Source: an uncultured Dehalococcoidia bacterium
GTDB taxonomy: Bacteria > Chloroflexota > Dehalococcoidia > Lucifugimonadales > UBA2985
Assembly (NCBI GenBank): GCA_964573055.1
Contig: CAZNIG010000018.1
Location: 23,538-87,537 of the forward strand
Reading direction: 5' to 3'
Length of the DNA: 64,000 nucleotides
In this document: positions 1 to 64,000 of the stretch, piece after piece
Position numbering within the stretch: the stretch's first letter is position 1
How the letters are laid out: each line of letters starts with the position of its first letter
Program-made: the position numbers and the translations under genes
Notes under the pieces: generated by a model
What the model was told of the DNA's origin: nothing
What the model saw: only the letters and a program-made list of their open reading frames with translations
The model's database searches: none

Positions 1-172
1 ATTTAGTACCACATAAAAACATCTGCAAACTTGCGGTGTTCCTACAGCTACTGTAGACCTTACAGATGATCAGGTTACCAAGATATCAAAACAGCCAAAT
101 GCAAGACTAAAATCGCTTTGACTTCAAAAGATAAATACAAACCGTCACAGATCTCCAGAGCATAACAAAGGT

Positions 173-856
173 ATGGAACTTTCAATAGATACATCGACTA
201 GATATGCGAGTATCGGTCTTTCCTTGAACGGTTCATTGATTGCTGGATATTCGTGGGTGTCCAGTCAAAATCACACCGTAGAACTACTCCCCTCAGTCCT
301 ACAACTGCTGAGATCCAAGAATATAGATCAACAAAACTTGAAATGCGTAGTAGTAGCAATTGGCCCTGGTGGTTTCAGCGCACTAAGGGTCGGCATTAGT
401 ACGGCAAAAGGTCTATCTATTGGACTCCAAATTCCAGTTGTGGCAGTAAATACCTTGGAGGTAGAAGCTTATCCTTTCAGGAGCCTTGGCTATCAAATTT
501 GCCCTGTTATCGACATGGGACGAGGAGATATGATAACGGCAGCTTACGGTTCCAATGGTAATGCATGGGGCAAATTAACTCCGGAAACCCTAGTAAGACC
601 TTCAGACCTGATTGAATCCCTCAATAAACCCACCATAATTTGTGGGGAAGCATCTGTGAAGTGCGCTTCCGAAATGGCTAATAAAGAAAATGCATTTGCC
701 GTGTTTACAGATCAACTCCCACCAACTAGAAGCCCGGCCAGCCTGGCTCAGATTGGATACCTTAGGCTACAAACTGGTGCAATCGAGGATCCATCTTCAC
801 TACAACCGATATATGGGCGTCAGGCATCCATCACACCCCCTAAAAGGCAAAAATAA
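173..856 (+). CDS. tsaB: tRNA t6A biosynthesis protein TsaB (YeaZ family)
   Basis: 227-aa ORF. It has 'LSIDTSTRYASIGL' and 'VVAIGPGGFSALRVGISTAKGL' motifs typical of YeaZ/TsaB ASKHA-fold proteins. Confidence 0.75.
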   Translation: MELSIDTSTRYASIGLSLNGSLIAGYSWVSSQNHTVELLPSVLQLLRSKNIDQQNLKCVVVAIGPGGFSALRVGISTAKGLSIGLQIPVVAVNTLEVEAYPFRSLGYQICPVIDMGRGDMITAAYGSNGNAWGKLTPETLVRPSDLIESLNKPTIICGEASVKCASEMANKENAFAVFTDQLPPTRSPASLAQIGYLRLQTGAIEDPSSLQPIYGRQASITPPKRQK

Positions 857-951
857 TTATAGTAGGCTTACACACTTAGCCTTAGATCGCACTAACATAG
901 ATACCAGCAACCAATATACAAACACAAACATAGGTAAAAGGAGATAAGTAA

Positions 952-1410
952 TTGAAATCTGAACGAACGTTAATACTGCTAAAACCCGATGCCGTACAAA
1001 GATCTCTAATTGGCTCTATTATATCAAGACTAGAAATGAGAGGTCTTCAAATAGTAGCCATGAAAATGCTGCATGTGTCCCAAGAACTAGCACACAATCA
1101 CTACGGAGTTCATAAGGGCAAACCGTTTTTCGAGAGCTTGGTGTCATTCATAACATCAAGCCCAATTGTCGCCATGGTGCTAGAAGGACAAAACGCTGTT
1201 GAGATGGCAAGGAACACCATGGGAACCACGAACCCTGTTCAAGCTAACCCTGGCACAATAAGAGGAGATCTGGCAACTGATATAGGTTATAACCTGATAC
1301 ACGGGTCTGACTCTACGGAGACCGCCCACCACGAGATAGATCTATTCTTCGACAAAAGCGAGATACTTAGCTACGAGCGCGATATAGAAAGATGGATCAC
1401 TGGACCCTAA
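952..1410 (+). CDS. ndk: nucleoside diphosphate kinase
   Basis: 152 aa with a TTG start. Motifs 'ERTLILLKPDAV', 'GTIRGD' and 'NLIHGSDS' (active-site His) match Ndk. Confidence 0.9.
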   Translation: MKSERTLILLKPDAVQRSLIGSIISRLEMRGLQIVAMKMLHVSQELAHNHYGVHKGKPFFESLVSFITSSPIVAMVLEGQNAVEMARNTMGTTNPVQANPGTIRGDLATDIGYNLIHGSDSTETAHHEIDLFFDKSEILSYERDIERWITGP

Positions 1411-1783
1411 GCATAACGGGATATTGCGACCAGAGACGCTCCAGTTCGTAGTATTCCCGCTCCTCTTGGGCGAACACATGGACCACTAAATCACCATAAT
1501 CCAAGATTACCCATCCTCCTCCATTACTACCTTCACTGTGATGTAAAGGCAGGCCGGCGGTTTTCAGAGCATAACTTATCTCATCCTGCAGTGCCTCCAT
1601 CTGCCGATGATTCTCACCGGTGATTATCACAAAGTAGTCCGTGAAAGAAAATGGGCCACGCATATCCAGCATTATAATGTCGCTGGCCTGTTTATCCGAG
1701 GCCACGCTTACCGCTAGACGAGCTCCTTCTATCGCTTCTACTGAGAGTTTCTGCGTCATTTGCCTTAGTCTAATTTGTGACAC
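1397..1783 (-). CDS. rsfS: ribosomal silencing factor RsfS (iojap-like)
   Basis: 128 aa with 'DYFVIITGENHRQMEAL' and 'WVILDYGDLVVHVF' RsfS-type motifs. Its 3' end overlaps the ndk 3' end by 14 nt (convergent). Confidence 0.85.
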   Translation of the reverse strand: MSQIRLRQMTQKLSVEAIEGARLAVSVASDKQASDIIMLDMRGPFSFTDYFVIITGENHRQMEALQDEISYALKTAGLPLHHSEGSNGGGWVILDYGDLVVHVFAQEEREYYELERLWSQYPVMLRVQ

Positions 1784-1871
1784 TCAATCGGTCAACGGTA
1801 GGAGATGAGCTTGACTGGTTAGCTACCCTGTAGTAAAACTCTATCACAAAGCAATAAGAGAGGAATCGAAG

Positions 1872-2966
1872 TTGGGCAAAGAACGGGTTGTAGTTGCAAT
1901 GAGCGGCGGAGTTGATTCATGTGTAGCTGCATGGCTACTAAAAAACGAAGGATACGACGTAGTCGGAATTACCATGAAGCTTTGGAGCGATACCACTCCA
2001 GACACCACACCTAGTTATTCTAAAGGCTGCTGCACGCTAGAGGACATAGAGGATGCACGCCGCGTCTGCCAAATTATAGGAGCGCCCCATTATGTAATGA
2101 ACTTTGAAAAAGAGTTCCAATCGCACGTAATAGACTACTTTTGTGACGAATATCAAAGAGGGCGGACCCCACATCCATGCCTAGCGTGTAATGACAAGAT
2201 CAAGTTTGATTTTCTTATGCAAAGAGTTCGCGCACTAGATGTCGATTACATAGCCACAGGACACTATGCTCGATTGGAAAGACTCGGACAAGAAATACGC
2301 CTTCTAAGTGGCTTAGACCAGATGAAGGATCAGTCCTATGCACTATTCAATCTTAGGCCTGAGCAGACAAAGCACCTAATGCTTCCGATAGGATGGTATT
2401 CGAAAAAGGAAATACGAGATATTGCCAAATCGGCCAACTTGCCAGTTGCAGAAAAACCTGATTCACAAGATATCTGTTTCATACCTCAGAATGACTACCG
2501 AGCGTTTTTATCGGAGAGGTTCACCCCAACACCCGGTAAAATTATCGACACACAGGGGAAGGTATTAGGTCACCATGAAGGCATAGAAAATTTTACTATC
2601 GGTCAACGACGAGGTCTTGGCATTCAAAACGAGTCACCTCTGTTTGTAATAAGCTTGGATGTCCAGAAAAGTGAAGTAATAGTAGGATCGGCCGATGGCC
2701 TGCTAAAAGACACCCTGTATGCCACAGATGTGAACTACATCTCAGGTACCCCACCTGTAGGACCAATAGAAGTAGACGCAAAAATACGATATAAGTCGTC
2801 ACGATCCAAAGCTACCATAGTACCTTTTGGTACTGAAGCCAAGGTCTGCTTCGAAGAGCCTCAGAGAGCAGTCACCCCAGGTCAGGCCGTGGTTTTCTAC
2901 GTTGGGGAAGAGGTCTTGGGTGGTGGTTACATTGATGATAGGATCGACTGCCCAGAACAAATTTAG
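1872..2966 (+). CDS. mnmA: tRNA-specific 2-thiouridylase MnmA
   Basis: 364 aa with the PP-loop 'VVAMSGGVDSCVAAWLL', plus 'GRTPHPCLACN' and 'DQSYALF' motifs. Confidence 0.9.
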   Translation: MGKERVVVAMSGGVDSCVAAWLLKNEGYDVVGITMKLWSDTTPDTTPSYSKGCCTLEDIEDARRVCQIIGAPHYVMNFEKEFQSHVIDYFCDEYQRGRTPHPCLACNDKIKFDFLMQRVRALDVDYIATGHYARLERLGQEIRLLSGLDQMKDQSYALFNLRPEQTKHLMLPIGWYSKKEIRDIAKSANLPVAEKPDSQDICFIPQNDYRAFLSERFTPTPGKIIDTQGKVLGHHEGIENFTIGQRRGLGIQNESPLFVISLDVQKSEVIVGSADGLLKDTLYATDVNYISGTPPVGPIEVDAKIRYKSSRSKATIVPFGTEAKVCFEEPQRAVTPGQAVVFYVGEEVLGGGYIDDRIDCPEQI

Positions 2967-2994
2967 CTTAGCCGCAACACACAAAACACACACG

Positions 2995-3777
2995 ATGTCA
3001 GCAGACCAATCACAACAGGCTAAATCACAGGAACAATTCAGCCAGCAGTCACACCACTACGCAGAAAGTCTCGTCCACAGTTCAGGCGAGAGCCTACAGT
3101 TAATTCAACAATGGGCTTCGACAACCACATACGTAACAGCAACTGATATCGGCACTGGCGCTGGCTTCACTGCCGCTGAAATCGCACCATTCGCAACCCA
3201 AGTTATAGCCACAGACATAACATCCAGCATGCTACTTGAAACGCGTTTGCTTGCAACTAAGCGTGACATCTCAAATCTAGATTGCCTATTAGCAGCCGCT
3301 GAATGCCTCCCATTCGCTGATGGTTCAGTTGGATTGGTCACATGCCGTGTCGCCGCTCACCATTTTCAAGACTTAGATAAAGCCATTGAAGAGTGGTACA
3401 GAGTGCTACAACCAGAAGGACTGCTACTAATGGCAGACACAGTAAGTCCAGAAGACCTTAACCTTGCCACTTGGATGAATGAAATAGAGTTTCGCCGAGA
3501 CCCAAGCCATGTCAGGAATTTAAGCCCATCTGAATGGTTATCCAAGCTAGAGCATAACGGCCTACAGGTAGAAGAAGCTGCCGTTACAGAGATTCCAATG
3601 TTCTTTGACGAATGGGTTTTACGTTCCGGAACGCCCGAAGGAGAGTCTACCAAACTTTTACAAGATTTCCAGAGAGCAACGCCGCCAGCCAAAGAGGAGT
3701 TTGCTATATTACAAGATGATTCAGACAGATTAAGCTTCAAGTGGACAAGCCTCGTAATTCGAGCTAAAAAGAAATAG
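2995..3777 (+). CDS. class I SAM-dependent methyltransferase (Methyltransf_11-like)
   Basis: Motif I 'ATDIGTGAGFTA', then 'LPFADGSVGLVTCRVAAHHF' and 'VLQPEGLLLMAD'. The start is moved to ATG 2995, because the 2827 start of the ORF track overlaps the mnmA 3' end. Confidence 0.7.
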   Translation: MSADQSQQAKSQEQFSQQSHHYAESLVHSSGESLQLIQQWASTTTYVTATDIGTGAGFTAAEIAPFATQVIATDITSSMLLETRLLATKRDISNLDCLLAAAECLPFADGSVGLVTCRVAAHHFQDLDKAIEEWYRVLQPEGLLLMADTVSPEDLNLATWMNEIEFRRDPSHVRNLSPSEWLSKLEHNGLQVEEAAVTEIPMFFDEWVLRSGTPEGESTKLLQDFQRATPPAKEEFAILQDDSDRLSFKWTSLVIRAKKK

Positions 3778-3912
3778 CCTTAACTGATACATTTTGCCAT
3801 CATTTATTCAGCCACCAATGTGCATGTTCTAGGCCCAGCATTTGAAGTCAACGATTAAGGAAACCACAAAAGTACTTACCTGTATCTTGGTCATATATTG
3901 AGGTGCTTAACA

Positions 3913-4587
3913 ATGTACCCGCATTTTGAGGAAGAGAGTGCCTTGATAGATAGAGGCTATCTACCGATAGTCGGACTAGATGAAGTTGGCCGTGGACCGT
4001 TAGCAGGGCCGGTAGTAGCGGGAGCAGTCATGCTCCTAGAACCGTCTGTCCCTAAATGGCTATCAAAAGTCAGGGACAGCAAAGCACTTACTGCTAAACA
4101 GAGAGAATATATATTCCAAATAGTAAATGAGTCCACCACAGCATGGTCTGTTGGCATAGTATCTCCGAGGGACGTCGATAACATGGGCATCGTCGCGGCA
4201 ACTAAATATGCTATGCTCTTAGCCCTCCAAAACCTCCCCTTAGCCGCCTCCTTCTTACTCATAGACGCTCTACCGCTACCGGAAAGCAATCTCCCTTTCA
4301 AATCTATAATCAAAGGTGACCAAACATGCGCTTCGATCGCTGCTGCCTCAGTAATGGCCAAAGTCACAAGAGACAAGATAATGCTGGAAGAAGATAAAAA
4401 GTACCCTCAGTACCATTTCGCCAAACATAAGGGCTATCCAACGAAAAACCATATGGAGCAGCTTAAAAGGTTTGGGCCATCTCCGATCCATCGCAGATCA
4501 TTTGCGCCAGTAAAATTGCATATCAATTATGATGAGACCTCGGATACTCGGATACATGACATAAACCCGCCTATTCTTCTAATGTAG
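3913..4587 (+). CDS. rnhB: ribonuclease HII
   Basis: 'VGLDEVGRGPLAGPVVAGAV', 'DSKALT' and 'IIKGDQTCASIAAASVMAKVTRD' motifs. ATG 3913 is preferred over TTG 3898. Confidence 0.85.
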   Translation: MYPHFEEESALIDRGYLPIVGLDEVGRGPLAGPVVAGAVMLLEPSVPKWLSKVRDSKALTAKQREYIFQIVNESTTAWSVGIVSPRDVDNMGIVAATKYAMLLALQNLPLAASFLLIDALPLPESNLPFKSIIKGDQTCASIAAASVMAKVTRDKIMLEEDKKYPQYHFAKHKGYPTKNHMEQLKRFGPSPIHRRSFAPVKLHINYDETSDTRIHDINPPILLM

Positions 4588-4750
4588 CGATAATCTGAGC
4601 CACATGAGTAAAGGCAATATCTCGTGGTGGTTGTAAATCCCTAAACGAACTATATTTAATCTTGAACTTTAGGCATGCAAATTATTTTCAGTAGGCGAAT
4701 TGCCTGTATCGCCGCTGTATGCTAGACTTGCCAAGCTGGGAGAGTGACCC

Positions 4751-5098
4751 ATGCCAATATACGAATACAAATGTAAAAAATGTACCGGTAAATTCACCCA
4801 GTTCTTCCGAGGTTTCTCTGAGACACAGGATCCCATATGCAGCCACTGCAGCAGCTCGGAAGTTGTTCGAATTATATCCAAGGTGTCTGTGATTATAGGC
4901 TGGAACGACGGATTAAGTAGGCTGCCATCATGGGAAACCATGACGGACTTCGACGAGGACAACCCCGCCAGTGTCGCCAGACACCTAAGTAGACTGAAAC
5001 AAGAAATGGGGGACGGAATAGGGCCAGAGGGTGAGGAACTGACAGCGTTGATGGATCAACAAAACATACGCAACGAGTTCGACGCCCTAGATAGCTAA
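4751..5098 (+). CDS. FmdB-family zinc-ribbon protein
   Basis: N-terminal 'MPIYEYKCKKC...CSHCSS' CxxC...CxxC zinc ribbon followed by an acidic tail. Confidence 0.7.
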   Translation: MPIYEYKCKKCTGKFTQFFRGFSETQDPICSHCSSSEVVRIISKVSVIIGWNDGLSRLPSWETMTDFDEDNPASVARHLSRLKQEMGDGIGPEGEELTALMDQQNIRNEFDALDS

Positions 5099-5248
5099 CC
5101 AATAGTTTGAAACAACCTGATCCAATTAAACGGATAGAATTAAAAGTAATAATACATTGAGGGAATATAAATACGATCGGCAGAACCCGTTCAAACCTTC
5201 AATAACCAGCACAACACGACAACCAAACACTAATAAAACACGTGATCC

Positions 5249-5713
5249 ATGAACCAATCACCTTACGCGCTACCAGAACAAATAGCGGAGAGATCAGTAA
5301 TCGCACACCGCGGGAAGCTGTTCATAGCCCTAACCGTGTTCGTACTAGCAATGGCATACTTGGGATTTACTGCTTTTCAGAGCGCGAGTGCTTACTACCT
5401 TACGGTAGGTGAACTAAAGGCTAAAGAGACTGAGTTTTACGGTAAAAATGTCCGCGTTAACGGTCAACTAGTACCATCCTCATTCGAAAGAGACTCGGTA
5501 GGAACAACTATCCGGTTCTCCCTCACGGATGGTCAGGAAACGATTAACGCCACACACGTTGGTATAGTGCCAGATCTGTTCTTCAACGACCACTCAGAAA
5601 TTCTTTTGGAAGGTATTTACGACTCTCACGGAGTATTCGACACGCAGTCTATCATCGTAAAATGCCCGTCTAAATACCAAGCGCAAGACGAATCAAACGA
5701 CACTCCCATATAG
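5249..5713 (+). CDS. ccmE: cytochrome c maturation heme chaperone CcmE, Cys-type (CxxxY) variant
   Basis: 154 aa with an N-terminal TM anchor and an OB-fold-like core ('VRVNGQLVP', 'FSLTDG', 'VPDLFF', 'ILLEG'). The C-terminal motif is 'VKCPSKY', where canonical CcmE has H-x-x-x-Y. Confidence 0.7.
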   Translation: MNQSPYALPEQIAERSVIAHRGKLFIALTVFVLAMAYLGFTAFQSASAYYLTVGELKAKETEFYGKNVRVNGQLVPSSFERDSVGTTIRFSLTDGQETINATHVGIVPDLFFNDHSEILLEGIYDSHGVFDTQSIIVKCPSKYQAQDESNDTPI

Positions 5714-5736
5714 CACATGTAGTCCTTCTCAACCCT

Positions 5737-5759
5737 GCCATAGCGTGGCAACGCATGGC
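5737..5759. terminator. hairpin between convergent ccmE and the SCO1664-family gene
   Basis: GCCAT-A-GCG-TGGCAA-CGC-ATGGC forms an 8-bp stem with one bulge. There is no clear U-tract on either strand. Confidence 0.3.
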
Positions 5760-5772
5760 TAGATAACCAGTG

Positions 5773-6513
5773 TTAATACACGGGCCAGGGTACATCCCTC
5801 CTATAAAGATCACGATCAGGAAAGTGCCGTTCTCGTATGAGCACATCCAAGCGCCACTTCAATGCAGCAATTTCGCCAGGCTCCAGCAGATATGTAAGGC
5901 GACTGACAAACCCGTCATTCGAATCAAGTTGTCGCCTGAGATCAATCAGTTGATCGATCTCAGTTGCTGGTATAGCTTTATCTACAAAATCCCAAATCAC
6001 TGTTCTAAGCTTTGGCTCTTCATTAAATGTCAATCCGTGGTCTATAGACCATACCTTACCCTGCATATCCTTCAGACAATGCCCAGCTTTTCTATCAGCA
6101 TTATTTGATACACAGTCAAAAAGGGCTATTTTTTCAATATCTCCCATGCGGTCCTCTCTCAGCGTAAAATAACTCGAATCTAAGTCGAAATCTACAAACT
6201 GCTGCACTGTTCCAACCCCATAAGGCCCTTCCCTAATAACCGTGCAGGGGATGAAATCCCAAGAGAGGGCGAGCGATATAACGTAGGAGGTATACTCTCT
6301 TTTATACAATGTCCCAGATTTAAAGTCGTAGAGTGGTCGTTCACCAGACCGCGGTTTATATACAGCGATATGTTTTTCAGTACCTTCGCTCAACTCTATG
6401 AGAAAGCTATCGTTGGATCCCCACGGGATCTGCGCCAAAGTTACTATGTCTCCATATAGTAAAATCCTGCTCAACTCACCCAGACAAGGATTATATGGAG
6501 TGTCTTGCCTCAT
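5773..6513 (-). CDS. SCO1664-family protein (PI3/PI4-kinase-like fold, uncharacterised)
   Basis: 246 aa. 'AVYKPRSGERPLYDF', 'DCVSNNADRKAGHCL' and 'WSIDHGLTF' resemble a kinase catalytic loop (DRxxxN-like / DHG). It is adjacent to a DUF3090 gene, as is typical for this family. Confidence 0.6.
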   Translation of the reverse strand: MRQDTPYNPCLGELSRILLYGDIVTLAQIPWGSNDSFLIELSEGTEKHIAVYKPRSGERPLYDFKSGTLYKREYTSYVISLALSWDFIPCTVIREGPYGVGTVQQFVDFDLDSSYFTLREDRMGDIEKIALFDCVSNNADRKAGHCLKDMQGKVWSIDHGLTFNEEPKLRTVIWDFVDKAIPATEIDQLIDLRRQLDSNDGFVSRLTYLLEPGEIAALKWRLDVLIRERHFPDRDLYRRDVPWPVY

Positions 6514-6531
6514 TAACTCCTCAGGACAGAA

Positions 6532-7032
6532 CTATACCACCACATGTCCGTTAGTTTTTGGACAAATATGTTGATTATCACTAATCGGGGCGTGACACAA
6601 TTCGCAAATCGGGCGGCCAGCGGCACAAACTGCTTCGGCTTCATCTGCTAAACCAAGCAACATATCCATTGAGCACCAAATTGTCAGCCCCACAACATCG
6701 TCAGATTGATCCCCTATTCCTTGCACATCTACGACGAACAAATCGGAGTCACTACTTCGCCCTAATTCTACCTGACTCACTTTGAATTCCATCTCAATGG
6801 AGTCGTGGACCGAGACATTATCAGACAAATCCGAATCGTCAGTAGCCAAATAATCAGGCTGGATAGCTATCAACTGTCTTATCCCTATACAGAGACGTAA
6901 AAGCTGCCCTTTTTCTATCCACAGACACGCTCTATTCCCCTGACCATACACTATTATACGAAAGTGCCTCGCGCCTGGTTCACCTAGCGCTTCTGCTTTT
7001 ATCCAATCTACCGCCCTGATTTCATAATTCAT
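6532..7032 (-). CDS. DUF3090-family protein
   Basis: 'GEPGARHFRI', 'LWIEKGQL' and a C-terminal 'CAAGRPICELCHAPI...HICPKTNGH' Cys/His cluster. The start is set at ATG 7032; the ORF track extends to 7080. Confidence 0.6.
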   Translation of the reverse strand: MNYEIRAVDWIKAEALGEPGARHFRIIVYGQGNRACLWIEKGQLLRLCIGIRQLIAIQPDYLATDDSDLSDNVSVHDSIEMEFKVSQVELGRSSDSDLFVVDVQGIGDQSDDVVGLTIWCSMDMLLGLADEAEAVCAAGRPICELCHAPISDNQHICPKTNGHVVV

Positions 7033-7231
7033 CTTAGTCATCCACCTTGGTACTATCTTAAGCCAACTACAAGTCGCCAAGGAAGCACACGTGCGAACAT
7101 TTATAGTTAGTTCCGAGACATTTATCCCAATAAAGTCGACAAACTGCCTTAAGCGTCACTAACCAATAACATGATACATCCGCGGTAGGTGGGGAATTCA
7201 ACTATAAGATTGCTTAGCATAAGCAGTTTTA

Positions 7232-8050
7232 TTATTCCACTGCTTCTATTTTATACCTAATGTTACCCATAGGAGTCGACACCTCTACCTCCTCACCGGA
7301 ACCATGATCAATAAGAGCCTTTCCGACCGGAGAGCTAATTGACATCCTAGCTTCCATTGGATTGGCCTCGGCAGGATTTACTAAGGTGTAGACCATCTCG
7401 AGACCTAGATTTTCATCAAGCAGTTTGACAACACTGCCCAGTTTTACTTTACGCTGATCCATTCTAACGGAATCCTGCGATTCCGCATTAACTAACCTCG
7501 CTCGTTTCAAATTATCTTCTAGTTCTCGTATACGAGCTTCCATAAACCCCTGTTTTTCCCTAGCTGCATCTAACGGAGCGTTCTCCCGGAAATCCTTATC
7601 GGCCGCAGCTCTCCTAATTTCCTGAGCAACAGAAACTCGCTCTTCACGCAGGCTCTCCAACTCATCCAATATTGCTTGATACCCCTCAGAGGTGATATCA
7701 ACGGCCAAAGCAGCCTTTTGCGCTTGAGCCGAACCTCGTCGATTAGATTTTTTGAGTTTCATATGCTTTGCCAAAGATGTATCTATAAGACTGTTCTTAT
7801 AACAGAACGTCAAGAAATCCTTGACTGCTTCAGCATTCCCAGTAGGATCCTTTCCTCTGATCTGACCGTATTCTTCAGCTAAGCTAGGAGTCAAGGAACC
7901 AAGATTCCTTTCTCCACCACCAAACCATCTAACAAATCGACTGAGTTCCTTGTGTTTTTCTTGCTCCGCTATTTTGACTCTAGTAGCTAGATACTTGGAA
8001 AGGGCATCGGACAAACTTATTGGATCAGACGGCATAGTTGATTTCACCAA
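7232..8050 (-). CDS. greA: GreA-family transcript cleavage factor with a ~117-aa N-terminal extension
   Basis: Residues ~118-272 align to GreA ('DFRENAPLDAAREKQGF' coiled-coil tip, 'ISSPVGKALIDHGSGEEVEV' C-terminal domain). Residues 1-117 are extra. The start is TTG 8050 or ATG 8035. Confidence 0.7.
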   Translation of the reverse strand: MVKSTMPSDPISLSDALSKYLATRVKIAEQEKHKELSRFVRWFGGGERNLGSLTPSLAEEYGQIRGKDPTGNAEAVKDFLTFCYKNSLIDTSLAKHMKLKKSNRRGSAQAQKAALAVDITSEGYQAILDELESLREERVSVAQEIRRAAADKDFRENAPLDAAREKQGFMEARIRELEDNLKRARLVNAESQDSVRMDQRKVKLGSVVKLLDENLGLEMVYTLVNPAEANPMEARMSISSPVGKALIDHGSGEEVEVSTPMGNIRYKIEAVE

Positions 8051-8316
8051 CCTAAGCGAGTATTTGTATTTGTATTGTAGATGGGAGCAATTTACAGTGT
8101 CAACTTAGAAATCTGATATAATCCATCAGGTTCCGCATAACTTGGCGTTATGATAAAGAATTTAATTTATAATAAACACTTCCAGGCTGCACCATATCCC
8201 TCGAATATACAATACCAACGTTATAGCTTACGATATACCATTCCAGAATAAATAGCCAACAAACCGGTTTAGGTACATAATTACTTATCACTATCCTTAA
8301 CAAATGGAGTAATCAA

Positions 8317-8574
8317 TTGGAGTACGGAATAACAATCAATAAAGGGTCTGGAGATACTAGGTTAGGGATACAATGTGGACATCAGAAAGGACTACTCTAC
8401 GTAGTTCCTGCAGAAGCTAACTGGGTTTGTACCACAGACAACATACATGCCCACGCGCTTGCTGGGTTCTTAAGTGAGCTTACTGACCTAGATGATGTCA
8501 GGGTGCGAACATTGATGCAAAGGTGGGGGATATACTTTCGTAACTTGCCGCGAGACGAGGATCCCCTGAAATAG
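8317..8574 (+). CDS. hypothetical protein
   Basis: 85-aa ORF with a TTG start in an otherwise empty spacer. No recognisable motif. Confidence 0.25.
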   Translation: MEYGITINKGSGDTRLGIQCGHQKGLLYVVPAEANWVCTTDNIHAHALAGFLSELTDLDDVRVRTLMQRWGIYFRNLPRDEDPLK

Positions 8575-8637
8575 CCTACGAGGGCCCGGATTTCCGCTTC
8601 CTAACCCCTAGAGTGCTTGACCTACAAACTTTAGTGT

Positions 8638-10473
8638 CTAGGTATCTCCGATACTGTCCAAACTTGGCGTCTGTACATTGAGAAGATCCTCTAGAGCCTT
8701 ACCTTCAACAGTTTCATTAACAACTAGATAATCAGCTATTTCTTTCAATTTATCTTTGTACCTTGTGAGCAAGTCAGTCGCGGTGGCATAACCAGACAGT
8801 ATCAATGCACGAACCTCATCATCTATTTCTTCAGCCACCTTATCGCTATAATCTCTCTGCTCAGATATCTCCCTGCCAAGAAACACCATTTCCTCTTTTT
8901 TACCAAAAGTTCGTGGGCCGAGCTTTTGGCTCATACCATAACGCGTGACCATATGCCTGGCGACATTTGTAGCATGTTCCAAGTCATTACTTGCACCTGT
9001 TGTTATCTCCTGAAAGGTTTGTTCTTCGGCCACTCTGCCCCCTAGAGCAGTCGCTATCATATCCTCAAATTGGCCCTTTGTATTAAGATAACGATCTTCA
9101 GTTGGCAGAAGCCGCGTATACCCTCCCATGGAACCTCTAGCGATGATAGAGATTTTGTGGACTGGATCAGCATTTGGCAGCAAGGAAGCTACCAAAGCAT
9201 GCCCAGCCTCATGATACGCAGTGACATATTTTTCTTTCTCGCCAATGACCCGACTCTTACGCTCTGGGCCAGCTATCACTCGATCCTGCGCCTCAGACAA
9301 CTCATCTTGACCGATATCTTGTCGTCCTCGCCGAGCAGATAGTATGGCTGCTTCGTTTATAAGATTTGCCAAATCTGCCCCGCTGAATCCAGGTGTTTGT
9401 TGAGCGGTTGTGGCGAGATCAACATCTTCAGCTACAGGTTTCCCTTTAGCATGTACAGAAAGTATGGCATGCCTACCATTAATATCTGGAGGATCTAAGA
9501 CTACCCGTCTATCGAATCTACCCGGCCTTAATAGAGCTGGATCAAGTATATCTGGCCTGTTGGTCGCGGCAATAACGATCACATTCACACCAGTATCAAA
9601 TCCATCCATTTCAACCAGAATCTGATTCAGTGTCTGTTCACGCTCGTCGTGACCACCCCCTAAGCCAGCCCCGCGATGCCTGCCAACCGCGTCTATCTCA
9701 TCCACGAATATTATGCATGGTGAATTACGCTTCGCCTGATCGAAAAGATCTCTAACTCGAGAGGCGCCCACACCTACAAACATCTCAACAAACTCACTAC
9801 CGCTGATGGAGAAGAAGGGCACACCAGCTTCACCCGCAACAGCTCGGCCCAGAAGGGTCTTCCCAGTGCCAGGAGGCCCAACCAAGAGGACTCCTTTTGG
9901 TATCTTGGCTCCTAATGACACAAACCGCTCAGGGAATCTAAGGAATTCCACTACTTCGTAAAGCTCTTGCTTCGCTTCTTCCACCCCAGCCACGTCTGAA
10001 AATGTTACGCTAGGCATATTCCCAACGAACATACGAGCCTTACTACGACCGAAACTCAATGTCTGGTTGCTGCTGCCTTGAGCCTGCCGCATCATAAACA
10101 ATATTATTCCGCCGAAGAAGATCAGAGGCAAAAAGTTGATTAATATTGCATAGATGTTGCCAAGTCCACTGGAGCCTGCAACTTCTATGGTAACGCCAGT
10201 GACGTCGGCCCCAGACCCCTCGAGAATTTCTAGTATGCTAGAATCCGACTCTTTGCGGGAGTGATATACGTTCCCTCCAGTGTCATATATCCTAAGATCA
10301 TCTTCATTGACCTCGATCTTGCTTATAATCTTACTACGGGCTGACTCTATAACCCAGCTTATTGGTCTTTCCCTATCAGAGTCCCTAGATTGAAAGAGGG
10401 TAAAGAAAATAGCCAAGACCGAGATAGTAATAAGAATATATACGAAACTACTCCTCATCCAGCGGCCATTCAT
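8638..10473 (-). CDS. ftsH: ATP-dependent zinc metalloprotease FtsH
   Basis: 611 aa with two N-terminal TM segments, Walker A 'GPPGTGKT', Walker B 'IIFVDEIDA', SRH '[19 protein letters not shown]' and zinc site 'HEAGHA'. Confidence 0.95.
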
Positions 10474-10624
10474 TTCAAAGATTCAACTCCATGTTACTGC
10501 AGCGTTACGGCAGCTAATGTTACCTCAAAGACCCACCAAAAGCAAAACTATCATCACTATATACCTCATTACATCGTTCCATTATAGTGATACAAAATGG
10601 CAGGGAAAGTAAATCTAAGGCACC

Positions 10625-13069
10625 CTAACTGGTTTCTCCTATCATAAGCGAAGAATACCGCTCAATTTCCGTGAGCAGATCCATGTTTATAACCGTATTT
10701 GTACCGTCATCACTACCTATCAGTTTAGCTGCTTGTTTTCTCGCCGCTGATAATAGGTCTTGATCAGACAACTTTGCCATTCTAAGATCTGGCAGCCCAC
10801 TTTGACGAACGCCAAAAAAGTCTCCAGGACCACGAAATTTCAGATCAGCCTCAGCAACGGCAAACCCGTCGTTAAGATTTTCCAAAACTTGAAGGCGTTC
10901 CTTAGATTCCACAGAGGGGTTATCGTACATGAGGAAGCAGTAACTAGAGTGTTGCCCCCGACCGACTCTCCCTCGTAGCTGGTGAAGCTGAGCGAGCCCA
11001 AAGCGCTCCGCACCTTCAATCAAGATAACGGTCGCATTAGGATTATCTATTCCCACCTCTATGACTGCAGTAGACACTAGTATATCTACTTCACGCTTGT
11101 AGAAACTCTCCATCACATCTTCTTTTTCCTTAGAGGCCATGCGGCCGTGAAGAAGCTTCAATCGCAGATCAGGAAATATTTCGGTTGATAGTGTCTCGAA
11201 TTCCTGAATCGCAGATCTGCTCTGCAAAACGTCAGATTCCCATATAAGTGGACAAATAACGAAGACCTGGCGACCTTGTTCTATCTGTCGCCTTACAAAC
11301 GCATAAGTGTTCCCGCGGTATTGAGGCTCAACGCGACTTGTCGTAACAATCTGTCGCCCAGGCGGAAGTTCGTCAAGAATTGAAATATCAAGATCACCAT
11401 AAAGGGTCAGCGCTAAAGAACGTGGTATCGGTGTAGCTGACATTACCAGCAAATGAGGCGTGCCACCCTTTTCTCGAAGGGAAGCCCGCTGCATAACACC
11501 AAACCGGTGCTGTTCGTCCACTACAGCGAAGCCTAGATTAGGAATTTCCACTCGTTGCTGTGCCAAAGCATGGGTTCCGACAATCAAGTCGAGATCGCGA
11601 TTAATAAGCATTTCTTGAATACCCTTCTTCTGTCTTTGGGTCTGACTACCAATCAGCAAGCCCACAAAGACAGGACGATGACGGTCATCTATGCTAAATT
11701 TAAAGCACGTCCCGCCACTACTAGGAACTGTTACGCCTCCTAATATCTCAGATATATTATTGAAATGCTGTTGCGCAAGAATCTCAGTAGGGGCCATGAA
11801 GGCCCCTTGATAACCATTGCCAATTGCAGATAGAAGTGCTGCCAAAGCCACGACCGTCTTGCCACTACCAACCTCGCCTTGGAGCAACCTCGTCATTGGC
11901 CTTTCTTTGCCCATATCCTGAAGTATCTCTTCTACGCATCTCTTTTGTGCTCCTGTTAATGAGTAAGCTAACCTCTCCAGCATAGAATTAACCATATCCC
12001 AATTCGGACTCATAGAAGCAGCCGACCCAGACTGACGCCAGTCCTTCCTTCGCGACATTACATACAACTGCATCATTAACAACTCGTCAAACGCAAGTCG
12101 ACGACGAGCCTCTTCTTTCTGATGTAAATCAGTCGGGTAATGGGATTGCGATATCGCTTTATCAAGTGGATAAAGACCCACGTCATCTGTCAGAGACTTC
12201 GGATAGGGATCTACAATTTTTGCAATCAATCCGTCAAGCGTCTTTTTAATTAGGCCGCGCAAGCTTCTGTGGTGAAGTCCGTCTGTAAGCGGATACACAG
12301 GCACAAGCCTCCCGGTATGTATTAAACTCTCCTGCCCTTCAATAATTTCGTACTCAGGCGATTCGAGCACTTTGGAACCCTTGAATACGCCTACCCTCCC
12401 ACTTAGAACTAGCCTTATCCCAGCCTGGAATGTTCTTGCAAGGTATGGTTGGTTAAACCACACAACTCTTATATTCCCTGTTTCATCCCCAACAATCGCT
12501 TCAGTAGATTTCCGTCGTTTGCCCAACTGCTCCTCTCGCGCTTCCCATACCGTAACCATTACCGTTTGTTCGGTCCCAATGATCAAGTCTGATATCTTAC
12601 AAACATTACCGAAATCATTATGGTATCTAGGAAATAGGTAAATCAGATCCCTTACCGTTCTGACTCCTAATCGCTTAAGCTTTTCCGCCATCAATTTACT
12701 GATTCTGGGCAGGGAAGTAACTGGAGCATCAAACTGGATATCCTCATAACCTCGTTTGACAGCTACTCGCCTCTTGCGACCTTCGGCAGTCAATCCGTAC
12801 TCTTTGGAAGAATTCAATACACTTACCGGATGTGCTACTCTGGACTGGCTTATTGATAAAATTACTTCATCAATCCACTTCTCTCTCGTAGCAACAGACA
12901 TCCCAGTGTAACTGCCGCCTGGAAGATTGTATTGCACATCTAATGAACCTGACTCAGGCTTAGAGTCCATGAATTTATCCAATCCACCTACCACCGAGGT
13001 GTCATTACAACCTTTTTCGCGCTCAAGAATAAGGATTTTAAGTAAAATAGCTAGCCAGTTTGTCTGCAT
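10625..13069 (-). CDS. recG: ATP-dependent DNA helicase RecG
   Basis: 814 aa with a wedge/OB N-terminal region, helicase motif I 'GEVGSGKT', motif II 'VVDEQHRFG', and 'QLRGRVGRG'. Confidence 0.9.
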   Translation of the reverse strand: MQTNWLAILLKILILEREKGCNDTSVVGGLDKFMDSKPESGSLDVQYNLPGGSYTGMSVATREKWIDEVILSISQSRVAHPVSVLNSSKEYGLTAEGRKRRVAVKRGYEDIQFDAPVTSLPRISKLMAEKLKRLGVRTVRDLIYLFPRYHNDFGNVCKISDLIIGTEQTVMVTVWEAREEQLGKRRKSTEAIVGDETGNIRVVWFNQPYLARTFQAGIRLVLSGRVGVFKGSKVLESPEYEIIEGQESLIHTGRLVPVYPLTDGLHHRSLRGLIKKTLDGLIAKIVDPYPKSLTDDVGLYPLDKAISQSHYPTDLHQKEEARRRLAFDELLMMQLYVMSRRKDWRQSGSAASMSPNWDMVNSMLERLAYSLTGAQKRCVEEILQDMGKERPMTRLLQGEVGSGKTVVALAALLSAIGNGYQGAFMAPTEILAQQHFNNISEILGGVTVPSSGGTCFKFSIDDRHRPVFVGLLIGSQTQRQKKGIQEMLINRDLDLIVGTHALAQQRVEIPNLGFAVVDEQHRFGVMQRASLREKGGTPHLLVMSATPIPRSLALTLYGDLDISILDELPPGRQIVTTSRVEPQYRGNTYAFVRRQIEQGRQVFVICPLIWESDVLQSRSAIQEFETLSTEIFPDLRLKLLHGRMASKEKEDVMESFYKREVDILVSTAVIEVGIDNPNATVILIEGAERFGLAQLHQLRGRVGRGQHSSYCFLMYDNPSVESKERLQVLENLNDGFAVAEADLKFRGPGDFFGVRQSGLPDLRMAKLSDQDLLSAARKQAAKLIGSDDGTNTVINMDLLTEIERYSSLMIGETS

Positions 13070-13401
13070 AACACGACGAACATCCTTTATTTTACTAGCT
13101 CAAGATTTCTTTTTGTAAGTAAAAACTATTAATCAAATCGGTTACGTAACCCTGAAGCCTTTCGTAGTGGACTATGATCAATTTGTTACTACAAAACAAT
13201 CCACAACACCGCTAGACCATCGCGTCAAACGGTTACTTGATTTACAATACGCCTACTATTTTTGTATTAGCGGCACAATTTTTCGTTTACCCAAAATACG
13301 CTGCAGAACCACACCCTAAAGAGTATCAAGTACCAACTGATCTTCGTGTTTCTAGCTACTTGACGTTATTCTCTCATGTCTACCTTTACAAGAGGTATAG
13401 G

Positions 13402-15054
13402 TTATTCTATCGACACAATATAATTATAATGTGGCTGCCCTCCATATAGCACTTCCACTTCAATTTCCGGAAATATCCCTGCGATCTCCGCAGACTCTAA
13501 TTCGGCTTGCTCCTCTCGAATGTCAGAACCCCAATATATGGTCAATAGAGACCCTTTCTCAGGCGATACATGAGTTATTAAATCGCGTAATACTAATCCA
13601 GCATCCTGACCAGCCAGCACAAGCTGCCCTTCAAGAATACCAATAAATTGGCCTTCATTAACTCTAACGCCTCCAAGTTCTACTCCACGAACAGCTATCG
13701 TTACTGCTCCAGATTCCACACTCCCAAGGGACAGATTCATAGCTTCTAGGTTACCTGAGCAATCTATTTCCTGGTTAAAAGCAAGAATTGCCGCAAAACC
13801 TTGAGGGACACTCCTAGTTGGTACAACATAACAATCTTTTGTGGCAATCAGACAGGCCTGCTCGGCTGCTGCAATGATGTTGGAATTATTAGGCAATACG
13901 ATAACCGATTCAGCCGATATGGACTCGATAGAAGCACAAATCTCCTCTACACTAGGATTCATGGTGTCCCCTCCGGGTAACACCGCTGAAGCCCCAGATT
14001 CCAAGAAGATATCCGATAGACCGGATCCCGATGATACCGCTAGCACTCCTACTGCTCTTTCTTTCTGGTCACCTCTCCTAGCGGATACAAATTCTTTGTG
14101 TTGTTCATCCATACTAGAAATGTTGATCTGCGACAAACTGCCAAGCGAAACAGCGTAAGTTAGAATGGATCCCGGATCTTCAGAATGAACGTGTACATTC
14201 AGCAGTTCAGCATCTCCTATGACGACAGTGGATTTCCCGTAGTTTTGTATCTCAAGGCGAACCAATTCGATGTTTAAATCCTTTCCTTCTATTAAAAATT
14301 GAGTGCAGTAACCATAAGCATCGTGCTCGGTTGCATCAATAAAAGTAGCTTTAACAGTAGAATAAGCTGAGGGGCCTATCCCAGATCGCCCTTCCATAAC
14401 ACTAATACCTTCGGCATTTTCTCCAATAAGACTCTGCCTAGCGCCTTCCAATAGCAAAAGGAACCCAAGTCCTCCGGCATCAACTACTCCAGCTTCTGCA
14501 AGTACAGGGAGAAGCGCTGGTGTTCGATCTACAGACTGTCCTGCAACCTCAGTGATGGACTCCCAAAGGTCGACTATGTTCTTGGTTGTACTTGATTTCT
14601 CATCAGCAATTTCCGAAATCTCTCTGATGACTGTGAGCATAGTCCCCTCAACTGGATTACCCACAGCAGTATAAGCCGCAGTTGAACCATGCCTAAATCC
14701 GCGGACTAAATCCTCACAGTCATAGACTAGTTTATTACCGAGCCCTTTCGCAAACCCCTGAAAAAACTGGGCTAGTATTACTCCACTATTTCCCCTAGCA
14801 CCCATTAGTACATTTCGAGCTACCCCTCTGATTAAGTCAGAATCCATGTTTTCATCCGACTTATTACTTGGAATGTCTAGTGCTTTCATCGTTAGAAGCA
14901 TGTTCGTACCTGTATCTCCATCTGGAACAGGGAACACGTTCAAAGCGTTTACCGCATCGACATTAGCCTCGAGAAGTTTACGCCCGTTTATGAGAATCGC
15001 TAATATGTCGTGATTCTCTATTATGTAGAGTGGATTTTCACTGGGTCTAAACAT
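13402..15054 (-). CDS. yloV: DAK2 domain fusion protein YloV
   Basis: 550 aa. The N-terminus is DhaL/DAK2-like ('VFPVPDGDTGTNM', 'GARGNSGVILAQ') and the C-terminus is a DegV-like domain. The yloV-recG arrangement with divergent rpmB is conserved in other genomes. Confidence 0.8.
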   Translation of the reverse strand: MFRPSENPLYIIENHDILAILINGRKLLEANVDAVNALNVFPVPDGDTGTNMLLTMKALDIPSNKSDENMDSDLIRGVARNVLMGARGNSGVILAQFFQGFAKGLGNKLVYDCEDLVRGFRHGSTAAYTAVGNPVEGTMLTVIREISEIADEKSSTTKNIVDLWESITEVAGQSVDRTPALLPVLAEAGVVDAGGLGFLLLLEGARQSLIGENAEGISVMEGRSGIGPSAYSTVKATFIDATEHDAYGYCTQFLIEGKDLNIELVRLEIQNYGKSTVVIGDAELLNVHVHSEDPGSILTYAVSLGSLSQINISSMDEQHKEFVSARRGDQKERAVGVLAVSSGSGLSDIFLESGASAVLPGGDTMNPSVEEICASIESISAESVIVLPNNSNIIAAAEQACLIATKDCYVVPTRSVPQGFAAILAFNQEIDCSGNLEAMNLSLGSVESGAVTIAVRGVELGGVRVNEGQFIGILEGQLVLAGQDAGLVLRDLITHVSPEKGSLLTIYWGSDIREEQAELESAEIAGIFPEIEVEVLYGGQPHYNYIVSIE

Positions 15055-15233
15055 ATCTTTTAGGGTCGAGCGGAGCAGGTTGATCTAGAATGGATATTGC
15101 CAAACCTTAGCTAATCTGGTAGTCTAGGCGCCTAGATTTTACTTTAACTTGGTAGATGCGTCAAAAGATAACTCATGGGATCAGAACCCTAAGCTAAGAC
15201 GAATCCCAAGGCTAAAAACTCTAAGGGGAACAA

Positions 15234-15422
15234 ATGGCTAAGTGCGAGTTGTGCGGGAAAGTAGGACATGCTGGTAACAACGTAAGTCACTCCAAGAGGA
15301 GAACCAAGACTAGGTTCATGCCAAACATCCAACATGCCACACTTACGTTAAGTGGTAAAGTTAAGAGATTAGGTCTCTGCACACGCTGCCTCAGGACACA
15401 CCACAAAGTCACAGCTCGGTAA
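15234..15422 (+). CDS. rpmB: 50S ribosomal protein L28
   Basis: 62 aa, 'MAKCELCGK...GNNVSHSKRRTKTRFMPNIQ'. Confidence 0.85.
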   Translation: MAKCELCGKVGHAGNNVSHSKRRTKTRFMPNIQHATLTLSGKVKRLGLCTRCLRTHHKVTAR

Positions 15423-15457
15423 ATTCCTTCTAGCTGGTCTTTAGCCCGGCCTAGGCG

Positions 15458-16162
15458 TCATACTCTGTCGATGCTTTCGCGTAAGTCACGCACAGCAGCA
15501 AATACACCACCGTCATGGTCGAACACTGCAGATCCAGCCACAAGCATTTTAGCTCCGGAACCTACAACCAAAGATGCGGTACTAGAGTTAATACCACCAT
15601 CCACCTCTAGCATAGCTCCACCGCCTACTCGATCAATGACCGCTCGAACCCGAGCAATCTTATGCTCTATTCCGGGTACGAACTTCTGCCCTGGGAAACC
15701 AGGATTCACAGTCATAACCAAGACGACATCAAGCAAGTGCAAAACTTCTTCAATAGCAGAAACAGGAGTGCCAGGATTAATTGCAACGCCAGCAGATGCT
15801 CCTCGCTCCTTTATCTGGGCGACTATCCTGTGTAGGTGTACGGCTGACTCTTGGTGGACAGTGATAATATCGGCACCAGCTCGGACGAATGAATCGATGT
15901 GGTTTTCTGGTTCCTCCACCATCATATGCACATCGATTGGTAGATTGGTCCATTTCTTTATTGCTTCCACAGTACCTGGACCCCAAGTCAAAGCTGGAAC
16001 AAAGTGTCCATCCATTATATCCACATGTACGTAATCAATCCCTGCTTTGGAAGCTTCTGAAACCTGCTCACCTAGACTGGCGTAATCAGCGGAGAGGATT
16101 GAGGCTGCCAATTTTATGCTTTGGCTATTCGACACTATTAGACTCCATAAGATTCCAGGCAT
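15458..16162 (-). CDS. rpe: ribulose-phosphate 3-epimerase
   Basis: 'SILSADYASLGE', 'HVDIMDGHFVP' and 'MTVNPGFPGQKF' motifs. The start is uncertain: ATG 16162 overlaps argH by 38 nt, with alternatives GTG 16135 and TTG 16111. Confidence 0.85.
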   Translation of the reverse strand: MPGILWSLIVSNSQSIKLAASILSADYASLGEQVSEASKAGIDYVHVDIMDGHFVPALTWGPGTVEAIKKWTNLPIDVHMMVEEPENHIDSFVRAGADIITVHQESAVHLHRIVAQIKERGASAGVAINPGTPVSAIEEVLHLLDVVLVMTVNPGFPGQKFVPGIEHKIARVRAVIDRVGGGAMLEVDGGINSSTASLVVGSGAKMLVAGSAVFDHDGGVFAAVRDLRESIDRV

Positions 16163-17477
16163 TTCTTAGTGCGATATCTACCGACCCTGGACTAGTCCCT
16201 CCAAAAACATCCCGGCTGGATATAGAACTACGAAGGTCAACCTCATAAACGTCCTCTTCGAATACCTCGGAATAGTTACGGTACTCATTAAGATCTAGTT
16301 GTCCTAGTCTTTTTCCAACTTGATCTGCATACTTAGTTAAAGAAGCGACTATTCCATGAGCGTTTCTAAAAGACTCGCCACGCATAACCAAATAGTCTGC
16401 TAGGTCAGTAGCCAAAACATAACTGTTTTCTGCCGCCTGCCTCGTAGCTTCTTCGTTTATTTTCATAGTACTTACCATCCCAGAAAACACATCAAGAGAG
16501 GTGGTCAGAGTATCTACAGTATCAAATAAGCCTTCCTTATCTTCTTGAAGGTCTCTGTTATAAGTCAGAGGTAACCCCTTTAACACAGTCAGAATGCCCA
16601 TCAAATTCCCATAGATTCTTCCAGTTTTACCTCGACCAAGTTCTGCGAAATCCGGGTTACGCTTTTGAGGCATAATACTGCTTCCAGTGGTATAGACATC
16701 ATCTAGACGAATGAAGCCGAATTCTTGAGATGACCATAGTACCAACTCTTCCGCCATACGAGACAAATGCATCATGCAAGTAGCTGCCGCGGCTTGGCAA
16801 TCTATTATGAAATCTCGATCAGATACCGCATCCATGCTATTCTCGGATATACAACCAAACCCTAAGATTTTGGCGACAAGTTCCCTATCAATTTTGTATG
16901 GAACTCCTGCCAAAGCACCGCTACCTAACGGCAAAACATCGCACCTTGCATAACACTGCTCAAACCTGATCCTATCCCTTTGAAACATATGGAAATACGC
17001 AAGCATATGAAGAGGAAATAAAACTGGCTGGGCACGCTGAAGATGAGTGTACCCAGGTATAATGACTGTCCGATTCGCCTCTGCAGACCTAAGCAAAGCA
17101 ATTTGAAGATTCTTCACCAAGTCAATTATTTCCTGAACCGCCTCTTTGCAATATAGGCGTATGTCAGTAGCCACCTGGTCATTTCTCGATCTACCGGTGT
17201 GTAGTTTACCAGCTACTTGTCCTATCTTTTCAAACAACCTAGCCTCTATATTCATGTGAATATCTTCCAATTCGTTTTTCCATTGGAAGGTACCAAGTTC
17301 TATCTCTCGACGAATTTCTGACAACCCGTCAATGATTTTATTTGACTCGTCTGTGGTAATAACACCTTGGGCCGACAGCATAGTCACGTGCGCTATCGAA
17401 CCATCAATGTCATGACGATAAAGACGCATATCATAGTGCAGGGATACCGTATACGACGCCCTGATCTCTTCGTTCAT
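16125..17477 (-). CDS. argH: argininosuccinate lyase
   Basis: 450 aa with the fumarate-lyase signature 'GSSIMPQKRNPD', plus 'HTGRSRNDQV' and 'GYTHLQRAQP'. Confidence 0.9.
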   Translation of the reverse strand: MNEEIRASYTVSLHYDMRLYRHDIDGSIAHVTMLSAQGVITTDESNKIIDGLSEIRREIELGTFQWKNELEDIHMNIEARLFEKIGQVAGKLHTGRSRNDQVATDIRLYCKEAVQEIIDLVKNLQIALLRSAEANRTVIIPGYTHLQRAQPVLFPLHMLAYFHMFQRDRIRFEQCYARCDVLPLGSGALAGVPYKIDRELVAKILGFGCISENSMDAVSDRDFIIDCQAAAATCMMHLSRMAEELVLWSSQEFGFIRLDDVYTTGSSIMPQKRNPDFAELGRGKTGRIYGNLMGILTVLKGLPLTYNRDLQEDKEGLFDTVDTLTTSLDVFSGMVSTMKINEEATRQAAENSYVLATDLADYLVMRGESFRNAHGIVASLTKYADQVGKRLGQLDLNEYRNYSEVFEEDVYEVDLRSSISSRDVFGGTSPGSVDIALRNAWNLMESNSVE

Positions 17478-17522
17478 ATGCTATCTGCCATCCCAATCAT
17501 GCCTCACCCATGGCTGAACTAA

Positions 17523-18743
17523 TCAACTTTCTCCGTATAAGTCTGGCAAATTAAGTGGCTGCACCCGTCCTTGTGTGCGGCCAGACAGGCCAAATATATG
17601 TATAAATCCTTCTGAAGACCTATGATCGAACCGATCACCCTCATCATAAGTAGCGAGATCATGCTGGTACAGCGAGTATGGTGACATCCTACCTACCACC
17701 GTACATTTACCTTTAAATAGCTTAAGTCTAATATTGCCGGTAACATATTGCTGGGTACTTTCCACATAGGCGTCCAAATCACGACGGAAAGCAGTGTACC
17801 ACAAGCCGTTGTACACTATATCTGCATATTCCCGAGATATCCTATCCTTAAGACGCAATTGATCCCGACTCAGAGTAATGCTTTCTAGAGCCCTGTGGGC
17901 ACAATGAAGAACGGTTGCAGCAGGAGCTTCATATACCTCACGCGATTTTATACCTACCAAACGATCCTCCAAGTGATCTATCCGCCCAACAGCATGTAAC
18001 CCCGATATTTCGTTGAGCTTTTGGATTAACTTAATCCCAGATAATTCTTCACCATCTAACGCCCATGGGACCCCATTTGTAAACGCTATTTCTAAGTACT
18101 GGGCTGTACTAGGAGCTGACTCAGGCGAATTAGTCCAGCTAAATGCCGCTTCATCCGGTTCTAACCAAGGGTCCTCCAAATTACCAGCCTCGATACTGCG
18201 ACCCCACAAATTCTCATCTACAGAATACGGGTTGCGTTGACCGAAATCCAGATGGAGGCCATGATCACCAGCGTATTTTATCTCCTCATCACGTGTCATA
18301 CCCCACTCTCTAGCAGGAGCAATTATTTGTAGCTTTGGATCAAGGCCAGTGATACTAAGATCGAATCTCACTTGATCGTTCCCTTTACCAGTGCATCCAT
18401 GTGCTACCGCCGTTGCGCCCTCCCTGTGAGCCACGTCTAGCAGGTATCTTGCAATCAAAGGGCGCCCCAATGCAGTAGCCAATGGGTATTCACCCTGGTA
18501 TATCGCCCCTGCTTTCAATGCTGGAAAAACAAAGTGCTTTACGAAGTCTTCTTTCGCATCAACCACAACAGCACTAATAGCCCCAGCAGCTAGCGCCCGT
18601 TCCTCAACATCAGACCTACCTCCGCCCCCACCCAGATCGGCCGTCAGCGTGACAACCTCAGCTTGATACTGCGCTTTCAGCCATGGGATCGCCACGGAAG
18701 TGTCCAGCCCTCCACTATACGCCAATACCACTTTAATAGTCAT
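17523..18743 (-). CDS. argG: argininosuccinate synthase
   Basis: 406 aa with 'VVLAYSGGLDTS', 'AHGCTGKGNDQVRF' and 'SVDENLWGRS' motifs. Confidence 0.9.
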   Translation of the reverse strand: MTIKVVLAYSGGLDTSVAIPWLKAQYQAEVVTLTADLGGGGGRSDVEERALAAGAISAVVVDAKEDFVKHFVFPALKAGAIYQGEYPLATALGRPLIARYLLDVAHREGATAVAHGCTGKGNDQVRFDLSITGLDPKLQIIAPAREWGMTRDEEIKYAGDHGLHLDFGQRNPYSVDENLWGRSIEAGNLEDPWLEPDEAAFSWTNSPESAPSTAQYLEIAFTNGVPWALDGEELSGIKLIQKLNEISGLHAVGRIDHLEDRLVGIKSREVYEAPAATVLHCAHRALESITLSRDQLRLKDRISREYADIVYNGLWYTAFRRDLDAYVESTQQYVTGNIRLKLFKGKCTVVGRMSPYSLYQHDLATYDEGDRFDHRSSEGFIHIFGLSGRTQGRVQPLNLPDLYGES

Positions 18744-18778
18744 TTTTAGATTCCTCTTACTACTACTATATAGATTCG

Positions 18779-19969
18779 TTAGGCAAACGTCACTTTGGAC
18801 AACACATTATTAAGGCGTTCAATGGCAGAATCAATTTCTCCCTTACTAACAGTCAAAGGTGGCATTAACCTAACAGCGTTCGGTCGTAAAGGATTCAGCA
18901 ATAAGCCCTCTTCATTGCACATCGCCACTACCTGGGGTGTAACATCACTATTGAACTGCAAGGCAAGTAGCAGACCAGTTCCTCGAATTTCTGTTATGAA
19001 CTCATAACGAGAGATTAGTTTGTCTAGTCCAGCCCTAAGGTAATTGCCCATCTCAACCACATTACTAAGTACGTTATTGCTTATAACATACTCTACGGTA
19101 GCATGCGCACCAGCACACGTAAGGGCATTACCACCGAATGTTGATCCGTGATCGCCAGGTTCCAAAACACAAAATCGTTCCTTTGCCATAAAAGCTCCAA
19201 TTGGAACACCCCCGCCCAGCCCTTTTGCCAGCGTGATTGCGTCTGGTTCCACTCCGAACTGCTGGTAACCAAAAAGGGAGCCGAGCCGGCCTATCCCAGT
19301 TTGAACTTCGTCCAGTATCATCACCAAATTTTGAGAGTTGCACCATTCCCGAACCTGTCGGAGATAATCTGCGGACGGAACATTAACCCCACCCTCTCCT
19401 TGAACTGGTTCCAGCATTACAGCGCATGTTTTGTCATTCGTAACTTGTTTAATAGCGTCAATGTCATTATAGGGAACATTTACAAAGCCAGGGGAAAGAG
19501 GTTGCCATTGCTCTTGATAATGAGGTTGTCCGGTAGCAGCGGCCATTGCGAGCGTACGACCGTGAAATGAACTAAGAGCCGTGATCACCTCATAAGCCCC
19601 ATCACGATTGATCCTGCCGTATTTCCTAGCAAGCTTCACGACCCCCTCATTAGCCTCCGCACCACTATTGCTAAAGAACACCCTGTCCAGGCAACTATTT
19701 TCGACCAAAACCTGGGCCAGTTTTATCTGCGGAACTGTGAAAAACTGATTCGAGGTCTGCATTAACCCATGTATTTGTTCGTCGAGAGCTTTCACTACAG
19801 CAGGGTGACAATGCCCCAAACTGTTTACAGCCCAGCCAGACGTGAAATCAATGTATTCTTTCCCGTTTTCATCCCATACAAAGGTCCCTTCACCACGGGT
19901 AATCACTATCGGCTGTCTACGAGCTACCTGCATATAGTATTTATTCTCTAGGTTTATCCATTCACTCAT
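18779..19969 (-). CDS. argD: acetylornithine aminotransferase
   Basis: 396 aa, class-III PLP aminotransferase ('FSNSGAEANE', 'LDEVQTGIGRLG', 'LAKGLGGG'), located in the arg operon. Confidence 0.85.
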   Translation of the reverse strand: MSEWINLENKYYMQVARRQPIVITRGEGTFVWDENGKEYIDFTSGWAVNSLGHCHPAVVKALDEQIHGLMQTSNQFFTVPQIKLAQVLVENSCLDRVFFSNSGAEANEGVVKLARKYGRINRDGAYEVITALSSFHGRTLAMAAATGQPHYQEQWQPLSPGFVNVPYNDIDAIKQVTNDKTCAVMLEPVQGEGGVNVPSADYLRQVREWCNSQNLVMILDEVQTGIGRLGSLFGYQQFGVEPDAITLAKGLGGGVPIGAFMAKERFCVLEPGDHGSTFGGNALTCAGAHATVEYVISNNVLSNVVEMGNYLRAGLDKLISRYEFITEIRGTGLLLALQFNSDVTPQVVAMCNEEGLLLNPLRPNAVRLMPPLTVSKGEIDSAIERLNNVLSKVTFA

Positions 19970-22854
19970 ATCTTGCTCTCCTCATGGATTTTCAAAAGGT
20001 CTTCTAACTCCTGCTCCAATTTTTCCACAGACTGCTTGAGGCCCTCAAGTGCCTGCTGGATATTTTCCGACTGATTTATGTGACCAGAAGGGATACCATC
20101 CACGCCTAACATATCATCTGATACGTCCGCAGTATCATCAACGATTCCTACAAGGGCGTTCATAGCCTCTTTAAAATCTGCCTTCATCACTACCCTTTTC
20201 GCATCAGCAACTATTACTTGCTTCAATTCTGGGAACGCGACGTTTTCAGCCTGTATATACAAGGGTTCGACATACATGAGGAACTTCTTGTCTTCGTGTA
20301 CTATCGGAATCACTAGTAAATTACCCCGTATACAACGGGCTCCCCTCTGACAAAGTAACGTGAACTCCTTCTTAATAGTGAAATCATTATCAATTCGTGC
20401 TTCTACTTGCTCTGGGCCGTCCACCTGGGTGCCTTTAGGAAACAGAAAGGCTTTCAACGTACCGTATTGGCCTCTGTCGTTGTCACTTCGCGCTGCGAGC
20501 CAAGCTATTTGGTTCGGCTTATCCAGCGGGGTAAATGGAAGAAGGAGAACGAACTCTTCCTCAGCCTCTCCAGGCAATTTCATGATCACATAGTATGGCT
20601 CCATATCCAGCTCTGAGTCAAAAAACATCTCTCGAGGTACACTCCACGGATCCTCTTTACGATAAAAATCCCTTGTGTCTTCCATGTGGTATAGAAGATA
20701 TTTCTCAGCCTGTATGGAAAAGAAATCACTCGGATAACGTATATGCTCTTGCAATGAAACCGGCATCTCTGATTTTGATTTGAAAAGATCAGGAAACATT
20801 TTTGCGTACGCGGTTATAATCGCATCTTCCTCGTCAAAGATATAAAAATCCACACTACCATTATAAGCATCCACAACAACTTTTACGCTATTGCGAATGT
20901 AGTTAAACCTACCAATTGATGGATGAAAAGATGGGTCTGAATATGGATAGTAATTTGTTGTGGTATAGGCATCCTGCATCCACCACAGCCGGCCGTCAGC
21001 GACTACCATATAAGGATCTGAGTCCAACCGTAGAAACGGAGCAATCTCTATAACTCTGTCTTGAACCTGACGCCTATACTGGATACTAGATTCGGCAGTT
21101 ATGGCATCGCTAATGAGTATTTCAATATCCGAAAATTCCAATGCGTAAGCGACTTTCCTTACAAATGAGTCTAGAGCTACGCCGCCACTCCCAACATACC
21201 TATACGAACCACGATTAGTTTCAAGCCCCTCTGTATCAGGAAAGTCAAACTCTTCTTCATCAGAATTTACGATTACATAGTTTGGGCTATTTTCTCCGTA
21301 GTATATTTGAGGTCTTGATATCTCTGGTACTTCTCCTATCAAACTTTCTTTTCCTGGTCTAGGAGGTATATCTTTTATAAAGAAATCAGGTTTCCCTTCA
21401 GGAGTGAATTCAGTAGCAGGGCTCATAGCTATACCAAACCCATGGGTAAACTGGAGATGCCTATTGATCCAAGACTGAGACTCAATTGGAAGATCTTCTG
21501 AAAACAACTCTCTTGCCCCTAATATAACTTGTCGCACTTGCCCATCAATTTTGTACCTGTCCACATCCACATCTATGAACCGGTAGTAAGCCCTAAAAAA
21601 CTGAATCTGGTTATACAAACTTCTCAGCGGCCTGTGATCCCATAATCTTATGTTGTCTATGGTCTCGGGATTAGCACGCACAGTTTCAGCGGTTATTGGA
21701 GCCAGTTCACCGGCGAGGTCCCCACTTTCAATAACAGCCAAATCATAGCCTTCTTCTGTTATTCTGTCCAAAGCAAAGCCCTGCCTCGTAAAATCGATTG
21801 TTCTTGGAATATATTCGCCTTCTCTCTGAAGTTCGTTTGGCTTCACTTGAAAACGCTGCACCAAAGCTGGATATACAGAGACCAGCGTAATGCTTGCCAG
21901 CATCCACAACACTACACTTCCCAGCACAAGGTTAGCAGACTTAAAGTAAATGTTCGCAAAACACACCAAAGAACTGATTATACTAAGACTTATCAAAATA
22001 CGGAGAGCCGGTAATTTGGCATTTAATTCCGTAAATGAAGCACCAAAAACCGCCCCATCGGAGGAAAATAATAATTCGTAAATATCTACCCAGTAACCCG
22101 CACCAATAACCAATAAGAACAACCCAACCAAGAATGAGAAATGCATTAACACACGACTATCTGACCACAATACTTTTAGAGAAGAGACAAACCCCAGTCC
22201 TCTAAGGCCAAAATTGACAAAGTAAATGAGCCCACACATCAAGGTAATCGCTATCAGCATGCTCAATAACCATCCCTGTATCAAGCTGAATAGCGGCAAG
22301 GTGAACACATAGAATGAAATGTTATTCCCAAACGCTGGCTCTTGAGCCAAAACGGTCTGCTGAGATCCAACCTCTAGCCGAGTAAATGGTACGTCGTTGA
22401 TGAATCTTAGAAACAGTTCCCATTCCCCAGCTAACACAGACCCGAAAATTATCGCCAAGACAAATATTATTAGCCATATCCCCCAAGCCCCCATTCGCTT
22501 GATAAATCTAATTACTTCCAAGGGCAAAGGAACCCTATATAAACCCCTAGAGATACGGTCTGCATAAATCAAATTGGCCCCTGCAGCTGCCGCAAACAAG
22601 ATAGTACCCAACACAAACAATGGGAGTTTGGTCGAAAGAATCTTTAGATATACACCCTGATACCCTAAGGTTCCAAACCATAACCAATCCGTGAATATTG
22701 CGCGGGCCACACTTAGAACTACCGCAATAAAGAGCAAAGTTCCCAGTATTGCAGCAAATTTTACGATCAAACCGGAGGTGAAAGTCGGTAGACTTCCCTT
22801 TAGATCACCGTCTCGAAATTTAGGCCAATCAGCATCATCCGGGAGGTTGGCCAT
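19966..22854 (-). CDS. UPF0182-family polytopic membrane protein (unknown function)
   Basis: 962 aa with ~7 N-terminal TM helices ('DWLWFGTLGYQGVY') followed by a large soluble domain. It starts 4 nt after the argB stop, and its TGA overlaps the argD ATG (ATGA). Confidence 0.7.
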   Translation of the reverse strand: MANLPDDADWPKFRDGDLKGSLPTFTSGLIVKFAAILGTLLFIAVVLSVARAIFTDWLWFGTLGYQGVYLKILSTKLPLFVLGTILFAAAAGANLIYADRISRGLYRVPLPLEVIRFIKRMGAWGIWLIIFVLAIIFGSVLAGEWELFLRFINDVPFTRLEVGSQQTVLAQEPAFGNNISFYVFTLPLFSLIQGWLLSMLIAITLMCGLIYFVNFGLRGLGFVSSLKVLWSDSRVLMHFSFLVGLFLLVIGAGYWVDIYELLFSSDGAVFGASFTELNAKLPALRILISLSIISSLVCFANIYFKSANLVLGSVVLWMLASITLVSVYPALVQRFQVKPNELQREGEYIPRTIDFTRQGFALDRITEEGYDLAVIESGDLAGELAPITAETVRANPETIDNIRLWDHRPLRSLYNQIQFFRAYYRFIDVDVDRYKIDGQVRQVILGARELFSEDLPIESQSWINRHLQFTHGFGIAMSPATEFTPEGKPDFFIKDIPPRPGKESLIGEVPEISRPQIYYGENSPNYVIVNSDEEEFDFPDTEGLETNRGSYRYVGSGGVALDSFVRKVAYALEFSDIEILISDAITAESSIQYRRQVQDRVIEIAPFLRLDSDPYMVVADGRLWWMQDAYTTTNYYPYSDPSFHPSIGRFNYIRNSVKVVVDAYNGSVDFYIFDEEDAIITAYAKMFPDLFKSKSEMPVSLQEHIRYPSDFFSIQAEKYLLYHMEDTRDFYRKEDPWSVPREMFFDSELDMEPYYVIMKLPGEAEEEFVLLLPFTPLDKPNQIAWLAARSDNDRGQYGTLKAFLFPKGTQVDGPEQVEARIDNDFTIKKEFTLLCQRGARCIRGNLLVIPIVHEDKKFLMYVEPLYIQAENVAFPELKQVIVADAKRVVMKADFKEAMNALVGIVDDTADVSDDMLGVDGIPSGHINQSENIQQALEGLKQSVEKLEQELEDLLKIHEESKI

Positions 22855-22858
22855 ATCA

Positions 22859-23668
22859 CTACTCTATTTTGGTACCGAGGTTCTTCCCGTTGACTAAATC
22901 AAAGAGAGCACTACTATCCCGGCCATCAATAATTCGGGAGGATTTAACACTTCCAAGTGCCGTTAAACAAGCTTGAATTTTCGGAACCATCCCCCCAGCT
23001 ATGACATCTGTGCCCATAAGGGCTATCGCTTCATCCTGGGTGAGCTTCTTAAGTGTCTCGCCTTCTTTCCCCAGAACGCCTTCAACATCAGTAAGGAAAA
23101 CTATCCCCTCGGCCCTCAAAGCAAGTGCTATCTCCCCGGCAGCAGTATCTCCATTGATGTTCAAAAGCATGTCCTCACCTATAACACCTTTTTCGTTCAC
23201 TGCCACAGGTGCAATTACAGGAACATATCCATTCGCAAGGGCACTATATATAGGGGCGGCATCCACATTTGTTACCTTGCCAACAAGCCCAAGACCTGGT
23301 TCCAATACTGTTGCAGTGAGCATCGCCCCGTCGGCTCCACTCATACCCACGGCTCTGCCCCCCAAACTGTTAATGGAAGACACCAGCTGTTTGTTAACTA
23401 AACCGCAAAGCACAGCTAACACAATTTCCATACTAGCTGAATCGGTTACCCTTAGGCCATTAACGAAACTAGGCGTTACACCTTGTTTCTTCATCCAATC
23501 TGATATTATCTGGCCTCCGCCATGGATGATCACCATTGACTTTCCAAGGCGCTGAAGAGAAACAATATCCTCTAGGGTGGTATCATGGCTGCCAAGTATG
23601 CTTCCACCTATCTTAACCACTAGAGGTGAGGTATGCCGAACATCATCAGACAATCTTGCTTTTAGCAT
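22859..23668 (-). CDS. argB: acetylglutamate kinase
   Basis: 269 aa with 'VVKIGGS', 'VIIHGGGQI' and 'LNINGDTAAGEIA' amino-acid-kinase motifs. Confidence 0.9.
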   Translation of the reverse strand: MLKARLSDDVRHTSPLVVKIGGSILGSHDTTLEDIVSLQRLGKSMVIIHGGGQIISDWMKKQGVTPSFVNGLRVTDSASMEIVLAVLCGLVNKQLVSSINSLGGRAVGMSGADGAMLTATVLEPGLGLVGKVTNVDAAPIYSALANGYVPVIAPVAVNEKGVIGEDMLLNINGDTAAGEIALALRAEGIVFLTDVEGVLGKEGETLKKLTQDEAIALMGTDVIAGGMVPKIQACLTALGSVKSSRIIDGRDSSALFDLVNGKNLGTKIE

Positions 23669-23708
23669 ATCGTGGAATTAGGCCACAATCTTTGGCAGCC
23701 CCCCCCTT

Positions 23709-24947
23709 CTAGGTAGTATATGCGCTGTTAAAAGTCACATATTCCTCACTCAGATCGCATCCCCAGGCAGTAGCGGCTCCACTTTCGATTTTGAGATCCA
23801 AGCGAATTGTGACACTTTCTCCACTCATTGCAACCTCTACACTTTCCTTGAAGAAAGGTATAGGCTTGCCATCTTCCATTATTTTCACTTCGTTAATATA
23901 CAAGTCTATAAGATTCTCATCCAATTCAGCCCCGCTATATCCTAGGGCTGCAATAATGCGCCCCCAATTAGGATCTCCGCCATGAACAGCCGACTTTACC
24001 AAGGTCGAAGAGGCAACTGCCTTAGCAGCTATTCGAGCATCGTTCTCGTTTTTTGCACCTTCTACATCTACTTGGATTAGCTTAGTTGCTCCCTCGCCAT
24101 CCCTAGCTATTTCCTTGGCTAGATATACGCAAACTTGCAAAAGGGCTTCTCTAAATGATTCACTACCAGCAGTACCATTCGCAATTTGCTCACCACCTGC
24201 GGCACCATTAGCTAATATTATCACCGTGTCATTGGTACTAGTATCACCGTCCACAGTAATCATGTTAAAAGAACGATTTACTGCATAAGTAAGAGACTCC
24301 TGCAGGAATCCGCTGTCTACTCCGGCGTCTGTTGCCAGAAAACCCAACATAGTCGCCATGTTAGGGTGTATCATGCCAGACCCCTTAGCGATTCCACCCA
24401 ATACATAGGTTTTACCCTCAACTTGAAAAGCCACCGCTACTTCCTTGGAACGCTTATCAGTAGTTAGTATCGCTCTGGCGAGATCATGCCCACCGTCATA
24501 CGTCATTGTTATGTTTTTAACACCGTTCCTGATCAACGCCATAGGCAGTTCGACTCCTATAAGGCCGGTGCTGGATGGCAACACGAGTTCAGGATCAAGA
24601 TCAAGGGAGATAGCCGCCGCTTCGGCCATATCTATGGCATCTTTCATGCCCTGATCTCCAACACACGCGTTGGCTATGCCGCTGTTCACCACAATAGCCT
24701 GAGCCCTCCCTGACAAAACCCTGTTTTGATCCAATGTAACCGAGGAAGACCTAACTTTGCTAGTAGTAAATGATCCCGCCGCTGTGCATTCGTAGTCTGA
24801 CAGCGCCATACCCAAATCTAACTTCCCTTCGGAGTAGGTTCTGATACCAGAATAAGTGGCACCAGCCTTAAAGCCTTTGGGCGAGGTTATCGTACCGCCT
24901 TCAAGCCACCTGAGTTCTGTGGCCAAATCACACCTCACTATCATCAT
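23709..24947 (-). CDS. argJ: bifunctional ornithine acetyltransferase / N-acetylglutamate synthase ArgJ
   Basis: 'GFKAGATYSGI', 'KGSGMIHPNMATMLGF' (autocleavage T in 'ATML') and 'DGDTSTND'. The start is set at the internal ATG 24947; the ORF track starts at 25013. Confidence 0.85.
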   Translation of the reverse strand: MMIVRCDLATELRWLEGGTITSPKGFKAGATYSGIRTYSEGKLDLGMALSDYECTAAGSFTTSKVRSSSVTLDQNRVLSGRAQAIVVNSGIANACVGDQGMKDAIDMAEAAAISLDLDPELVLPSSTGLIGVELPMALIRNGVKNITMTYDGGHDLARAILTTDKRSKEVAVAFQVEGKTYVLGGIAKGSGMIHPNMATMLGFLATDAGVDSGFLQESLTYAVNRSFNMITVDGDTSTNDTVIILANGAAGGEQIANGTAGSESFREALLQVCVYLAKEIARDGEGATKLIQVDVEGAKNENDARIAAKAVASSTLVKSAVHGGDPNWGRIIAALGYSGAELDENLIDLYINEVKIMEDGKPIPFFKESVEVAMSGESVTIRLDLKIESGAATAWGCDLSEEYVTFNSAYTT

Positions 24948-25172
24948 CCTAAAGATGAGTCGGAGTATAACACTATAACGGAGGGCAACAAAAGACCTCT
25001 CGGCTAAACACATGACTCAGAACCTATGGTAAGAACACATTACGCATCCATACCATCGGATAACAGCTAAAATCATTTTATAGCTCAATTATTTACCACC
25101 AATATAGTGGTTTAGTGGATCTAGTAAACGAAATTAGACAATCCATGAATGCACACTAACCCAAGCTTAGCT

Positions 25173-26552
25173 CTATTCAGCGTTCCGTTGCCTTATATCT
25201 TTCTCGAGGCCCTTTTGCAACCCAAGCAACTTATCACTTAATTCAACCGGGTATTCAGAAGGAGAAGATAGGAGTTTAAAGCGCCCTTCTAGACTTTCAA
25301 TATCTTCCTGAAAATTGTTACGTGCATCTTCAAGGAGAGGAATTTGCCTTACAACACTACCAGCCCTCATAAATGTATCAAGCAGAGCCTCTGAATTACC
25401 ACTTGGTGGAGATTCATCAACCAGACTAATAACATCTCGATTGAAAGTACCATCCATATTTCTCATCCTAAAGACCTGCTTCTCTTCTGGCAGGGATATT
25501 TTGCCTGGGCTAAGTTTCAATATCGGCCTACCAGCGTAGTTGACTATCTTGTAGGCCATTTCCAGCCACGGGGTATCTCCTGACGTAGCCATCTGGGTCC
25601 CTACACCAAACATATCTATGGGGGCTCCTGCTTTGACTAAGGCTTCTATTATATTTTCGTCTAGCCCGCCACTAGCAATAATTTTTACGTAGCCAAGATT
25701 GGAATCATCCAACAATCGCCTTACTTTCCCACTCAGGTACAAGATATCACCACTATCTATTCTGACACCTTTCAAGAATTGGCCTTTCTTCTCCATTTCG
25801 ATTGCTACCTCAATGGCCTTATCCGTCGCCGATATGGTATCGTACGTGTCTATTAATAAAACCGAATCCACTGGGAAAGCAGTCACGTACGCTCTAAACG
25901 CTTCTATTTCGGATTCAAAGCTTGCTACGTACGAGTGAGCCATCGTACCTGCCAACGGTATACCATATAAAATGCCGGCTAGAACGTTGCTGGTTGCCTG
26001 AAAACCTACCATATAACTGCAGCGAGCTGCCTTCATACCTGCATCTGTTCCATGTGCCCGCCTCATAGAAAAATCTATGAGCCCAGTTTCACCAGCAGCC
26101 AAGTAACACCTAGCAGCCTTGGTAGCAATCATGCTCTGCACATTCATTTGATTTATGACCATAGTCTCTATCAATTGGGCCTCTATTATCGGGGCTGTAA
26201 TTTCTAATAAAGGCTCATCCTGAAAATATAGCCGTCCCTCCGGTATGCCACGAACATCACCTGTGAATCTAAGACTACCTAGATATTGCAGGAAATTGTC
26301 TTTAAATAATCCTGTAGATCTCAGATAATCTACAGCAACTTGAGAAAATGAAAAATCCTGAAGATACCTCAGAACATCTGATATGCCAGCTGATACGAAA
26401 TAGGATCGGTTAATTTCAGATTTTCGAGTAACCAAACTAAAAGTCGCATTGGACGACATATTCTGATCGAAGTAACTTTGCGCCATTGTAAGTTCGTATA
26501 GATCCACGAACAAAACTGCTTCATCTCTGGGTGGAATTTTTGGTCTATACAT
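25173..26552 (-). CDS. pncB: nicotinate phosphoribosyltransferase
   Basis: 459 aa with 'DLYELTMAQSYF', 'GTMAHSYV' and 'VRIDSGD' NAPRTase motifs. Confidence 0.8.
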   Translation of the reverse strand: MYRPKIPPRDEAVLFVDLYELTMAQSYFDQNMSSNATFSLVTRKSEINRSYFVSAGISDVLRYLQDFSFSQVAVDYLRSTGLFKDNFLQYLGSLRFTGDVRGIPEGRLYFQDEPLLEITAPIIEAQLIETMVINQMNVQSMIATKAARCYLAAGETGLIDFSMRRAHGTDAGMKAARCSYMVGFQATSNVLAGILYGIPLAGTMAHSYVASFESEIEAFRAYVTAFPVDSVLLIDTYDTISATDKAIEVAIEMEKKGQFLKGVRIDSGDILYLSGKVRRLLDDSNLGYVKIIASGGLDENIIEALVKAGAPIDMFGVGTQMATSGDTPWLEMAYKIVNYAGRPILKLSPGKISLPEEKQVFRMRNMDGTFNRDVISLVDESPPSGNSEALLDTFMRAGSVVRQIPLLEDARNNFQEDIESLEGRFKLLSSPSEYPVELSDKLLGLQKGLEKDIRQRNAE

Positions 26553-26798
26553 GGCATTCCTCCTCGATGGTCCCGAAGAAAATTGCTAAAACCGCTAACC
26601 ACAGTTGATTCTAAATCGGAATTAATGGCCAGTCAAAATGCCATACAATGTTATTACAAGCGATTAACATTCTTTCTAATATTCAAAAATCATAGGCGGC
26701 CAGGATATCTACTATAATGTACAAGAAACAATTCGAAACCTTAACTCTCAATCGTAAATTCAGTTCGTACAAACTATTATCTGCTACTACCCGGACTA

Positions 26799-27353
26799 AT
26801 GGTTACTAAGCTTTACAACACAACACTGGAGGTTGACTTGACTAATTACCAAGATTTAATAAGGGATGTACCAGATTTCCCTAAACAAGGAATCCTATTT
26901 AAGGACATAACTCCATTACTCAACTCACCAATCGCATTCAATAAAACCATAAAGGACATGTGTTACCAATTCCGAAACGAAGAAATAGATTCGATAGTGG
27001 CAATCGAAGCCCGCGGATACATATTCGGAGCGCCGATAGCACACGAGCTTCAAGCTGGCTTTATACCAGTCCGTAAACAAGGGAAACTACCCTGGAACAC
27101 CACCAGCATTGAATATTCTCTGGAATACGGATCGGCAGTGTTAGAAATTCACAAAGATGCGCTAAGGCGTGGACAAAAAGTTCTTATTGTAGACGACGTC
27201 CTAGCCACCGGTGGTACAATCAACGCCACGATTAACTTGATAGAACAGGCTGGCGCAGAAATAGCTGGTATAGTGGTTCTAATTGAGCTTTTAGAACTGA
27301 GGGGAGCAGAGCTATTTAATGACTATAAAGTCACGTCAATATTAAAAACGTAG
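26799..27353 (+). CDS. apt: adenine phosphoribosyltransferase
   Basis: 184 aa with 'FPKQGILFKDITPLL' and the PRPP motif 'VLIVDDVLATGGT'. Confidence 0.9.
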   Translation: MVTKLYNTTLEVDLTNYQDLIRDVPDFPKQGILFKDITPLLNSPIAFNKTIKDMCYQFRNEEIDSIVAIEARGYIFGAPIAHELQAGFIPVRKQGKLPWNTTSIEYSLEYGSAVLEIHKDALRRGQKVLIVDDVLATGGTINATINLIEQAGAEIAGIVVLIELLELRGAELFNDYKVTSILKT

Positions 27354-27393
27354 CAGATCCTTCTCTACCAATTGCCAAAAGGAATAAGCGTAT

Positions 27394-28218
27394 ATGAGCA
27401 ACATTCAAGCGGAAGCTGTTACATTTGACCTTTGGCAAACCCTGATACAGGATAACAGGGATTTGAGGAGGACACGCACAATGCGCCGGCTTGAAGGGAC
27501 CCAAGTCATCCTAAACGAAGCCGGCTATTCTTATAGCCTTGATTTCTTACAAGAAGCGTACAGACGTTGTTTTAGAAAATGCAATGAAATACATGCTATA
27601 GAGAAGGACGTCACTTTCACCAAGCAGGTTAGCATGTTCATAAATGAAATTGATAAGCAACTAGAGGGATCTCTGAATGCGAGATACCAAAAACAAATTT
27701 TAGAATGCTATGCAGACTCTTTCTTCGAGTTTCCCGCTCCACCAGACCCAAGTGCTTATGACACAATTAGAAAAGTAGCACAAATGGGCTACCGTATTGG
27801 ATTGATATCCAACACAGGCCAGACTCCAGGGTATCTTTTTAGGATATATCTGAAGCAGCTAGATATGCTTAATTTTTTCGACGTCCTCACCTTCTCAGAC
27901 GAAGTTGAACTCACAAAGCCGTCAATCGAGATCTTCAAAATGACCCTGAAGTCATTGGGCACTACACCAGAAAAATCAATACATGTGGGGGATCATTTAA
28001 AAAACGACGTTATAGGAGCTAATCTAGCAGGAATGTCAACCGTTCATCTAGTTCATCATGATAGGAAACTTGCACCACCGATACAAGATACAACTATAAA
28101 GAACGAACAGGTCTCTACAAAATTATCAGGCGAAGCCCAGAGCGAAGAGGAACTAGCGGCAAAGCCCAATATTGAGATAGAAAATCTTCATGAACTTCCT
28201 CATATTCTGGGCCGCTGA
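27394..28218 (+). CDS. HAD-superfamily hydrolase (subfamily IA-like)
   Basis: Motif I 'VTFDLWQTL', motif II 'GLISNT' and motif IV 'HVGDHLKNDVIGA', followed by a ~55-aa low-complexity C-terminal tail. Confidence 0.6.
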   Translation: MSNIQAEAVTFDLWQTLIQDNRDLRRTRTMRRLEGTQVILNEAGYSYSLDFLQEAYRRCFRKCNEIHAIEKDVTFTKQVSMFINEIDKQLEGSLNARYQKQILECYADSFFEFPAPPDPSAYDTIRKVAQMGYRIGLISNTGQTPGYLFRIYLKQLDMLNFFDVLTFSDEVELTKPSIEIFKMTLKSLGTTPEKSIHVGDHLKNDVIGANLAGMSTVHLVHHDRKLAPPIQDTTIKNEQVSTKLSGEAQSEEELAAKPNIEIENLHELPHILGR

Positions 28219-28295
28219 TAAATATTTGTCGAATATTAACCGACCCCATACAATCGAGTCTCAGGACTGATAGCAAACTAATTGATCCTCGTGGC

Positions 28296-28304
28296 TGGTA
28301 TAAT
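28296..28304 (+). promoter_or_regulatory. candidate extended -10 promoter element (TGGTATAAT) upstream of mtnA
   Basis: Matches TGnTATAAT and lies ~190 nt upstream of the mtnA ATG. Confidence 0.3.
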
Positions 28305-28496
28305 AAAAAGGTTAAACAAATGACATCTGTGTCATATCAGAATCTAGATTGGAATTGAAAGTTCGTACGTATAGGACACAAGCGGGCAAATTAAACAGAG
28401 GAGATAATTACCTACAACTTACCCCTGATGGCAATACACAGTAATACAATCCAACCCTTTCCGGTAGCAAACCGTAGTTATTAAGCCACCAACCCA

Positions 28497-29561
28497 ATGA
28501 AACTTTCAAAAAGAGAAACGAGCATGCTCCCCAAAATCGTGGACTGGAATCAAAGCTGTTTACACATTCTTGACCAAAGCCTCTTACCTAGAGAAGAAGT
28601 TCAACTGAAATTAAGAACACCCAACGAAGTCAGTACCGCAATAAAAGAGATGAAGATCCGGGGAGCGCCAGCAATAGGGATAGCGGCAGCATATGGCCTT
28701 CTTCTGGCCGCCATCAACTCCAGAGACCAAGAATACGCTGAGTTGATAAACAACCTCAAATTCACCTACAACGACTTGATGAACACTAGGCCAACCGCAT
28801 TTAACCTTAGATGGGCACTCGACAGAATGATGGCCCTAGCAATTTCTACATCCTCTAAAGATCAAATAGAGCATTTGCTGGCCAAAGAGGCCAGAAATAT
28901 ACACAAACAGACTGAAGAGTCTGACATAGCAATAAGTGAGTTGGGAGCAACACTACTTCAGCAAGGCTCAAAAATACTCACTCACTGCAATACTGGTGCC
29001 CTTGCTACTGGTGGACAAGGCACTGCCTTGGGTATAATCCGCAAGGCATGGGAACTTGGTCTAGTCGACCATGTCATAGCTACCGAGACCAGGCCTTGGC
29101 TTCAAGGTGCCCGGTTAACTGCATGGGAATTAAAACGCGCCTCTATCCCATTTACTATAATAGTGGATTCTGCAGCAGCGCACCTCATGGATGTCACTCA
29201 AATAAATTGCGTAATAGTTGGTGCAGATAGGATAGCCAGTAACGGAGATACGGCAAACAAAATTGGAACACGATCCCTAGCAATCTTGGCATCTGAAAGT
29301 AATATTCCTTTCTATGTAGCAGCGCCCTCCAGTACAGTGGATCTAAGCATAAATCATGGCCACCAAATAATTGTTGAGGATCGCCCAGCCGAAGAAGTGA
29401 CCTCTCTAAATGGCATCTCTATTACTCCACCCGATACCCACGCATTTAACCCAGCATTTGACATTACGCCCCATAGATATATCAACGCCATAGTCACTGA
29501 CAAGGGAATTGCACTGCCGCCATACGAATTTTCACTAACTAAACTGGTACATAATGACTAG
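28497..29561 (+). CDS. mtnA: S-methyl-5-thioribose-1-phosphate isomerase
   Basis: 354 aa, eIF-2B/MtnA family ('IRGAPAIGIAAAYG', 'THCNTGALAT', 'VGADRIASNGDTANKIGT'). Confidence 0.85.
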   Translation: MKLSKRETSMLPKIVDWNQSCLHILDQSLLPREEVQLKLRTPNEVSTAIKEMKIRGAPAIGIAAAYGLLLAAINSRDQEYAELINNLKFTYNDLMNTRPTAFNLRWALDRMMALAISTSSKDQIEHLLAKEARNIHKQTEESDIAISELGATLLQQGSKILTHCNTGALATGGQGTALGIIRKAWELGLVDHVIATETRPWLQGARLTAWELKRASIPFTIIVDSAAAHLMDVTQINCVIVGADRIASNGDTANKIGTRSLAILASESNIPFYVAAPSSTVDLSINHGHQIIVEDRPAEEVTSLNGISITPPDTHAFNPAFDITPHRYINAIVTDKGIALPPYEFSLTKLVHND

Positions 29562-30414
29562 AATTAGCATCGGAATATTAGGAGGCACTGGACTATATAA
29601 CTTAGATTATCTAGAAGATATCAAGGAGGTCTCGCCGAACACCCCATTCGGTAAGCCTAGCGACAACATAGTAACCGGGACTATCCACGGCACACCAGTT
29701 GCATTCTTGGCGCGTCACGGCAGAGGCCATGTATACTCACCATCGGAAATTCCTGCCCGTGCCAACATATTTGCTCTCAAAGAAATGGGCGTACAACGAC
29801 TTATATCTGTAAGCGCCGTTGGTAGCCTAAGAGAAAACATCCGCCCTCTAGACATAGTCATTCCAAATCAATTTATAGACAGGACAAAAAGCAGGCCTTC
29901 GACCTTTTTTGATGGCGGTATAGTCGCCCATGTCTCATTTGCTCAGCCAATTTGCGAGCAAATGGCAGGCATCCTCTACAAAGGAGCTATGGATAACGGT
30001 GCCACCACACATGCCTCTGGAACGTATGTCGTTATTGAGGGGCCCCAATTTTCTACCATCGCTGAATCCCACATGTACCGCTCATGGGGTGCTGACATAA
30101 TAGGCATGACGGCACTTCCAGAATCCAAACTCGCCAGAGAAGCAGAGATGTGCTACTCTGTCCTCGCCTGCACCACAGATTATGACTGCTGGCGCACGGA
30201 AGAGACTCCCGTCACAGTGGAAATGGTAGTAGCAAACCTAAACAAGAACTCCGCCCTCTCTAAATCCATTCTGACAGATATAATCCCAAAGATACCACTA
30301 GAACAAGAATGCGGATGTCAATCGTCCCTTGATAACTCTATTATCACGAATATAGAAATAATTGCCGAGGAACCAAAACAAAAACTATGGCCCCTACTAA
30401 AAAAATATTTGTAA
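29554..30414 (+). CDS. mtnP: S-methyl-5'-thioadenosine phosphorylase
   Basis: 286 aa with 'IGILGGTGLY', 'FLARHGRGH' and 'GADIIGMTALPE'. It overlaps mtnA by 8 nt. Confidence 0.85.
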   Translation: MTRISIGILGGTGLYNLDYLEDIKEVSPNTPFGKPSDNIVTGTIHGTPVAFLARHGRGHVYSPSEIPARANIFALKEMGVQRLISVSAVGSLRENIRPLDIVIPNQFIDRTKSRPSTFFDGGIVAHVSFAQPICEQMAGILYKGAMDNGATTHASGTYVVIEGPQFSTIAESHMYRSWGADIIGMTALPESKLAREAEMCYSVLACTTDYDCWRTEETPVTVEMVVANLNKNSALSKSILTDIIPKIPLEQECGCQSSLDNSIITNIEIIAEEPKQKLWPLLKKYL

Positions 30415-30450
30415 CTTCTCAATCCCTGAATCACATGGAGGTAAAACAGA

Positions 30451-30798
30451 ATGGCTAGGAAAGAACCTTTAGAACCCTATTATAGAATAGACACCTCAGA
30501 GGCCAAAGAGATGCTAGATAGTGGCAATAGTGCCGTTGTAATAGATGTCAGGAGACCTGATGAATGGGCAGCTGGTCATGTTCAAGGAGCAATGCACATA
30601 CCAGTAGATGACATTATGACTCGAATTGACGAGCTCCCAACCGACACCAATCTTCTCTTCATCTGCGCCCAAGGTGTTAGAAGTGGTTTGGCCTGCGAAT
30701 TCGCGTCGGCAATGGGATATTCCACCGACAGGCTATTCAACATAGAAGATGGAACTGCCCCGTGGATAGAGAAAGGTTACCCAACCGAACAAGGATAA
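30451..30798 (+). CDS. rhodanese-domain sulfurtransferase
   Basis: 115-aa single rhodanese domain with 'DVRRPDEWAAGHVQGA' and active-site loop 'CAQGVRS'. Confidence 0.8.
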   Translation: MARKEPLEPYYRIDTSEAKEMLDSGNSAVVIDVRRPDEWAAGHVQGAMHIPVDDIMTRIDELPTDTNLLFICAQGVRSGLACEFASAMGYSTDRLFNIEDGTAPWIEKGYPTEQG

Positions 30799-30854
30799 CT
30801 GCCCACATGAACTTGAAGTTTAAGTAATCTAATGGCCTGTGGAGAATAAGCAGC

Positions 30855-31832
30855 TTGAGAGACGTAATCGGTATTGGAAACGCCATAGTAGACATCCTAG
30901 CTTATCATGACGAGACGTTTCTAGAAGCACATAACCTTCGCAAGAGCCATATGGCTCTAGTCAACGAGCCCAAAGCAAATGAACTGCTGTCCTCAATAAA
31001 ATCCGCCAAGGAAGTACCCGGGGGCTCCGCCGCAAATACTTTGGCCGGACTGGCTTCTTTAGGTGGCACGGGCTCTTTTATTGGCAAGGTACAAGCAGAT
31101 CAATTAGGTGAAGGATTTACTAGGGGCTTGGGATCTGTAGGCATAGATTTTTCCACCACAAGATCTAGGAGTGGCGTCCCAACTGGGACCTCAATAGTGA
31201 TCGTCACAGACGACGGAGAACGGTCTATGGCCACATATTTAGGAGCTTGCCTAGAATTATCGCCTGACGACATTGACGAGCATACTATAAATGGCCATAA
31301 AGTAACCTATCTGGAAGGTTATATTTGGGATGGACACTTGGCAAAACAAGCCACTGAAAAAGCAGCCCAAATGGCTAAAGCGGACGGACAGAGGGTGGCG
31401 TTAACACTCTCAGATAGCCTCTGTGTAGATCGCCACCGGGATTCATTTGTGGAATTTGTAGCTAAGTATGTAGATTTACTATTCGCAAACGAAGACGAGA
31501 TACTGTCACTATATCAGTCGACGGACATTATGAAAGTGATAGACGAAGCACGACAAACCTGCAATATAATTGCTGTAACGCAGGGGGCTAAGGGATCCAT
31601 AATAGCTGAAAGAGATACCATACACTACATTAAAGCAGAGCCTCCAAATAGAGTCTTGGACACCACTGGTGCGGGAGACCTATACGCTGCAGGTTTCCTA
31701 TTTGGGCTAACCCACGGATTTGATGCTCCAAATAGCGGCCGTATCGGAGCAATCGCAGCCTCTGAAATCATTAGTCACCTTGGGGCAAGGCCAGAAACTG
31801 ATCTATCACACTTAATATCGCATTTGCAGTAA
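30855..31832 (+). CDS. PfkB-family kinase, probable adenosine kinase
   Basis: 325 aa with 'PGGSAANT' and 'DTTGAGDLYAAGFLFG' PfkB signatures. The adenosine specificity is inferred from the adjacent ahcY. Confidence 0.65.
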   Translation: MRDVIGIGNAIVDILAYHDETFLEAHNLRKSHMALVNEPKANELLSSIKSAKEVPGGSAANTLAGLASLGGTGSFIGKVQADQLGEGFTRGLGSVGIDFSTTRSRSGVPTGTSIVIVTDDGERSMATYLGACLELSPDDIDEHTINGHKVTYLEGYIWDGHLAKQATEKAAQMAKADGQRVALTLSDSLCVDRHRDSFVEFVAKYVDLLFANEDEILSLYQSTDIMKVIDEARQTCNIIAVTQGAKGSIIAERDTIHYIKAEPPNRVLDTTGAGDLYAAGFLFGLTHGFDAPNSGRIGAIAASEIISHLGARPETDLSHLISHLQ

Positions 31833-31946
31833 GATAACCATTCAGGGTAGACCAAACCTGGTAAATTCGTAACCTCAGCTAGACAAATCCGAGACAGATC
31901 GGATAATATTCTCGGGCCTGCGAATCAGTAACTGAATCCAAACTAA

Positions 31947-31976
31947 TTGGCAAGAGCCCTTACGACCAGCCATAAT
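31947..31976 (+). promoter_or_regulatory. candidate sigma70-type promoter for ahcY-metK (TTGGCA-18 nt-CATAAT)
   Basis: The -35 element is at 31947-31952 and the -10 at 31971-31976. It is the only good hexamer pair in the 260-nt spacer. Confidence 0.35.
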
Positions 31977-31993
31977 GGTGTATACTTTGCGAG

Positions 31994-32050
31994 TGTGGCA
32001 ATGAGTGGTGCCGCAAATCGCACGAGCGTGGTTTAGGACGCATTGCCACA
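31994..32050 (+). ncRNA. structured 5' leader element upstream of ahcY (class unknown)
   Basis: A perfect 10-bp closing stem TGTGGCAATG / CATTGCCACA encloses a 37-nt GC-rich interior. It lies between the candidate promoter and the SD AAGGAGG (32084-32090). Confidence 0.4.
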
Positions 32051-32092
32051 GAAAAAATAGCCAGAACCTAGACAATATGACTCAAGGAGGTC

Positions 32093-33367
32093 GTGGCCAG
32101 GATGGTATCCCAATCTGAAGGACACGTTAAGGACCCAGATTTAGCTAAGAAAGGGTTTCTCAGGATAGAGTACGCAGCGAGAGAGATGCAGGTTCTAAAC
32201 CTCATAAAGGAAGAATTCGCCTCTAGCAAGCCATTAGAAGGCATGCGCCTGAGTGGATGCCTCCACGTAACGACAGAAACTGCAAACTTGGCTTTAACCC
32301 TTCAGGCAGGCGGAGCCCAGGTAACCCTCTGCGCTAGCAATCCACTGAGTACCCAAGATGACGTAGCTGCCGCCCTTGTACAATATGGCATCCCTACATT
32401 TGCTATACACGGAGAAGACAACGCGACATACTATCAACACATCGGCTCAGCACTAAACCAAGGGCCGCATTTCACACTGGACGACGGAGCTGATTTAGTT
32501 ACGGTCCTCCACAAAGATCGAAGAGATCTTTTGCCCGGAGTAATAGCAGGAACAGAAGAAACCACCACTGGGGTAATACGCCTAAAAAGCATGGCCAAAG
32601 ACGGTAAACTCGAGTATCCAATAATAGCCGTCAACGAGGCTGACACTAAACACTTTTTCGACAACCGTTACGGAACTGGACAAAGCACTATCGACGGGAT
32701 AACGCGTGCCACCAACCTCCTGTGGGCCGGAAAGAAAGTCGTGGTATGTGGATACGGTTGGTGCGGACGTGGTATAGCCATGAGGGCCCGGGCTATGGGA
32801 GCCCTTGTAACAGTAACGGAAGTAGTTCCGGTAAGAGCACTTGAGGCAGTAATGGACGGCTACCAAGTGATGCCCATCCATCAGGCCTCTGCTATAGGAG
32901 ACGTATTTATTACCGCTACAGGAGACATAAACGTCATCGACAAAGCCGACCTAGAAGAGATGAAAGACGGGGCTATTCTGGCTAACAGCGGGCACTTCAA
33001 CGTAGAAATTAACATACCAGCCCTAGAAGACATGGCCACAAGTAGACGACACGTTAGACCATCAGTAGAAGAGTTCACCATCACAGACGGACGGAAAATA
33101 TACTTAATGGGAGAAGGCCGCCTCATTAATCTTGCAGCAGCAGAAGGGCATCCATCAAGTGTTATGGATATGAGCTTTGCTAATCAGGCACTGTCAATCG
33201 CTTATCTTGCAGGCCTAGAAAAACCGTTGGTAAATGACGTATACACGGTGCCAGAGGAAATAGACCAACGAGTCGCTAGATTGAAGCTAGAGTCACTTAA
33301 GGTTCAAATCGATACGTTGACCAGCGCTCAGGAATTGTACCTAGAAAGCTGGGAAGAAGGAACATAG
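32093..33367 (+). CDS. ahcY: adenosylhomocysteinase
   Basis: 424 aa with '[12 protein letters not shown]', 'DDGADL', 'NRYGTGQS' and NAD site '[10 protein letters not shown]'. The start is GTG 32093 or in-frame ATG 32102. Confidence 0.95.
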
Positions 33368-33425
33368 CGAAGTACATAGCGCCTATTCATTTCCCTTTAA
33401 CCTATGAATACAAGGAGAGACGAAA

Positions 33426-34658
33426 ATGGGTTTTGAATTCACAGAATCGCCTTCTTACCTTTACACCTCTGAATCAGTAACAGAGGGTCACCCTGATAAG
33501 TTATGCGACCAGATATCTGACTCTATTTTGGATGCAATATTCAGCAAAGATCCACAAGCCCGAGTCGCATGCGAAACATGCGTGACGAATGGTCTGGTTA
33601 TGGTTATGGGCGAAATCACAACCAATACGTATATAGACGTCCAAAGAGTCATTCGCGAAACTATACATAACGCTGGTTACAGCGATCCCAACTACGGCTT
33701 CGACGCTAAAACATGCGGAGTATCCATATCCATACAGGAACAATCTGCAGATATTGCTTTAGGGGTGGATTCCTCGAAGGAAGTAAAAGAAAGAGATTTA
33801 CCTGACACAATCGACGAAGACCCGGACAAAATTGGCGCCGGAGACCAGGGTATGGTGGTAGGATTCGCCTGTAACGAGACACCTGAATTAATGCCCCTCT
33901 CAATTGACCTATCTCATAAGCTCTGCATGAGGCTTGCCTACCTCCGCAAAGAAGGGTTAATACCTTACTTACGGCCAGATGGAAAAGCCCAGGTTACAGT
34001 AGAATATTCTTACGGTATCCCAAAACGGATCGAGGCAGTTGTAGTAAGCACACAACATGCCCCAGAAGCATCCCAAGAAGTAATACGCGCAGACATTGAG
34101 GAGATGGTTATAAAACAGGTCGTGCCTCAAGCGTTGATAGATAGCAACACTAAGTTTTACGTCAATCCAACCGGTCGATTCGTGGTAGGTGGCCCAGTTG
34201 CTGATACTGGACTTACAGGCAGGAAAATACTAGTCGACACATACGGAGGAGTAGCAAGGCATGGGGGTGGAGCCTTTTCTGGTAAAGATCCTACAAAAAT
34301 TGATCGCTCTGCCGCATATATAGCCAGATATGCCGCCAAGAACGTCGTGGCGGCTGGGCTAGCAGACAGAGTGGAAATTCAAATCTCGTACGCTATAGGT
34401 ATGGCCAGGCCACTATCTGTGTCCGTAGAAACCTTCGGCACTGAACACATAGAGAACAACACAATTGTAGAACTGATAAACAAGCACTTTGACTTTCGCC
34501 CTGCGGCCATTATCAAAGATCTGAATCTCCGACGGCCTATTTATAAAGATACCGCATCATACGGCCACTTTGGCCGAGACGACATACAATTCCCATGGGA
34601 GCGTACGGACAAGGCTGACCTTCTAAGATCTGAAGCCGGCCTTAAATCTATCAAATAG
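33426..34658 (+). CDS. metK: S-adenosylmethionine synthetase
   Basis: 410 aa with '[18 protein letters not shown]', '[12 protein letters not shown]' and '[19 protein letters not shown]'. Confidence 0.95.
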
Positions 34659-34696
34659 CACAGCTAGGCCAAGGCGGCAAGAACGAGGTTTTCAAT

Positions 34697-35782
34697 ATGA
34701 AGGCGGTTATCCTTGCAGGGGGTGAAGGCACTCGGCTCCGCCCTTTGACCTGCAACATACCAAAGCCTATGGTACCGATCCTTAACCGACCTTTCCTAGA
34801 ACATATGCTGAGTCTACTAAGAGATCACTCAGTCCAAGAAGCTATTCTCGCAATCGGCTACCTACCTGACAAAATACAGAACGTCCTAGGCAGTGGAGAG
34901 AGACTGAACATACCTCTTTCATATGTGATCGAGGAAGAACCTTTGGGCACAGCAGGAGCCGTAAAGAACCTGGAAAATGCTCTTGGAAACGACAGTTTTT
35001 TCGTGCTTAATGGAGATATATTTACAGATATAGACCTAAACGCGATGGAAAAATTCCACCGCGATAAAGGATCTATGGTCACACTCTTCCTTACTCCTGT
35101 AGAAGATCCTTCTGCATTCGGCGTGGTAGAGACAGATGAAGCTGGTCGCGTACTACGCTTCTTAGAAAAACCTGCCCCGGGAGAAACAACCAGTAATTGG
35201 ATTAACGGAGGGATATACCTAATCGAACCAGAGGCTCTAGCCTACGCGCCACCATCAGAGCATTACATGTTTGAAAGAGGCCTATTCCCCAAATTATTAG
35301 AGGAGGGCGCATCAGTTTGGGGCTACAAAACCACTCCTTACTGGATAGACCTAGGTACCCCGAACAACTACAGGCAGATCCATCGTGATTTGCTTCTGAA
35401 AGACCCCCTCAAGCCTCAACGTATCGAACTAACCCAAAATACCACCGGATCTTTTGTAGATCAATCCTCCTCTATAATTGGTGATGTACTTCTAGGTGAA
35501 GGCTGCTCAATAGGGCCAAGAGTTGTTATCGAAGGCCCTGTTTGCTTAGGACCTATGTGCACTGTTGAAGAAGGAGCCTACATACATAATTCCATAGTGT
35601 GGAAAGAAACCACAATTGAGACCAGAGCAAAATTAACTGGATGCATATTGGGAGAAGGAGTCAGAATTGGTCAGCATGCCTCGATCAACGATGGCTGTAT
35701 CGTTGGAGATAATGTGAAAGTGGATGCGCACCAAGTACTAGATCCAAACACCATAGTATGGCCAGATACAACCAAACAATAA
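34697..35782 (+). CDS. NDP-sugar pyrophosphorylase (mannose-1-phosphate guanylyltransferase-like) with a C-terminal left-handed beta-helix
   Basis: 361 aa with 'AVILAGGEGTRLRPLT' and 'GTAGAV', plus hexapeptide repeats in the last ~110 aa. Confidence 0.7.
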   Translation: MKAVILAGGEGTRLRPLTCNIPKPMVPILNRPFLEHMLSLLRDHSVQEAILAIGYLPDKIQNVLGSGERLNIPLSYVIEEEPLGTAGAVKNLENALGNDSFFVLNGDIFTDIDLNAMEKFHRDKGSMVTLFLTPVEDPSAFGVVETDEAGRVLRFLEKPAPGETTSNWINGGIYLIEPEALAYAPPSEHYMFERGLFPKLLEEGASVWGYKTTPYWIDLGTPNNYRQIHRDLLLKDPLKPQRIELTQNTTGSFVDQSSSIIGDVLLGEGCSIGPRVVIEGPVCLGPMCTVEEGAYIHNSIVWKETTIETRAKLTGCILGEGVRIGQHASINDGCIVGDNVKVDAHQVLDPNTIVWPDTTKQ

Positions 35783-35827
35783 TATAACCAGATCAACACT
35801 CAAGCAAAAACTATTAAGAGAAATTTC

Positions 35828-37267
35828 ATGACCATAAAATTTGGAACAGATGGATGGAGAGGTATAATTGCCGACGACTTTACCTTCGATAATGTCCGTG
35901 CCTGCGCTCAAGGTACCAGCAACTATATTTTGCAAAACGGCCTAGGTAAATACGGCTTGGTAGTTGGATATGACACCCGGTTTGGATCTGCAGCTTTCGC
36001 CAAGTCAGTTGCCGAAGTAGCTGCCGGTAATGGTCTGACTACCTACCTGTCCATAGCACCAGCTCCAACGCCTGTAATGAGTTATAACATAGTAGCTCGT
36101 AGAGCAGGAGGAGCGGCTATAATTACCGCCAGCCACAACCCTTCCGAATGGAATGGCTTCAAATACAAACCAGAATATGCTGGTAGTGCATCTCCGGAAA
36201 TAGTAGCATCTTTAGAGAAATACATAAACGCCATATCCAGCATCAACCACGTTACTGCAATCCCTTGGCATGAAGCCTTGGCTACTGGTGTCGGACAGAA
36301 CATCGACCCTAAAGTGCCATACATGGAACACGTGGCAAATTTAGTGGATTTACGTAAGCTATCTAATGCAGGTCTCAAATTAAGTGTAGATGCGATGTAT
36401 GGAGCAGGAGCAGGATACATCCCTGCCTTGGTTGGAGGATCGAAAACAAATATTCAAGAAATTCACGAAAATCCGAATCCCCTATTCCCAGGAATGTCCC
36501 AGCCAGAACCCGCAGCCTCCAATTTAACAATGCTTACCGAAGCAGTTATTGCAAACAAATCTGACGCTGGATTGGCTCTAGACGGCGACGCAGACCGATT
36601 TGGATTAATAGATGAATACGGGACTTTCATAACCCCACTCCAAGTCTTCGCTATGCTGGCTTTGTACATGCTAGAGACCAAAGGCGAACGTGGCCCATTG
36701 GTAAAGTCAATAACTGCCACAAGTATGATCTATAAACTAGGGAAACTGTTCAATGTACCAGTTTATGAAACTCCTGTTGGGTTCAAATACATAGCGCCGG
36801 TTATGCAAGAACGCAACGCGTTGATGGGAGGAGAAGAAAGTGGCGGGTTTGGCTTCCGAGGTCATATACCCGAAAGAGATGGTATTCTTACTGGACTTTT
36901 CCTGATGGACATGATGATTACCACTGGTAAGAGGCCTTCAGAATTGCTGGATCACTTATTCGAAGTCGTAGGGCCACATTATTACTTGAGGCACGACGTA
37001 ACTTTTGACGCCGATAACCGAATCTCACTGCAGAATCGACTACGCGACATCAAAGCTTCCTCAATAAATGGCAAAAAAATAATAAACCAAGGCCTAATTG
37101 AAGAAGAAAACCAGATATCCGGGGCTAGATTCGTTTTAGAAGACGACTCTTGGGTAATACTTCGATTTTCCGGCACAGAACCTCTCCTACGTATTTACTC
37201 AGAAGGTGAAACCCCTGAAAAAGTAAGTGCTATTATTGAAGCGGCTAGAGCGTTACTAGGAGTCTAA
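35828..37267 (+). CDS. phosphomannomutase / phosphoglucomutase
   Basis: 479 aa with 'FGTDGWRG', catalytic 'TASHNPSEWNGFK', metal loop 'DGDADR' and 'GGEESGG'. Confidence 0.85.
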   Translation: MTIKFGTDGWRGIIADDFTFDNVRACAQGTSNYILQNGLGKYGLVVGYDTRFGSAAFAKSVAEVAAGNGLTTYLSIAPAPTPVMSYNIVARRAGGAAIITASHNPSEWNGFKYKPEYAGSASPEIVASLEKYINAISSINHVTAIPWHEALATGVGQNIDPKVPYMEHVANLVDLRKLSNAGLKLSVDAMYGAGAGYIPALVGGSKTNIQEIHENPNPLFPGMSQPEPAASNLTMLTEAVIANKSDAGLALDGDADRFGLIDEYGTFITPLQVFAMLALYMLETKGERGPLVKSITATSMIYKLGKLFNVPVYETPVGFKYIAPVMQERNALMGGEESGGFGFRGHIPERDGILTGLFLMDMMITTGKRPSELLDHLFEVVGPHYYLRHDVTFDADNRISLQNRLRDIKASSINGKKIINQGLIEEENQISGARFVLEDDSWVILRFSGTEPLLRIYSEGETPEKVSAIIEAARALLGV

Positions 37268-38367
37268 TGAAAGATATATCATATTACAGACTAGACGATC
37301 CAGTTACATACAAACAACTAGATCCAACATCATTCCAAGATAGATTAAGAAATTTACCAACGCAGTGTATGTTGGCCTGGTCTCAAGCTAGCAATCTCAA
37401 CATCCCTGCTGACTTTCAAAATGCCAAAAACGTACTCCTAGTGGGTATGGGAGGATCAGCAATAGGCGGTGAACTCATAAAAGATCTCGCTGCACTTGAA
37501 AATTCTCCAAACATAGAAGTCTGCCGTGACTACCAGATCCCTGCTCACATAAATAAGGAATCCCTAGTGATAGTTTCTAGTTACTCTGGCAACACAGACG
37601 AGTCCATCCAAGCCTTCCAGTCAGCTATGCAAAGAAAAGCACACGTACTTGCCATAACTGCAGGTGGTAGATTATACGACATCGCCACATCTGAAGGCGT
37701 ACCGCTCTTTAAGATAGACTATGTAGGAGAGCCTAGAACCGCACTTGGATACAGCTTCTTAACTCCTTTAGCGATTCTGCAAAATCTCAAAATTATTTCG
37801 CCGAAAGACCAAGATGTAGAAGAAGCCATTCGTATAGTAACCGATCTTTCTACGTGTCTCGCGCCAGACGTGCCTATCAACCAAAATCCCGCCAAGGAAT
37901 TGGCTACTAATTTGCATGGAAAACTAATCGTTATATTTGGTGGAGGCCTGTTCTCAGGAGTAGCCCGAAGATGGAAGACACAATTCAATGAAAACTCAAA
38001 AGCATGGGCGTTTTCAGAACTCTTACCAGATGCCGGCCACAATACTATAGTTGGTCTTAAATGGCCCAAGGCCATGAGTAGAAGGACATCGAGTGTTTTC
38101 TTGAATTCCCTAAGCCTCAACCATAGGATACGAGTAACATACCAAGTCCTAGGAGAATTTATCAAGAAATCTGGTGGCACGTACAACGTCATTGACGGCA
38201 TCGGTAAAGGGGCATTAGCTCAGATTCTGAGCGCTATCATGTTCGGGGATTACACCAGTTACTATCTTGCCCTCTTAAACGGCGAAGACCCTGCTCCTGT
38301 AACACCAATTGAGCACTTAAAGGACAGGCTGAGTCCGTATGACTCAATTAAACAACCCGGGTGGTAG
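37267..38367 (+). CDS. bifunctional phosphoglucose/phosphomannose isomerase (SIS domain)
   Basis: 366 aa with 'GMGGSAIGGEL' and 'VSSYSGNTDE' SIS motifs. Its start overlaps the preceding stop (TAATG). Confidence 0.65.
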   Translation: MKDISYYRLDDPVTYKQLDPTSFQDRLRNLPTQCMLAWSQASNLNIPADFQNAKNVLLVGMGGSAIGGELIKDLAALENSPNIEVCRDYQIPAHINKESLVIVSSYSGNTDESIQAFQSAMQRKAHVLAITAGGRLYDIATSEGVPLFKIDYVGEPRTALGYSFLTPLAILQNLKIISPKDQDVEEAIRIVTDLSTCLAPDVPINQNPAKELATNLHGKLIVIFGGGLFSGVARRWKTQFNENSKAWAFSELLPDAGHNTIVGLKWPKAMSRRTSSVFLNSLSLNHRIRVTYQVLGEFIKKSGGTYNVIDGIGKGALAQILSAIMFGDYTSYYLALLNGEDPAPVTPIEHLKDRLSPYDSIKQPGW

Positions 38368-38410
38368 TCTGTAAATCAAATCGTCGCTAATCTCTAGTAT
38401 GCAGCAATAT

Positions 38411-39286
38411 TTAGTTAGCATACTTTTTTACTACGGATAACAAGAAATTCATAAACTCCCCCCCAATGTCATCACGGCCCAAAGCTATCTCCACAGATGC
38501 CTTAAGAAGCCCAAGAGGGTTACCAACGTCGTGCCGTAGGCCGTTGTATTTTCTGGCATAAATTTTTTGGTTGGCTAACAATTCCAATATACCGTCTGTC
38601 AGTTGTATCTCTCCTAAAGCCCCAGGAGTTACAACACTAAGCGAATCGAATATTTCCGGGGTGAAGATGTACCTGCCTATTATAGCTAGGTTGGATGGAG
38701 CATGTGTAATTTTAGGTTTCTCCACAGCCGAATGTACAATATATAGGTCATCGTTTAACTGACTAGCAGATATTACGCCGTAATTCTCTACTTCATCCCA
38801 TCCGACCTCTTTCACCAATATAGTAGTCGCCCCATTATGATCGAAACTTTCTAGCATTTGACTCAAAACACCACTCTCGGTTTGCAGAATTTCATCTGGA
38901 AGCGCCACAAGGAAAGGCTCTCGGCCCACAGCTTCTGAAGCACACAGAACCGCATGCCCCAAACCGAGTTGTTCAGATTGATTCACGTAGCTAAATTCTA
39001 CAGAATCTGATAACTGACGTATCTGAGATGCCAAGCCATGCCTGCCCCTAGACTCGAGTAAATGCTCCAGTGCAGAGTCATGCTCAAAGTAATGCGATAT
39101 AGCCTCTTTCCCAACAGACGTGACTATAACTACCTGCTCTATTCCAGCCCCAGCGATCTCCTCTACTACATACTGCAGTGCAGCTCGATCCACAAGAGGC
39201 AGAAGCTCTTTAGGTACTGATTTCGTAACAGGTAGAAAACGAGTCCCAATTCCGGCGGCAGGAATTACCGCTTTTCGCACCTTCAT
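38411..39286 (-). CDS. galU: UTP--glucose-1-phosphate uridylyltransferase
   Basis: 291 aa with 'KAVIPAAGIGTRFLPVTKSVPKELLPLVD', 'GLGHAV' and 'GRYIFTPEIF'. Confidence 0.8.
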   Translation of the reverse strand: MKVRKAVIPAAGIGTRFLPVTKSVPKELLPLVDRAALQYVVEEIAGAGIEQVVIVTSVGKEAISHYFEHDSALEHLLESRGRHGLASQIRQLSDSVEFSYVNQSEQLGLGHAVLCASEAVGREPFLVALPDEILQTESGVLSQMLESFDHNGATTILVKEVGWDEVENYGVISASQLNDDLYIVHSAVEKPKITHAPSNLAIIGRYIFTPEIFDSLSVVTPGALGEIQLTDGILELLANQKIYARKYNGLRHDVGNPLGLLKASVEIALGRDDIGGEFMNFLLSVVKKYAN

Positions 39287-39453
39287 TACGCAAACCCCGT
39301 GATATGCTTCCTGTTATATGTATTCTTAGAGAGCCACTTGATCCCATATCTGGTGACAAGATAAGCAAACATCAATTTTAGCATTGAACCAACATTCAGC
39401 TTAGTCAGTTACTACCAATAATGCGGCACACACCCCCACTTCACCAGAAGGAG

Positions 39454-40569
39454 CTAGTCGAAAACTTGTAGGGTTTCATATTTTGTTGTACGTTGCGCAG
39501 GAGTGAATCCTGCGTCTTTAATCATAGCTTTCACATCATCAATCGTTGTGCGATTATAAAAACCAGCTTCTTGCATCACGTTTTCATCAAACAAGGTTCC
39601 CCCAAAATCATCTGCCCCGAAATTCAGAGCAACTTCACCTGTTTTCTTACCCTCAGAAAACCAAGAGGCTTGAATGTGGGAAACGTTATCCAAATAAATC
39701 CTAGCTAGAGCAATCATACGTAGGTAGGCGTTGGATCCTGACTCCTGTTTCACCAACTTAGCAAGAGGCGTGTCTCCGCGCTTATAGCTCCAAGGTATAA
39801 AAGCAGTAAACCCCTCGGATCCCGCAGATAGTGACTCATCCTGAAGCATTCTGGTGTGGTCAAGGTGCTCGATAATATCTTCTGGGCGTTCTACATGCCC
39901 ATACATCATGGTAGCAGTTGTTCTATAGCCTAACTTGTGCGCCTCGCGATGAACATCCACCCAATCTTCAACTGTACCCTTAGGCCACAATCGACTTAAG
40001 TTCCTCCTCACCCTATCAGATAAGACTTCCGATCCGCCGCCAGGTAAGGTTTCTTGCCCAGCATCTCTTAACTTCTCGAGTACTTGTGCTATAGAAAGTC
40101 CAGAGACTTCAGACATTTTCTTGATCTCCGGAGCCGAGAAAAAGTGTGGCAAAATATCTGGAAAACGCTTTCGGGTCTCTCGGACTAAATCTTCGTAGTA
40201 ATCCATCGGAAGCTTAGGATTCAATCCACCTTGAAGCAAGACTGTTGTGACTCCCTTTTGAGAAGCTTGACCTACCATTTCCATTATCTGCTCTACATCG
40301 TAAGTGTAAGCATCATCATCTTTCTCAGTGCGATAAAAAGCACAAAATGTACAGTACGCATCACAAATATTAGTGTAGTTAAGGTTAGTGTCAACAACAA
40401 ATGTCACGTTGCTTTCGGGGTTATGACGATATCGTATCGCCTGTGCAAGATTCCCAAGTTCTAGCAATGGAGCATTTTGCATCAGATACAGGCCTTCTTC
40501 CGAGCTTATCCTAGTCCCATCCAGTACCTTTGCCGTCAGATTTTCCATGTTGGGCGTAGCTTCAGTCAT
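39454..40569 (-). CDS. mqnC: radical-SAM futalosine-pathway enzyme, probably cyclic dehypoxanthinyl futalosine synthase
   Basis: 371 aa with radical-SAM 'CDAYCTFCAF', plus 'LLQGGLNP' and 'FSAPEI'. The MqnC versus MqnE assignment comes from remembered family motifs only. Confidence 0.6.
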   Translation of the reverse strand: MTEATPNMENLTAKVLDGTRISSEEGLYLMQNAPLLELGNLAQAIRYRHNPESNVTFVVDTNLNYTNICDAYCTFCAFYRTEKDDDAYTYDVEQIMEMVGQASQKGVTTVLLQGGLNPKLPMDYYEDLVRETRKRFPDILPHFFSAPEIKKMSEVSGLSIAQVLEKLRDAGQETLPGGGSEVLSDRVRRNLSRLWPKGTVEDWVDVHREAHKLGYRTTATMMYGHVERPEDIIEHLDHTRMLQDESLSAGSEGFTAFIPWSYKRGDTPLAKLVKQESGSNAYLRMIALARIYLDNVSHIQASWFSEGKKTGEVALNFGADDFGGTLFDENVMQEAGFYNRTTIDDVKAMIKDAGFTPAQRTTKYETLQVFD

Positions 40570-41339
40570 ATAGTGGCCTCCTTGCGTAAAGACAAAGATT
40601 CGTATTCCTTTTCAAATTCTTTCATCCCCTGCCAGTCATAGTCATCCAAATTATACCTAAATGCAAGGAGATAATCGGCTATTTCCTCATCAGATAGACC
40701 CATGTAACGTCTGTTAGTCGATATAGCCATGAGATTAGATTCTAGGTTAATGGCCAAATTTTCCTTGATCTTGTTTGCTAACATCCTTTTAAATACCGGT
40801 TCCATATCTCTACGAACCATCCAGGTTGCAAAGACGAACGGCATATCCTTCCAGTTCTGCCACTCTTCCGCTAGGTCGTACCGATGTGGAAAACCATCAG
40901 TTATCCCATGGGTAATGAGGGCATCATCGCCTATTAATAGGAATGCATCCAATTTCCCAGATTCAAGTCCAACATATTCACGAGGATAAACCTGGTATCT
41001 TTGTTCAAGTATCACCTTAATCAATTGCGCGGCCGTCGCAGAAGCTTGAGTGACACCAATAGATGAGTCAGAGAGATCAAGAATTGGTACTCTAGAGTAT
41101 AGTAGGATACTCTTGACTGGGCCCTTAACACTAATGCCCATGTCTCCAAGACTTTCGAACTCAGCCCTGAGTTGCCTAGCCTGAATCAACGAAAATGGTG
41201 CTGCGTGCAGATCACCAGACTTAGCCATAGGACCCATATCCCTTGGGTGCATAGGCTTAAGGTCGACTTCATCAATAGCCAAGTTGTAGAAAAATGGCTC
41301 GCAGTTCAAATAAGGTATTTGGCCCACATTAATTGTCAT
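40566..41339 (-). CDS. mqnA: menaquinone (futalosine) biosynthesis protein, MqnA-like chorismate dehydratase (VitK2_biosynth family)
   Basis: N-terminal 'INVGQIPYLNCEPFFYNL' matches the MqnA 'YLN' motif. It sits between two mqn radical-SAM genes. The start is set at ATG 41339; the ORF track starts at 41369. Confidence 0.6.
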   Translation of the reverse strand: MTINVGQIPYLNCEPFFYNLAIDEVDLKPMHPRDMGPMAKSGDLHAAPFSLIQARQLRAEFESLGDMGISVKGPVKSILLYSRVPILDLSDSSIGVTQASATAAQLIKVILEQRYQVYPREYVGLESGKLDAFLLIGDDALITHGITDGFPHRYDLAEEWQNWKDMPFVFATWMVRRDMEPVFKRMLANKIKENLAINLESNLMAISTNRRYMGLSDEEIADYLLAFRYNLDDYDWQGMKEFEKEYESLSLRKEATI

Positions 41340-42435
41340 AAACGTGTATCTCGTTGTAAAGAGCATCACGTTCGACTGGCACTTTACCTGCTTCGCCGAT
41401 AAGCCTAAGCATCCTAGCTCTTGCTAAACCAACCGGGCTATCCGCTTTGGCAGCATGGGCAATACGCTCCTCGCCTATAGTCCCATCAACATCGCTGGCG
41501 CCAAAATTGAGTGCAATAGAAGCAGTGGCTTCGCCTATCATCACCCAGTATGCCTTAATATGCGGGAAATTATCTAACATTAACCTAGAGGTAGCGATAG
41601 TCCTAAGATCTTCGACAGACGAAGCCTGCCTAGCAACAAGGTTAGTATCACCTACCTGATACTCTAAAGGTATAAAGGCTAGGAACCCAGGGGCCTCATC
41701 CTGTAACTCACGTAGCAGCATCATATGCTGTATACGCTCTTCAAACGTCTCTATATGCCCATAAAGAAGCGTGGCATTCGATCTTATCCCCATATTGTGT
41801 GCCAGCTTATGAATCTCCAACCATCTTTCTGCACTATTTTTCCCTGGGAAAAGCTCTTTGCGCACCCGGTTAGAAAACACTTCCGCTCCACCACCTGGCA
41901 TAGAGACCATCCCAGCATCTATCATACGAGAGAAAACCTCTTCTTCAGACATCCGAAATCTCTTGCAGAAATAGTCTATCTCAGCTGCGGTCCAAGCCTT
42001 GATTGTTATGTTGGGAAATGCTTGGTGAATACCACGAATAATCCCCTCGTACCTCTCAAAAGGCCAATCTGGATGATGTCCGCCAACTATATGAACTTCC
42101 TGCATCTCAGGATCTAATTTGGCGAATATTTCATCCATGCCCATCTCATAGGCATCAGCATCCCCTTTTTTCTTTGCAAAGTCACAGAAAGTGCAAGACA
42201 GCACACATATATTGGTGGGATTAATTTGTCGATTAAAAGTGAAATACACCTTATCCCCCCAAAGCTTCCTTTTCACATAGTCACCCATTTGGCCAACTGA
42301 AACAATATCGCCCGTTCTCAAGCAAGCAAGCCCATCTTCGAAATCAAGCCTCTGCCCCACTTTGACTTTCTCCCAAATGGGTATCAATTCTTGATCTCTA
42401 AACTGGATAGCCGGCGGGATAACCGAGGTAGTCAT
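41329..42435 (-). CDS. mqnE: radical-SAM futalosine-pathway enzyme, probably aminofutalosine synthase
   Basis: 368 aa with radical-SAM 'CVLSCTFCDF', plus 'HIVGGHHPDWPFE' and 'IKAWTAAEI'. Confidence 0.6.
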   Translation of the reverse strand: MTTSVIPPAIQFRDQELIPIWEKVKVGQRLDFEDGLACLRTGDIVSVGQMGDYVKRKLWGDKVYFTFNRQINPTNICVLSCTFCDFAKKKGDADAYEMGMDEIFAKLDPEMQEVHIVGGHHPDWPFERYEGIIRGIHQAFPNITIKAWTAAEIDYFCKRFRMSEEEVFSRMIDAGMVSMPGGGAEVFSNRVRKELFPGKNSAERWLEIHKLAHNMGIRSNATLLYGHIETFEERIQHMMLLRELQDEAPGFLAFIPLEYQVGDTNLVARQASSVEDLRTIATSRLMLDNFPHIKAYWVMIGEATASIALNFGASDVDGTIGEERIAHAAKADSPVGLARARMLRLIGEAGKVPVERDALYNEIHVYDN

Positions 42436-42463
42436 AACCCCCCCCTAAATTCTTTTTCTAACT

Positions 42464-42495
42464 TACCAATAGACCGACTAGTCAGTCTATTGGTA
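42464..42495. promoter_or_regulatory. 32-nt near-perfect palindrome in the divergent mqnE / hypothetical-gene spacer
   Basis: TACCAATAGACCGACT|AGTCAGTCTATTGGTA, with 15 of 16 positions self-complementary. It lies 28 nt upstream of the mqnE start codon. Confidence 0.5.
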
Positions 42496-42594
42496 TATTT
42501 GAAGTATATTCGTGAAGACAAGCAGAGTCAACGAGTATGTGAGTATATATGCCACTTGTAGTATCATAACTGCAACCGATAACAGGTAAAGAAA

Positions 42595-42894
42595 ATGGAA
42601 CAAGTTCAGGTAAATGTAACACCTAGGGCCGTTTTCCGAGCGACTGAGGTAATTGCTGATCTTAGGAATGTCGCTGAAACTCTCTTTAATCCACTGAAAC
42701 TAGTCGGATTCTGGGATAATCAGGCGGGAGGAATTCATCTATGTCCACAAGAACAAACTGGAGGAGAATGCCCGCACAACTTGCCAGAAGACGATCCACG
42801 ATATCAAGATTATACCGTCACGGCCGGCAATCATATGAGAGCAAAACTGGAAGTATATTTCCCTCACGCTGATCTACTGGTTTATCTCCGTTGA
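42595..42894 (+). CDS. hypothetical protein
   Basis: 99-aa ORF divergent from mqnE, with two Cys-Pro dipeptides ('LCPQEQTGGECPH') and no recognised family. Confidence 0.3.
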   Translation: MEQVQVNVTPRAVFRATEVIADLRNVAETLFNPLKLVGFWDNQAGGIHLCPQEQTGGECPHNLPEDDPRYQDYTVTAGNHMRAKLEVYFPHADLLVYLR

Positions 42895-43093
42895 CTTGTC
42901 TTCCTCAGACGATGTGCACACGCATTTATAAACGCCCTAAAGGCCAGCTAATATCCTGGCTTAAGAACAGGAATAAGAATTCGCATAAACTTGTTCAAAG
43001 ATGGAGTTACCAAGTCTAACACAAGCTCAATCACGTCCCTCAAGCCAGAGCAACTCCCGGACAACCAACGAAGCCGGTCATTAGGAGAAATTA

Positions 43094-43705
43094 ATGCTTG
43101 ATAACCCACCAGATAGTGATGCGCCAAAAAGTGAGCCTAAATCTCGCTTCAGGTGGATACACTATTTAGTATACGCCGGCCTCATCATTCTCGGCCTTTT
43201 CGCAGGAATTTATCTAGGAAACCTACGAAATAATAGCCAAAATCCACCCGCCCCAAATTTCTCATTCACACTATACCAAGGCGCAGAACGACTAGGAGCG
43301 GAAAAACTCGAACTTAATGACCTGAAAGGTAGACCATTAGTCTTAAATTATTGGGCTGGGCTATGCCCCCCTTGCCGTGCTGAAATGGATGATCTTCAAA
43401 TCTTCAGCGACCAATACAGCGAAAAAATAACCACCCTCGGGATAGATCTCGGACAGTATTTGGGATTGGGCAGCAATGAGGATGCCTTAACCCTACTTGA
43501 AGATATGAACGTGACATACCCTGCCGGCTTTACAGAAGATCCGACAGTGATCGAAAAATATCAGATCTTCGGCATACCTACCACAATATTTATAAACCCA
43601 GATGGAACTATTTTCCGCACATGGGCTGGGCTCCTTGATGAGCAGGTTCTGGTTGAAATATCAAGTGAGATGCTCGGCAACCAAATGGAACGATCAGCTA
43701 ATTAG
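43094..43705 (+). CDS. membrane-anchored TlpA/ResA/CcmG-like thiol-disulfide oxidoreductase
   Basis: 203 aa with one TM anchor, 'VLNYWAGLCPPCRAEM' (CxxC) and the cis-Pro motif 'FGIPTTIFINPDG'. Confidence 0.75.
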   Translation: MLDNPPDSDAPKSEPKSRFRWIHYLVYAGLIILGLFAGIYLGNLRNNSQNPPAPNFSFTLYQGAERLGAEKLELNDLKGRPLVLNYWAGLCPPCRAEMDDLQIFSDQYSEKITTLGIDLGQYLGLGSNEDALTLLEDMNVTYPAGFTEDPTVIEKYQIFGIPTTIFINPDGTIFRTWAGLLDEQVLVEISSEMLGNQMERSAN

Positions 43706-43979
43706 AGTTATTTTGAACTTTTCCGAATCTAGTTGAACATAATCGAATCAATAATGAGCGCCCCGCAATAAGACACATGTAGTACAATATCCCTCGCGTA
43801 AAACGTATAGTAATTCAGCATTAAACCTAGTTGGCCTCTGTTGGCCTGTAAAGTAGACCCTTTCTTCGCCGGTTCATAAACCAGCGACTGACTAAAACCT
43901 GTGCTCATTACCTGAGGTACAGAAACGGTGTCCAAAAGGTCACGCCAAGATAATCACTGCCATATACCATAAAGGAAGT

Positions 43980-45347
43980 GTGATGACCAATTTTGATTTG
44001 ATTGTTGTGGGAGCTGGATCCGGTCTAGAGGTTTCTTCTCAAGCTGCGAATTCTGGAATGTCCGTAGCCATCGTAGAAGAAGGACCATTCGGAGGTACTT
44101 GCCTAAATCGCGGATGCATACCATCCAAGATTCTGATTTATTGCGCCGATGTGATGGAAATAATCAAAAACAGCGCTACTTTCGGCATTAACGCTCGCGT
44201 TGAAAGCGTTGACTGGGATTTCATGATGAGTCGCGCATACCAAGAGATAGATTCAGATGCTCTAGCGATAGAAACAGTCAATAAAGACAACAAGAATATC
44301 ACCGTTTTCAACGGAACTGGACATTTCACAGGTGAAAAAACTTTAGAGGTGAATGGCCAAAATATCACGGCAAACACGATCGTGATAGCGGCCGGAACCA
44401 GACCATTTATTCCTGATATTCCGGGCCTTGAAGATGTGCCGTTCATAACATCAGACGAAGCGCTCCGACTACCTAATCAACCCAAGCGACTCACCATTAT
44501 CGGTGGGGGTTATGTTGCAGCAGAAATGGCTCACTTTTTCGGAGCCATGGGAACAGATGTCACCATAGTCCAAAGACACAACCTGCTCCTCAGAACCGAA
44601 GATGAAGACGTTTCACAACGGTTTACGGAGATATATCAAAGAAAATTCAACCTCTTACTGAATGCCCAGATCCAAAAGGCCTACATGGATAGTAATGGTA
44701 TAGCCTTAGATGTATTAGTAAATGGCGAGACAGAGACCGTTATTTCAGACTCGCTCATGCTAGCCACCGGACGTATACCAAATAGTGACAGGCTCAAAGT
44801 CTCCAATACTGGGGTCGAAGTCGACCAACTGGGCTTTATAAAGACCGATGGATATCTCGAAACAGGTGTACGCGGCATATGGGCATTGGGTGACATAGCT
44901 GGAAAATACATGCTAAAGCACAGCGCCAACCTTGAAGCGGCACATGTAGCTCATAATGCTCTCAACAGAGCCCAACGAGTAGCCGTTGACTACCGCGCCA
45001 TGCCACACGCAATATTCGGATCGCCGCAAGTAGCAAGTGTTGGCATCACAGAAAAGCAGTCCAAAGAGGAACATATCCACTGTCTCACCGCTACGTACAG
45101 CTATTACAATACAGCGTATGGCTCATCCTTGGAGGATAGGGATGGCTTTGTCAAAGTCCTTGCACACCCCGAAGATGGTGAGATACTTGGCTGCCATATA
45201 ATCGGTCAGAATGCCTCAATGCTGATCCAAGAGGTAGCCAACGCTATGCGCCTACGCCTTCCTAGCGACGCGATAACACAATCAATATATGTACACCCTG
45301 CACTACCAGAAGTAGTTCAGCGAGCTTTTGGTGAACTACCACGATAG
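43980..45347 (+). CDS. FAD-dependent pyridine nucleotide-disulfide oxidoreductase, mycothione-reductase-like
   Basis: 455 aa with a GTG start. It has 'VVGAGSG', the redox disulfide 'GGTCLNRGCIPSK', 'GDIAGKYMLKHSANLEA', and a C-terminal 'VHPALPEVV' instead of the glutathione-reductase HPTxxE. Confidence 0.75.
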   Translation: MMTNFDLIVVGAGSGLEVSSQAANSGMSVAIVEEGPFGGTCLNRGCIPSKILIYCADVMEIIKNSATFGINARVESVDWDFMMSRAYQEIDSDALAIETVNKDNKNITVFNGTGHFTGEKTLEVNGQNITANTIVIAAGTRPFIPDIPGLEDVPFITSDEALRLPNQPKRLTIIGGGYVAAEMAHFFGAMGTDVTIVQRHNLLLRTEDEDVSQRFTEIYQRKFNLLLNAQIQKAYMDSNGIALDVLVNGETETVISDSLMLATGRIPNSDRLKVSNTGVEVDQLGFIKTDGYLETGVRGIWALGDIAGKYMLKHSANLEAAHVAHNALNRAQRVAVDYRAMPHAIFGSPQVASVGITEKQSKEEHIHCLTATYSYYNTAYGSSLEDRDGFVKVLAHPEDGEILGCHIIGQNASMLIQEVANAMRLRLPSDAITQSIYVHPALPEVVQRAFGELPR

Positions 45348-45374
45348 ATCGTTTGGCTAGGAAAGGAATATATT

Positions 45375-46274
45375 ATGAAAATGGGCATGATCGGTCTAGG
45401 GCGAATGGGCGGCAACATGGGTACACGCCTACTCATGAACGGTCACGATTTAGTAGCATACGACCCTGACCCTACAGCAACAGAAGCACTGGCCCAGGCA
45501 GGTGCATCGACCACAAATTCTCTAGGAGAACTTATAAGAAATCTGCAGATGCCTCGTATAGTCTGGGTAATGGTCCCATCTGGAGAAAGCACCGAGGAAA
45601 CTATACATGCACTTGGGAATAATCTATCTGATGGAGATATAGTTGTAGACGGCGGCAACTCCAATTATAAGGATAGTATACGAAGGGCTGAGTCACTTAG
45701 AGGGAAAGGTATCTACTTGCTGGACATCGGAACAAGTGGCGGAATATGGGGGCTCGAAAACGGCTACAGCATAATGGTTGGTGGCGACCACAGTGCATTC
45801 TTAAAGATCGAACCGATTCTTCGTAGCCTAGCTCCTCCTGATGGCTACGGTCACGTCGGGCCATCTGGAGCAGGTCATTTCGTTAAAATGATACACAATG
45901 GTATTGAGTACGGCCTTATGCAGTCCTACGCTGAAGGATTTGAGCTTCTATCATCTAAAGAAGACTTTCCACTGGACCTAGCGCAAATTGCGTCAATCTG
46001 GATGCACGGGAGCGTAGTAAGATCTTGGCTACTCGAGTTAACCCTGGATTGCCTAAAAGATAATCCAAGCCTGAAAGGTATAGCCGATTTTGTCGAGGAT
46101 TCTGGCGAGGGTCGATGGACAGTACAAGAGGGATTGGATCTGGCGATCCCCACTCCAGTTATAGCACTGGCCCTACAGGCCAGATTCAGATCTCGCCAAC
46201 ATGAATCATTCGGTGGAAAATTGCTCTCTGCTATGCGGAACAAATTCGGCGGGCACTCCGTGAAACATACCTAG
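45375..46274 (+). CDS. gnd: 6-phosphogluconate dehydrogenase, short (YqeC/Gnd-like) form
   Basis: 299 aa with 'MIGLGRMGGNM', 'VDGGNSNYKDS' and 'GAGHFVKMIHNGIEYG'. Confidence 0.8.
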   Translation: MKMGMIGLGRMGGNMGTRLLMNGHDLVAYDPDPTATEALAQAGASTTNSLGELIRNLQMPRIVWVMVPSGESTEETIHALGNNLSDGDIVVDGGNSNYKDSIRRAESLRGKGIYLLDIGTSGGIWGLENGYSIMVGGDHSAFLKIEPILRSLAPPDGYGHVGPSGAGHFVKMIHNGIEYGLMQSYAEGFELLSSKEDFPLDLAQIASIWMHGSVVRSWLLELTLDCLKDNPSLKGIADFVEDSGEGRWTVQEGLDLAIPTPVIALALQARFRSRQHESFGGKLLSAMRNKFGGHSVKHT

Positions 46275-46446
46275 CGAGCAGTCTATACCGTAACCATCAA
46301 ACATACGAGTTGCACACTCAAGAAATAAAGATCCAATAGACTACAAAGACAAAGTATGGTTTTCGTTAGACCTTAAGAGTTGTTATTCTTTGCGACTTAA
46401 TCACTGTCTGTTTTAACGATCTGCCTCTGATAGGAATATATTCAGA

Positions 46447-47316
46447 ATGGAAATATCGACAGGCGTTCTTTGGGGGCTGATATCCATGGTCTCCTGGGGT
46501 GTGGCTGATTACTTGGCCAGATCCTACTCGATCCAAGAGGGTGGTGGTCGAACGGCATTCTATATACGTTTGATCAGCCTTTTCCCGCCCATTTTTGTCC
46601 TTGCCCTACAGGCATATTTGGGCCAAGTACACAGCCCGATTGACTGGCCCGTAATCTGGAAGTTAGGGCCCCTACTTGGCGTTGTTATGGCCTTGGCTTA
46701 CATCTCATACTACCACGGCCTTGCGGTCGGAACGGTGTCGATTGTCGCCACTGTTTCGTCCGCTTGGTTTGCAGTGGGCGTAATACTCGCCTTCATTTTC
46801 CTGGGCGAAGTTTTGTCCATACACCAAGCAGTACTTGTCGGCATAATCACAATCGGAATAATAATGCTTTCTGACATGCGACCGTCTGTGAATGACAAGC
46901 CCAGTGGATTCATATACGGATTGTCCGCTATGTTCTTTCTTGGTACGGCGACACTCTTATTCAAATACCTGGTAGAAGCATCTGGACCGATCCTCACATC
47001 TATCGCAGGCAGCCTCGGAAGCATCATAGTGCTATGGCTCTGGCTAAAAAGAACTGGCGTCACACTAAAATGGCCTGGAAGAAGAAGGCTGCATATCCTC
47101 ATAGCCGCAGGATTACTGGATATTGGCGGAATCTTGTTTTTCATAATTGGGCTTGAAAAAGCCCAAATATTCATAGTTGCCCCTGTGGCAGCAGCACACC
47201 CTATCGTCACAATGGTTTTGGCCTGGATTTTCTTGAAGGAAAGACTGTCAGTAATCCAAAGGTTCGGCGTGGCCTTAACCATAGCAGGGGTAATTGTTCT
47301 AAGTGCAGTTGCCTAA
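46447..47316 (+). CDS. EamA/DMT-family transporter
   Basis: 289 aa with ~10 TM helices in two repeated halves. The antisense 190-aa ORF is a shadow. Confidence 0.7.
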   Translation: MEISTGVLWGLISMVSWGVADYLARSYSIQEGGGRTAFYIRLISLFPPIFVLALQAYLGQVHSPIDWPVIWKLGPLLGVVMALAYISYYHGLAVGTVSIVATVSSAWFAVGVILAFIFLGEVLSIHQAVLVGIITIGIIMLSDMRPSVNDKPSGFIYGLSAMFFLGTATLLFKYLVEASGPILTSIAGSLGSIIVLWLWLKRTGVTLKWPGRRRLHILIAAGLLDIGGILFFIIGLEKAQIFIVAPVAAAHPIVTMVLAWIFLKERLSVIQRFGVALTIAGVIVLSAVA

Positions 47317-47474
47317 TATACACAACCAATATCATACTTAAGATTGACTTGAGATTGACCTGTTGCCTCAAATTAATAGAATAGATGGCCTATAGCAATT
47401 TCCGTACTTTATGAATATAATTGCCACGATCAAGCGACTACCAATCGTTATGATTATCGAGAAAGGATCATCCA

Positions 47475-48056
47475 ATGAAAAAACTGACCGTCCTCCTGTC
47501 GGTGATAGCAGTTCTGATAGCGGTAACAGTTATGTCCACTGCAGTGGTTGGAGCGCAAGACAATAACAACGCCAAGCCCAATACCAGCCTATTCGCGACG
47601 AAACTCGCTTCAATACTAGGCCTATCACCCGCATCAGTAAGTGAGGCGATTAAGCAAACCAAAGAAGAAATAAGAAGTGAATCAGGGAAGACTCAGAAGC
47701 ACAAATATAATAAAGACATGGGAGCCAGGCTACGCAAGGCGATTGAAGACGGCAAAATAACCAGCGAAGAAGCTGCTGCCAAGATGAAGGTCCTAGAATC
47801 TAACCAGCAGCAACTCCATAAGAAACCCAATAAATTCGGTTACCCGAACTCTGATGACATCAACAAGAAAATCGAAGCATTAGTACAAGATGGCACAATA
47901 ACCAGGGAAGAAGCCGACCAAAAAATGAAGTTCCACTCAGAAAAAGCCCAAAAAGGCTTGGACCTTAGAACTAGACTGGGTATTGCGATTGAAAACGGCG
48001 ATATAACCAGAGAAGAAGCTGCTGCCAGGATGAAGGGCCTAGAATCTAGGCGTTAG
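47475..48056 (+). CDS. secreted Lys/Glu-rich protein with three SHOCT-like repeats
   Basis: It has a signal peptide 'MKKLTVLLSVIAVLIAVTVMSTAVVGA'. The three repeats are 'AIEDGKITSEEAAAKMKVLES', 'LVQDGTITREEADQKMKFHSE' and 'AIENGDITREEAAARMKGLES'. Confidence 0.55.
   Translation: MKKLTVLLSVIAVLIAVTVMSTAVVGAQDNNNAKPNTSLFATKLASILGLSPASVSEAIKQTKEEIRSESGKTQKHKYNKDMGARLRKAIEDGKITSEEAAAKMKVLESNQQQLHKKPNKFGYPNSDDINKKIEALVQDGTITREEADQKMKFHSEKAQKGLDLRTRLGIAIENGDITREEAAARMKGLESRR
47757..47802 (+). repeat. intragenic 46-nt direct repeat, copy 1
   Basis: ATAACCAGCGAAGAAGCTGCTGCCAAGATGAAGGTCCTAGAATCTA, identical to copy 2 at 43 of 46 positions. Confidence 0.85.
48003..48048 (+). repeat. intragenic 46-nt direct repeat, copy 2
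   Basis: ATAACCAGAGAAGAAGCTGCTGCCAGGATGAAGGGCCTAGAATCTA. A more diverged third copy lies around 47899. Confidence 0.85.
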
Positions 48057-48261
48057 TCGCCTTCTACTGGACACCGCTACTGACAGATCCGTACGACTTG
48101 ACAGTATAGCTACCTAGTGACAGAGTAGAAGCGGCCGGCCCACAAACATTGTTAACCACATTCAGGCGTGTGATCGCGCCCATGTGGTACGTCTTCGATT
48201 GCTAGCCAGACAAAAGTTTATCAAATTCATCCGTAGAAAGTCAGAAAGTCATAGGTAGCAG

Positions 48262-49659
48262 ATGCTCCCAACTGCCAATACTAAAAGGCCGAGAATATTC
48301 TATGGTTGGTATATCGTCGCGGCAGCCGCAGCAATCAACGTCTACGGAGCGGGTATCTGGTTCTACGGCTTCCCAATATTTTACAAAGCACTCCTAGATG
48401 AGTTTGGATGGACCGCGGCCGGTGGAGCACTAATCATTTCTCTTTCTAGACTAGAAGGCGGTCTAGAAGGGCCAATTATTGGGTGGGCAGTAGATAAATT
48501 TGGACCTAGGATGATGGCCATACTAGGAGGCGTGATTACTGGAATCGGGTTCGTGTTGATGAGCGCTATAGCGTCGTTTCAAATAGGCCCACTTCATGTT
48601 AGCGCTTTCGTTGGATTTGGGATCTTGTACGCAGGATGGATGTCAATAGGGTACAACACTGGATTCGGCCACGCCAGTATGGCTGCTGTAAACGCTTGGT
48701 TCATAAGAAAACGTGGTCGGGCGTTCGCAGTATACTCGCTCGGTGCGGGAGGAAGCGGATTCACAGTATTCCTCATGGGCTACCTAGTAGATCAATTCGG
48801 ATGGCGACCTGCATCTTTTCTAGCTGCAGTCGGAATATTTGTCATCGTATTACCTCTATCCATGCTCCTGCGGCATAAACCTGAGCAGCATGGATATCTA
48901 CCTGATGGTGACGATCCGGCCGCCCAGTTACCAGAGAATCTTGCTGTACAACCCACCAAAATAACTCAAACTCCATCTCAACAAGATGAGCAAAAAGGTA
49001 GCTCCCGGACCAAGGTTAACTGGCCAGAATACGATTTCTCCGTTAAGGAGGCTCTCAGTACATTCGCATTCTGGATGCTCATACTAGGAACTGGGGCAAG
49101 AGCGTTTGCTATGACGTCAATAGTCGTGCACCAAGTAGTCTATCTCACTGATGTACGAAACATACCTTTGGTAGAAGCTAGCGCGGCACTTGGAGGTATG
49201 GTATCGATCAGCCTCGTCGGAAGACTTGGCTTTGGCTTTTTAGGCGATTTCATAGACAAGCGGCACATAATGATCGGCACCATTATTATGCAAGCCGTCG
49301 GGGTTTACATTCTGATGAATGCAACTAGCATGGGACAGGTTTGGCTATTCGTGATAATTTATGGAATTTCGTACGGAGGAGCTATACCAGTATACATGGC
49401 TATAGTTGGCGAGTATTTCGGAAGGAAAAACTACGCCACCATTAGAGGCTTCAACCAGCTTTTCCACATACCGACAACTGTGGCTGGCCCAGTTTTTGCT
49501 GGCTGGATTTACGACACTACAGGAAGCTATACAATAGCCTTTACTAGCTTTATTATAGCCCTTGTAGTAGGAGTGGTATTCTTGTTCTTCGCAGGGAGGC
49601 CTAAACCACCTAATGCAGTTCCAGATGCCGATCAAAGCAAACAGGACTTGATCCGGTGA
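48262..49659 (+). CDS. MFS transporter (oxalate/formate-antiporter-like)
   Basis: 465 aa with 12 predicted TM helices and a central hydrophilic loop. Confidence 0.75.
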   Translation: MLPTANTKRPRIFYGWYIVAAAAAINVYGAGIWFYGFPIFYKALLDEFGWTAAGGALIISLSRLEGGLEGPIIGWAVDKFGPRMMAILGGVITGIGFVLMSAIASFQIGPLHVSAFVGFGILYAGWMSIGYNTGFGHASMAAVNAWFIRKRGRAFAVYSLGAGGSGFTVFLMGYLVDQFGWRPASFLAAVGIFVIVLPLSMLLRHKPEQHGYLPDGDDPAAQLPENLAVQPTKITQTPSQQDEQKGSSRTKVNWPEYDFSVKEALSTFAFWMLILGTGARAFAMTSIVVHQVVYLTDVRNIPLVEASAALGGMVSISLVGRLGFGFLGDFIDKRHIMIGTIIMQAVGVYILMNATSMGQVWLFVIIYGISYGGAIPVYMAIVGEYFGRKNYATIRGFNQLFHIPTTVAGPVFAGWIYDTTGSYTIAFTSFIIALVVGVVFLFFAGRPKPPNAVPDADQSKQDLIR

Positions 49660-49714
49660 CCTTGCCGGGGTCAATGAATTCCGTCAGAATTACCTGGAAC
49701 CGCTGATCCACCTT

Positions 49715-50191
49715 ATGATGATTAACCAGTACTCTTTTGTCGGCTTCGGACTAGCGTTATTAATAATAGCTGGATTTTTCAGCTGGCGACTTATAGGTTT
49801 AAAAATTGCCATACCGATAGTACTAATATCTGCGTTAATACTTGTCATATCTCAATCAATGCTAAGTACCAAGCAAAACCCATACACCAACCTAGAAGTA
49901 TTAAATGAATCCGTTAATTCAGGCAAGCCGTCATTGCTGGTATTCTACTCAGATTTTTGACTTGCCTGCCTTGCTGCCAAGCCTGTAGTTGACAGGCTAG
50001 AAAAGAACCTAGGAAACGGATTCCTTGTAATAAGAATCAATGTTGGATCAGAACTCGGTAGGCAAGCAAGAAAACAATATGGAACAGGAGTTGTTCCCAC
50101 CTTCATATTACTGGATAAATACGGTAACCAAGTATTGAAGCAAAGCGGTGTTGTTCCTAGCCTATCTACGATCGTCTCTCTAGGACTTTAG
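49715..50191 (+). CDS. membrane-anchored thioredoxin-fold protein with an in-frame UGA (candidate selenocysteine, U-L-A-C redox motif)
   Basis: The ORF track stops at TGA 49958-49960 (codon 82), but the same frame stays open to TAG 50189-50191. The joined product has two TM helices and 'KPSLLVFYSDF-U-LAC...' followed by the cis-Pro motif 'GVVPTFILLD' 46 residues after U. A SECIS-like hairpin lies downstream of the UGA. Confidence 0.7.
49980..49998 (+). other. candidate bacterial SECIS hairpin
   Basis: AGCCUGU-AGUUG-ACAGGCU forms a 7-bp stem with a 5-nt apical loop containing GUU. The loop starts 26 nt after the UGA. Confidence 0.55.
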
Positions 50192-50268
50192 CTTACTATG
50201 CTAGTATATTGTCTATGTATCCCTAACAATGCCACAATTTATTAACTAACACTGGTACATACATCTAC

Positions 50269-50898
50269 ATGAACACGGAAAACAATAACCAGTCAAACCC
50301 AATCGAGGCCGCCGGCTTTCTTCATGAGGCCCTTCGCACAGCAGCGAACCAAGTAAAACAAATATCCGATCAACTCGGAACCGTACATAGTCTGCAAGGA
50401 TTGACATTAGCCTTTACTAACTGGGTCACGGTATTAATATTCAACATGACCCAACAGGAAAATCATGTAGAACCATCCTTGCGAGACGCTTTATCTAAAG
50501 CAACCAGCAATGAAGATCAAAAGAACGGTAGCATAATATTGGCGCTCTCGAGGGTGGGCCGCCAAGAACAAATGCAGACGATAGAAGATGTGTTCTCTGT
50601 TCTTTACGGTGAAATCGGGGATACCAGCCTAATCACCAGAACAACCCAGCACCTTCAACGACAGATATTAGCTATGGAGATGGCTCAAACGAACAATCTT
50701 GAAACCCAGGACCTCTTAATGATACCGATTCTAGCCAATAGGATGGATAGGTTTGATCAGCTGTCGCTCATCAAAAATCTTCTGATCGACGAACAATCTG
50801 ATAATCGCAGATGGATAGTAGAGTGGATATCGGAAAATTCAAATCCTATCAGCAAATCTGCCTTAGCTGAAATTGAAAGCCAGTTAGCTGATATATAG
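50269..50898 (+). CDS. hemerythrin-like domain protein, degenerate paralogue
   Basis: 209 aa, paralogous to the next gene ('LLIDEQSDNRRWIVEWISE' versus 'LLIDSESENPRWIIDWLFSE'). Several His/Glu ligand positions appear to be substituted. Confidence 0.5.
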   Translation: MNTENNNQSNPIEAAGFLHEALRTAANQVKQISDQLGTVHSLQGLTLAFTNWVTVLIFNMTQQENHVEPSLRDALSKATSNEDQKNGSIILALSRVGRQEQMQTIEDVFSVLYGEIGDTSLITRTTQHLQRQILAMEMAQTNNLETQDLLMIPILANRMDRFDQLSLIKNLLIDEQSDNRRWIVEWISENSNPISKSALAEIESQLADI

Positions 50899-50916
50899 CT
50901 CTGTAGAGGCAACAAT

Positions 50917-51609
50917 ATGATTGACAACCAGAACCACTTGGACCACCCAATTGACATTATGTACCTATTCCACAAGGCATTCATGATTCACTCTGTCAGA
51001 ACTGAAAATCTAGCTAAAGACAGTGTCGAAGGAGGTGACCTCCGCAGTTTCAAGAATTCTTTCGAGCAATGGGCAAAGCTATTTAGATATCACGTTGACA
51101 CTGAAGACAAGTACATGACTACCCCTCTTGCAGAAAGCCAATATGCGAGGCGAAACGAGACCGAGCATGAAGAACTACGAGAAGGAGCTAGAAATGTTGA
51201 AGGTATCTTATCTGCTGGAGATACCTTTGGCCTATCGAGATATGTGAATTCAGTTATGCAAGCCTTAGACGAAGAACAGCATGAAGAGATATCTTGGAGT
51301 ATGCAGGAAGTCGAAGAATACCTCAAACAAGCGATTGGAGAAGAACGGGTGACAGCAAGAACCAGAAGGCATCTTTATGGAAAAGTAATGGCCTTGCGCA
51401 TGCTCGAGTTCGACCACTTTGAAAACGAAGAAGCTTTCGTGGTAACTGAGGTGAGAGAACATTTGACCGTTCATCAGCAGATGGAAATAGCCAGGCATCT
51501 TCTTATTGATAGTGAATCTGAAAACCCAAGATGGATAATTGATTGGTTATTCAGCGAACTAGATGCTGGCGATCGCGAAATAATTTCTAGTCTAGAGTCC
51601 CAATTCTAG
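50917..51609 (+). CDS. hemerythrin-like (HHE cation-binding) domain protein
   Basis: 230 aa with 'PIDIMYLFHKAF', 'FRYHVDTEDKYM', 'ETEHEELRE' and 'FDHFENEEAFV', which are H/E-rich four-helix-bundle motifs. Confidence 0.6.
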   Translation: MIDNQNHLDHPIDIMYLFHKAFMIHSVRTENLAKDSVEGGDLRSFKNSFEQWAKLFRYHVDTEDKYMTTPLAESQYARRNETEHEELREGARNVEGILSAGDTFGLSRYVNSVMQALDEEQHEEISWSMQEVEEYLKQAIGEERVTARTRRHLYGKVMALRMLEFDHFENEEAFVVTEVREHLTVHQQMEIARHLLIDSESENPRWIIDWLFSELDAGDREIISSLESQF

Positions 51610-51640
51610 ACCAATATATGTACTTCGAGGAGAATACCCT

Positions 51641-52432
51641 ATGACACTAAATGTTATGGTGATGGTCAAACAGGTCATTGACCCAGACATCCAGATATCC
51701 GGCTTAAACCTAGACCAAGAAACTCTTACCGTATCTGCTTCAAGCAACTCCCCATCGGTTGTAAACGGCTACGATGAACAAGCAGTAGAAGCCGCATTAC
51801 GTCTAAAAGATACACAAGACACTCACATCACTGCAATATCCATAGGGACTAAGTTCGCGATGGACGTAATAAAGAAACCATTATCCATGGGTTGCGACGA
51901 ACTTGTCCTACTTCAGGATCCATTATTCGAGAATCTAGACAGCTTCGGAATAGCGCAACTATTGGCTACGGCCATCGGCAACCTAGGACATTTTGACCTA
52001 ATTCTTGGTGGACGTCAGGCTTCAGATTGGGATAATGCACAGGTGCCGTCTGGAGTGTCTGAGATCTTAGGCATACCGTGTATAACCATGGCGAAGGATG
52101 TGAAGATATCGCAATCAAAAGTAAGGGTTGAGAGGGTGATTCCAGACGGTTCCGAGGTAGTAGAAACAGATCTACCTTCAGTTGTTATAGTAAGCAACGA
52201 ACTTGGCAAACCAAGGTTTCCAACCATCACAAACATTATGGCCGCAGCGCGGAAAACACCAAAAATAGTCACAGCTCAAGACTTAGATTTCCAATTCTAT
52301 GCGCCACAAGTTAAGATAACCGATCTCTATATTCCAGTCACAGATAAAGATTGTGAATTTATAGAGAGCGAAGACGAAGGGGACTTGGGCCGAAAGCTTG
52401 CACTTACACTAAGAGAAGCAAAACTAATATAG
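51641..52432 (+). CDS. etfB: electron transfer flavoprotein beta subunit
   Basis: 263 aa with 'VMVKQVIDPD' and 'LILGGRQASDWDNAQV' motifs. Confidence 0.85.
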   Translation: MTLNVMVMVKQVIDPDIQISGLNLDQETLTVSASSNSPSVVNGYDEQAVEAALRLKDTQDTHITAISIGTKFAMDVIKKPLSMGCDELVLLQDPLFENLDSFGIAQLLATAIGNLGHFDLILGGRQASDWDNAQVPSGVSEILGIPCITMAKDVKISQSKVRVERVIPDGSEVVETDLPSVVIVSNELGKPRFPTITNIMAAARKTPKIVTAQDLDFQFYAPQVKITDLYIPVTDKDCEFIESEDEGDLGRKLALTLREAKLI

Positions 52433-52540
52433 AATCCCAATATACAGTTCATAAAAACACCCGCCAAGCCAATAGTAATACGACTACTCTATTGGTTAAA
52501 GCGATATAGCTGATGAGATCAGCTAGAGTATGGGGGCACA

Positions 52541-53542
52541 ATGGAAAACACTAATGGAATCCTTGTAATAGGAGAAATAGGTGAAGGGAAACTGGCCGCT
52601 GTTTCAAGAGAAGCGCTGGCTTGTGCTCGCAAGTTAGCAGAGCAATCACAATCTCATGTCGCGATAGCTATCCTTGGTAAAGATTTACAATCTATAGCAA
52701 TTGAAGCTATAGCATTTGGAGCGGACAAAGTTTACCTTGTTGATGAAACCTTTCTGGAGGATTTTCAAGTCGAGATTCATCTCTCAGTTCTAGAAAACGT
52801 GGTTAGGGATCACAATCCACAAATAATCATATCCAGTAAAACAAATATAGGCCGCGACCTGGCTCCTAGACTGGCTTTCAGATTAGGCACTGGCCTAATG
52901 CAAGACTGCATAGATCTCTGGATTGACCAAGACTCTGGTACACTTTCTGGCTCCCGCCCAGTGTTTGGCGGTAACTTCATAGCAACTATTACAGGAGTAT
53001 CCCCCAGACAAGTAGCCGCAATAAGGAGCAAGGTCATAGAAGAACTGGAGCCAGACCATGAAAGAAAAGGCGAGATAGTCAACCACGCTACCCCAATAGA
53101 CCCTGCTGCAGTGGCAAAAACTAGCCTGATAAGCCGAGTGAAAGAGGAGTCTAAAGGGATAAAAATAGAAGAAGCTGCAATAGTAGTTGGAGGTGGACGG
53201 GGATTGGGAGGCCCTGAGGCTTTCGAACAATTAGAGGTCTTGGCAAACTTACTAGGTGGAGCGGTAGGTGCATCAAGAGCAGTTTGCGACGCTGGCTGGA
53301 TGTCTACTGCACATCAGATAGGATTGACCGGCAAGACCATTACGCCAGACCTATATATAACTGTAGGCATATCTGGAGCTATCCAGCATATGGCTGGTTG
53401 CGACAGGTCTAAAGTAATCGTCGCAATTAATCAAGACAAACGTGCCAACATATTCGATTCCGCCAGATACGGAGTAGTAGGAGATTGGAACACTATATTG
53501 CCAAGCTTCATAGAGGAAGTACGAAGACTGGTTGAAACATAG
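52541..53542 (+). CDS. etfA: electron transfer flavoprotein alpha subunit
   Basis: 333 aa with a C-terminal FAD-binding region: 'VVGGGRGLGGPE', 'GASRAVCDAGW', 'QIGLTGKTITPDLYITVGISGAIQHMAG'. Confidence 0.85.
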   Translation: MENTNGILVIGEIGEGKLAAVSREALACARKLAEQSQSHVAIAILGKDLQSIAIEAIAFGADKVYLVDETFLEDFQVEIHLSVLENVVRDHNPQIIISSKTNIGRDLAPRLAFRLGTGLMQDCIDLWIDQDSGTLSGSRPVFGGNFIATITGVSPRQVAAIRSKVIEELEPDHERKGEIVNHATPIDPAAVAKTSLISRVKEESKGIKIEEAAIVVGGGRGLGGPEAFEQLEVLANLLGGAVGASRAVCDAGWMSTAHQIGLTGKTITPDLYITVGISGAIQHMAGCDRSKVIVAINQDKRANIFDSARYGVVGDWNTILPSFIEEVRRLVET

Positions 53543-53554
53543 GAGGACGCTGGA

Positions 53555-53794
53555 ATGAAAGTAATAGAAGTTTACGGAACCGAATGGTGCGGCGATTGTA
53601 AGAGGGCAAAAAAAGTCCTTGATGAACGCGACGTCGATTATAACTGGACAGACATAGACAAAGAACCGAAATTGATGGAATACGTCAAACAACTCAACAA
53701 TGGTAAAAGTATAGTTCCAACCATCGTGTTCCCCGACGGCTCTATCCTAGTAGAACCAAGCAATGTACAACTGATAGAAAAGCTGAACCTGTAA
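53555..53794 (+). CDS. glutaredoxin-fold protein, mycoredoxin-like (CGDC motif)
   Basis: 79 aa with 'YGTEWCGDCKRAK' and 'NNGKSIVPTIVFPDGSILVEPS'. It resembles mycoredoxin-1/NrdH-like small redoxins and starts 12 nt after etfA. Confidence 0.7.
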   Translation: MKVIEVYGTEWCGDCKRAKKVLDERDVDYNWTDIDKEPKLMEYVKQLNNGKSIVPTIVFPDGSILVEPSNVQLIEKLNL

Positions 53795-53927
53795 ACTCTA
53801 TCCTAGACCCGGATATCTGCTGGACACAATACCTTCATAGTAAAGCAGTTGTGCATTAGTTTTGCTTATACAAGACTCAAGGCAATTGTGGCCTTTTCGA
53901 AAACAAACACACTAAGCTTCATTGGCT

Positions 53928-55172
53928 TTAAGCATTATCAGCCTGATCCTCTATGGCATTAATTCTCTCAAGTAGAGGCGGATGCGAATAATGTAACACC
54001 ACGAACAATGGATGCGGCGAGAGGTTAGACAAATTATTCGCCGCCAATTTTTTTAAGCCAGATACCAGGACAGACCGATCAACAGTAGTTTGCACAGCCC
54101 ATCGATCGGCTTCATATTCGTGCCTCCTCGAGACCAATTGCATCAATGGAGATATAACCAGTTCTATAGGAGTCATCAATAAACCGAAGAAAACAATACT
54201 GGCATAAATTGAAGTGTTGTCCATAAAGAATGCCTCGAATAATAATTTATTCTCGATCATTAAAGATAGCAAGAATAAAACTGCGCCAGTGTGCAAGATA
54301 CCCAGTAACAGCCCATATACAACATGGCGTTTCTTATTGTGCCCAACCTCGTGTGCTATGACTGATACAATCTCATCTACGCTCAATTGATCCACCAAGG
54401 TGTCAAAAAGGGCTATACGTTTGGTTTTCCCGAACCCTGTGAAAAAGGCGTTGGAATGGGCACTTCTTTTGGATCCATCGATAATATAAATGTTGCCAAA
54501 CTTGAAATCTACGTTTTTTGCATATTCGACTATCCTCTCCCTCAATATCCCTGGTTGCAGTAACGTAAATTTATTGAACAGCGGCATGATCCATACTGGT
54601 ACTACTACTGATAAAACTAAAGATACTAAAGTTACAAAACCCCAAACATATAGCCAGGCAACGGAACCCATATACTCGAAAAAGTAAAGAACTCCTGATA
54701 AAAGTGGTACACCAATAACCACCGAGAGTAATACCGCCTTTAATGTATCCAATACATAAGTCAGATATGTAGTTTTGTTGAACCCAAACCTTTCTTCAAT
54801 GACAAAAGTCGAATAAAGATCAAAAGGTAGATTGGATATAAAAATCACTACTGAGATTATACCTATAAAGGTGACCCCACTAGATATTTCGTTCCAACCG
54901 ATTAAGCGGGATAACTCATCTACATAATTGAACCCCCCAATTAGCCAAAACATTAACAGCATTACCAATCCCTTCAAGCTAGAAACTAAACCAAAACGAG
55001 ATCTTACCCGCGTATATTCCTGGGATCTGGAATATTCATCTATCGCGAATACATCTTCAAGCTCATCTGGGGGGGTCGATCTTAGTTGCCTTAAATTCAG
55101 GATTGTTGAAAAAAGGCCGATAAAATAGTCAAGCAGAAGTGCTACAAAGATTATCCAGAAAATACCGTTCAT
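53928..55172 (-). CDS. M48-family (Ste24/HtpX-like) membrane zinc metalloprotease
   Basis: 414 aa, multi-TM, with 'HEVGHNKKRH' (HExxH) and a distal 'HEYEADRW'. Confidence 0.8.
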   Translation of the reverse strand: MNGIFWIIFVALLLDYFIGLFSTILNLRQLRSTPPDELEDVFAIDEYSRSQEYTRVRSRFGLVSSLKGLVMLLMFWLIGGFNYVDELSRLIGWNEISSGVTFIGIISVVIFISNLPFDLYSTFVIEERFGFNKTTYLTYVLDTLKAVLLSVVIGVPLLSGVLYFFEYMGSVAWLYVWGFVTLVSLVLSVVVPVWIMPLFNKFTLLQPGILRERIVEYAKNVDFKFGNIYIIDGSKRSAHSNAFFTGFGKTKRIALFDTLVDQLSVDEIVSVIAHEVGHNKKRHVVYGLLLGILHTGAVLFLLSLMIENKLLFEAFFMDNTSIYASIVFFGLLMTPIELVISPLMQLVSRRHEYEADRWAVQTTVDRSVLVSGLKKLAANNLSNLSPHPLFVVLHYSHPPLLERINAIEDQADNA

Positions 55173-55265
55173 ATTATCTCTTCTCCTCGAAACAGCCAGA
55201 GGGATCCAGACTTATCTTACCCTATCCGGTTACTAAAGTAACATGATCAGTTCCCCTTGCCATTC

Positions 55266-56516
55266 TCACATGACTTTATTATCTGGTGGGTCACCTAAGT
55301 CTGGATCCCTCAGTGCAGAATGGAATATACCAATCGCTCCTACCAACAAGGCACATGATACAGCCCCAATTGCCACTGCCAAAGGTGCGCCAAATACAGC
55401 AGCCAGAGCGCCACTGAGGGTGTACCCCAGTGGCGGAGCACCCCCAGCCATCATACTTCGAAAAGCCTCCACCCGCCCTCTAAGGGCATCTGGAGAAATC
55501 GACAAAATCACTGAGTTACGTGGGATCATTTGTATAGAATTCGTCATCCCCAGAAGAGCCCCGGCAAATAGGCTAAGAAAGAAGAACTGAGAGGCTGCCA
55601 ATACTACTAAAGACGCGCTGTAGGCTAATACTCCGAACACTGTATAGAGACCTTTGTATCTCATGTCACCCAAGGCGAGCATAAAACCAGCGCCAATTAT
55701 GCTACCTAAGCCTGGAGCGGCCGTAAGTAATCCAAAACCAGCAGCACCTGCTCCCAGAGCTTCTGCAAAAATTGGCAACAGCGCCCTGTAACTCCCTAAA
55801 GCTGTAGCCCCCACGTCAAGAAGCAAGAGGGAAATGATCACTGGTCGGCTACGAACAAACACCATGCCCTGTATAAAACTTTGCCAAGGACTGTCATTGG
55901 TTTGAGGTGGGACACTGGCCATACGTATTCCCACAATTGCCAACATTGCCGCAATGTGCAAAACGCCGCTAATCAGATAGGATAGCTCCAAGCCTACAAC
56001 AGCGATCGTCACGCCTGCAATGGCCGGTCCGATAATCTGAGACGTTTGCCCAATAGTCGCGTTGAGCGCTACTGCATTAACCAGGTTCTTTTGTGGAACT
56101 AAACTTGGGATTAAAGCAGTTCTAGCAGGCTGAGTAACAGCGGTAAACGCGCTGTTCAGGAGAGTGACGGCATAAAGATGCCAAACTTCGACCAGGTTTG
56201 TGACAACCAATATTGCTAGCATAATTAGTAAGACAGCATTGGCAGCCTGACCAGCCTGGATAAGATACACACGGTTAACACGGTCGGCGATAACACCTCC
56301 AACCAGTGACAGAACAACATGTGGAGCTGCTCGTGCAAGCCCGCTTAAGCCTAGAAGCAAAGCGCTGCCAGTCATTTCGTACACTTGCCAAAGTATAGAA
56401 GTTTGAAGTAGTTGTACTCCTAAAGACGTCAGAAGAAGCGAGGCGGCAAACCTGCGAAAGCCACCATATGTCAAAGAACTAAGAGCGCGGTTTAAGCCAG
56501 ATTGATGCTGGGCCAT
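55266..56516 (-). CDS. MFS transporter (EntS / MFS_3-like, possible siderophore exporter)
   Basis: 416 aa with 12 TM helices and 'GGVIADRVNR'. It lies downstream of the DtxR-family regulator on the same strand. Confidence 0.7.
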   Translation of the reverse strand: MAQHQSGLNRALSSLTYGGFRRFAASLLLTSLGVQLLQTSILWQVYEMTGSALLLGLSGLARAAPHVVLSLVGGVIADRVNRVYLIQAGQAANAVLLIMLAILVVTNLVEVWHLYAVTLLNSAFTAVTQPARTALIPSLVPQKNLVNAVALNATIGQTSQIIGPAIAGVTIAVVGLELSYLISGVLHIAAMLAIVGIRMASVPPQTNDSPWQSFIQGMVFVRSRPVIISLLLLDVGATALGSYRALLPIFAEALGAGAAGFGLLTAAPGLGSIIGAGFMLALGDMRYKGLYTVFGVLAYSASLVVLAASQFFFLSLFAGALLGMTNSIQMIPRNSVILSISPDALRGRVEAFRSMMAGGAPPLGYTLSGALAAVFGAPLAVAIGAVSCALLVGAIGIFHSALRDPDLGDPPDNKVM

Positions 56517-56698
56517 TAGATATTATTACAGGTCATAAAATGTGCACTAGAGTGGCGAGTAGTTGGCTAAACCAACCTCACATGGCTCGCCTTTCCGAGT
56601 TACCCTATGGCCGCTCCTGGTTAACTTCTAACCTTTGGGATATAGGGTCAGCATAAAAACCTTTTATTAAAGATGCTCCGCTAATTTATCCCTACAGA

Positions 56699-57421
56699 CT
56701 AAGATTTACTGACCGATATACGCTTGGCAACAACATAGCCCAGCGAACTTTCTCCTGCGTCAGTCTTGACCGTTATTATCCCCCTGCTCGGACTTGCTTC
56801 AACAACAAGAACATTCTTTTCAGGGAGAATTTTTTGCTCAACTAGAAATTTCAGCAGGGTCTGGTCTTCCTCAGGTACACGTTCCACTATATATGTACTT
56901 CCAGATTTCGCCTGATCAAGGAAGAATCTGTCCCTAGATGACGGCTGATATCCGCTACCAGGTATAGGTCCACCAAATGGGCAAGTGGTGGGATTACCAA
57001 GCTTATCTCTTATTAACTGTTCCATAACAGGAGATATGGCATGTTCGAGTCGATGTGCCTCCTCATGTGCCTTGTGGAGTTCCAAGCCAAATATATCTAC
57101 GACCATTCGCTCAGCAAGCCTATGCCGCCTTACCATGTCTTCCGCCTCTATCAAGCCGGTATTTGTCAGCTTGACTTGCTTGTCAGTCGTAAGTTCGACA
57201 AGCCCTTCCTTTGCCATTCTCCGAACCATACCAAGGACAGAAGGCAAGCTCGTCCCCAACCCTTCACCTGCAGGTAAACCTCGTAAATGCTCGGCCAAGT
57301 GACCCGCGGTCGCGGTCATCCCTTCTTCCCTGAGTACGTAAAGAGATAGAAGGTAGTTTTCCGCTACCTGAGACAACTTGTCTGAAACTTGCTTAGTGGA
57401 TCCAATACGCTCTTGATTCAT
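56699..57421 (-). CDS. DtxR/IdeR/MntR-family metal-dependent transcriptional regulator with a C-terminal FeoA/SH3-like domain
   Basis: 240 aa with a winged HTH ('ENYLLSLYVL...TATAGHLAEHL'), the metal-site region 'HRLAERMVVD...HEEAHRLEH', and a C-terminal 'YIVERVPEED'. Confidence 0.8.
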   Translation of the reverse strand: MNQERIGSTKQVSDKLSQVAENYLLSLYVLREEGMTATAGHLAEHLRGLPAGEGLGTSLPSVLGMVRRMAKEGLVELTTDKQVKLTNTGLIEAEDMVRRHRLAERMVVDIFGLELHKAHEEAHRLEHAISPVMEQLIRDKLGNPTTCPFGGPIPGSGYQPSSRDRFFLDQAKSGSTYIVERVPEEDQTLLKFLVEQKILPEKNVLVVEASPSRGIITVKTDAGESSLGYVVAKRISVSKS

Positions 57422-57492
57422 TGCTCTCCTACGTAGACAGCATAGCCTCGCTTAATCTATTGAGTCAAGCCAGACCTACCTCAACAGTCTTT

Positions 57493-57512
57493 ATGCGAAA
57501 AGGAATTCGCAT
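57493..57512. promoter_or_regulatory. 20-bp palindrome ATGCGAA-AAGGAA-TTCGCAT, candidate operator
   Basis: Two 7-bp perfect inverted arms separated by a 6-nt spacer. It abuts the candidate -35 element in the regulator / Fe-ABC divergent spacer. Confidence 0.35.
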
Positions 57513-57515
57513 GCA

Positions 57516-57544
57516 TTGACTTCATTAACAGTGTGTGCTATTAC
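57516..57544 (+). promoter_or_regulatory. candidate promoter TTGACT-17 nt-TATTAC for the Fe(III) ABC operon
   Basis: Hexamers at 57516-57521 and 57539-57544, followed by a very AT-rich 130-nt leader. Confidence 0.3.
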
Positions 57545-57680
57545 TATCAGGGTTAGTATATACATATTTATTTCATTTGCATTTATAACGATGTTTAATT
57601 ATCATATAGATATTGCGATACATAAGTACATACGATCTTTTTGAAAAAAGCAGCAATTATCAAAATACAGAGGAGAGACA

Positions 57681-58763
57681 GTGAATCATAGTAACCATAT
57701 AAAAACAAGTACCCCCCGGGCCTTTACCACAGTGCTAAGTATGCTGGCTTTAAGTATCGCGTTATTCGCTTGCACTAGCACCACCAGCACACCCACACCC
57801 CAAATAGTAGAGAGGATAGTTGAAGTTGAGAAAGACCCCGGCAATTTAGTCATTTATTCCGGTAGAGGGGAAAGCCTGGTTGATCCAATAATTCAACAAT
57901 TCAGGGAAGCCACTGGGATTAATGTATCTGTTAAATACGCCAAAACACCTGAGCTGGCAGCAACTCTCCAAGAAGAAGGGTCCAACAGTCCCGCAGATGT
58001 GTTCTTCGCACAGGATCCAGGTGGCCTTGGAGCAGTGGAGAATATGCTCGCAGAGCTACCTGACAACATAATCGCAATGGTGCCTGAATGGGCAAGTTCG
58101 CCAGAATCAAAATGGGTAGGCATTTCCGGTAGAGCCAGAACAGTAGTCTATAATCCTACCAAGTACAGCGAGAATGATTTACCAGATGATATCTGGGACT
58201 TTGTTGACCCCAAATGGGAGGGAAGGATAGGATGGGCCCCCACGAACGCTTCGTTCCAAACAATGATCACAGCCATGCGCTCGACTTGGGGTGAAGAAAA
58301 AACCCGAGACTGGATTGAGGGCATCCATGCAAATGGAGCGAAAATATATCCTAAGAATACCCCGCAAGTAGCTGCAGTTGCTGCGGATGAAATAGACGTA
58401 GGATTCGTGAACCACTACTACCTATTCAGGTTCCTAGCTGAAGAGGGAGATTCCTTCGCTGCTCGTAACTATCACCCTAGATCTGGCGGACCTGGAGCTG
58501 TAGTGATGGTCGCAGGCACAGGCATATTATCAACGTCGGAGAACCCTGAAAACGCAAAACTGTTTGTGGAGTTTATGTTATCGAAAGTAGCTCAACAATA
58601 CTTCGCAGGCCAGACCTTCGAGTATCCGCTGGTAGACGGTGTAAAAACCAGCAGAATACTTGTACCATTTGAGGATATCAACCATCCAAACATCGCTCTA
58701 AGTGACCTGACAGATAACAGTGGTACAGTTGAACTACTCAGAGAGACCGGAGTCCTCCCTTAG
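57681..58763 (+). CDS. Fe(III) ABC transporter substrate-binding protein (FbpA/AfuA-like)
   Basis: 360 aa with a GTG start and lipoprotein-like signal 'LSIALFACTS'. 'VIYSGRGESL' and 'FVNHYY' are typical of the iron-binding SBP family. Confidence 0.75.
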   Translation: MNHSNHIKTSTPRAFTTVLSMLALSIALFACTSTTSTPTPQIVERIVEVEKDPGNLVIYSGRGESLVDPIIQQFREATGINVSVKYAKTPELAATLQEEGSNSPADVFFAQDPGGLGAVENMLAELPDNIIAMVPEWASSPESKWVGISGRARTVVYNPTKYSENDLPDDIWDFVDPKWEGRIGWAPTNASFQTMITAMRSTWGEEKTRDWIEGIHANGAKIYPKNTPQVAAVAADEIDVGFVNHYYLFRFLAEEGDSFAARNYHPRSGGPGAVVMVAGTGILSTSENPENAKLFVEFMLSKVAQQYFAGQTFEYPLVDGVKTSRILVPFEDINHPNIALSDLTDNSGTVELLRETGVLP

Positions 58764-58823
58764 GATAATACAAATCACGAAATACACCCAAAGGTTATAT
58801 AGGGACAAGAATATCCCAAAGAT

Positions 58824-60422
58824 ATGAATATAGTAAATAGGCCCGGCATTATCCGCACAGGTAATGCCCCCAAGAGACTGAGCATTGCCGCAACCGTGAT
58901 AGTTGCGGCAATGCTTGTTCCTGTAATCTACCTCATAATCCGTACCATTGGCGTCGGATCAGAAATATTTGAACTCATATGGCGACAGCGGACGTTCGAG
59001 ATAGTCACAAACTCCATCCTCCTCATGTTAGCTGTTAGTTGCGCGTCTGTACTTATAGCCGTTCCAATCGGCTGGCTAACTACCAAAACAGATTTACCAT
59101 TCCGCCGCGCATTTTCAGTTGCTACAGTATTACCTCTAGTTATCCCTAGCTATGTAGGTGGATTCGTATTGGTAATAGCATTAGGCCCCAAAGGTATTCT
59201 TCAGGGATGGCTCTCCAATATAGGAGTAGAACGGCTTCCAGAAATCTACGGGTTTCCAGGAGCTATGCTAACCCTTACGCTTCTCACATATCCCTACGTT
59301 TTGCTACCGGTACGTTCAGCCCTCCAAAGATTAGACCCTTCGCTAGATGAAGCTTCTCATGCTCTTGGCAAGGGATCATACGAAACATTCTTACGTATTA
59401 CATTACCAATGTTAAGACCATCTATAGCCGCTGGTACCATCTTAGTAGCGCTATATACAATTAGCGATTTTGGAGCAGTATCACTCCTACACTATGAAAC
59501 ATTTACATGGGCGATATACATACAATATGGAAATTTTGCCCGAGATATGGCCGCGTCTCTTTCCTTAGTTCTGGTCGCAATAGCAATAAGTTTGCTTATA
59601 GCTGAGACCAGAACCCGCGGTAAAGCGCGATATTACCGGAATGCCACTGGACTGCCGCATCCGCACAAATTGATTCGCCTTGGTAGGTGGAAATGGCCAG
59701 CAATGGCCCTTTGTTCATCAGTTGTAATATTCTCCCTCCTGATCCCTATATCAGTGCTAGTTTATTGGGTGGTTCGCGGCCTAGCAGCTGGAGAACAAAT
59801 ATCCCTCCCCTGGGATCATATAGAAAACACGTTGTTTGTAGCAGTAGCTGCCGCACTAACAACCGTAATAGCCTCCATTCCTATAGCTATGCTTTCTGTA
59901 AGATACCCTAGTTACATATCCACCTTACTTGAAAGGCTCAGCTATGTAGGGTTTGCCCTTCCAGGGATTGTCGTAGCGTTGGCTATGGTATTTTTTGGTA
60001 TACGGTATGCTGCCCCGCTTTACCAAACCACAACTCTTTTAATCTTTGCATACATGGTGCTATTCCTACCCGCAGCGTTAGGCAATGTAAGAGCGTCCTT
60101 AGTTCAAATCAGTCCAGTAATCGAACAGGCGGCTCGAATTCTTGGCAAATCACCCTCTCAGGTGTTTACCACGATAACCCTACCTTTATTGATATCTGGC
60201 ATTCTGGCGGGGTCAATAATGGTATTTATGCTAACTATGAAAGAACTGCCCGCAACTCTTATACTCAGCCCAATAGGCTTCCAAACACTAGCCACTTCAA
60301 TCTGGTCGGCAACTGAAGATGTATTCTTCGCTAAGGCAGCAGCCCCGGCACTTCTAATGATATTATTATCATCTGTTCCAATGGGAATAATAGTTTGGCT
60401 CGGCAGAGAGGAAGTCTCTTGA
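58824..60422 (+). CDS. Fe(III) ABC transporter permease (duplicated BPD_transp_1 domains, FbpB-like)
   Basis: 532 aa with 12 TM helices and two EAA-like loops ('LDEASHALGKG', 'IEQAARILGKS'). Confidence 0.8.
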   Translation: MNIVNRPGIIRTGNAPKRLSIAATVIVAAMLVPVIYLIIRTIGVGSEIFELIWRQRTFEIVTNSILLMLAVSCASVLIAVPIGWLTTKTDLPFRRAFSVATVLPLVIPSYVGGFVLVIALGPKGILQGWLSNIGVERLPEIYGFPGAMLTLTLLTYPYVLLPVRSALQRLDPSLDEASHALGKGSYETFLRITLPMLRPSIAAGTILVALYTISDFGAVSLLHYETFTWAIYIQYGNFARDMAASLSLVLVAIAISLLIAETRTRGKARYYRNATGLPHPHKLIRLGRWKWPAMALCSSVVIFSLLIPISVLVYWVVRGLAAGEQISLPWDHIENTLFVAVAAALTTVIASIPIAMLSVRYPSYISTLLERLSYVGFALPGIVVALAMVFFGIRYAAPLYQTTTLLIFAYMVLFLPAALGNVRASLVQISPVIEQAARILGKSPSQVFTTITLPLLISGILAGSIMVFMLTMKELPATLILSPIGFQTLATSIWSATEDVFFAKAAAPALLMILLSSVPMGIIVWLGREEVS

Positions 60423-61477
60423 AAAATATAGCCGTTAAATGCAGTGGACTCACAAAATCATATACCGAGATGCCAGCTGTCCAAAATGTTGATATATCTC
60501 TCCATCAAAGCGATATATTGGCTTTACTAGGCCCTAGCGGTTGCGGCAAAACCACTGTTCTGAAACTTATTGCCGGCTTGGACACCCCGGAAACCGGCAC
60601 CGTGGAAATCGGCGGCAATATAGTCACAGATATTAATATCCAAGTTGGACCAGAAAAGCGAAAAGTTGGGATGGTTTTTCAAGAATATGCCCTCTTCCCT
60701 CATATGAACGTTTCAAAAAATATAGCCTATGGACTTCCACGTTCAGACCAACAACAGTCCATTGTAAAAAAAATGCTGAACCTAGTTAATCTTGATGGAA
60801 TGGGGGAGCGAATGCCTCATCAGCTATCTGGAGGGGAACAGCAGAGGGTGGCATTGGCCAGAGCGTTGGCGCCGGGACCACAAGTGCTTCTTCTAGATGA
60901 ACCGTTTTCTAATTTGGATGCCACTCTCAGAACTCAAATGCAACAAGAAACTCTCGAAATACTCAAGGCAAGTAATACTAGCACGATCTTCGTAACTCAC
61001 TCCCAAGAAGAAGCCATGATAATGGGAGATTATATTGCAATAATGAATCAAGGAAAAATAGAGCAAGTGGATACCCCTGCAAATATATTCCATTCCCCAA
61101 ACACGCGTTTTGTAGCGAGTTTTATTGGTGTGTCCACTTTCCTACCAGCGTACATTTCAAAGAACCACCTAATATCAGAGATCTGCTCTCAACCAGTTCC
61201 AGCAGAGGTGACAAAAGATAACAAAATTGAAATTATGCTGCGGCCAACAGATATTACGATAACCCCTTATGATTTGGGCCATGGCGTGATCACAAAAAAA
61301 ATTTTCCAGGGATCCTTCTATCTCTACGAAGTAGCTCTGTCATCTGGAGATACTATAAAATGCTCAGAGGTATATCCGTCTGATTATGAACTAGGTACCA
61401 GGGTAAATGTAGAGCCAATTAAAGGTAGGCCAGGTATCCTTTTTGTAGACGGACACACACTATATCCTAAAAGCTAG
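60395..61477 (+). CDS. Fe(III) ABC transporter ATP-binding protein (FbpC-like)
   Basis: 360 aa with Walker A 'GPSGCGKTT', signature 'LSGGEQQRVALARAL' and Walker B 'LLLDEP', plus a C-terminal TOBE-like domain. An alternative TTG start at 60419 overlaps the permease stop (TTGA). Confidence 0.85.
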   Translation: MARQRGSLLKNIAVKCSGLTKSYTEMPAVQNVDISLHQSDILALLGPSGCGKTTVLKLIAGLDTPETGTVEIGGNIVTDINIQVGPEKRKVGMVFQEYALFPHMNVSKNIAYGLPRSDQQQSIVKKMLNLVNLDGMGERMPHQLSGGEQQRVALARALAPGPQVLLLDEPFSNLDATLRTQMQQETLEILKASNTSTIFVTHSQEEAMIMGDYIAIMNQGKIEQVDTPANIFHSPNTRFVASFIGVSTFLPAYISKNHLISEICSQPVPAEVTKDNKIEIMLRPTDITITPYDLGHGVITKKIFQGSFYLYEVALSSGDTIKCSEVYPSDYELGTRVNVEPIKGRPGILFVDGHTLYPKS

Positions 61478-61597
61478 CATAAATGCAGTAAAGCAAAGTC
61501 CATTAAATTAACGGGGTACCCTTAAAGTACGAGGACAAGCACTAGAATGATAAATAATACCGAAGAAGTCACGAGCTACCAACGACCATACAATAAT

Positions 61598-62245
61598 CTA
61601 AATCGAAAAACCCTGAAATAACGATGGTTCGCCTTCGAAAGCCTTATACCCATCTTCCAAGCAAATGATATGATCGCTGTACCTCATTGCCATATCTACA
61701 TCATGGGTTACTATTACTAAAGTTTTACCCTTTCCTCTCATCTCTCTCAAAAGCTTGTAGAAGGCTTGTCTCGAGGCAAGATCCACAGAAGATAATGGTT
61801 CATCCATGATTACCAGATCCTTAGATTGAGCAAGGGCAAACGCCAACCAAGCCCTTTGCTGCTCACCAGCAGAGGCTTCAGCAAAACTTCGTTCGCTGAT
61901 ATGATCTATCCCGCACGTGACCAACAACTCTGCTGTGGCTAACTGTTTTTCTTTTTTGCTCAGGGTATGACCATAAAACCCGGTTTGAACTACTTCGGAA
62001 ATATTTACAAATGGAGGAGTTGCTAAGTTCTGTGGCAGATATGATATTTCGTCCACGTTTACTCTACTGATAACCCCACGGTACCCATCTAAATCTCCGG
62101 CTAGTACCCTTACCAATGTGGATTTACCAGATCCATTTGGTCCAACCAAACAAGTAAATGACTGATCAGGTATCCGAAGAGAGACATCTTTAAGGATAAC
62201 CACCCCTGATATCTCTACAGAAAGATTTTCAACAGTTATGTTCAT
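61598..62245 (-). CDS. iron-chelate/cobalamin-type ABC transporter ATP-binding protein (FecE/BtuD-like)
   Basis: 215 aa with Walker A 'GPNGSGKST', signature 'ASAGEQQRAWLA' and Walker B 'LVIMDEP'. Confidence 0.8.
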   Translation of the reverse strand: MNITVENLSVEISGVVILKDVSLRIPDQSFTCLVGPNGSGKSTLVRVLAGDLDGYRGVISRVNVDEISYLPQNLATPPFVNISEVVQTGFYGHTLSKKEKQLATAELLVTCGIDHISERSFAEASAGEQQRAWLAFALAQSKDLVIMDEPLSSVDLASRQAFYKLLREMRGKGKTLVIVTHDVDMAMRYSDHIICLEDGYKAFEGEPSLFQGFSI

Positions 62246-63213
62246 TTTATTTTCAGCGCCAGATATATCATCATTGGAGCACCCATAAGAGTTGTAACCA
62301 TCCCAACCGGCAATTCAACAGGCGCAAAAAGGAGTCTAGCCAATTGATCAGCAAGCACAGTCGCGAAAGCTCCTATCCAAACCGATCCAATAATAAGATT
62401 CCGTGGTGAATTACCAAATATCCATCTAGCAAGATGGGGAGACAATAGCCCAACAAAACCTATAACCCCACCCGCATACACTGAAGCGCCTGAAAGAGCG
62501 GCTGCCATGCCCATCGACAGAGATCTCGTTTTTATCGGGCTTACACCAAGAGACTTCGATAGGACATCCCCTAAAATAATTGGGTAAAATCTCTTGGCTA
62601 TGATCACTGATCCCACCATGCACAAGGCCAGAGTAGAACTCAAGTAGTAGACAGTCACCCAATTACTCGACGTGAACGAACCAGCGACTAGCCCGATAAC
62701 CTGAGTAGGAAAAACGCGTCCATGTGATATAACCGATGTGCCGATAGAGATAGTTAAAGCACCTACGGCCAGTCCTATAATTGCTATCTTAATCGGCCCA
62801 ATATTTTCCTTTGATATGAGGAAACTTAGAAAAGCTGCCACCAGAAGCGAAGATAGCACGGATCCCGCGAAAACCCCGAAGTTCGCCATGGTTACTACCC
62901 CGGCAGCAACCGCCGCCAGGAATATCGCAGCGCCCCCACCAATGCCGAAGAGGTTAGGATCGCCTAGAGGACTCCTTGTCGAAAGTTGTATTAGAACGCC
63001 AGCTAATCCCAAACAAGCACCAGTGAGCATGCTGACCAGCACTCTAGGAATCCGCATATCCCAGATTATTGTACTTAGCGCAGTATCACCAGATCTGCTC
63101 AGTGCATTCAGAACTTCCTGAATACTAGCATTCGCAGGCCCTGCGAACATTCCTATCAAAATTAGTAGTGCGCCAGCTATAAACAAGGCCACACATCTAA
63201 TTTTGACGTTCAT
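62242..63213 (-). CDS. FecCD-family ABC transporter permease
   Basis: 323 aa with ~9-10 TM helices and 'RSPLGDPNLFGIGGGAA', typical of the FecCD/BtuC family. It overlaps the ATPase gene by 4 nt. Confidence 0.8.
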   Translation of the reverse strand: MNVKIRCVALFIAGALLILIGMFAGPANASIQEVLNALSRSGDTALSTIIWDMRIPRVLVSMLTGACLGLAGVLIQLSTRSPLGDPNLFGIGGGAAIFLAAVAAGVVTMANFGVFAGSVLSSLLVAAFLSFLISKENIGPIKIAIIGLAVGALTISIGTSVISHGRVFPTQVIGLVAGSFTSSNWVTVYYLSSTLALCMVGSVIIAKRFYPIILGDVLSKSLGVSPIKTRSLSMGMAAALSGASVYAGGVIGFVGLLSPHLARWIFGNSPRNLIIGSVWIGAFATVLADQLARLLFAPVELPVGMVTTLMGAPMMIYLALKIK

Positions 63214-64000
63214 TTAAGGACTTTCTTTCGACAGCCTTTGCTTCAAAAATTCAACTGCATCAACTATCCTAGGACCTGGGGCCTGCAAGAACAGAGCAAC
63301 ATCAACTTCTATAACACCACCCGTTTGCATAGCTTTAAGCCCTGCGAACGGCGGTATAAAAGTCAGCGAAGTTGATAGCCTAGGCGCCGGCTCCGGAGCA
63401 GGGCTTATCGTTAATATTATATCAGGGTTTGCCATCAAAATGGACTCTGGCGACATCATTGCAAATCCCGGATAAGGCCCAGAATCCGGCAATCCAGCCG
63501 CTTTGTTTATCATCCCAAAAATATCAGTTATTAGTCCTGTATAAGACTCTGGCCTAGCAGCATAAAGGTTATTATCCTGATCAGATATTAGTATCAGAAC
63601 GCTTCTACCGTCGTCTCCCCCGACAGAGTTTATCCTGTTTTCTATATCTGCAACTCTTTCAGCAGCTGTCTCCTCTTCACCAATCAACCGGCCAATATTA
63701 GATACACCGCTCTTAATGTCATCAAGGGTCTCTGCCTTCACAGCCATGACACGAAGCCCGGTAGGCGCGAATATCTCGACAAACCTGGCCTGAGTCAACG
63801 CCTCGATTATTACCAAATCTGGTCTTTCAGCTAATATCGTCTCAATTGAAGGGTTGTATGCGCTCCCAACATCAGGTACTTCCATCACTTCTTCTGGAAA
63901 GTTCGATGCCCTATCTCTTAGAATTGATGTGCCGCCAGCTAGGTACAACATCTCTGTAGCGGTCGGGCTGATCGTCGCTATTCTCGTTGGCGATGATTCA
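63214..64000 (-). CDS. periplasmic binding protein (BtuF/FepB-type), 5' end beyond the window edge
   Basis: The frame stays open upstream of the Met at 63951 to the window end. It reads '...RIATISPTATEMLYLAGG', the typical N-terminal motif of this SBP family, so the gene is partial. Confidence 0.75.
   Translation of the reverse strand, partial: ESSPTRIATISPTATEMLYLAGGTSILRDRASNFPEEVMEVPDVGSAYNPSIETILAERPDLVIIEALTQARFVEIFAPTGLRVMAVKAETLDDIKSGVSNIGRLIGEEETAAERVADIENRINSVGGDDGRSVLILISDQDNNLYAARPESYTGLITDIFGMINKAAGLPDSGPYPGFAMMSPESILMANPDIILTISPAPEPAPRLSTSLTFIPPFAGLKAMQTGGVIEVDVALFLQAPGPRIVDAVEFLKQRLSKESP

What the first reader, a model, noticed from the sequence alone, without database searches (positions are those of the whole stretch)
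49715..50191. Probable selenocysteine-recoded, membrane-anchored thioredoxin-fold protein (UxxC) hidden by an in-frame TGA
The ORF track ends an 81-aa ORF at TGA 49958-49960. The same frame then runs 76 more sense codons to TAG 50189-50191, and that downstream part has no start codon of its own, which is why it is missing from the track.

The joined translation is MMINQYSFVGFGLALLIIAGFFSWRLIGLKIAIPIVLISALILVISQSMLSTKQNPYTNLEVLNESVNSGKPSLLVFYSDF-[TGA]-LACLAAKPVVDRLEKNLGNGFLVIRINVGSELGRQARKQYGTGVVPTFILLDKYGNQVLKQSGVVPSLSTIVSLGL.

- **Fold:** this reads as two TM helices followed by a complete thioredoxin fold.
- **Position of the TGA:** it sits exactly where the first Cys of the WCxxC motif belongs, giving U-L-A-C.
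- **Cis-Pro motif:** 'VVPTF' follows 46 residues later, compared with 44 in E. coli thioredoxin.
- **Hairpin:** a 7-bp hairpin (49980-49998, loop AGUUG) starts 19 nt after the UGA, and its loop starts 26 nt after it. This is the geometry expected for a bacterial SECIS element.

Thioredoxin-fold UxxC proteins are the commonest class of bacterial selenoprotein. Standard gene callers would truncate or miss this one.
Basis: partly seen in the sequence, partly recalled or inferred. Interest (0 to 1): 0.85.

Follow-up and report, generated by a model that had tools for sequence, protein, structure and literature searches.

The report
Membrane-anchored thioredoxin-like selenoprotein gene
An apparent 81-codon gene is the front half of a 158-codon membrane-anchored thioredoxin-like protein whose active-site residue is almost certainly selenocysteine, encoded by an in-frame UGA followed by a conserved RNA hairpin; it belongs to a widespread, unannotated family in marine Chloroflexota.

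Summary

- **Reading frame:** ATG 49715 to TGA 49958-49960, continuing in frame to TAG 50189-50191. It encodes two transmembrane helices and a complete thioredoxin fold (Pfam PF00085 across the TGA; AlphaFold pLDDT 91.6; Foldseek matches to thioredoxins).
- **Position of the TGA:** it aligns with the first Cys of CxxC.
- **Not an error or pseudogene:** the TGA is in 9 independent assemblies of this species, in a sister lineage about 90% identical, and in 68 of 70 divergent metagenomic orthologues (32-57% identity). The downstream frame is always open.
- **Cys/Sec pairs:** among the 150 best 50%-identity clusters, 75 carry Cys there, 17 carry 'W' (the four checked at DNA level, three of these representatives plus one lineage-2 member, have TGA, translated with code 4), and about 30 are half-proteins broken at that column.
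- **SECIS:** It is predicted independently by RNAalifold and shows compensatory changes. Its arms show extreme synonymous-codon conservation, which is absent from Cys forms.
- **Not shown:** selA, selB, selC and selD are not in the window, and the rest of the genome was out of reach.

This is a new, unannotated member of a known kind.

The parts
49715..50191 (+). Full recoded coding sequence: 157 sense codons plus one UGA (Sec) codon, ending at TAG. It encodes a 158-residue membrane-anchored thioredoxin-like selenoprotein.
   Evidence: frame; PF00085 over residues 63-147, across the TGA; family of about 160-aa homologues colinear over the whole length.
49715..49957 (+). N-terminal 81 codons, which is all that gene callers annotate. 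Contains the conserved NQYSF motif, two TM helices, and strand beta-1 of the thioredoxin domain (..KPSLLVFYSDF).
   Evidence: ORF list; the same 81-aa product is called on 9 contigs and is held by NCBI, ENA and Logan.
49733..49864 (+). Helical hairpin of two transmembrane helices (about residues 7-27 and 29-50), joined by a short K/R-rich loop (WRLIGLK).
   Evidence: AF2 helices 6-26 and 28-49 in P0015 numbering, pLDDT about 95. (hydropathy; the loop has a mean of 2.05 K+R across 62 homologues, while the 20 residues after TM2 are net acidic).
49958..49960 (+). In-frame UGA, the proposed selenocysteine codon (residue 82).
   Evidence: Conserved as TGA in lineage 2, in L017-L019 and in 68 of 70 metagenomic orthologues. 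Aligned with Cys in 75 cluster representatives.
49958..49969 (+). Redox motif U-L-A-C (Sec82-x-x-Cys85) at the N-terminus of helix alpha-1.
   Evidence: the second Cys is invariant; the first column is C or TGA. (the helix starts at the residue after the U position).
49980..49998 (+). SECIS-like hairpin AGCCUGU-AGUUG-ACAGGCU, built from codons K-P-V-V-D-R-L. 5' arm 49980-49986, loop 49987-49991, 3' arm 49992-49998.
   Evidence: -: dG -9.5 kcal/mol.
- consensus constraints met.
- 88% of cells paired, covariation exceeded by 0 of 500 shuffles, slid controls 15-46%.
- RNAalifold predicts the same 6-bp core.
- Pro CCT in 50/53 and Arg AGG in 52/53 only in this hairpin.
- absent in 8 of 8 Cys forms.
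49901..50155 (+). Thioredoxin-fold domain (Pfam PF00085 match, residues 63-147). The structural domain spans about residues 59-155.
   Evidence: beta-alpha-beta-alpha-beta-beta-alpha order; Foldseek: thioredoxins and DsbD-gamma, TM-score relative to target 0.65-0.81, rmsd 2.1-3.2 A.
50096..50098 (+). Codon of the invariant cis-Pro (Pro128, VVPTF), 46 residues after Sec82.
   Evidence: invariant column P128/P127; immediately precedes strand 128-132.
50189..50191 (+). True stop codon (TAG) of the gene.
   Evidence: Orthologues stop within a few codons of this position.

Best explanation
Window 49715-50191 is a single gene for a 158-residue selenoprotein.

**Shown**
- The UGA at 49958-49960 is a conserved sense position. 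It lies in the first-Cys column of the thioredoxin CxxC motif.
- It is followed at a fixed distance (19 nt to the stem, 26 nt to the loop) by a conserved hairpin with an invariant GU in its loop.
- That hairpin is under RNA-level selection only in the TGA-bearing members of the family.

**Inferred from the established bacterial mechanism**
- SelB-GTP-Sec-tRNA(Sec) binds this hairpin while the UGA is in the ribosomal A site and inserts selenocysteine instead of terminating.
- Sec82 then acts as the attacking nucleophile of a U-x-x-C selenol/thiol redox centre at the N-terminus of helix alpha-1.

**Inferred more weakly**
- The N-terminal two-helix hairpin anchors the protein in the cytoplasmic membrane, with the K/R-rich inter-helix loop inside and the thioredoxin domain outside.
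- There it would work as an extracytoplasmic thiol-disulfide oxidoreductase, probably a reductase in the manner of ResA, TlpA, CcmG, TxlA or HCF164.

The host is an uncultured marine Chloroflexota bacterium (Dehalococcoidia/SAR202-like).
For: **Frame and fold**
-.

**Not an error**
- Identical TGA in 9 independent assemblies.
- Lineage 2 (about 90% aa identity) keeps the TGA, has no indels, and shows a third-position excess of substitutions downstream: 8-11 synonymous against 8-9 non-synonymous codon differences.

**Deep conservation**
- 68 of 70 orthologous metagenomic loci (32-57% identity) have TGA in this column, with 74-96 open codons after it in every locus that is not cut by a contig end.

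**Cys/Sec pairs among the top 150 cluster representatives**
- 75 CxxC.
- 17 'WxxC'. The four checked at DNA level (L010, a lineage-2 member, and L017-L019, three of the 17 representatives) have TGA, translated with code 4.
- About 30 half-proteins that end or begin at the column.

**Standard genetic code**
- TGA terminates 9 of 48 ORFs of at least 200 aa in the window (all six frames).

**SECIS**
- Meets all four published bSECIS constraints (PMC13188914).
- 88% of cells pair against 15-46% in slid controls. The covariation score is exceeded by 0 of 500 shuffles. G-C to A-U double changes occur at two pairs, and CCU/AGG changes to CCG/CGG in L092.
- RNAalifold finds the same stem unaided.
- Within the same genes, the hairpin Pro is CCT in 50/53 and the hairpin Arg is AGG in 52/53. 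The equally conserved cis-Pro and V-x-R Arg use all synonymous codons.
- 0 of 8 Cys-form genes keep the five core pairs, against 45 of 53 TGA forms (Fisher p = 4e-6).

**Lineage**
- The nearest named RecG homologues are Chloroflexota, Dehalococcoidia and SAR202.
- All GTDB hits of the family are Chloroflexota.
- Chloroflexi are on record as having selenoproteins and tRNA-Sec (PMC1794560; PMC5389517).

**A second selenoprotein in related contigs**
- An AhpC/TSA-Redoxin lipoprotein with U-G-x-C has a hairpin loop AGUUG or AGUUA in the two loci scanned (L067, L080). It lies about 2 kb from the family gene in L067, L074, L075 and L080.

**Topology**
-.

**Context**
- One lineage has Ccm and ACIII genes as neighbours.
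Against: **Sec machinery not seen**
- No selA, selB, selD or tRNA-Sec was seen in the 64-kb window.
- None was seen in about 600 kb of related loci.
- The rest of the genome could not be reached, so the Sec trait of this organism is inferred, not shown.

**The window's own hairpin region is not exceptional thermodynamically**
- z = -0.2 to -1.2 against shuffles.
- Its MFE fold is a competing longer stem that is not conserved.
- Two single contigs (L006, L009) carry a substitution at 49985 that breaks one stem pair.

**Other limits**
- No Rfam family exists for, or matches, this element.
- The Cys-form DNA controls are few (8) and come from higher-GC genomes.
- The gene neighbourhood is not conserved, so the function is inferred from fold and topology only.
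Confidence: 0.9

Rival explanations
1. The UGA is recoded, with the help of the hairpin, but to cysteine or another standard amino acid rather than selenocysteine. One route would be a tRNA(Sec)-like tRNA(Cys) with a UCA anticodon delivered by a SelB paralogue. Another would be near-cognate read-through.
For: - No Sec machinery was observed in any sequence held.
- selC*-type tRNA(Cys)UCA systems exist in some anaerobic bacteria (PMC5389517).
- The sequence data alone cannot tell Sec from Cys at the UGA.
Against: - selC* systems were reported in Firmicutes, Thermodesulfobacteria, Nitrospirae and Proteobacteria, not Chloroflexi. They occurred alongside a full Sec apparatus.
- A conserved TGA paired with abundant Cys orthologues in a redox motif is the classical signature of Sec. 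If Cys were wanted, a TGY codon would do, and 75 related clusters use one.
- Chloroflexi are known to have tRNA-Sec and selenoproteins.
Confidence: 0.04
2. The organism, or the gene caller's model of it, uses a genetic code in which UGA is a sense codon (Trp as in code 4, or Gly as in code 25). Residue 82 would then be Trp or Gly, and the protein would be a redox-inactive WxxC thioredoxin-like protein.
For: Public protein collections hold 157-183-aa versions of the family with W at this position (P0013, P0015, P0017, P0033 and others).
Against: - In the four cases checked, the DNA under those W residues is TGA and the loci do not translate to the deposited product under code 11. The W is therefore a choice of the caller on short contigs.
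- In the window, TGA ends 9 of 48 ORFs of at least 200 aa, and no other credible gene is interrupted by TGA.
- The column aligns with the catalytic Cys, not with the Trp that precedes it in WCxxC.
Confidence: 0.01
3. The TGA is a genuine stop. The gene is either a decaying pseudogene or an 81-residue membrane peptide followed by non-coding remnant sequence. Alternatively, the TGA is a sequencing or assembly error for TGC/TGT.
For: - Every code-11 gene call stops here.
- The downstream part has no usable start codon.
- The fold energy of the hairpin region in the window alone is unremarkable.
Against: - The same TGA is in 9 independent assemblies.
- It is in 53 distinct orthologous sequences down to 32% identity, with 74-96 open, conserved, thioredoxin-like codons after it in the loci not cut by a contig end.
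- Substitutions downstream are biased to third positions and there are no indels.
- The Pfam and AlphaFold models need both halves.
Confidence: 0.01

Closest known systems
Bacterial thioredoxin-fold UxxC selenoproteins: Sec-containing thioredoxin (PF00085), 'thiol:disulfide interchange protein' (PF13098), 'thiol-disulfide isomerase-like protein' and 'thioredoxin-like protein' of marine metagenomes. All are listed in the prokaryotic selenoproteome review PMC13188914.
   Same: - Thioredoxin fold.
- Sec replaces the N-terminal Cys of CxxC.
- Many Cys-containing homologues.
- The SECIS hairpin lies inside the coding region just downstream of the UGA, with G(U) at the start of a small apical loop.
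- Marine occurrence.
   Different: - An N-terminal two-helix membrane anchor with a conserved NQYSF motif.
- Its own highly conserved SECIS, which fixes the peptide K-P-x-V-D-R-L.
- No curated NCBIfam selenoprotein model scores above its cut-off. The best selenoprotein model is TsoB, at 22.6 bits against a cut-off of 805.
- I could not establish whether the earlier metagenome surveys already counted it under 'thioredoxin-like protein'.
Membrane-anchored extracytoplasmic thiol-disulfide oxidoreductases: ResA, TlpA, CcmG/DsbE, and the cyanobacterial/plastid TxlA, HCF164 and slr1796-type proteins.
   Same: - A membrane anchor followed by a thioredoxin-fold domain with CxxC, predicted to face outwards.
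- The only two word-index homologues (P0001, P0002) are single-anchor WCTTC thioredoxin-like proteins of about 170 aa, which I read from memory as TxlA-like.
- The best NCBIfam hit is slr1796 (NF038096).
- In one lineage the gene sits next to ccmF, ccmH and a CcmG-like gene.
   Different: - Scores are far below family cut-offs: 35.5 against 140 bits for NF038096, and DsbE 16.9 against 123.
- Two TM helices instead of one.
- It lacks the TlpA/ResA insertion. Foldseek ranks classical thioredoxins and DsbD-gamma first.
- Sec rather than Cys.
- No conserved link to cytochrome c maturation genes across the family.
E. coli fdhF-type SECIS and the bSECISearch consensus (Zhang and Gladyshev 2005, as summarised in PMC13188914).
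   Same: - A stem-loop within the ORF, 3' of the UGA.
- A small apical loop with G followed by U.
- A fixed distance to the UGA.
- Loop 5 nt, stem 7 bp, spacing 26 nt and dG -9.5 kcal/mol, all within the consensus ranges.
   Different: - A short, simple hairpin without the bulged U of fdhF (the fdhF detail is from my own knowledge).
- In many orthologues the loop is 7 nt, with GU at positions 3-4.
- Binding by SelB is untested.

Membership tests
Bacterial selenoprotein gene (Sec-UGA plus bSECIS) | In-frame UGA with conserved coding sequence on both sides, kept in orthologues | tested here: met
   TGA in 68 of 70 orthologous loci, plus lineage 2 and L017-L019. The downstream frame stays open for 74-96 codons in the loci not cut by a contig end.
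Bacterial selenoprotein gene (Sec-UGA plus bSECIS) | Homologues with Cys aligned to the UGA (Cys/Sec pair) in a redox motif | tested here: met
   75 CxxC cluster representatives. The second Cys is invariant.
Bacterial selenoprotein gene (Sec-UGA plus bSECIS) | bSECIS consensus: apical loop 3-9 nt, upper stem 4-16 bp, G in the first two loop positions, 16-37 nt from UGA to loop, MFE <= -7.5 kcal/mol | tested here: met
   Criteria from PMC13188914. The window has loop AGUUG (5 nt, G at position 2 followed by U), a 7-bp stem, 26-nt spacing and dG -9.5 kcal/mol. bSECISearch itself was not available.
Bacterial selenoprotein gene (Sec-UGA plus bSECIS) | Hairpin conserved, with covariation, in TGA-bearing orthologues and relaxed in Cys forms | tested here: met
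   (covariation, RNAalifold, synonymous-codon control); 0 of 8 Cys forms against 45 of 53 TGA forms keep the core.
Bacterial selenoprotein gene (Sec-UGA plus bSECIS) | selA, selB, selD and tRNA-Sec present in the same genome | not testable with these tools
   Absent from the 64-kb window and from 602 kb of held loci. The remainder of the genome could not be fetched. There is phylum-level precedent only.
Bacterial selenoprotein gene (Sec-UGA plus bSECIS) | Selenium actually incorporated at the UGA position | not testable with these tools
   Needs 75Se labelling or mass spectrometry.
Thioredoxin fold (Pfam PF00085 / thioredoxin-like superfamily) | Profile match above the gathering score; beta-alpha-beta-alpha-beta-beta-alpha fold with CxxC at the N-terminus of alpha-1 and a cis-Pro before beta-3 | tested here: met
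   (27.2 bits against 23.5). (pLDDT 91.6; helix from residue 82). (thioredoxins at TM-score relative to target 0.72-0.81). Pro128 is invariant.
Curated NCBIfam selenoprotein families (TsoA LULAxC, TsoB, SaoT, HUIPC-motif Trx-like, GOS_C, WAxxUGC and others) | Score above the model's curated cut-off | tested here: not met
   only TsoB appears, at 22.6 bits against a cut-off of 805. None of the others is listed at E <= 0.01.
ResA / TlpA / DsbE (CcmG) thiol-disulfide oxidoreductases | Profile match above cut-off (PF08534, PF00578, TIGR00385, NF002854) | tested here: not met
   DsbE scores 16.9 bits against 123. There was no Redoxin or AhpC-TSA hit, and Thioredoxin_2 and Thioredoxin_8 are below their gathering scores.
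slr1796 / TxlA-like thylakoid thioredoxin-like proteins | NF038096 match above cut-off | tested here: not met
   35.5 bits against a cut-off of 140. P0001 and P0002 are only 32-36% identical.

The most novel reading that the evidence does not exclude
This could be a selenoprotein family not yet described as such: an outward-facing, membrane-anchored thioredoxin whose Sec forms outnumber Cys forms in deep-ocean Chloroflexota (SAR202-like). That would make these very abundant mesopelagic bacteria selenium-dependent. Its SECIS is so constrained that it dictates seven residues of helix alpha-1 (K-P-x-V-D-R-L). That gives a clean natural example of an RNA signal shaping a protein sequence.

A more radical reading is not excluded: the hairpin-dependent UGA is read as Cys rather than Sec. 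I put that at about 0.04.
Probability: 0.35. Interest if true: 0.6.

Novelty: new member of a known kind. Interest (0 to 1): 0.5.

Why it matters
**Annotation.** The deposited annotation keeps only an 81-residue 'hypothetical protein'. Public protein collections hold the family as halves, or with a false Trp at the active site. A correct model would repair dozens of clusters.

**Biology.** It indicates selenocysteine use in an uncultured marine Chloroflexota lineage. I found no open-access paper that discusses selenoproteins of SAR202-type bacteria. It also points to a selenol-based redox step on the outer face of the membrane.

**Method.** The family gives 53 or more natural SECIS variants with compensatory changes, plus matched Cys-form controls. 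That is a useful training and test set for bacterial SECIS and selenoprotein predictors, which the literature describes as still unreliable (PMC12013277).

Tried and rejected
1. **Word-index protein search with the joined sequence.** It returned only two distant homologues (single-anchor WCTTC thioredoxin-like proteins). The family appeared only with the exhaustive search.
2. **First genome-contig scan, with a single protein.** Nothing found. The second scan used a pattern containing [WC], so it could only find Cys forms: 6 loci, all Chloroflexota.
3. **The longer stem-loop that ViennaRNA prefers in the window (49961-50000).** It looked attractive because both lineage-2 substitutions strengthen it (z = -3.4).
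4. **Rfam.** No family matches at gathering score or at E <= 10.
5. **Search for other selenoprotein genes in the window.** I looked for TGA-split ORFs, redox motifs and hairpins. I found only antisense-frame noise.
6. **Sec machinery.**
   - No tRNA-Sec by ARAGORN in the window or in 47 loci.
   - No SelA/B/D families among 36 window ORFs scanned.
This is a weak negative.
7. **Conserved gene neighbourhood.** None was found. The Ccm/ACIII neighbourhood is seen in one lineage only.
8. **The split genes in L001.** They are strain or assembly differences (a GGA to TGA nonsense change and a frameshift), not further recoding.
9. **Submitting the joined sequence to the restricted tools.** The code-4-translated database entry P0015 served instead.
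Full report
**1. The observation**

- The sequence is as described. ATG 49715 opens an ORF that the mechanical ORF list ends after 81 codons, at TGA 49958-49960.
- The same frame stays open for 76 more codons to TAG 50189-50191.
- The only start-type codon in the downstream part is TTG at 50135, 18 codons before the stop, so no ORF list would show it.
- The hairpin AGCCUGU-AGUUG-ACAGGCU lies at 49980-49998, 19 nt after the UGA. Its loop begins 26 nt after the UGA.

**2. The two halves are one protein**

- With U written as C, the 158-residue product matches Pfam Thioredoxin (PF00085) over residues 63-147, across the TGA. The score is above the gathering threshold, 27.2 against 23.5 bits.
- AlphaFold2, run on a 62-sequence family alignment, gives pLDDT 91.6 and pTM 0.81.
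  - Two long helices (6-26 and 28-49) are followed by a beta-alpha-beta-alpha-beta-beta-alpha domain.
  - The first long helix of that domain starts at the residue right after the UGA position.
- Foldseek against the PDB returns classical thioredoxins and the DsbD C-terminal domain. TM-scores relative to the target are 0.65-0.81 and rmsd is 2.1-3.2 A.
- The invariant Pro128 (VVPTF) is 46 residues after position 82.

**3. The TGA is real and conserved**

- The 81-aa product is called on nine independent contigs from different samples. Their DNA is identical through the TGA and beyond.
- The 90%-identity cluster of this ORF has 15 members. Most are 80-81 aa and end in ...FYSDF.
- Three members are 157 aa and read 'W' at the site. 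The DNA of one of them (L010) has TGA and does not translate to the deposited product under code 11. The W is a code-4 gene call on a short contig.
- A sister lineage (L010-L016; Tara mesopelagic and JGI samples) is about 90% identical in protein.
  - It keeps the TGA and has no indel.
  - It differs from the window by 15-17 synonymous and 6-7 non-synonymous codons upstream.
  - Downstream, in the five full-length loci, it differs by 8-11 synonymous and 8-9 non-synonymous codons, with a third-position excess.

**4. A large family with Cys/Sec pairs**

- An exhaustive phmmer search of 1.84 billion cluster representatives with P0015 found 447 proteins at E <= 1e-3 and 56 at E <= 1e-10.
- The family members are about 160 aa. 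They have an N-terminal NQYSF motif, two TM helices, then ..(F/L)YS(D/N)(F/Y)-[C/TGA]-x-x-C-L-x-x-K-P-x-V-D-x-L-E.
- Classification of the top 150 representatives, excluding those longer than 260 aa:

| Class | Count |
|---|---|
| CxxC | 75 |
| 'WxxC' | 17 |
| SxxC or SxxS | 5 |
| No motif found (about 30 of them half-proteins that end exactly before, or begin just after, the column) | 38 |

- Three further W forms were checked at DNA level and all have TGA.
- A metagenome scan with the peptide pattern CL[SAK][AS]KPxVDR returned 70 confirmed loci, 32-57% identical to the window protein (apart from one truncated 28-residue match at 64%). Of these, 68 have TGA and 2 have TGC in the column.
- In every locus not cut by a contig end, 74-96 open codons follow the TGA.

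**5. The genetic code is standard**

- In the window, TGA ends 9 of 48 ORFs of at least 200 aa, counted over all six frames.
- No other credible gene is interrupted by TGA.
- The column aligns with the catalytic Cys, not with the preceding aromatic residue.

**6. The SECIS**

*Which structure is conserved.* I aligned 53 distinct TGA-form sequences from -6 to +54.

- Its covariation score and its count of double changes exceed all 500 shuffles.
- Double changes that keep pairing:

| Pair (alignment columns) | Change | Sequences |
|---|---|---|
| 30-46 | G-C to A-U (AAG..CUA to AAA..UUA) | 6 |
| 34-42 | G-C to A-U | 5 |
| 33-43 | U-A to G-C (CCU..AGG to CCG..CGG, in L092) | 1 |

- RNAalifold, with no guidance, predicts the same 6-bp stem.
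- The longer stem that is the MFE fold of the window sequence itself has no such support.

*Internal control within the same 53 genes.*

| Position | Codon usage |
|---|---|
| Hairpin Pro | CCT 50, CCC 2, CCG 1 |
| Invariant cis-Pro | CCC 16, CCT 15, CCG 9, CCA 8 |
| Hairpin Arg | AGG 52, CGG 1 |
| Conserved V-x-R Arg | spread over all six Arg codons (AGG 12) |

Protein-level selection and codon bias cannot explain this pattern. An RNA constraint can.

*Comparison with Cys forms.*

- None of eight Cys-form genes keeps the five core pairs, against 45 of 53 TGA forms (Fisher p = 4e-6).
- The peptide K-P-x-V-D-R is present in 8 of 17 W forms but only 6 of 75 Cys forms.

*Fit to the published consensus.*

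- Every TGA form has GU in the loop, from the invariant Val codon GUN.
- The consensus (PMC13188914) asks for a loop of 3-9 nt, a stem of 4-16 bp, G in the first two loop positions usually followed by G or U, 16-37 nt from UGA to loop, and MFE <= -7.5 kcal/mol.
- The window element has a 5-nt loop AGUUG, a 7-bp stem, 26-nt spacing and dG -9.5 kcal/mol.
- Read directly from the alignment, the base after the UGA is never U.

**7. The organism and the Sec trait**

- The window's RecG has its nearest named relatives (55-60% identity) in MAGs labelled Chloroflexota, Dehalococcoidia and SAR202 cluster.
- The six Cys-form loci found in GTDB species representatives are all Chloroflexota.
- Sample names point to open-ocean water columns, including Tara mesopelagic.
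- The window carries no tRNA and no Rfam hit.
- None of the 36 ORFs I scanned is SelA, SelB or SelD.
- None turned up in the flanks of the orthologues.
- Indirect support:
  - Chloroflexi are recorded as having selenoproteins and an 8/4-type tRNA-Sec (PMC1794560; PMC5389517).
  - Four related contigs carry a second TGA-containing gene about 2 kb from the family gene. It is an AhpC/TSA-Redoxin lipoprotein with U-G-x-C.
  - In the two of these loci that the hairpin scan reported (L067, L080), a hairpin starts 10 nt after the UGA: GCUCCG-AGUUG-CGGAGC in L067 and GCUCUG-AGUUA-CGGAGC in L080. The L067 loop is the same as the window's SECIS loop.

**8. Mechanism and function**

- *Shown:* a conserved sense UGA at the nucleophilic position of a thioredoxin redox motif, with a dedicated, selected hairpin at a fixed distance.
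- *Inferred from the established bacterial pathway:* SelB with Sec-tRNA(Sec) binds the hairpin and decodes the UGA. Sec82 and Cys85 form a selenenylsulfide/selenol-thiol couple.
- *Inferred from the positive-inside rule*: the inter-helix loop carries 2.05 K+R on average over 62 homologues, and the 20 residues after TM2 are net acidic. The thioredoxin domain would therefore lie outside the cytoplasmic membrane. This suggests an extracytoplasmic thiol-disulfide oxidoreductase.
- In one lineage the neighbours are msrB and, divergently, a CcmG-like gene, ccmF, ccmH, a cytochrome c gene and alternative complex III genes. The neighbourhood is not conserved across the family, so no specific substrate can be named.
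- The window itself holds other redox genes nearby:
  - a ResA-like gene at 43094-43705;
  - a flavoprotein disulfide reductase at 43980-45347;
  - ETF at 51641-53542;
  - an NrdH-like glutaredoxin at 53555-53794.

**9. Comparison with what is known**

- Thioredoxin-fold UxxC selenoproteins, including marine 'thioredoxin-like' families, are a well-known class (PMC13188914; PMC9402790).
- This family matches no curated NCBIfam selenoprotein model. It falls far below the cut-offs of ResA, DsbE and slr1796 models.
- In the public records it is annotated only as halves or with a false Trp.
- I could not determine whether earlier ocean surveys already counted it under a generic 'thioredoxin-like' label.
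- I therefore file it as a new, unannotated member of a known kind.

**10. Verdict**

| Item | Verdict or score |
|---|---|
| Observation | confirmed |
| Confidence that this is a selenocysteine-encoding gene | about 0.9 |
| Confidence in the outward-facing reductase role | about 0.5 |
| Interest | 0.5 |

Noticed in passing
L067:7739-8293 (TGA at 7985); L080:7736-8281 (TGA at 7967); also L074:7747-8298 and L075:7017-7568: A second probable selenoprotein gene lies about 2 kb from the family gene in an AT-rich lineage. It is an AhpC/TSA-Redoxin lipoprotein of about 184 aa with ..F(L/F)S(K/R)(Y/F)-U-G-x-C-R. The TGA is conserved at 61-85% identity. In L067 and L080 a hairpin (GCUCCG-AGUUG-CGGAGC and GCUCUG-AGUUA-CGGAGC) starts 10 nt after the UGA. 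The L067 loop is the same as in the window's SECIS.
   Followed up: partly
protein database entries P0013, P0015, P0017, P0033, P0034, P0036-P0038, P0042, P0043, P0045, P0047, P0052 and others: Public protein collections hold full-length members of this family with Trp at the Sec position. The cause is that short contigs were gene-called with genetic code 4. The rest are stored as N- or C-terminal halves, and some C-terminal halves begin at an artificial start codon right after the TGA.
   Followed up: yes
window 49968-49977 (alignment A5 columns 17-19 with 24-26): RNAalifold also proposes a tiny 3-bp stem between the UGC (Cys85) codon and the GCN two codons later. It has 8 C-G to U-A double changes. 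These may simply reflect AT-rich genomes using UUA and UCA together. In the window the third pair is a C-U mismatch.
   Followed up: partly
window 49985: Two single contigs of the same population carry G to T (L006, Val to Leu) or G to A (L009, Val to Ile) here. Either change breaks the sixth pair of the SECIS stem. They may be rare variants or assembly errors.
   Followed up: no
window 44394-44396 (GGA); L001:4564-4566 (TGA); L001 around 9530: The near-identical strain contig L001 (99.7-99.9% identity) has a Gly to stop change inside the flavoprotein disulfide reductase gene. It also has a frameshift in the MFS transporter gene that lies just upstream of the selenoprotein gene. These are strain or assembly differences, not recoding sites.
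   Followed up: yes
L096-L100 (for example L096:1166-11014): In the P0055 lineage the family gene lies between msrB/purT and a divergent block: a CcmG-like redoxin, ccmF, ccmH, a cytochrome c gene, and ActD/NrfD (alternative complex III). This hints at cytochrome c maturation or outer-face redox chemistry. The arrangement is not conserved elsewhere.
   Followed up: partly
window 43094-45347 and 50269-53794: The selenoprotein gene sits in a redox-rich stretch:
- a ResA-like thiol-disulfide oxidoreductase;
- a mycothione/dihydrolipoamide-type flavoprotein disulfide reductase;
- two unknown proteins of 209 and 230 aa, the second with a weak hemerythrin match;
- ETF beta and alpha;
- a 79-aa NrdH-like glutaredoxin (WCGDC).

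The two unknown genes and ETF follow the selenoprotein gene in lineage 2 as well (L011).
   Followed up: partly
alignment A5 column 10 (window 49961): The nucleotide after the UGA is C, G or A in all 53 TGA forms and never U. This holds even in AT-rich genomes that use UUA for the Leu three codons further on. It may reflect avoidance of a strong UGAU termination context.
   Followed up: no
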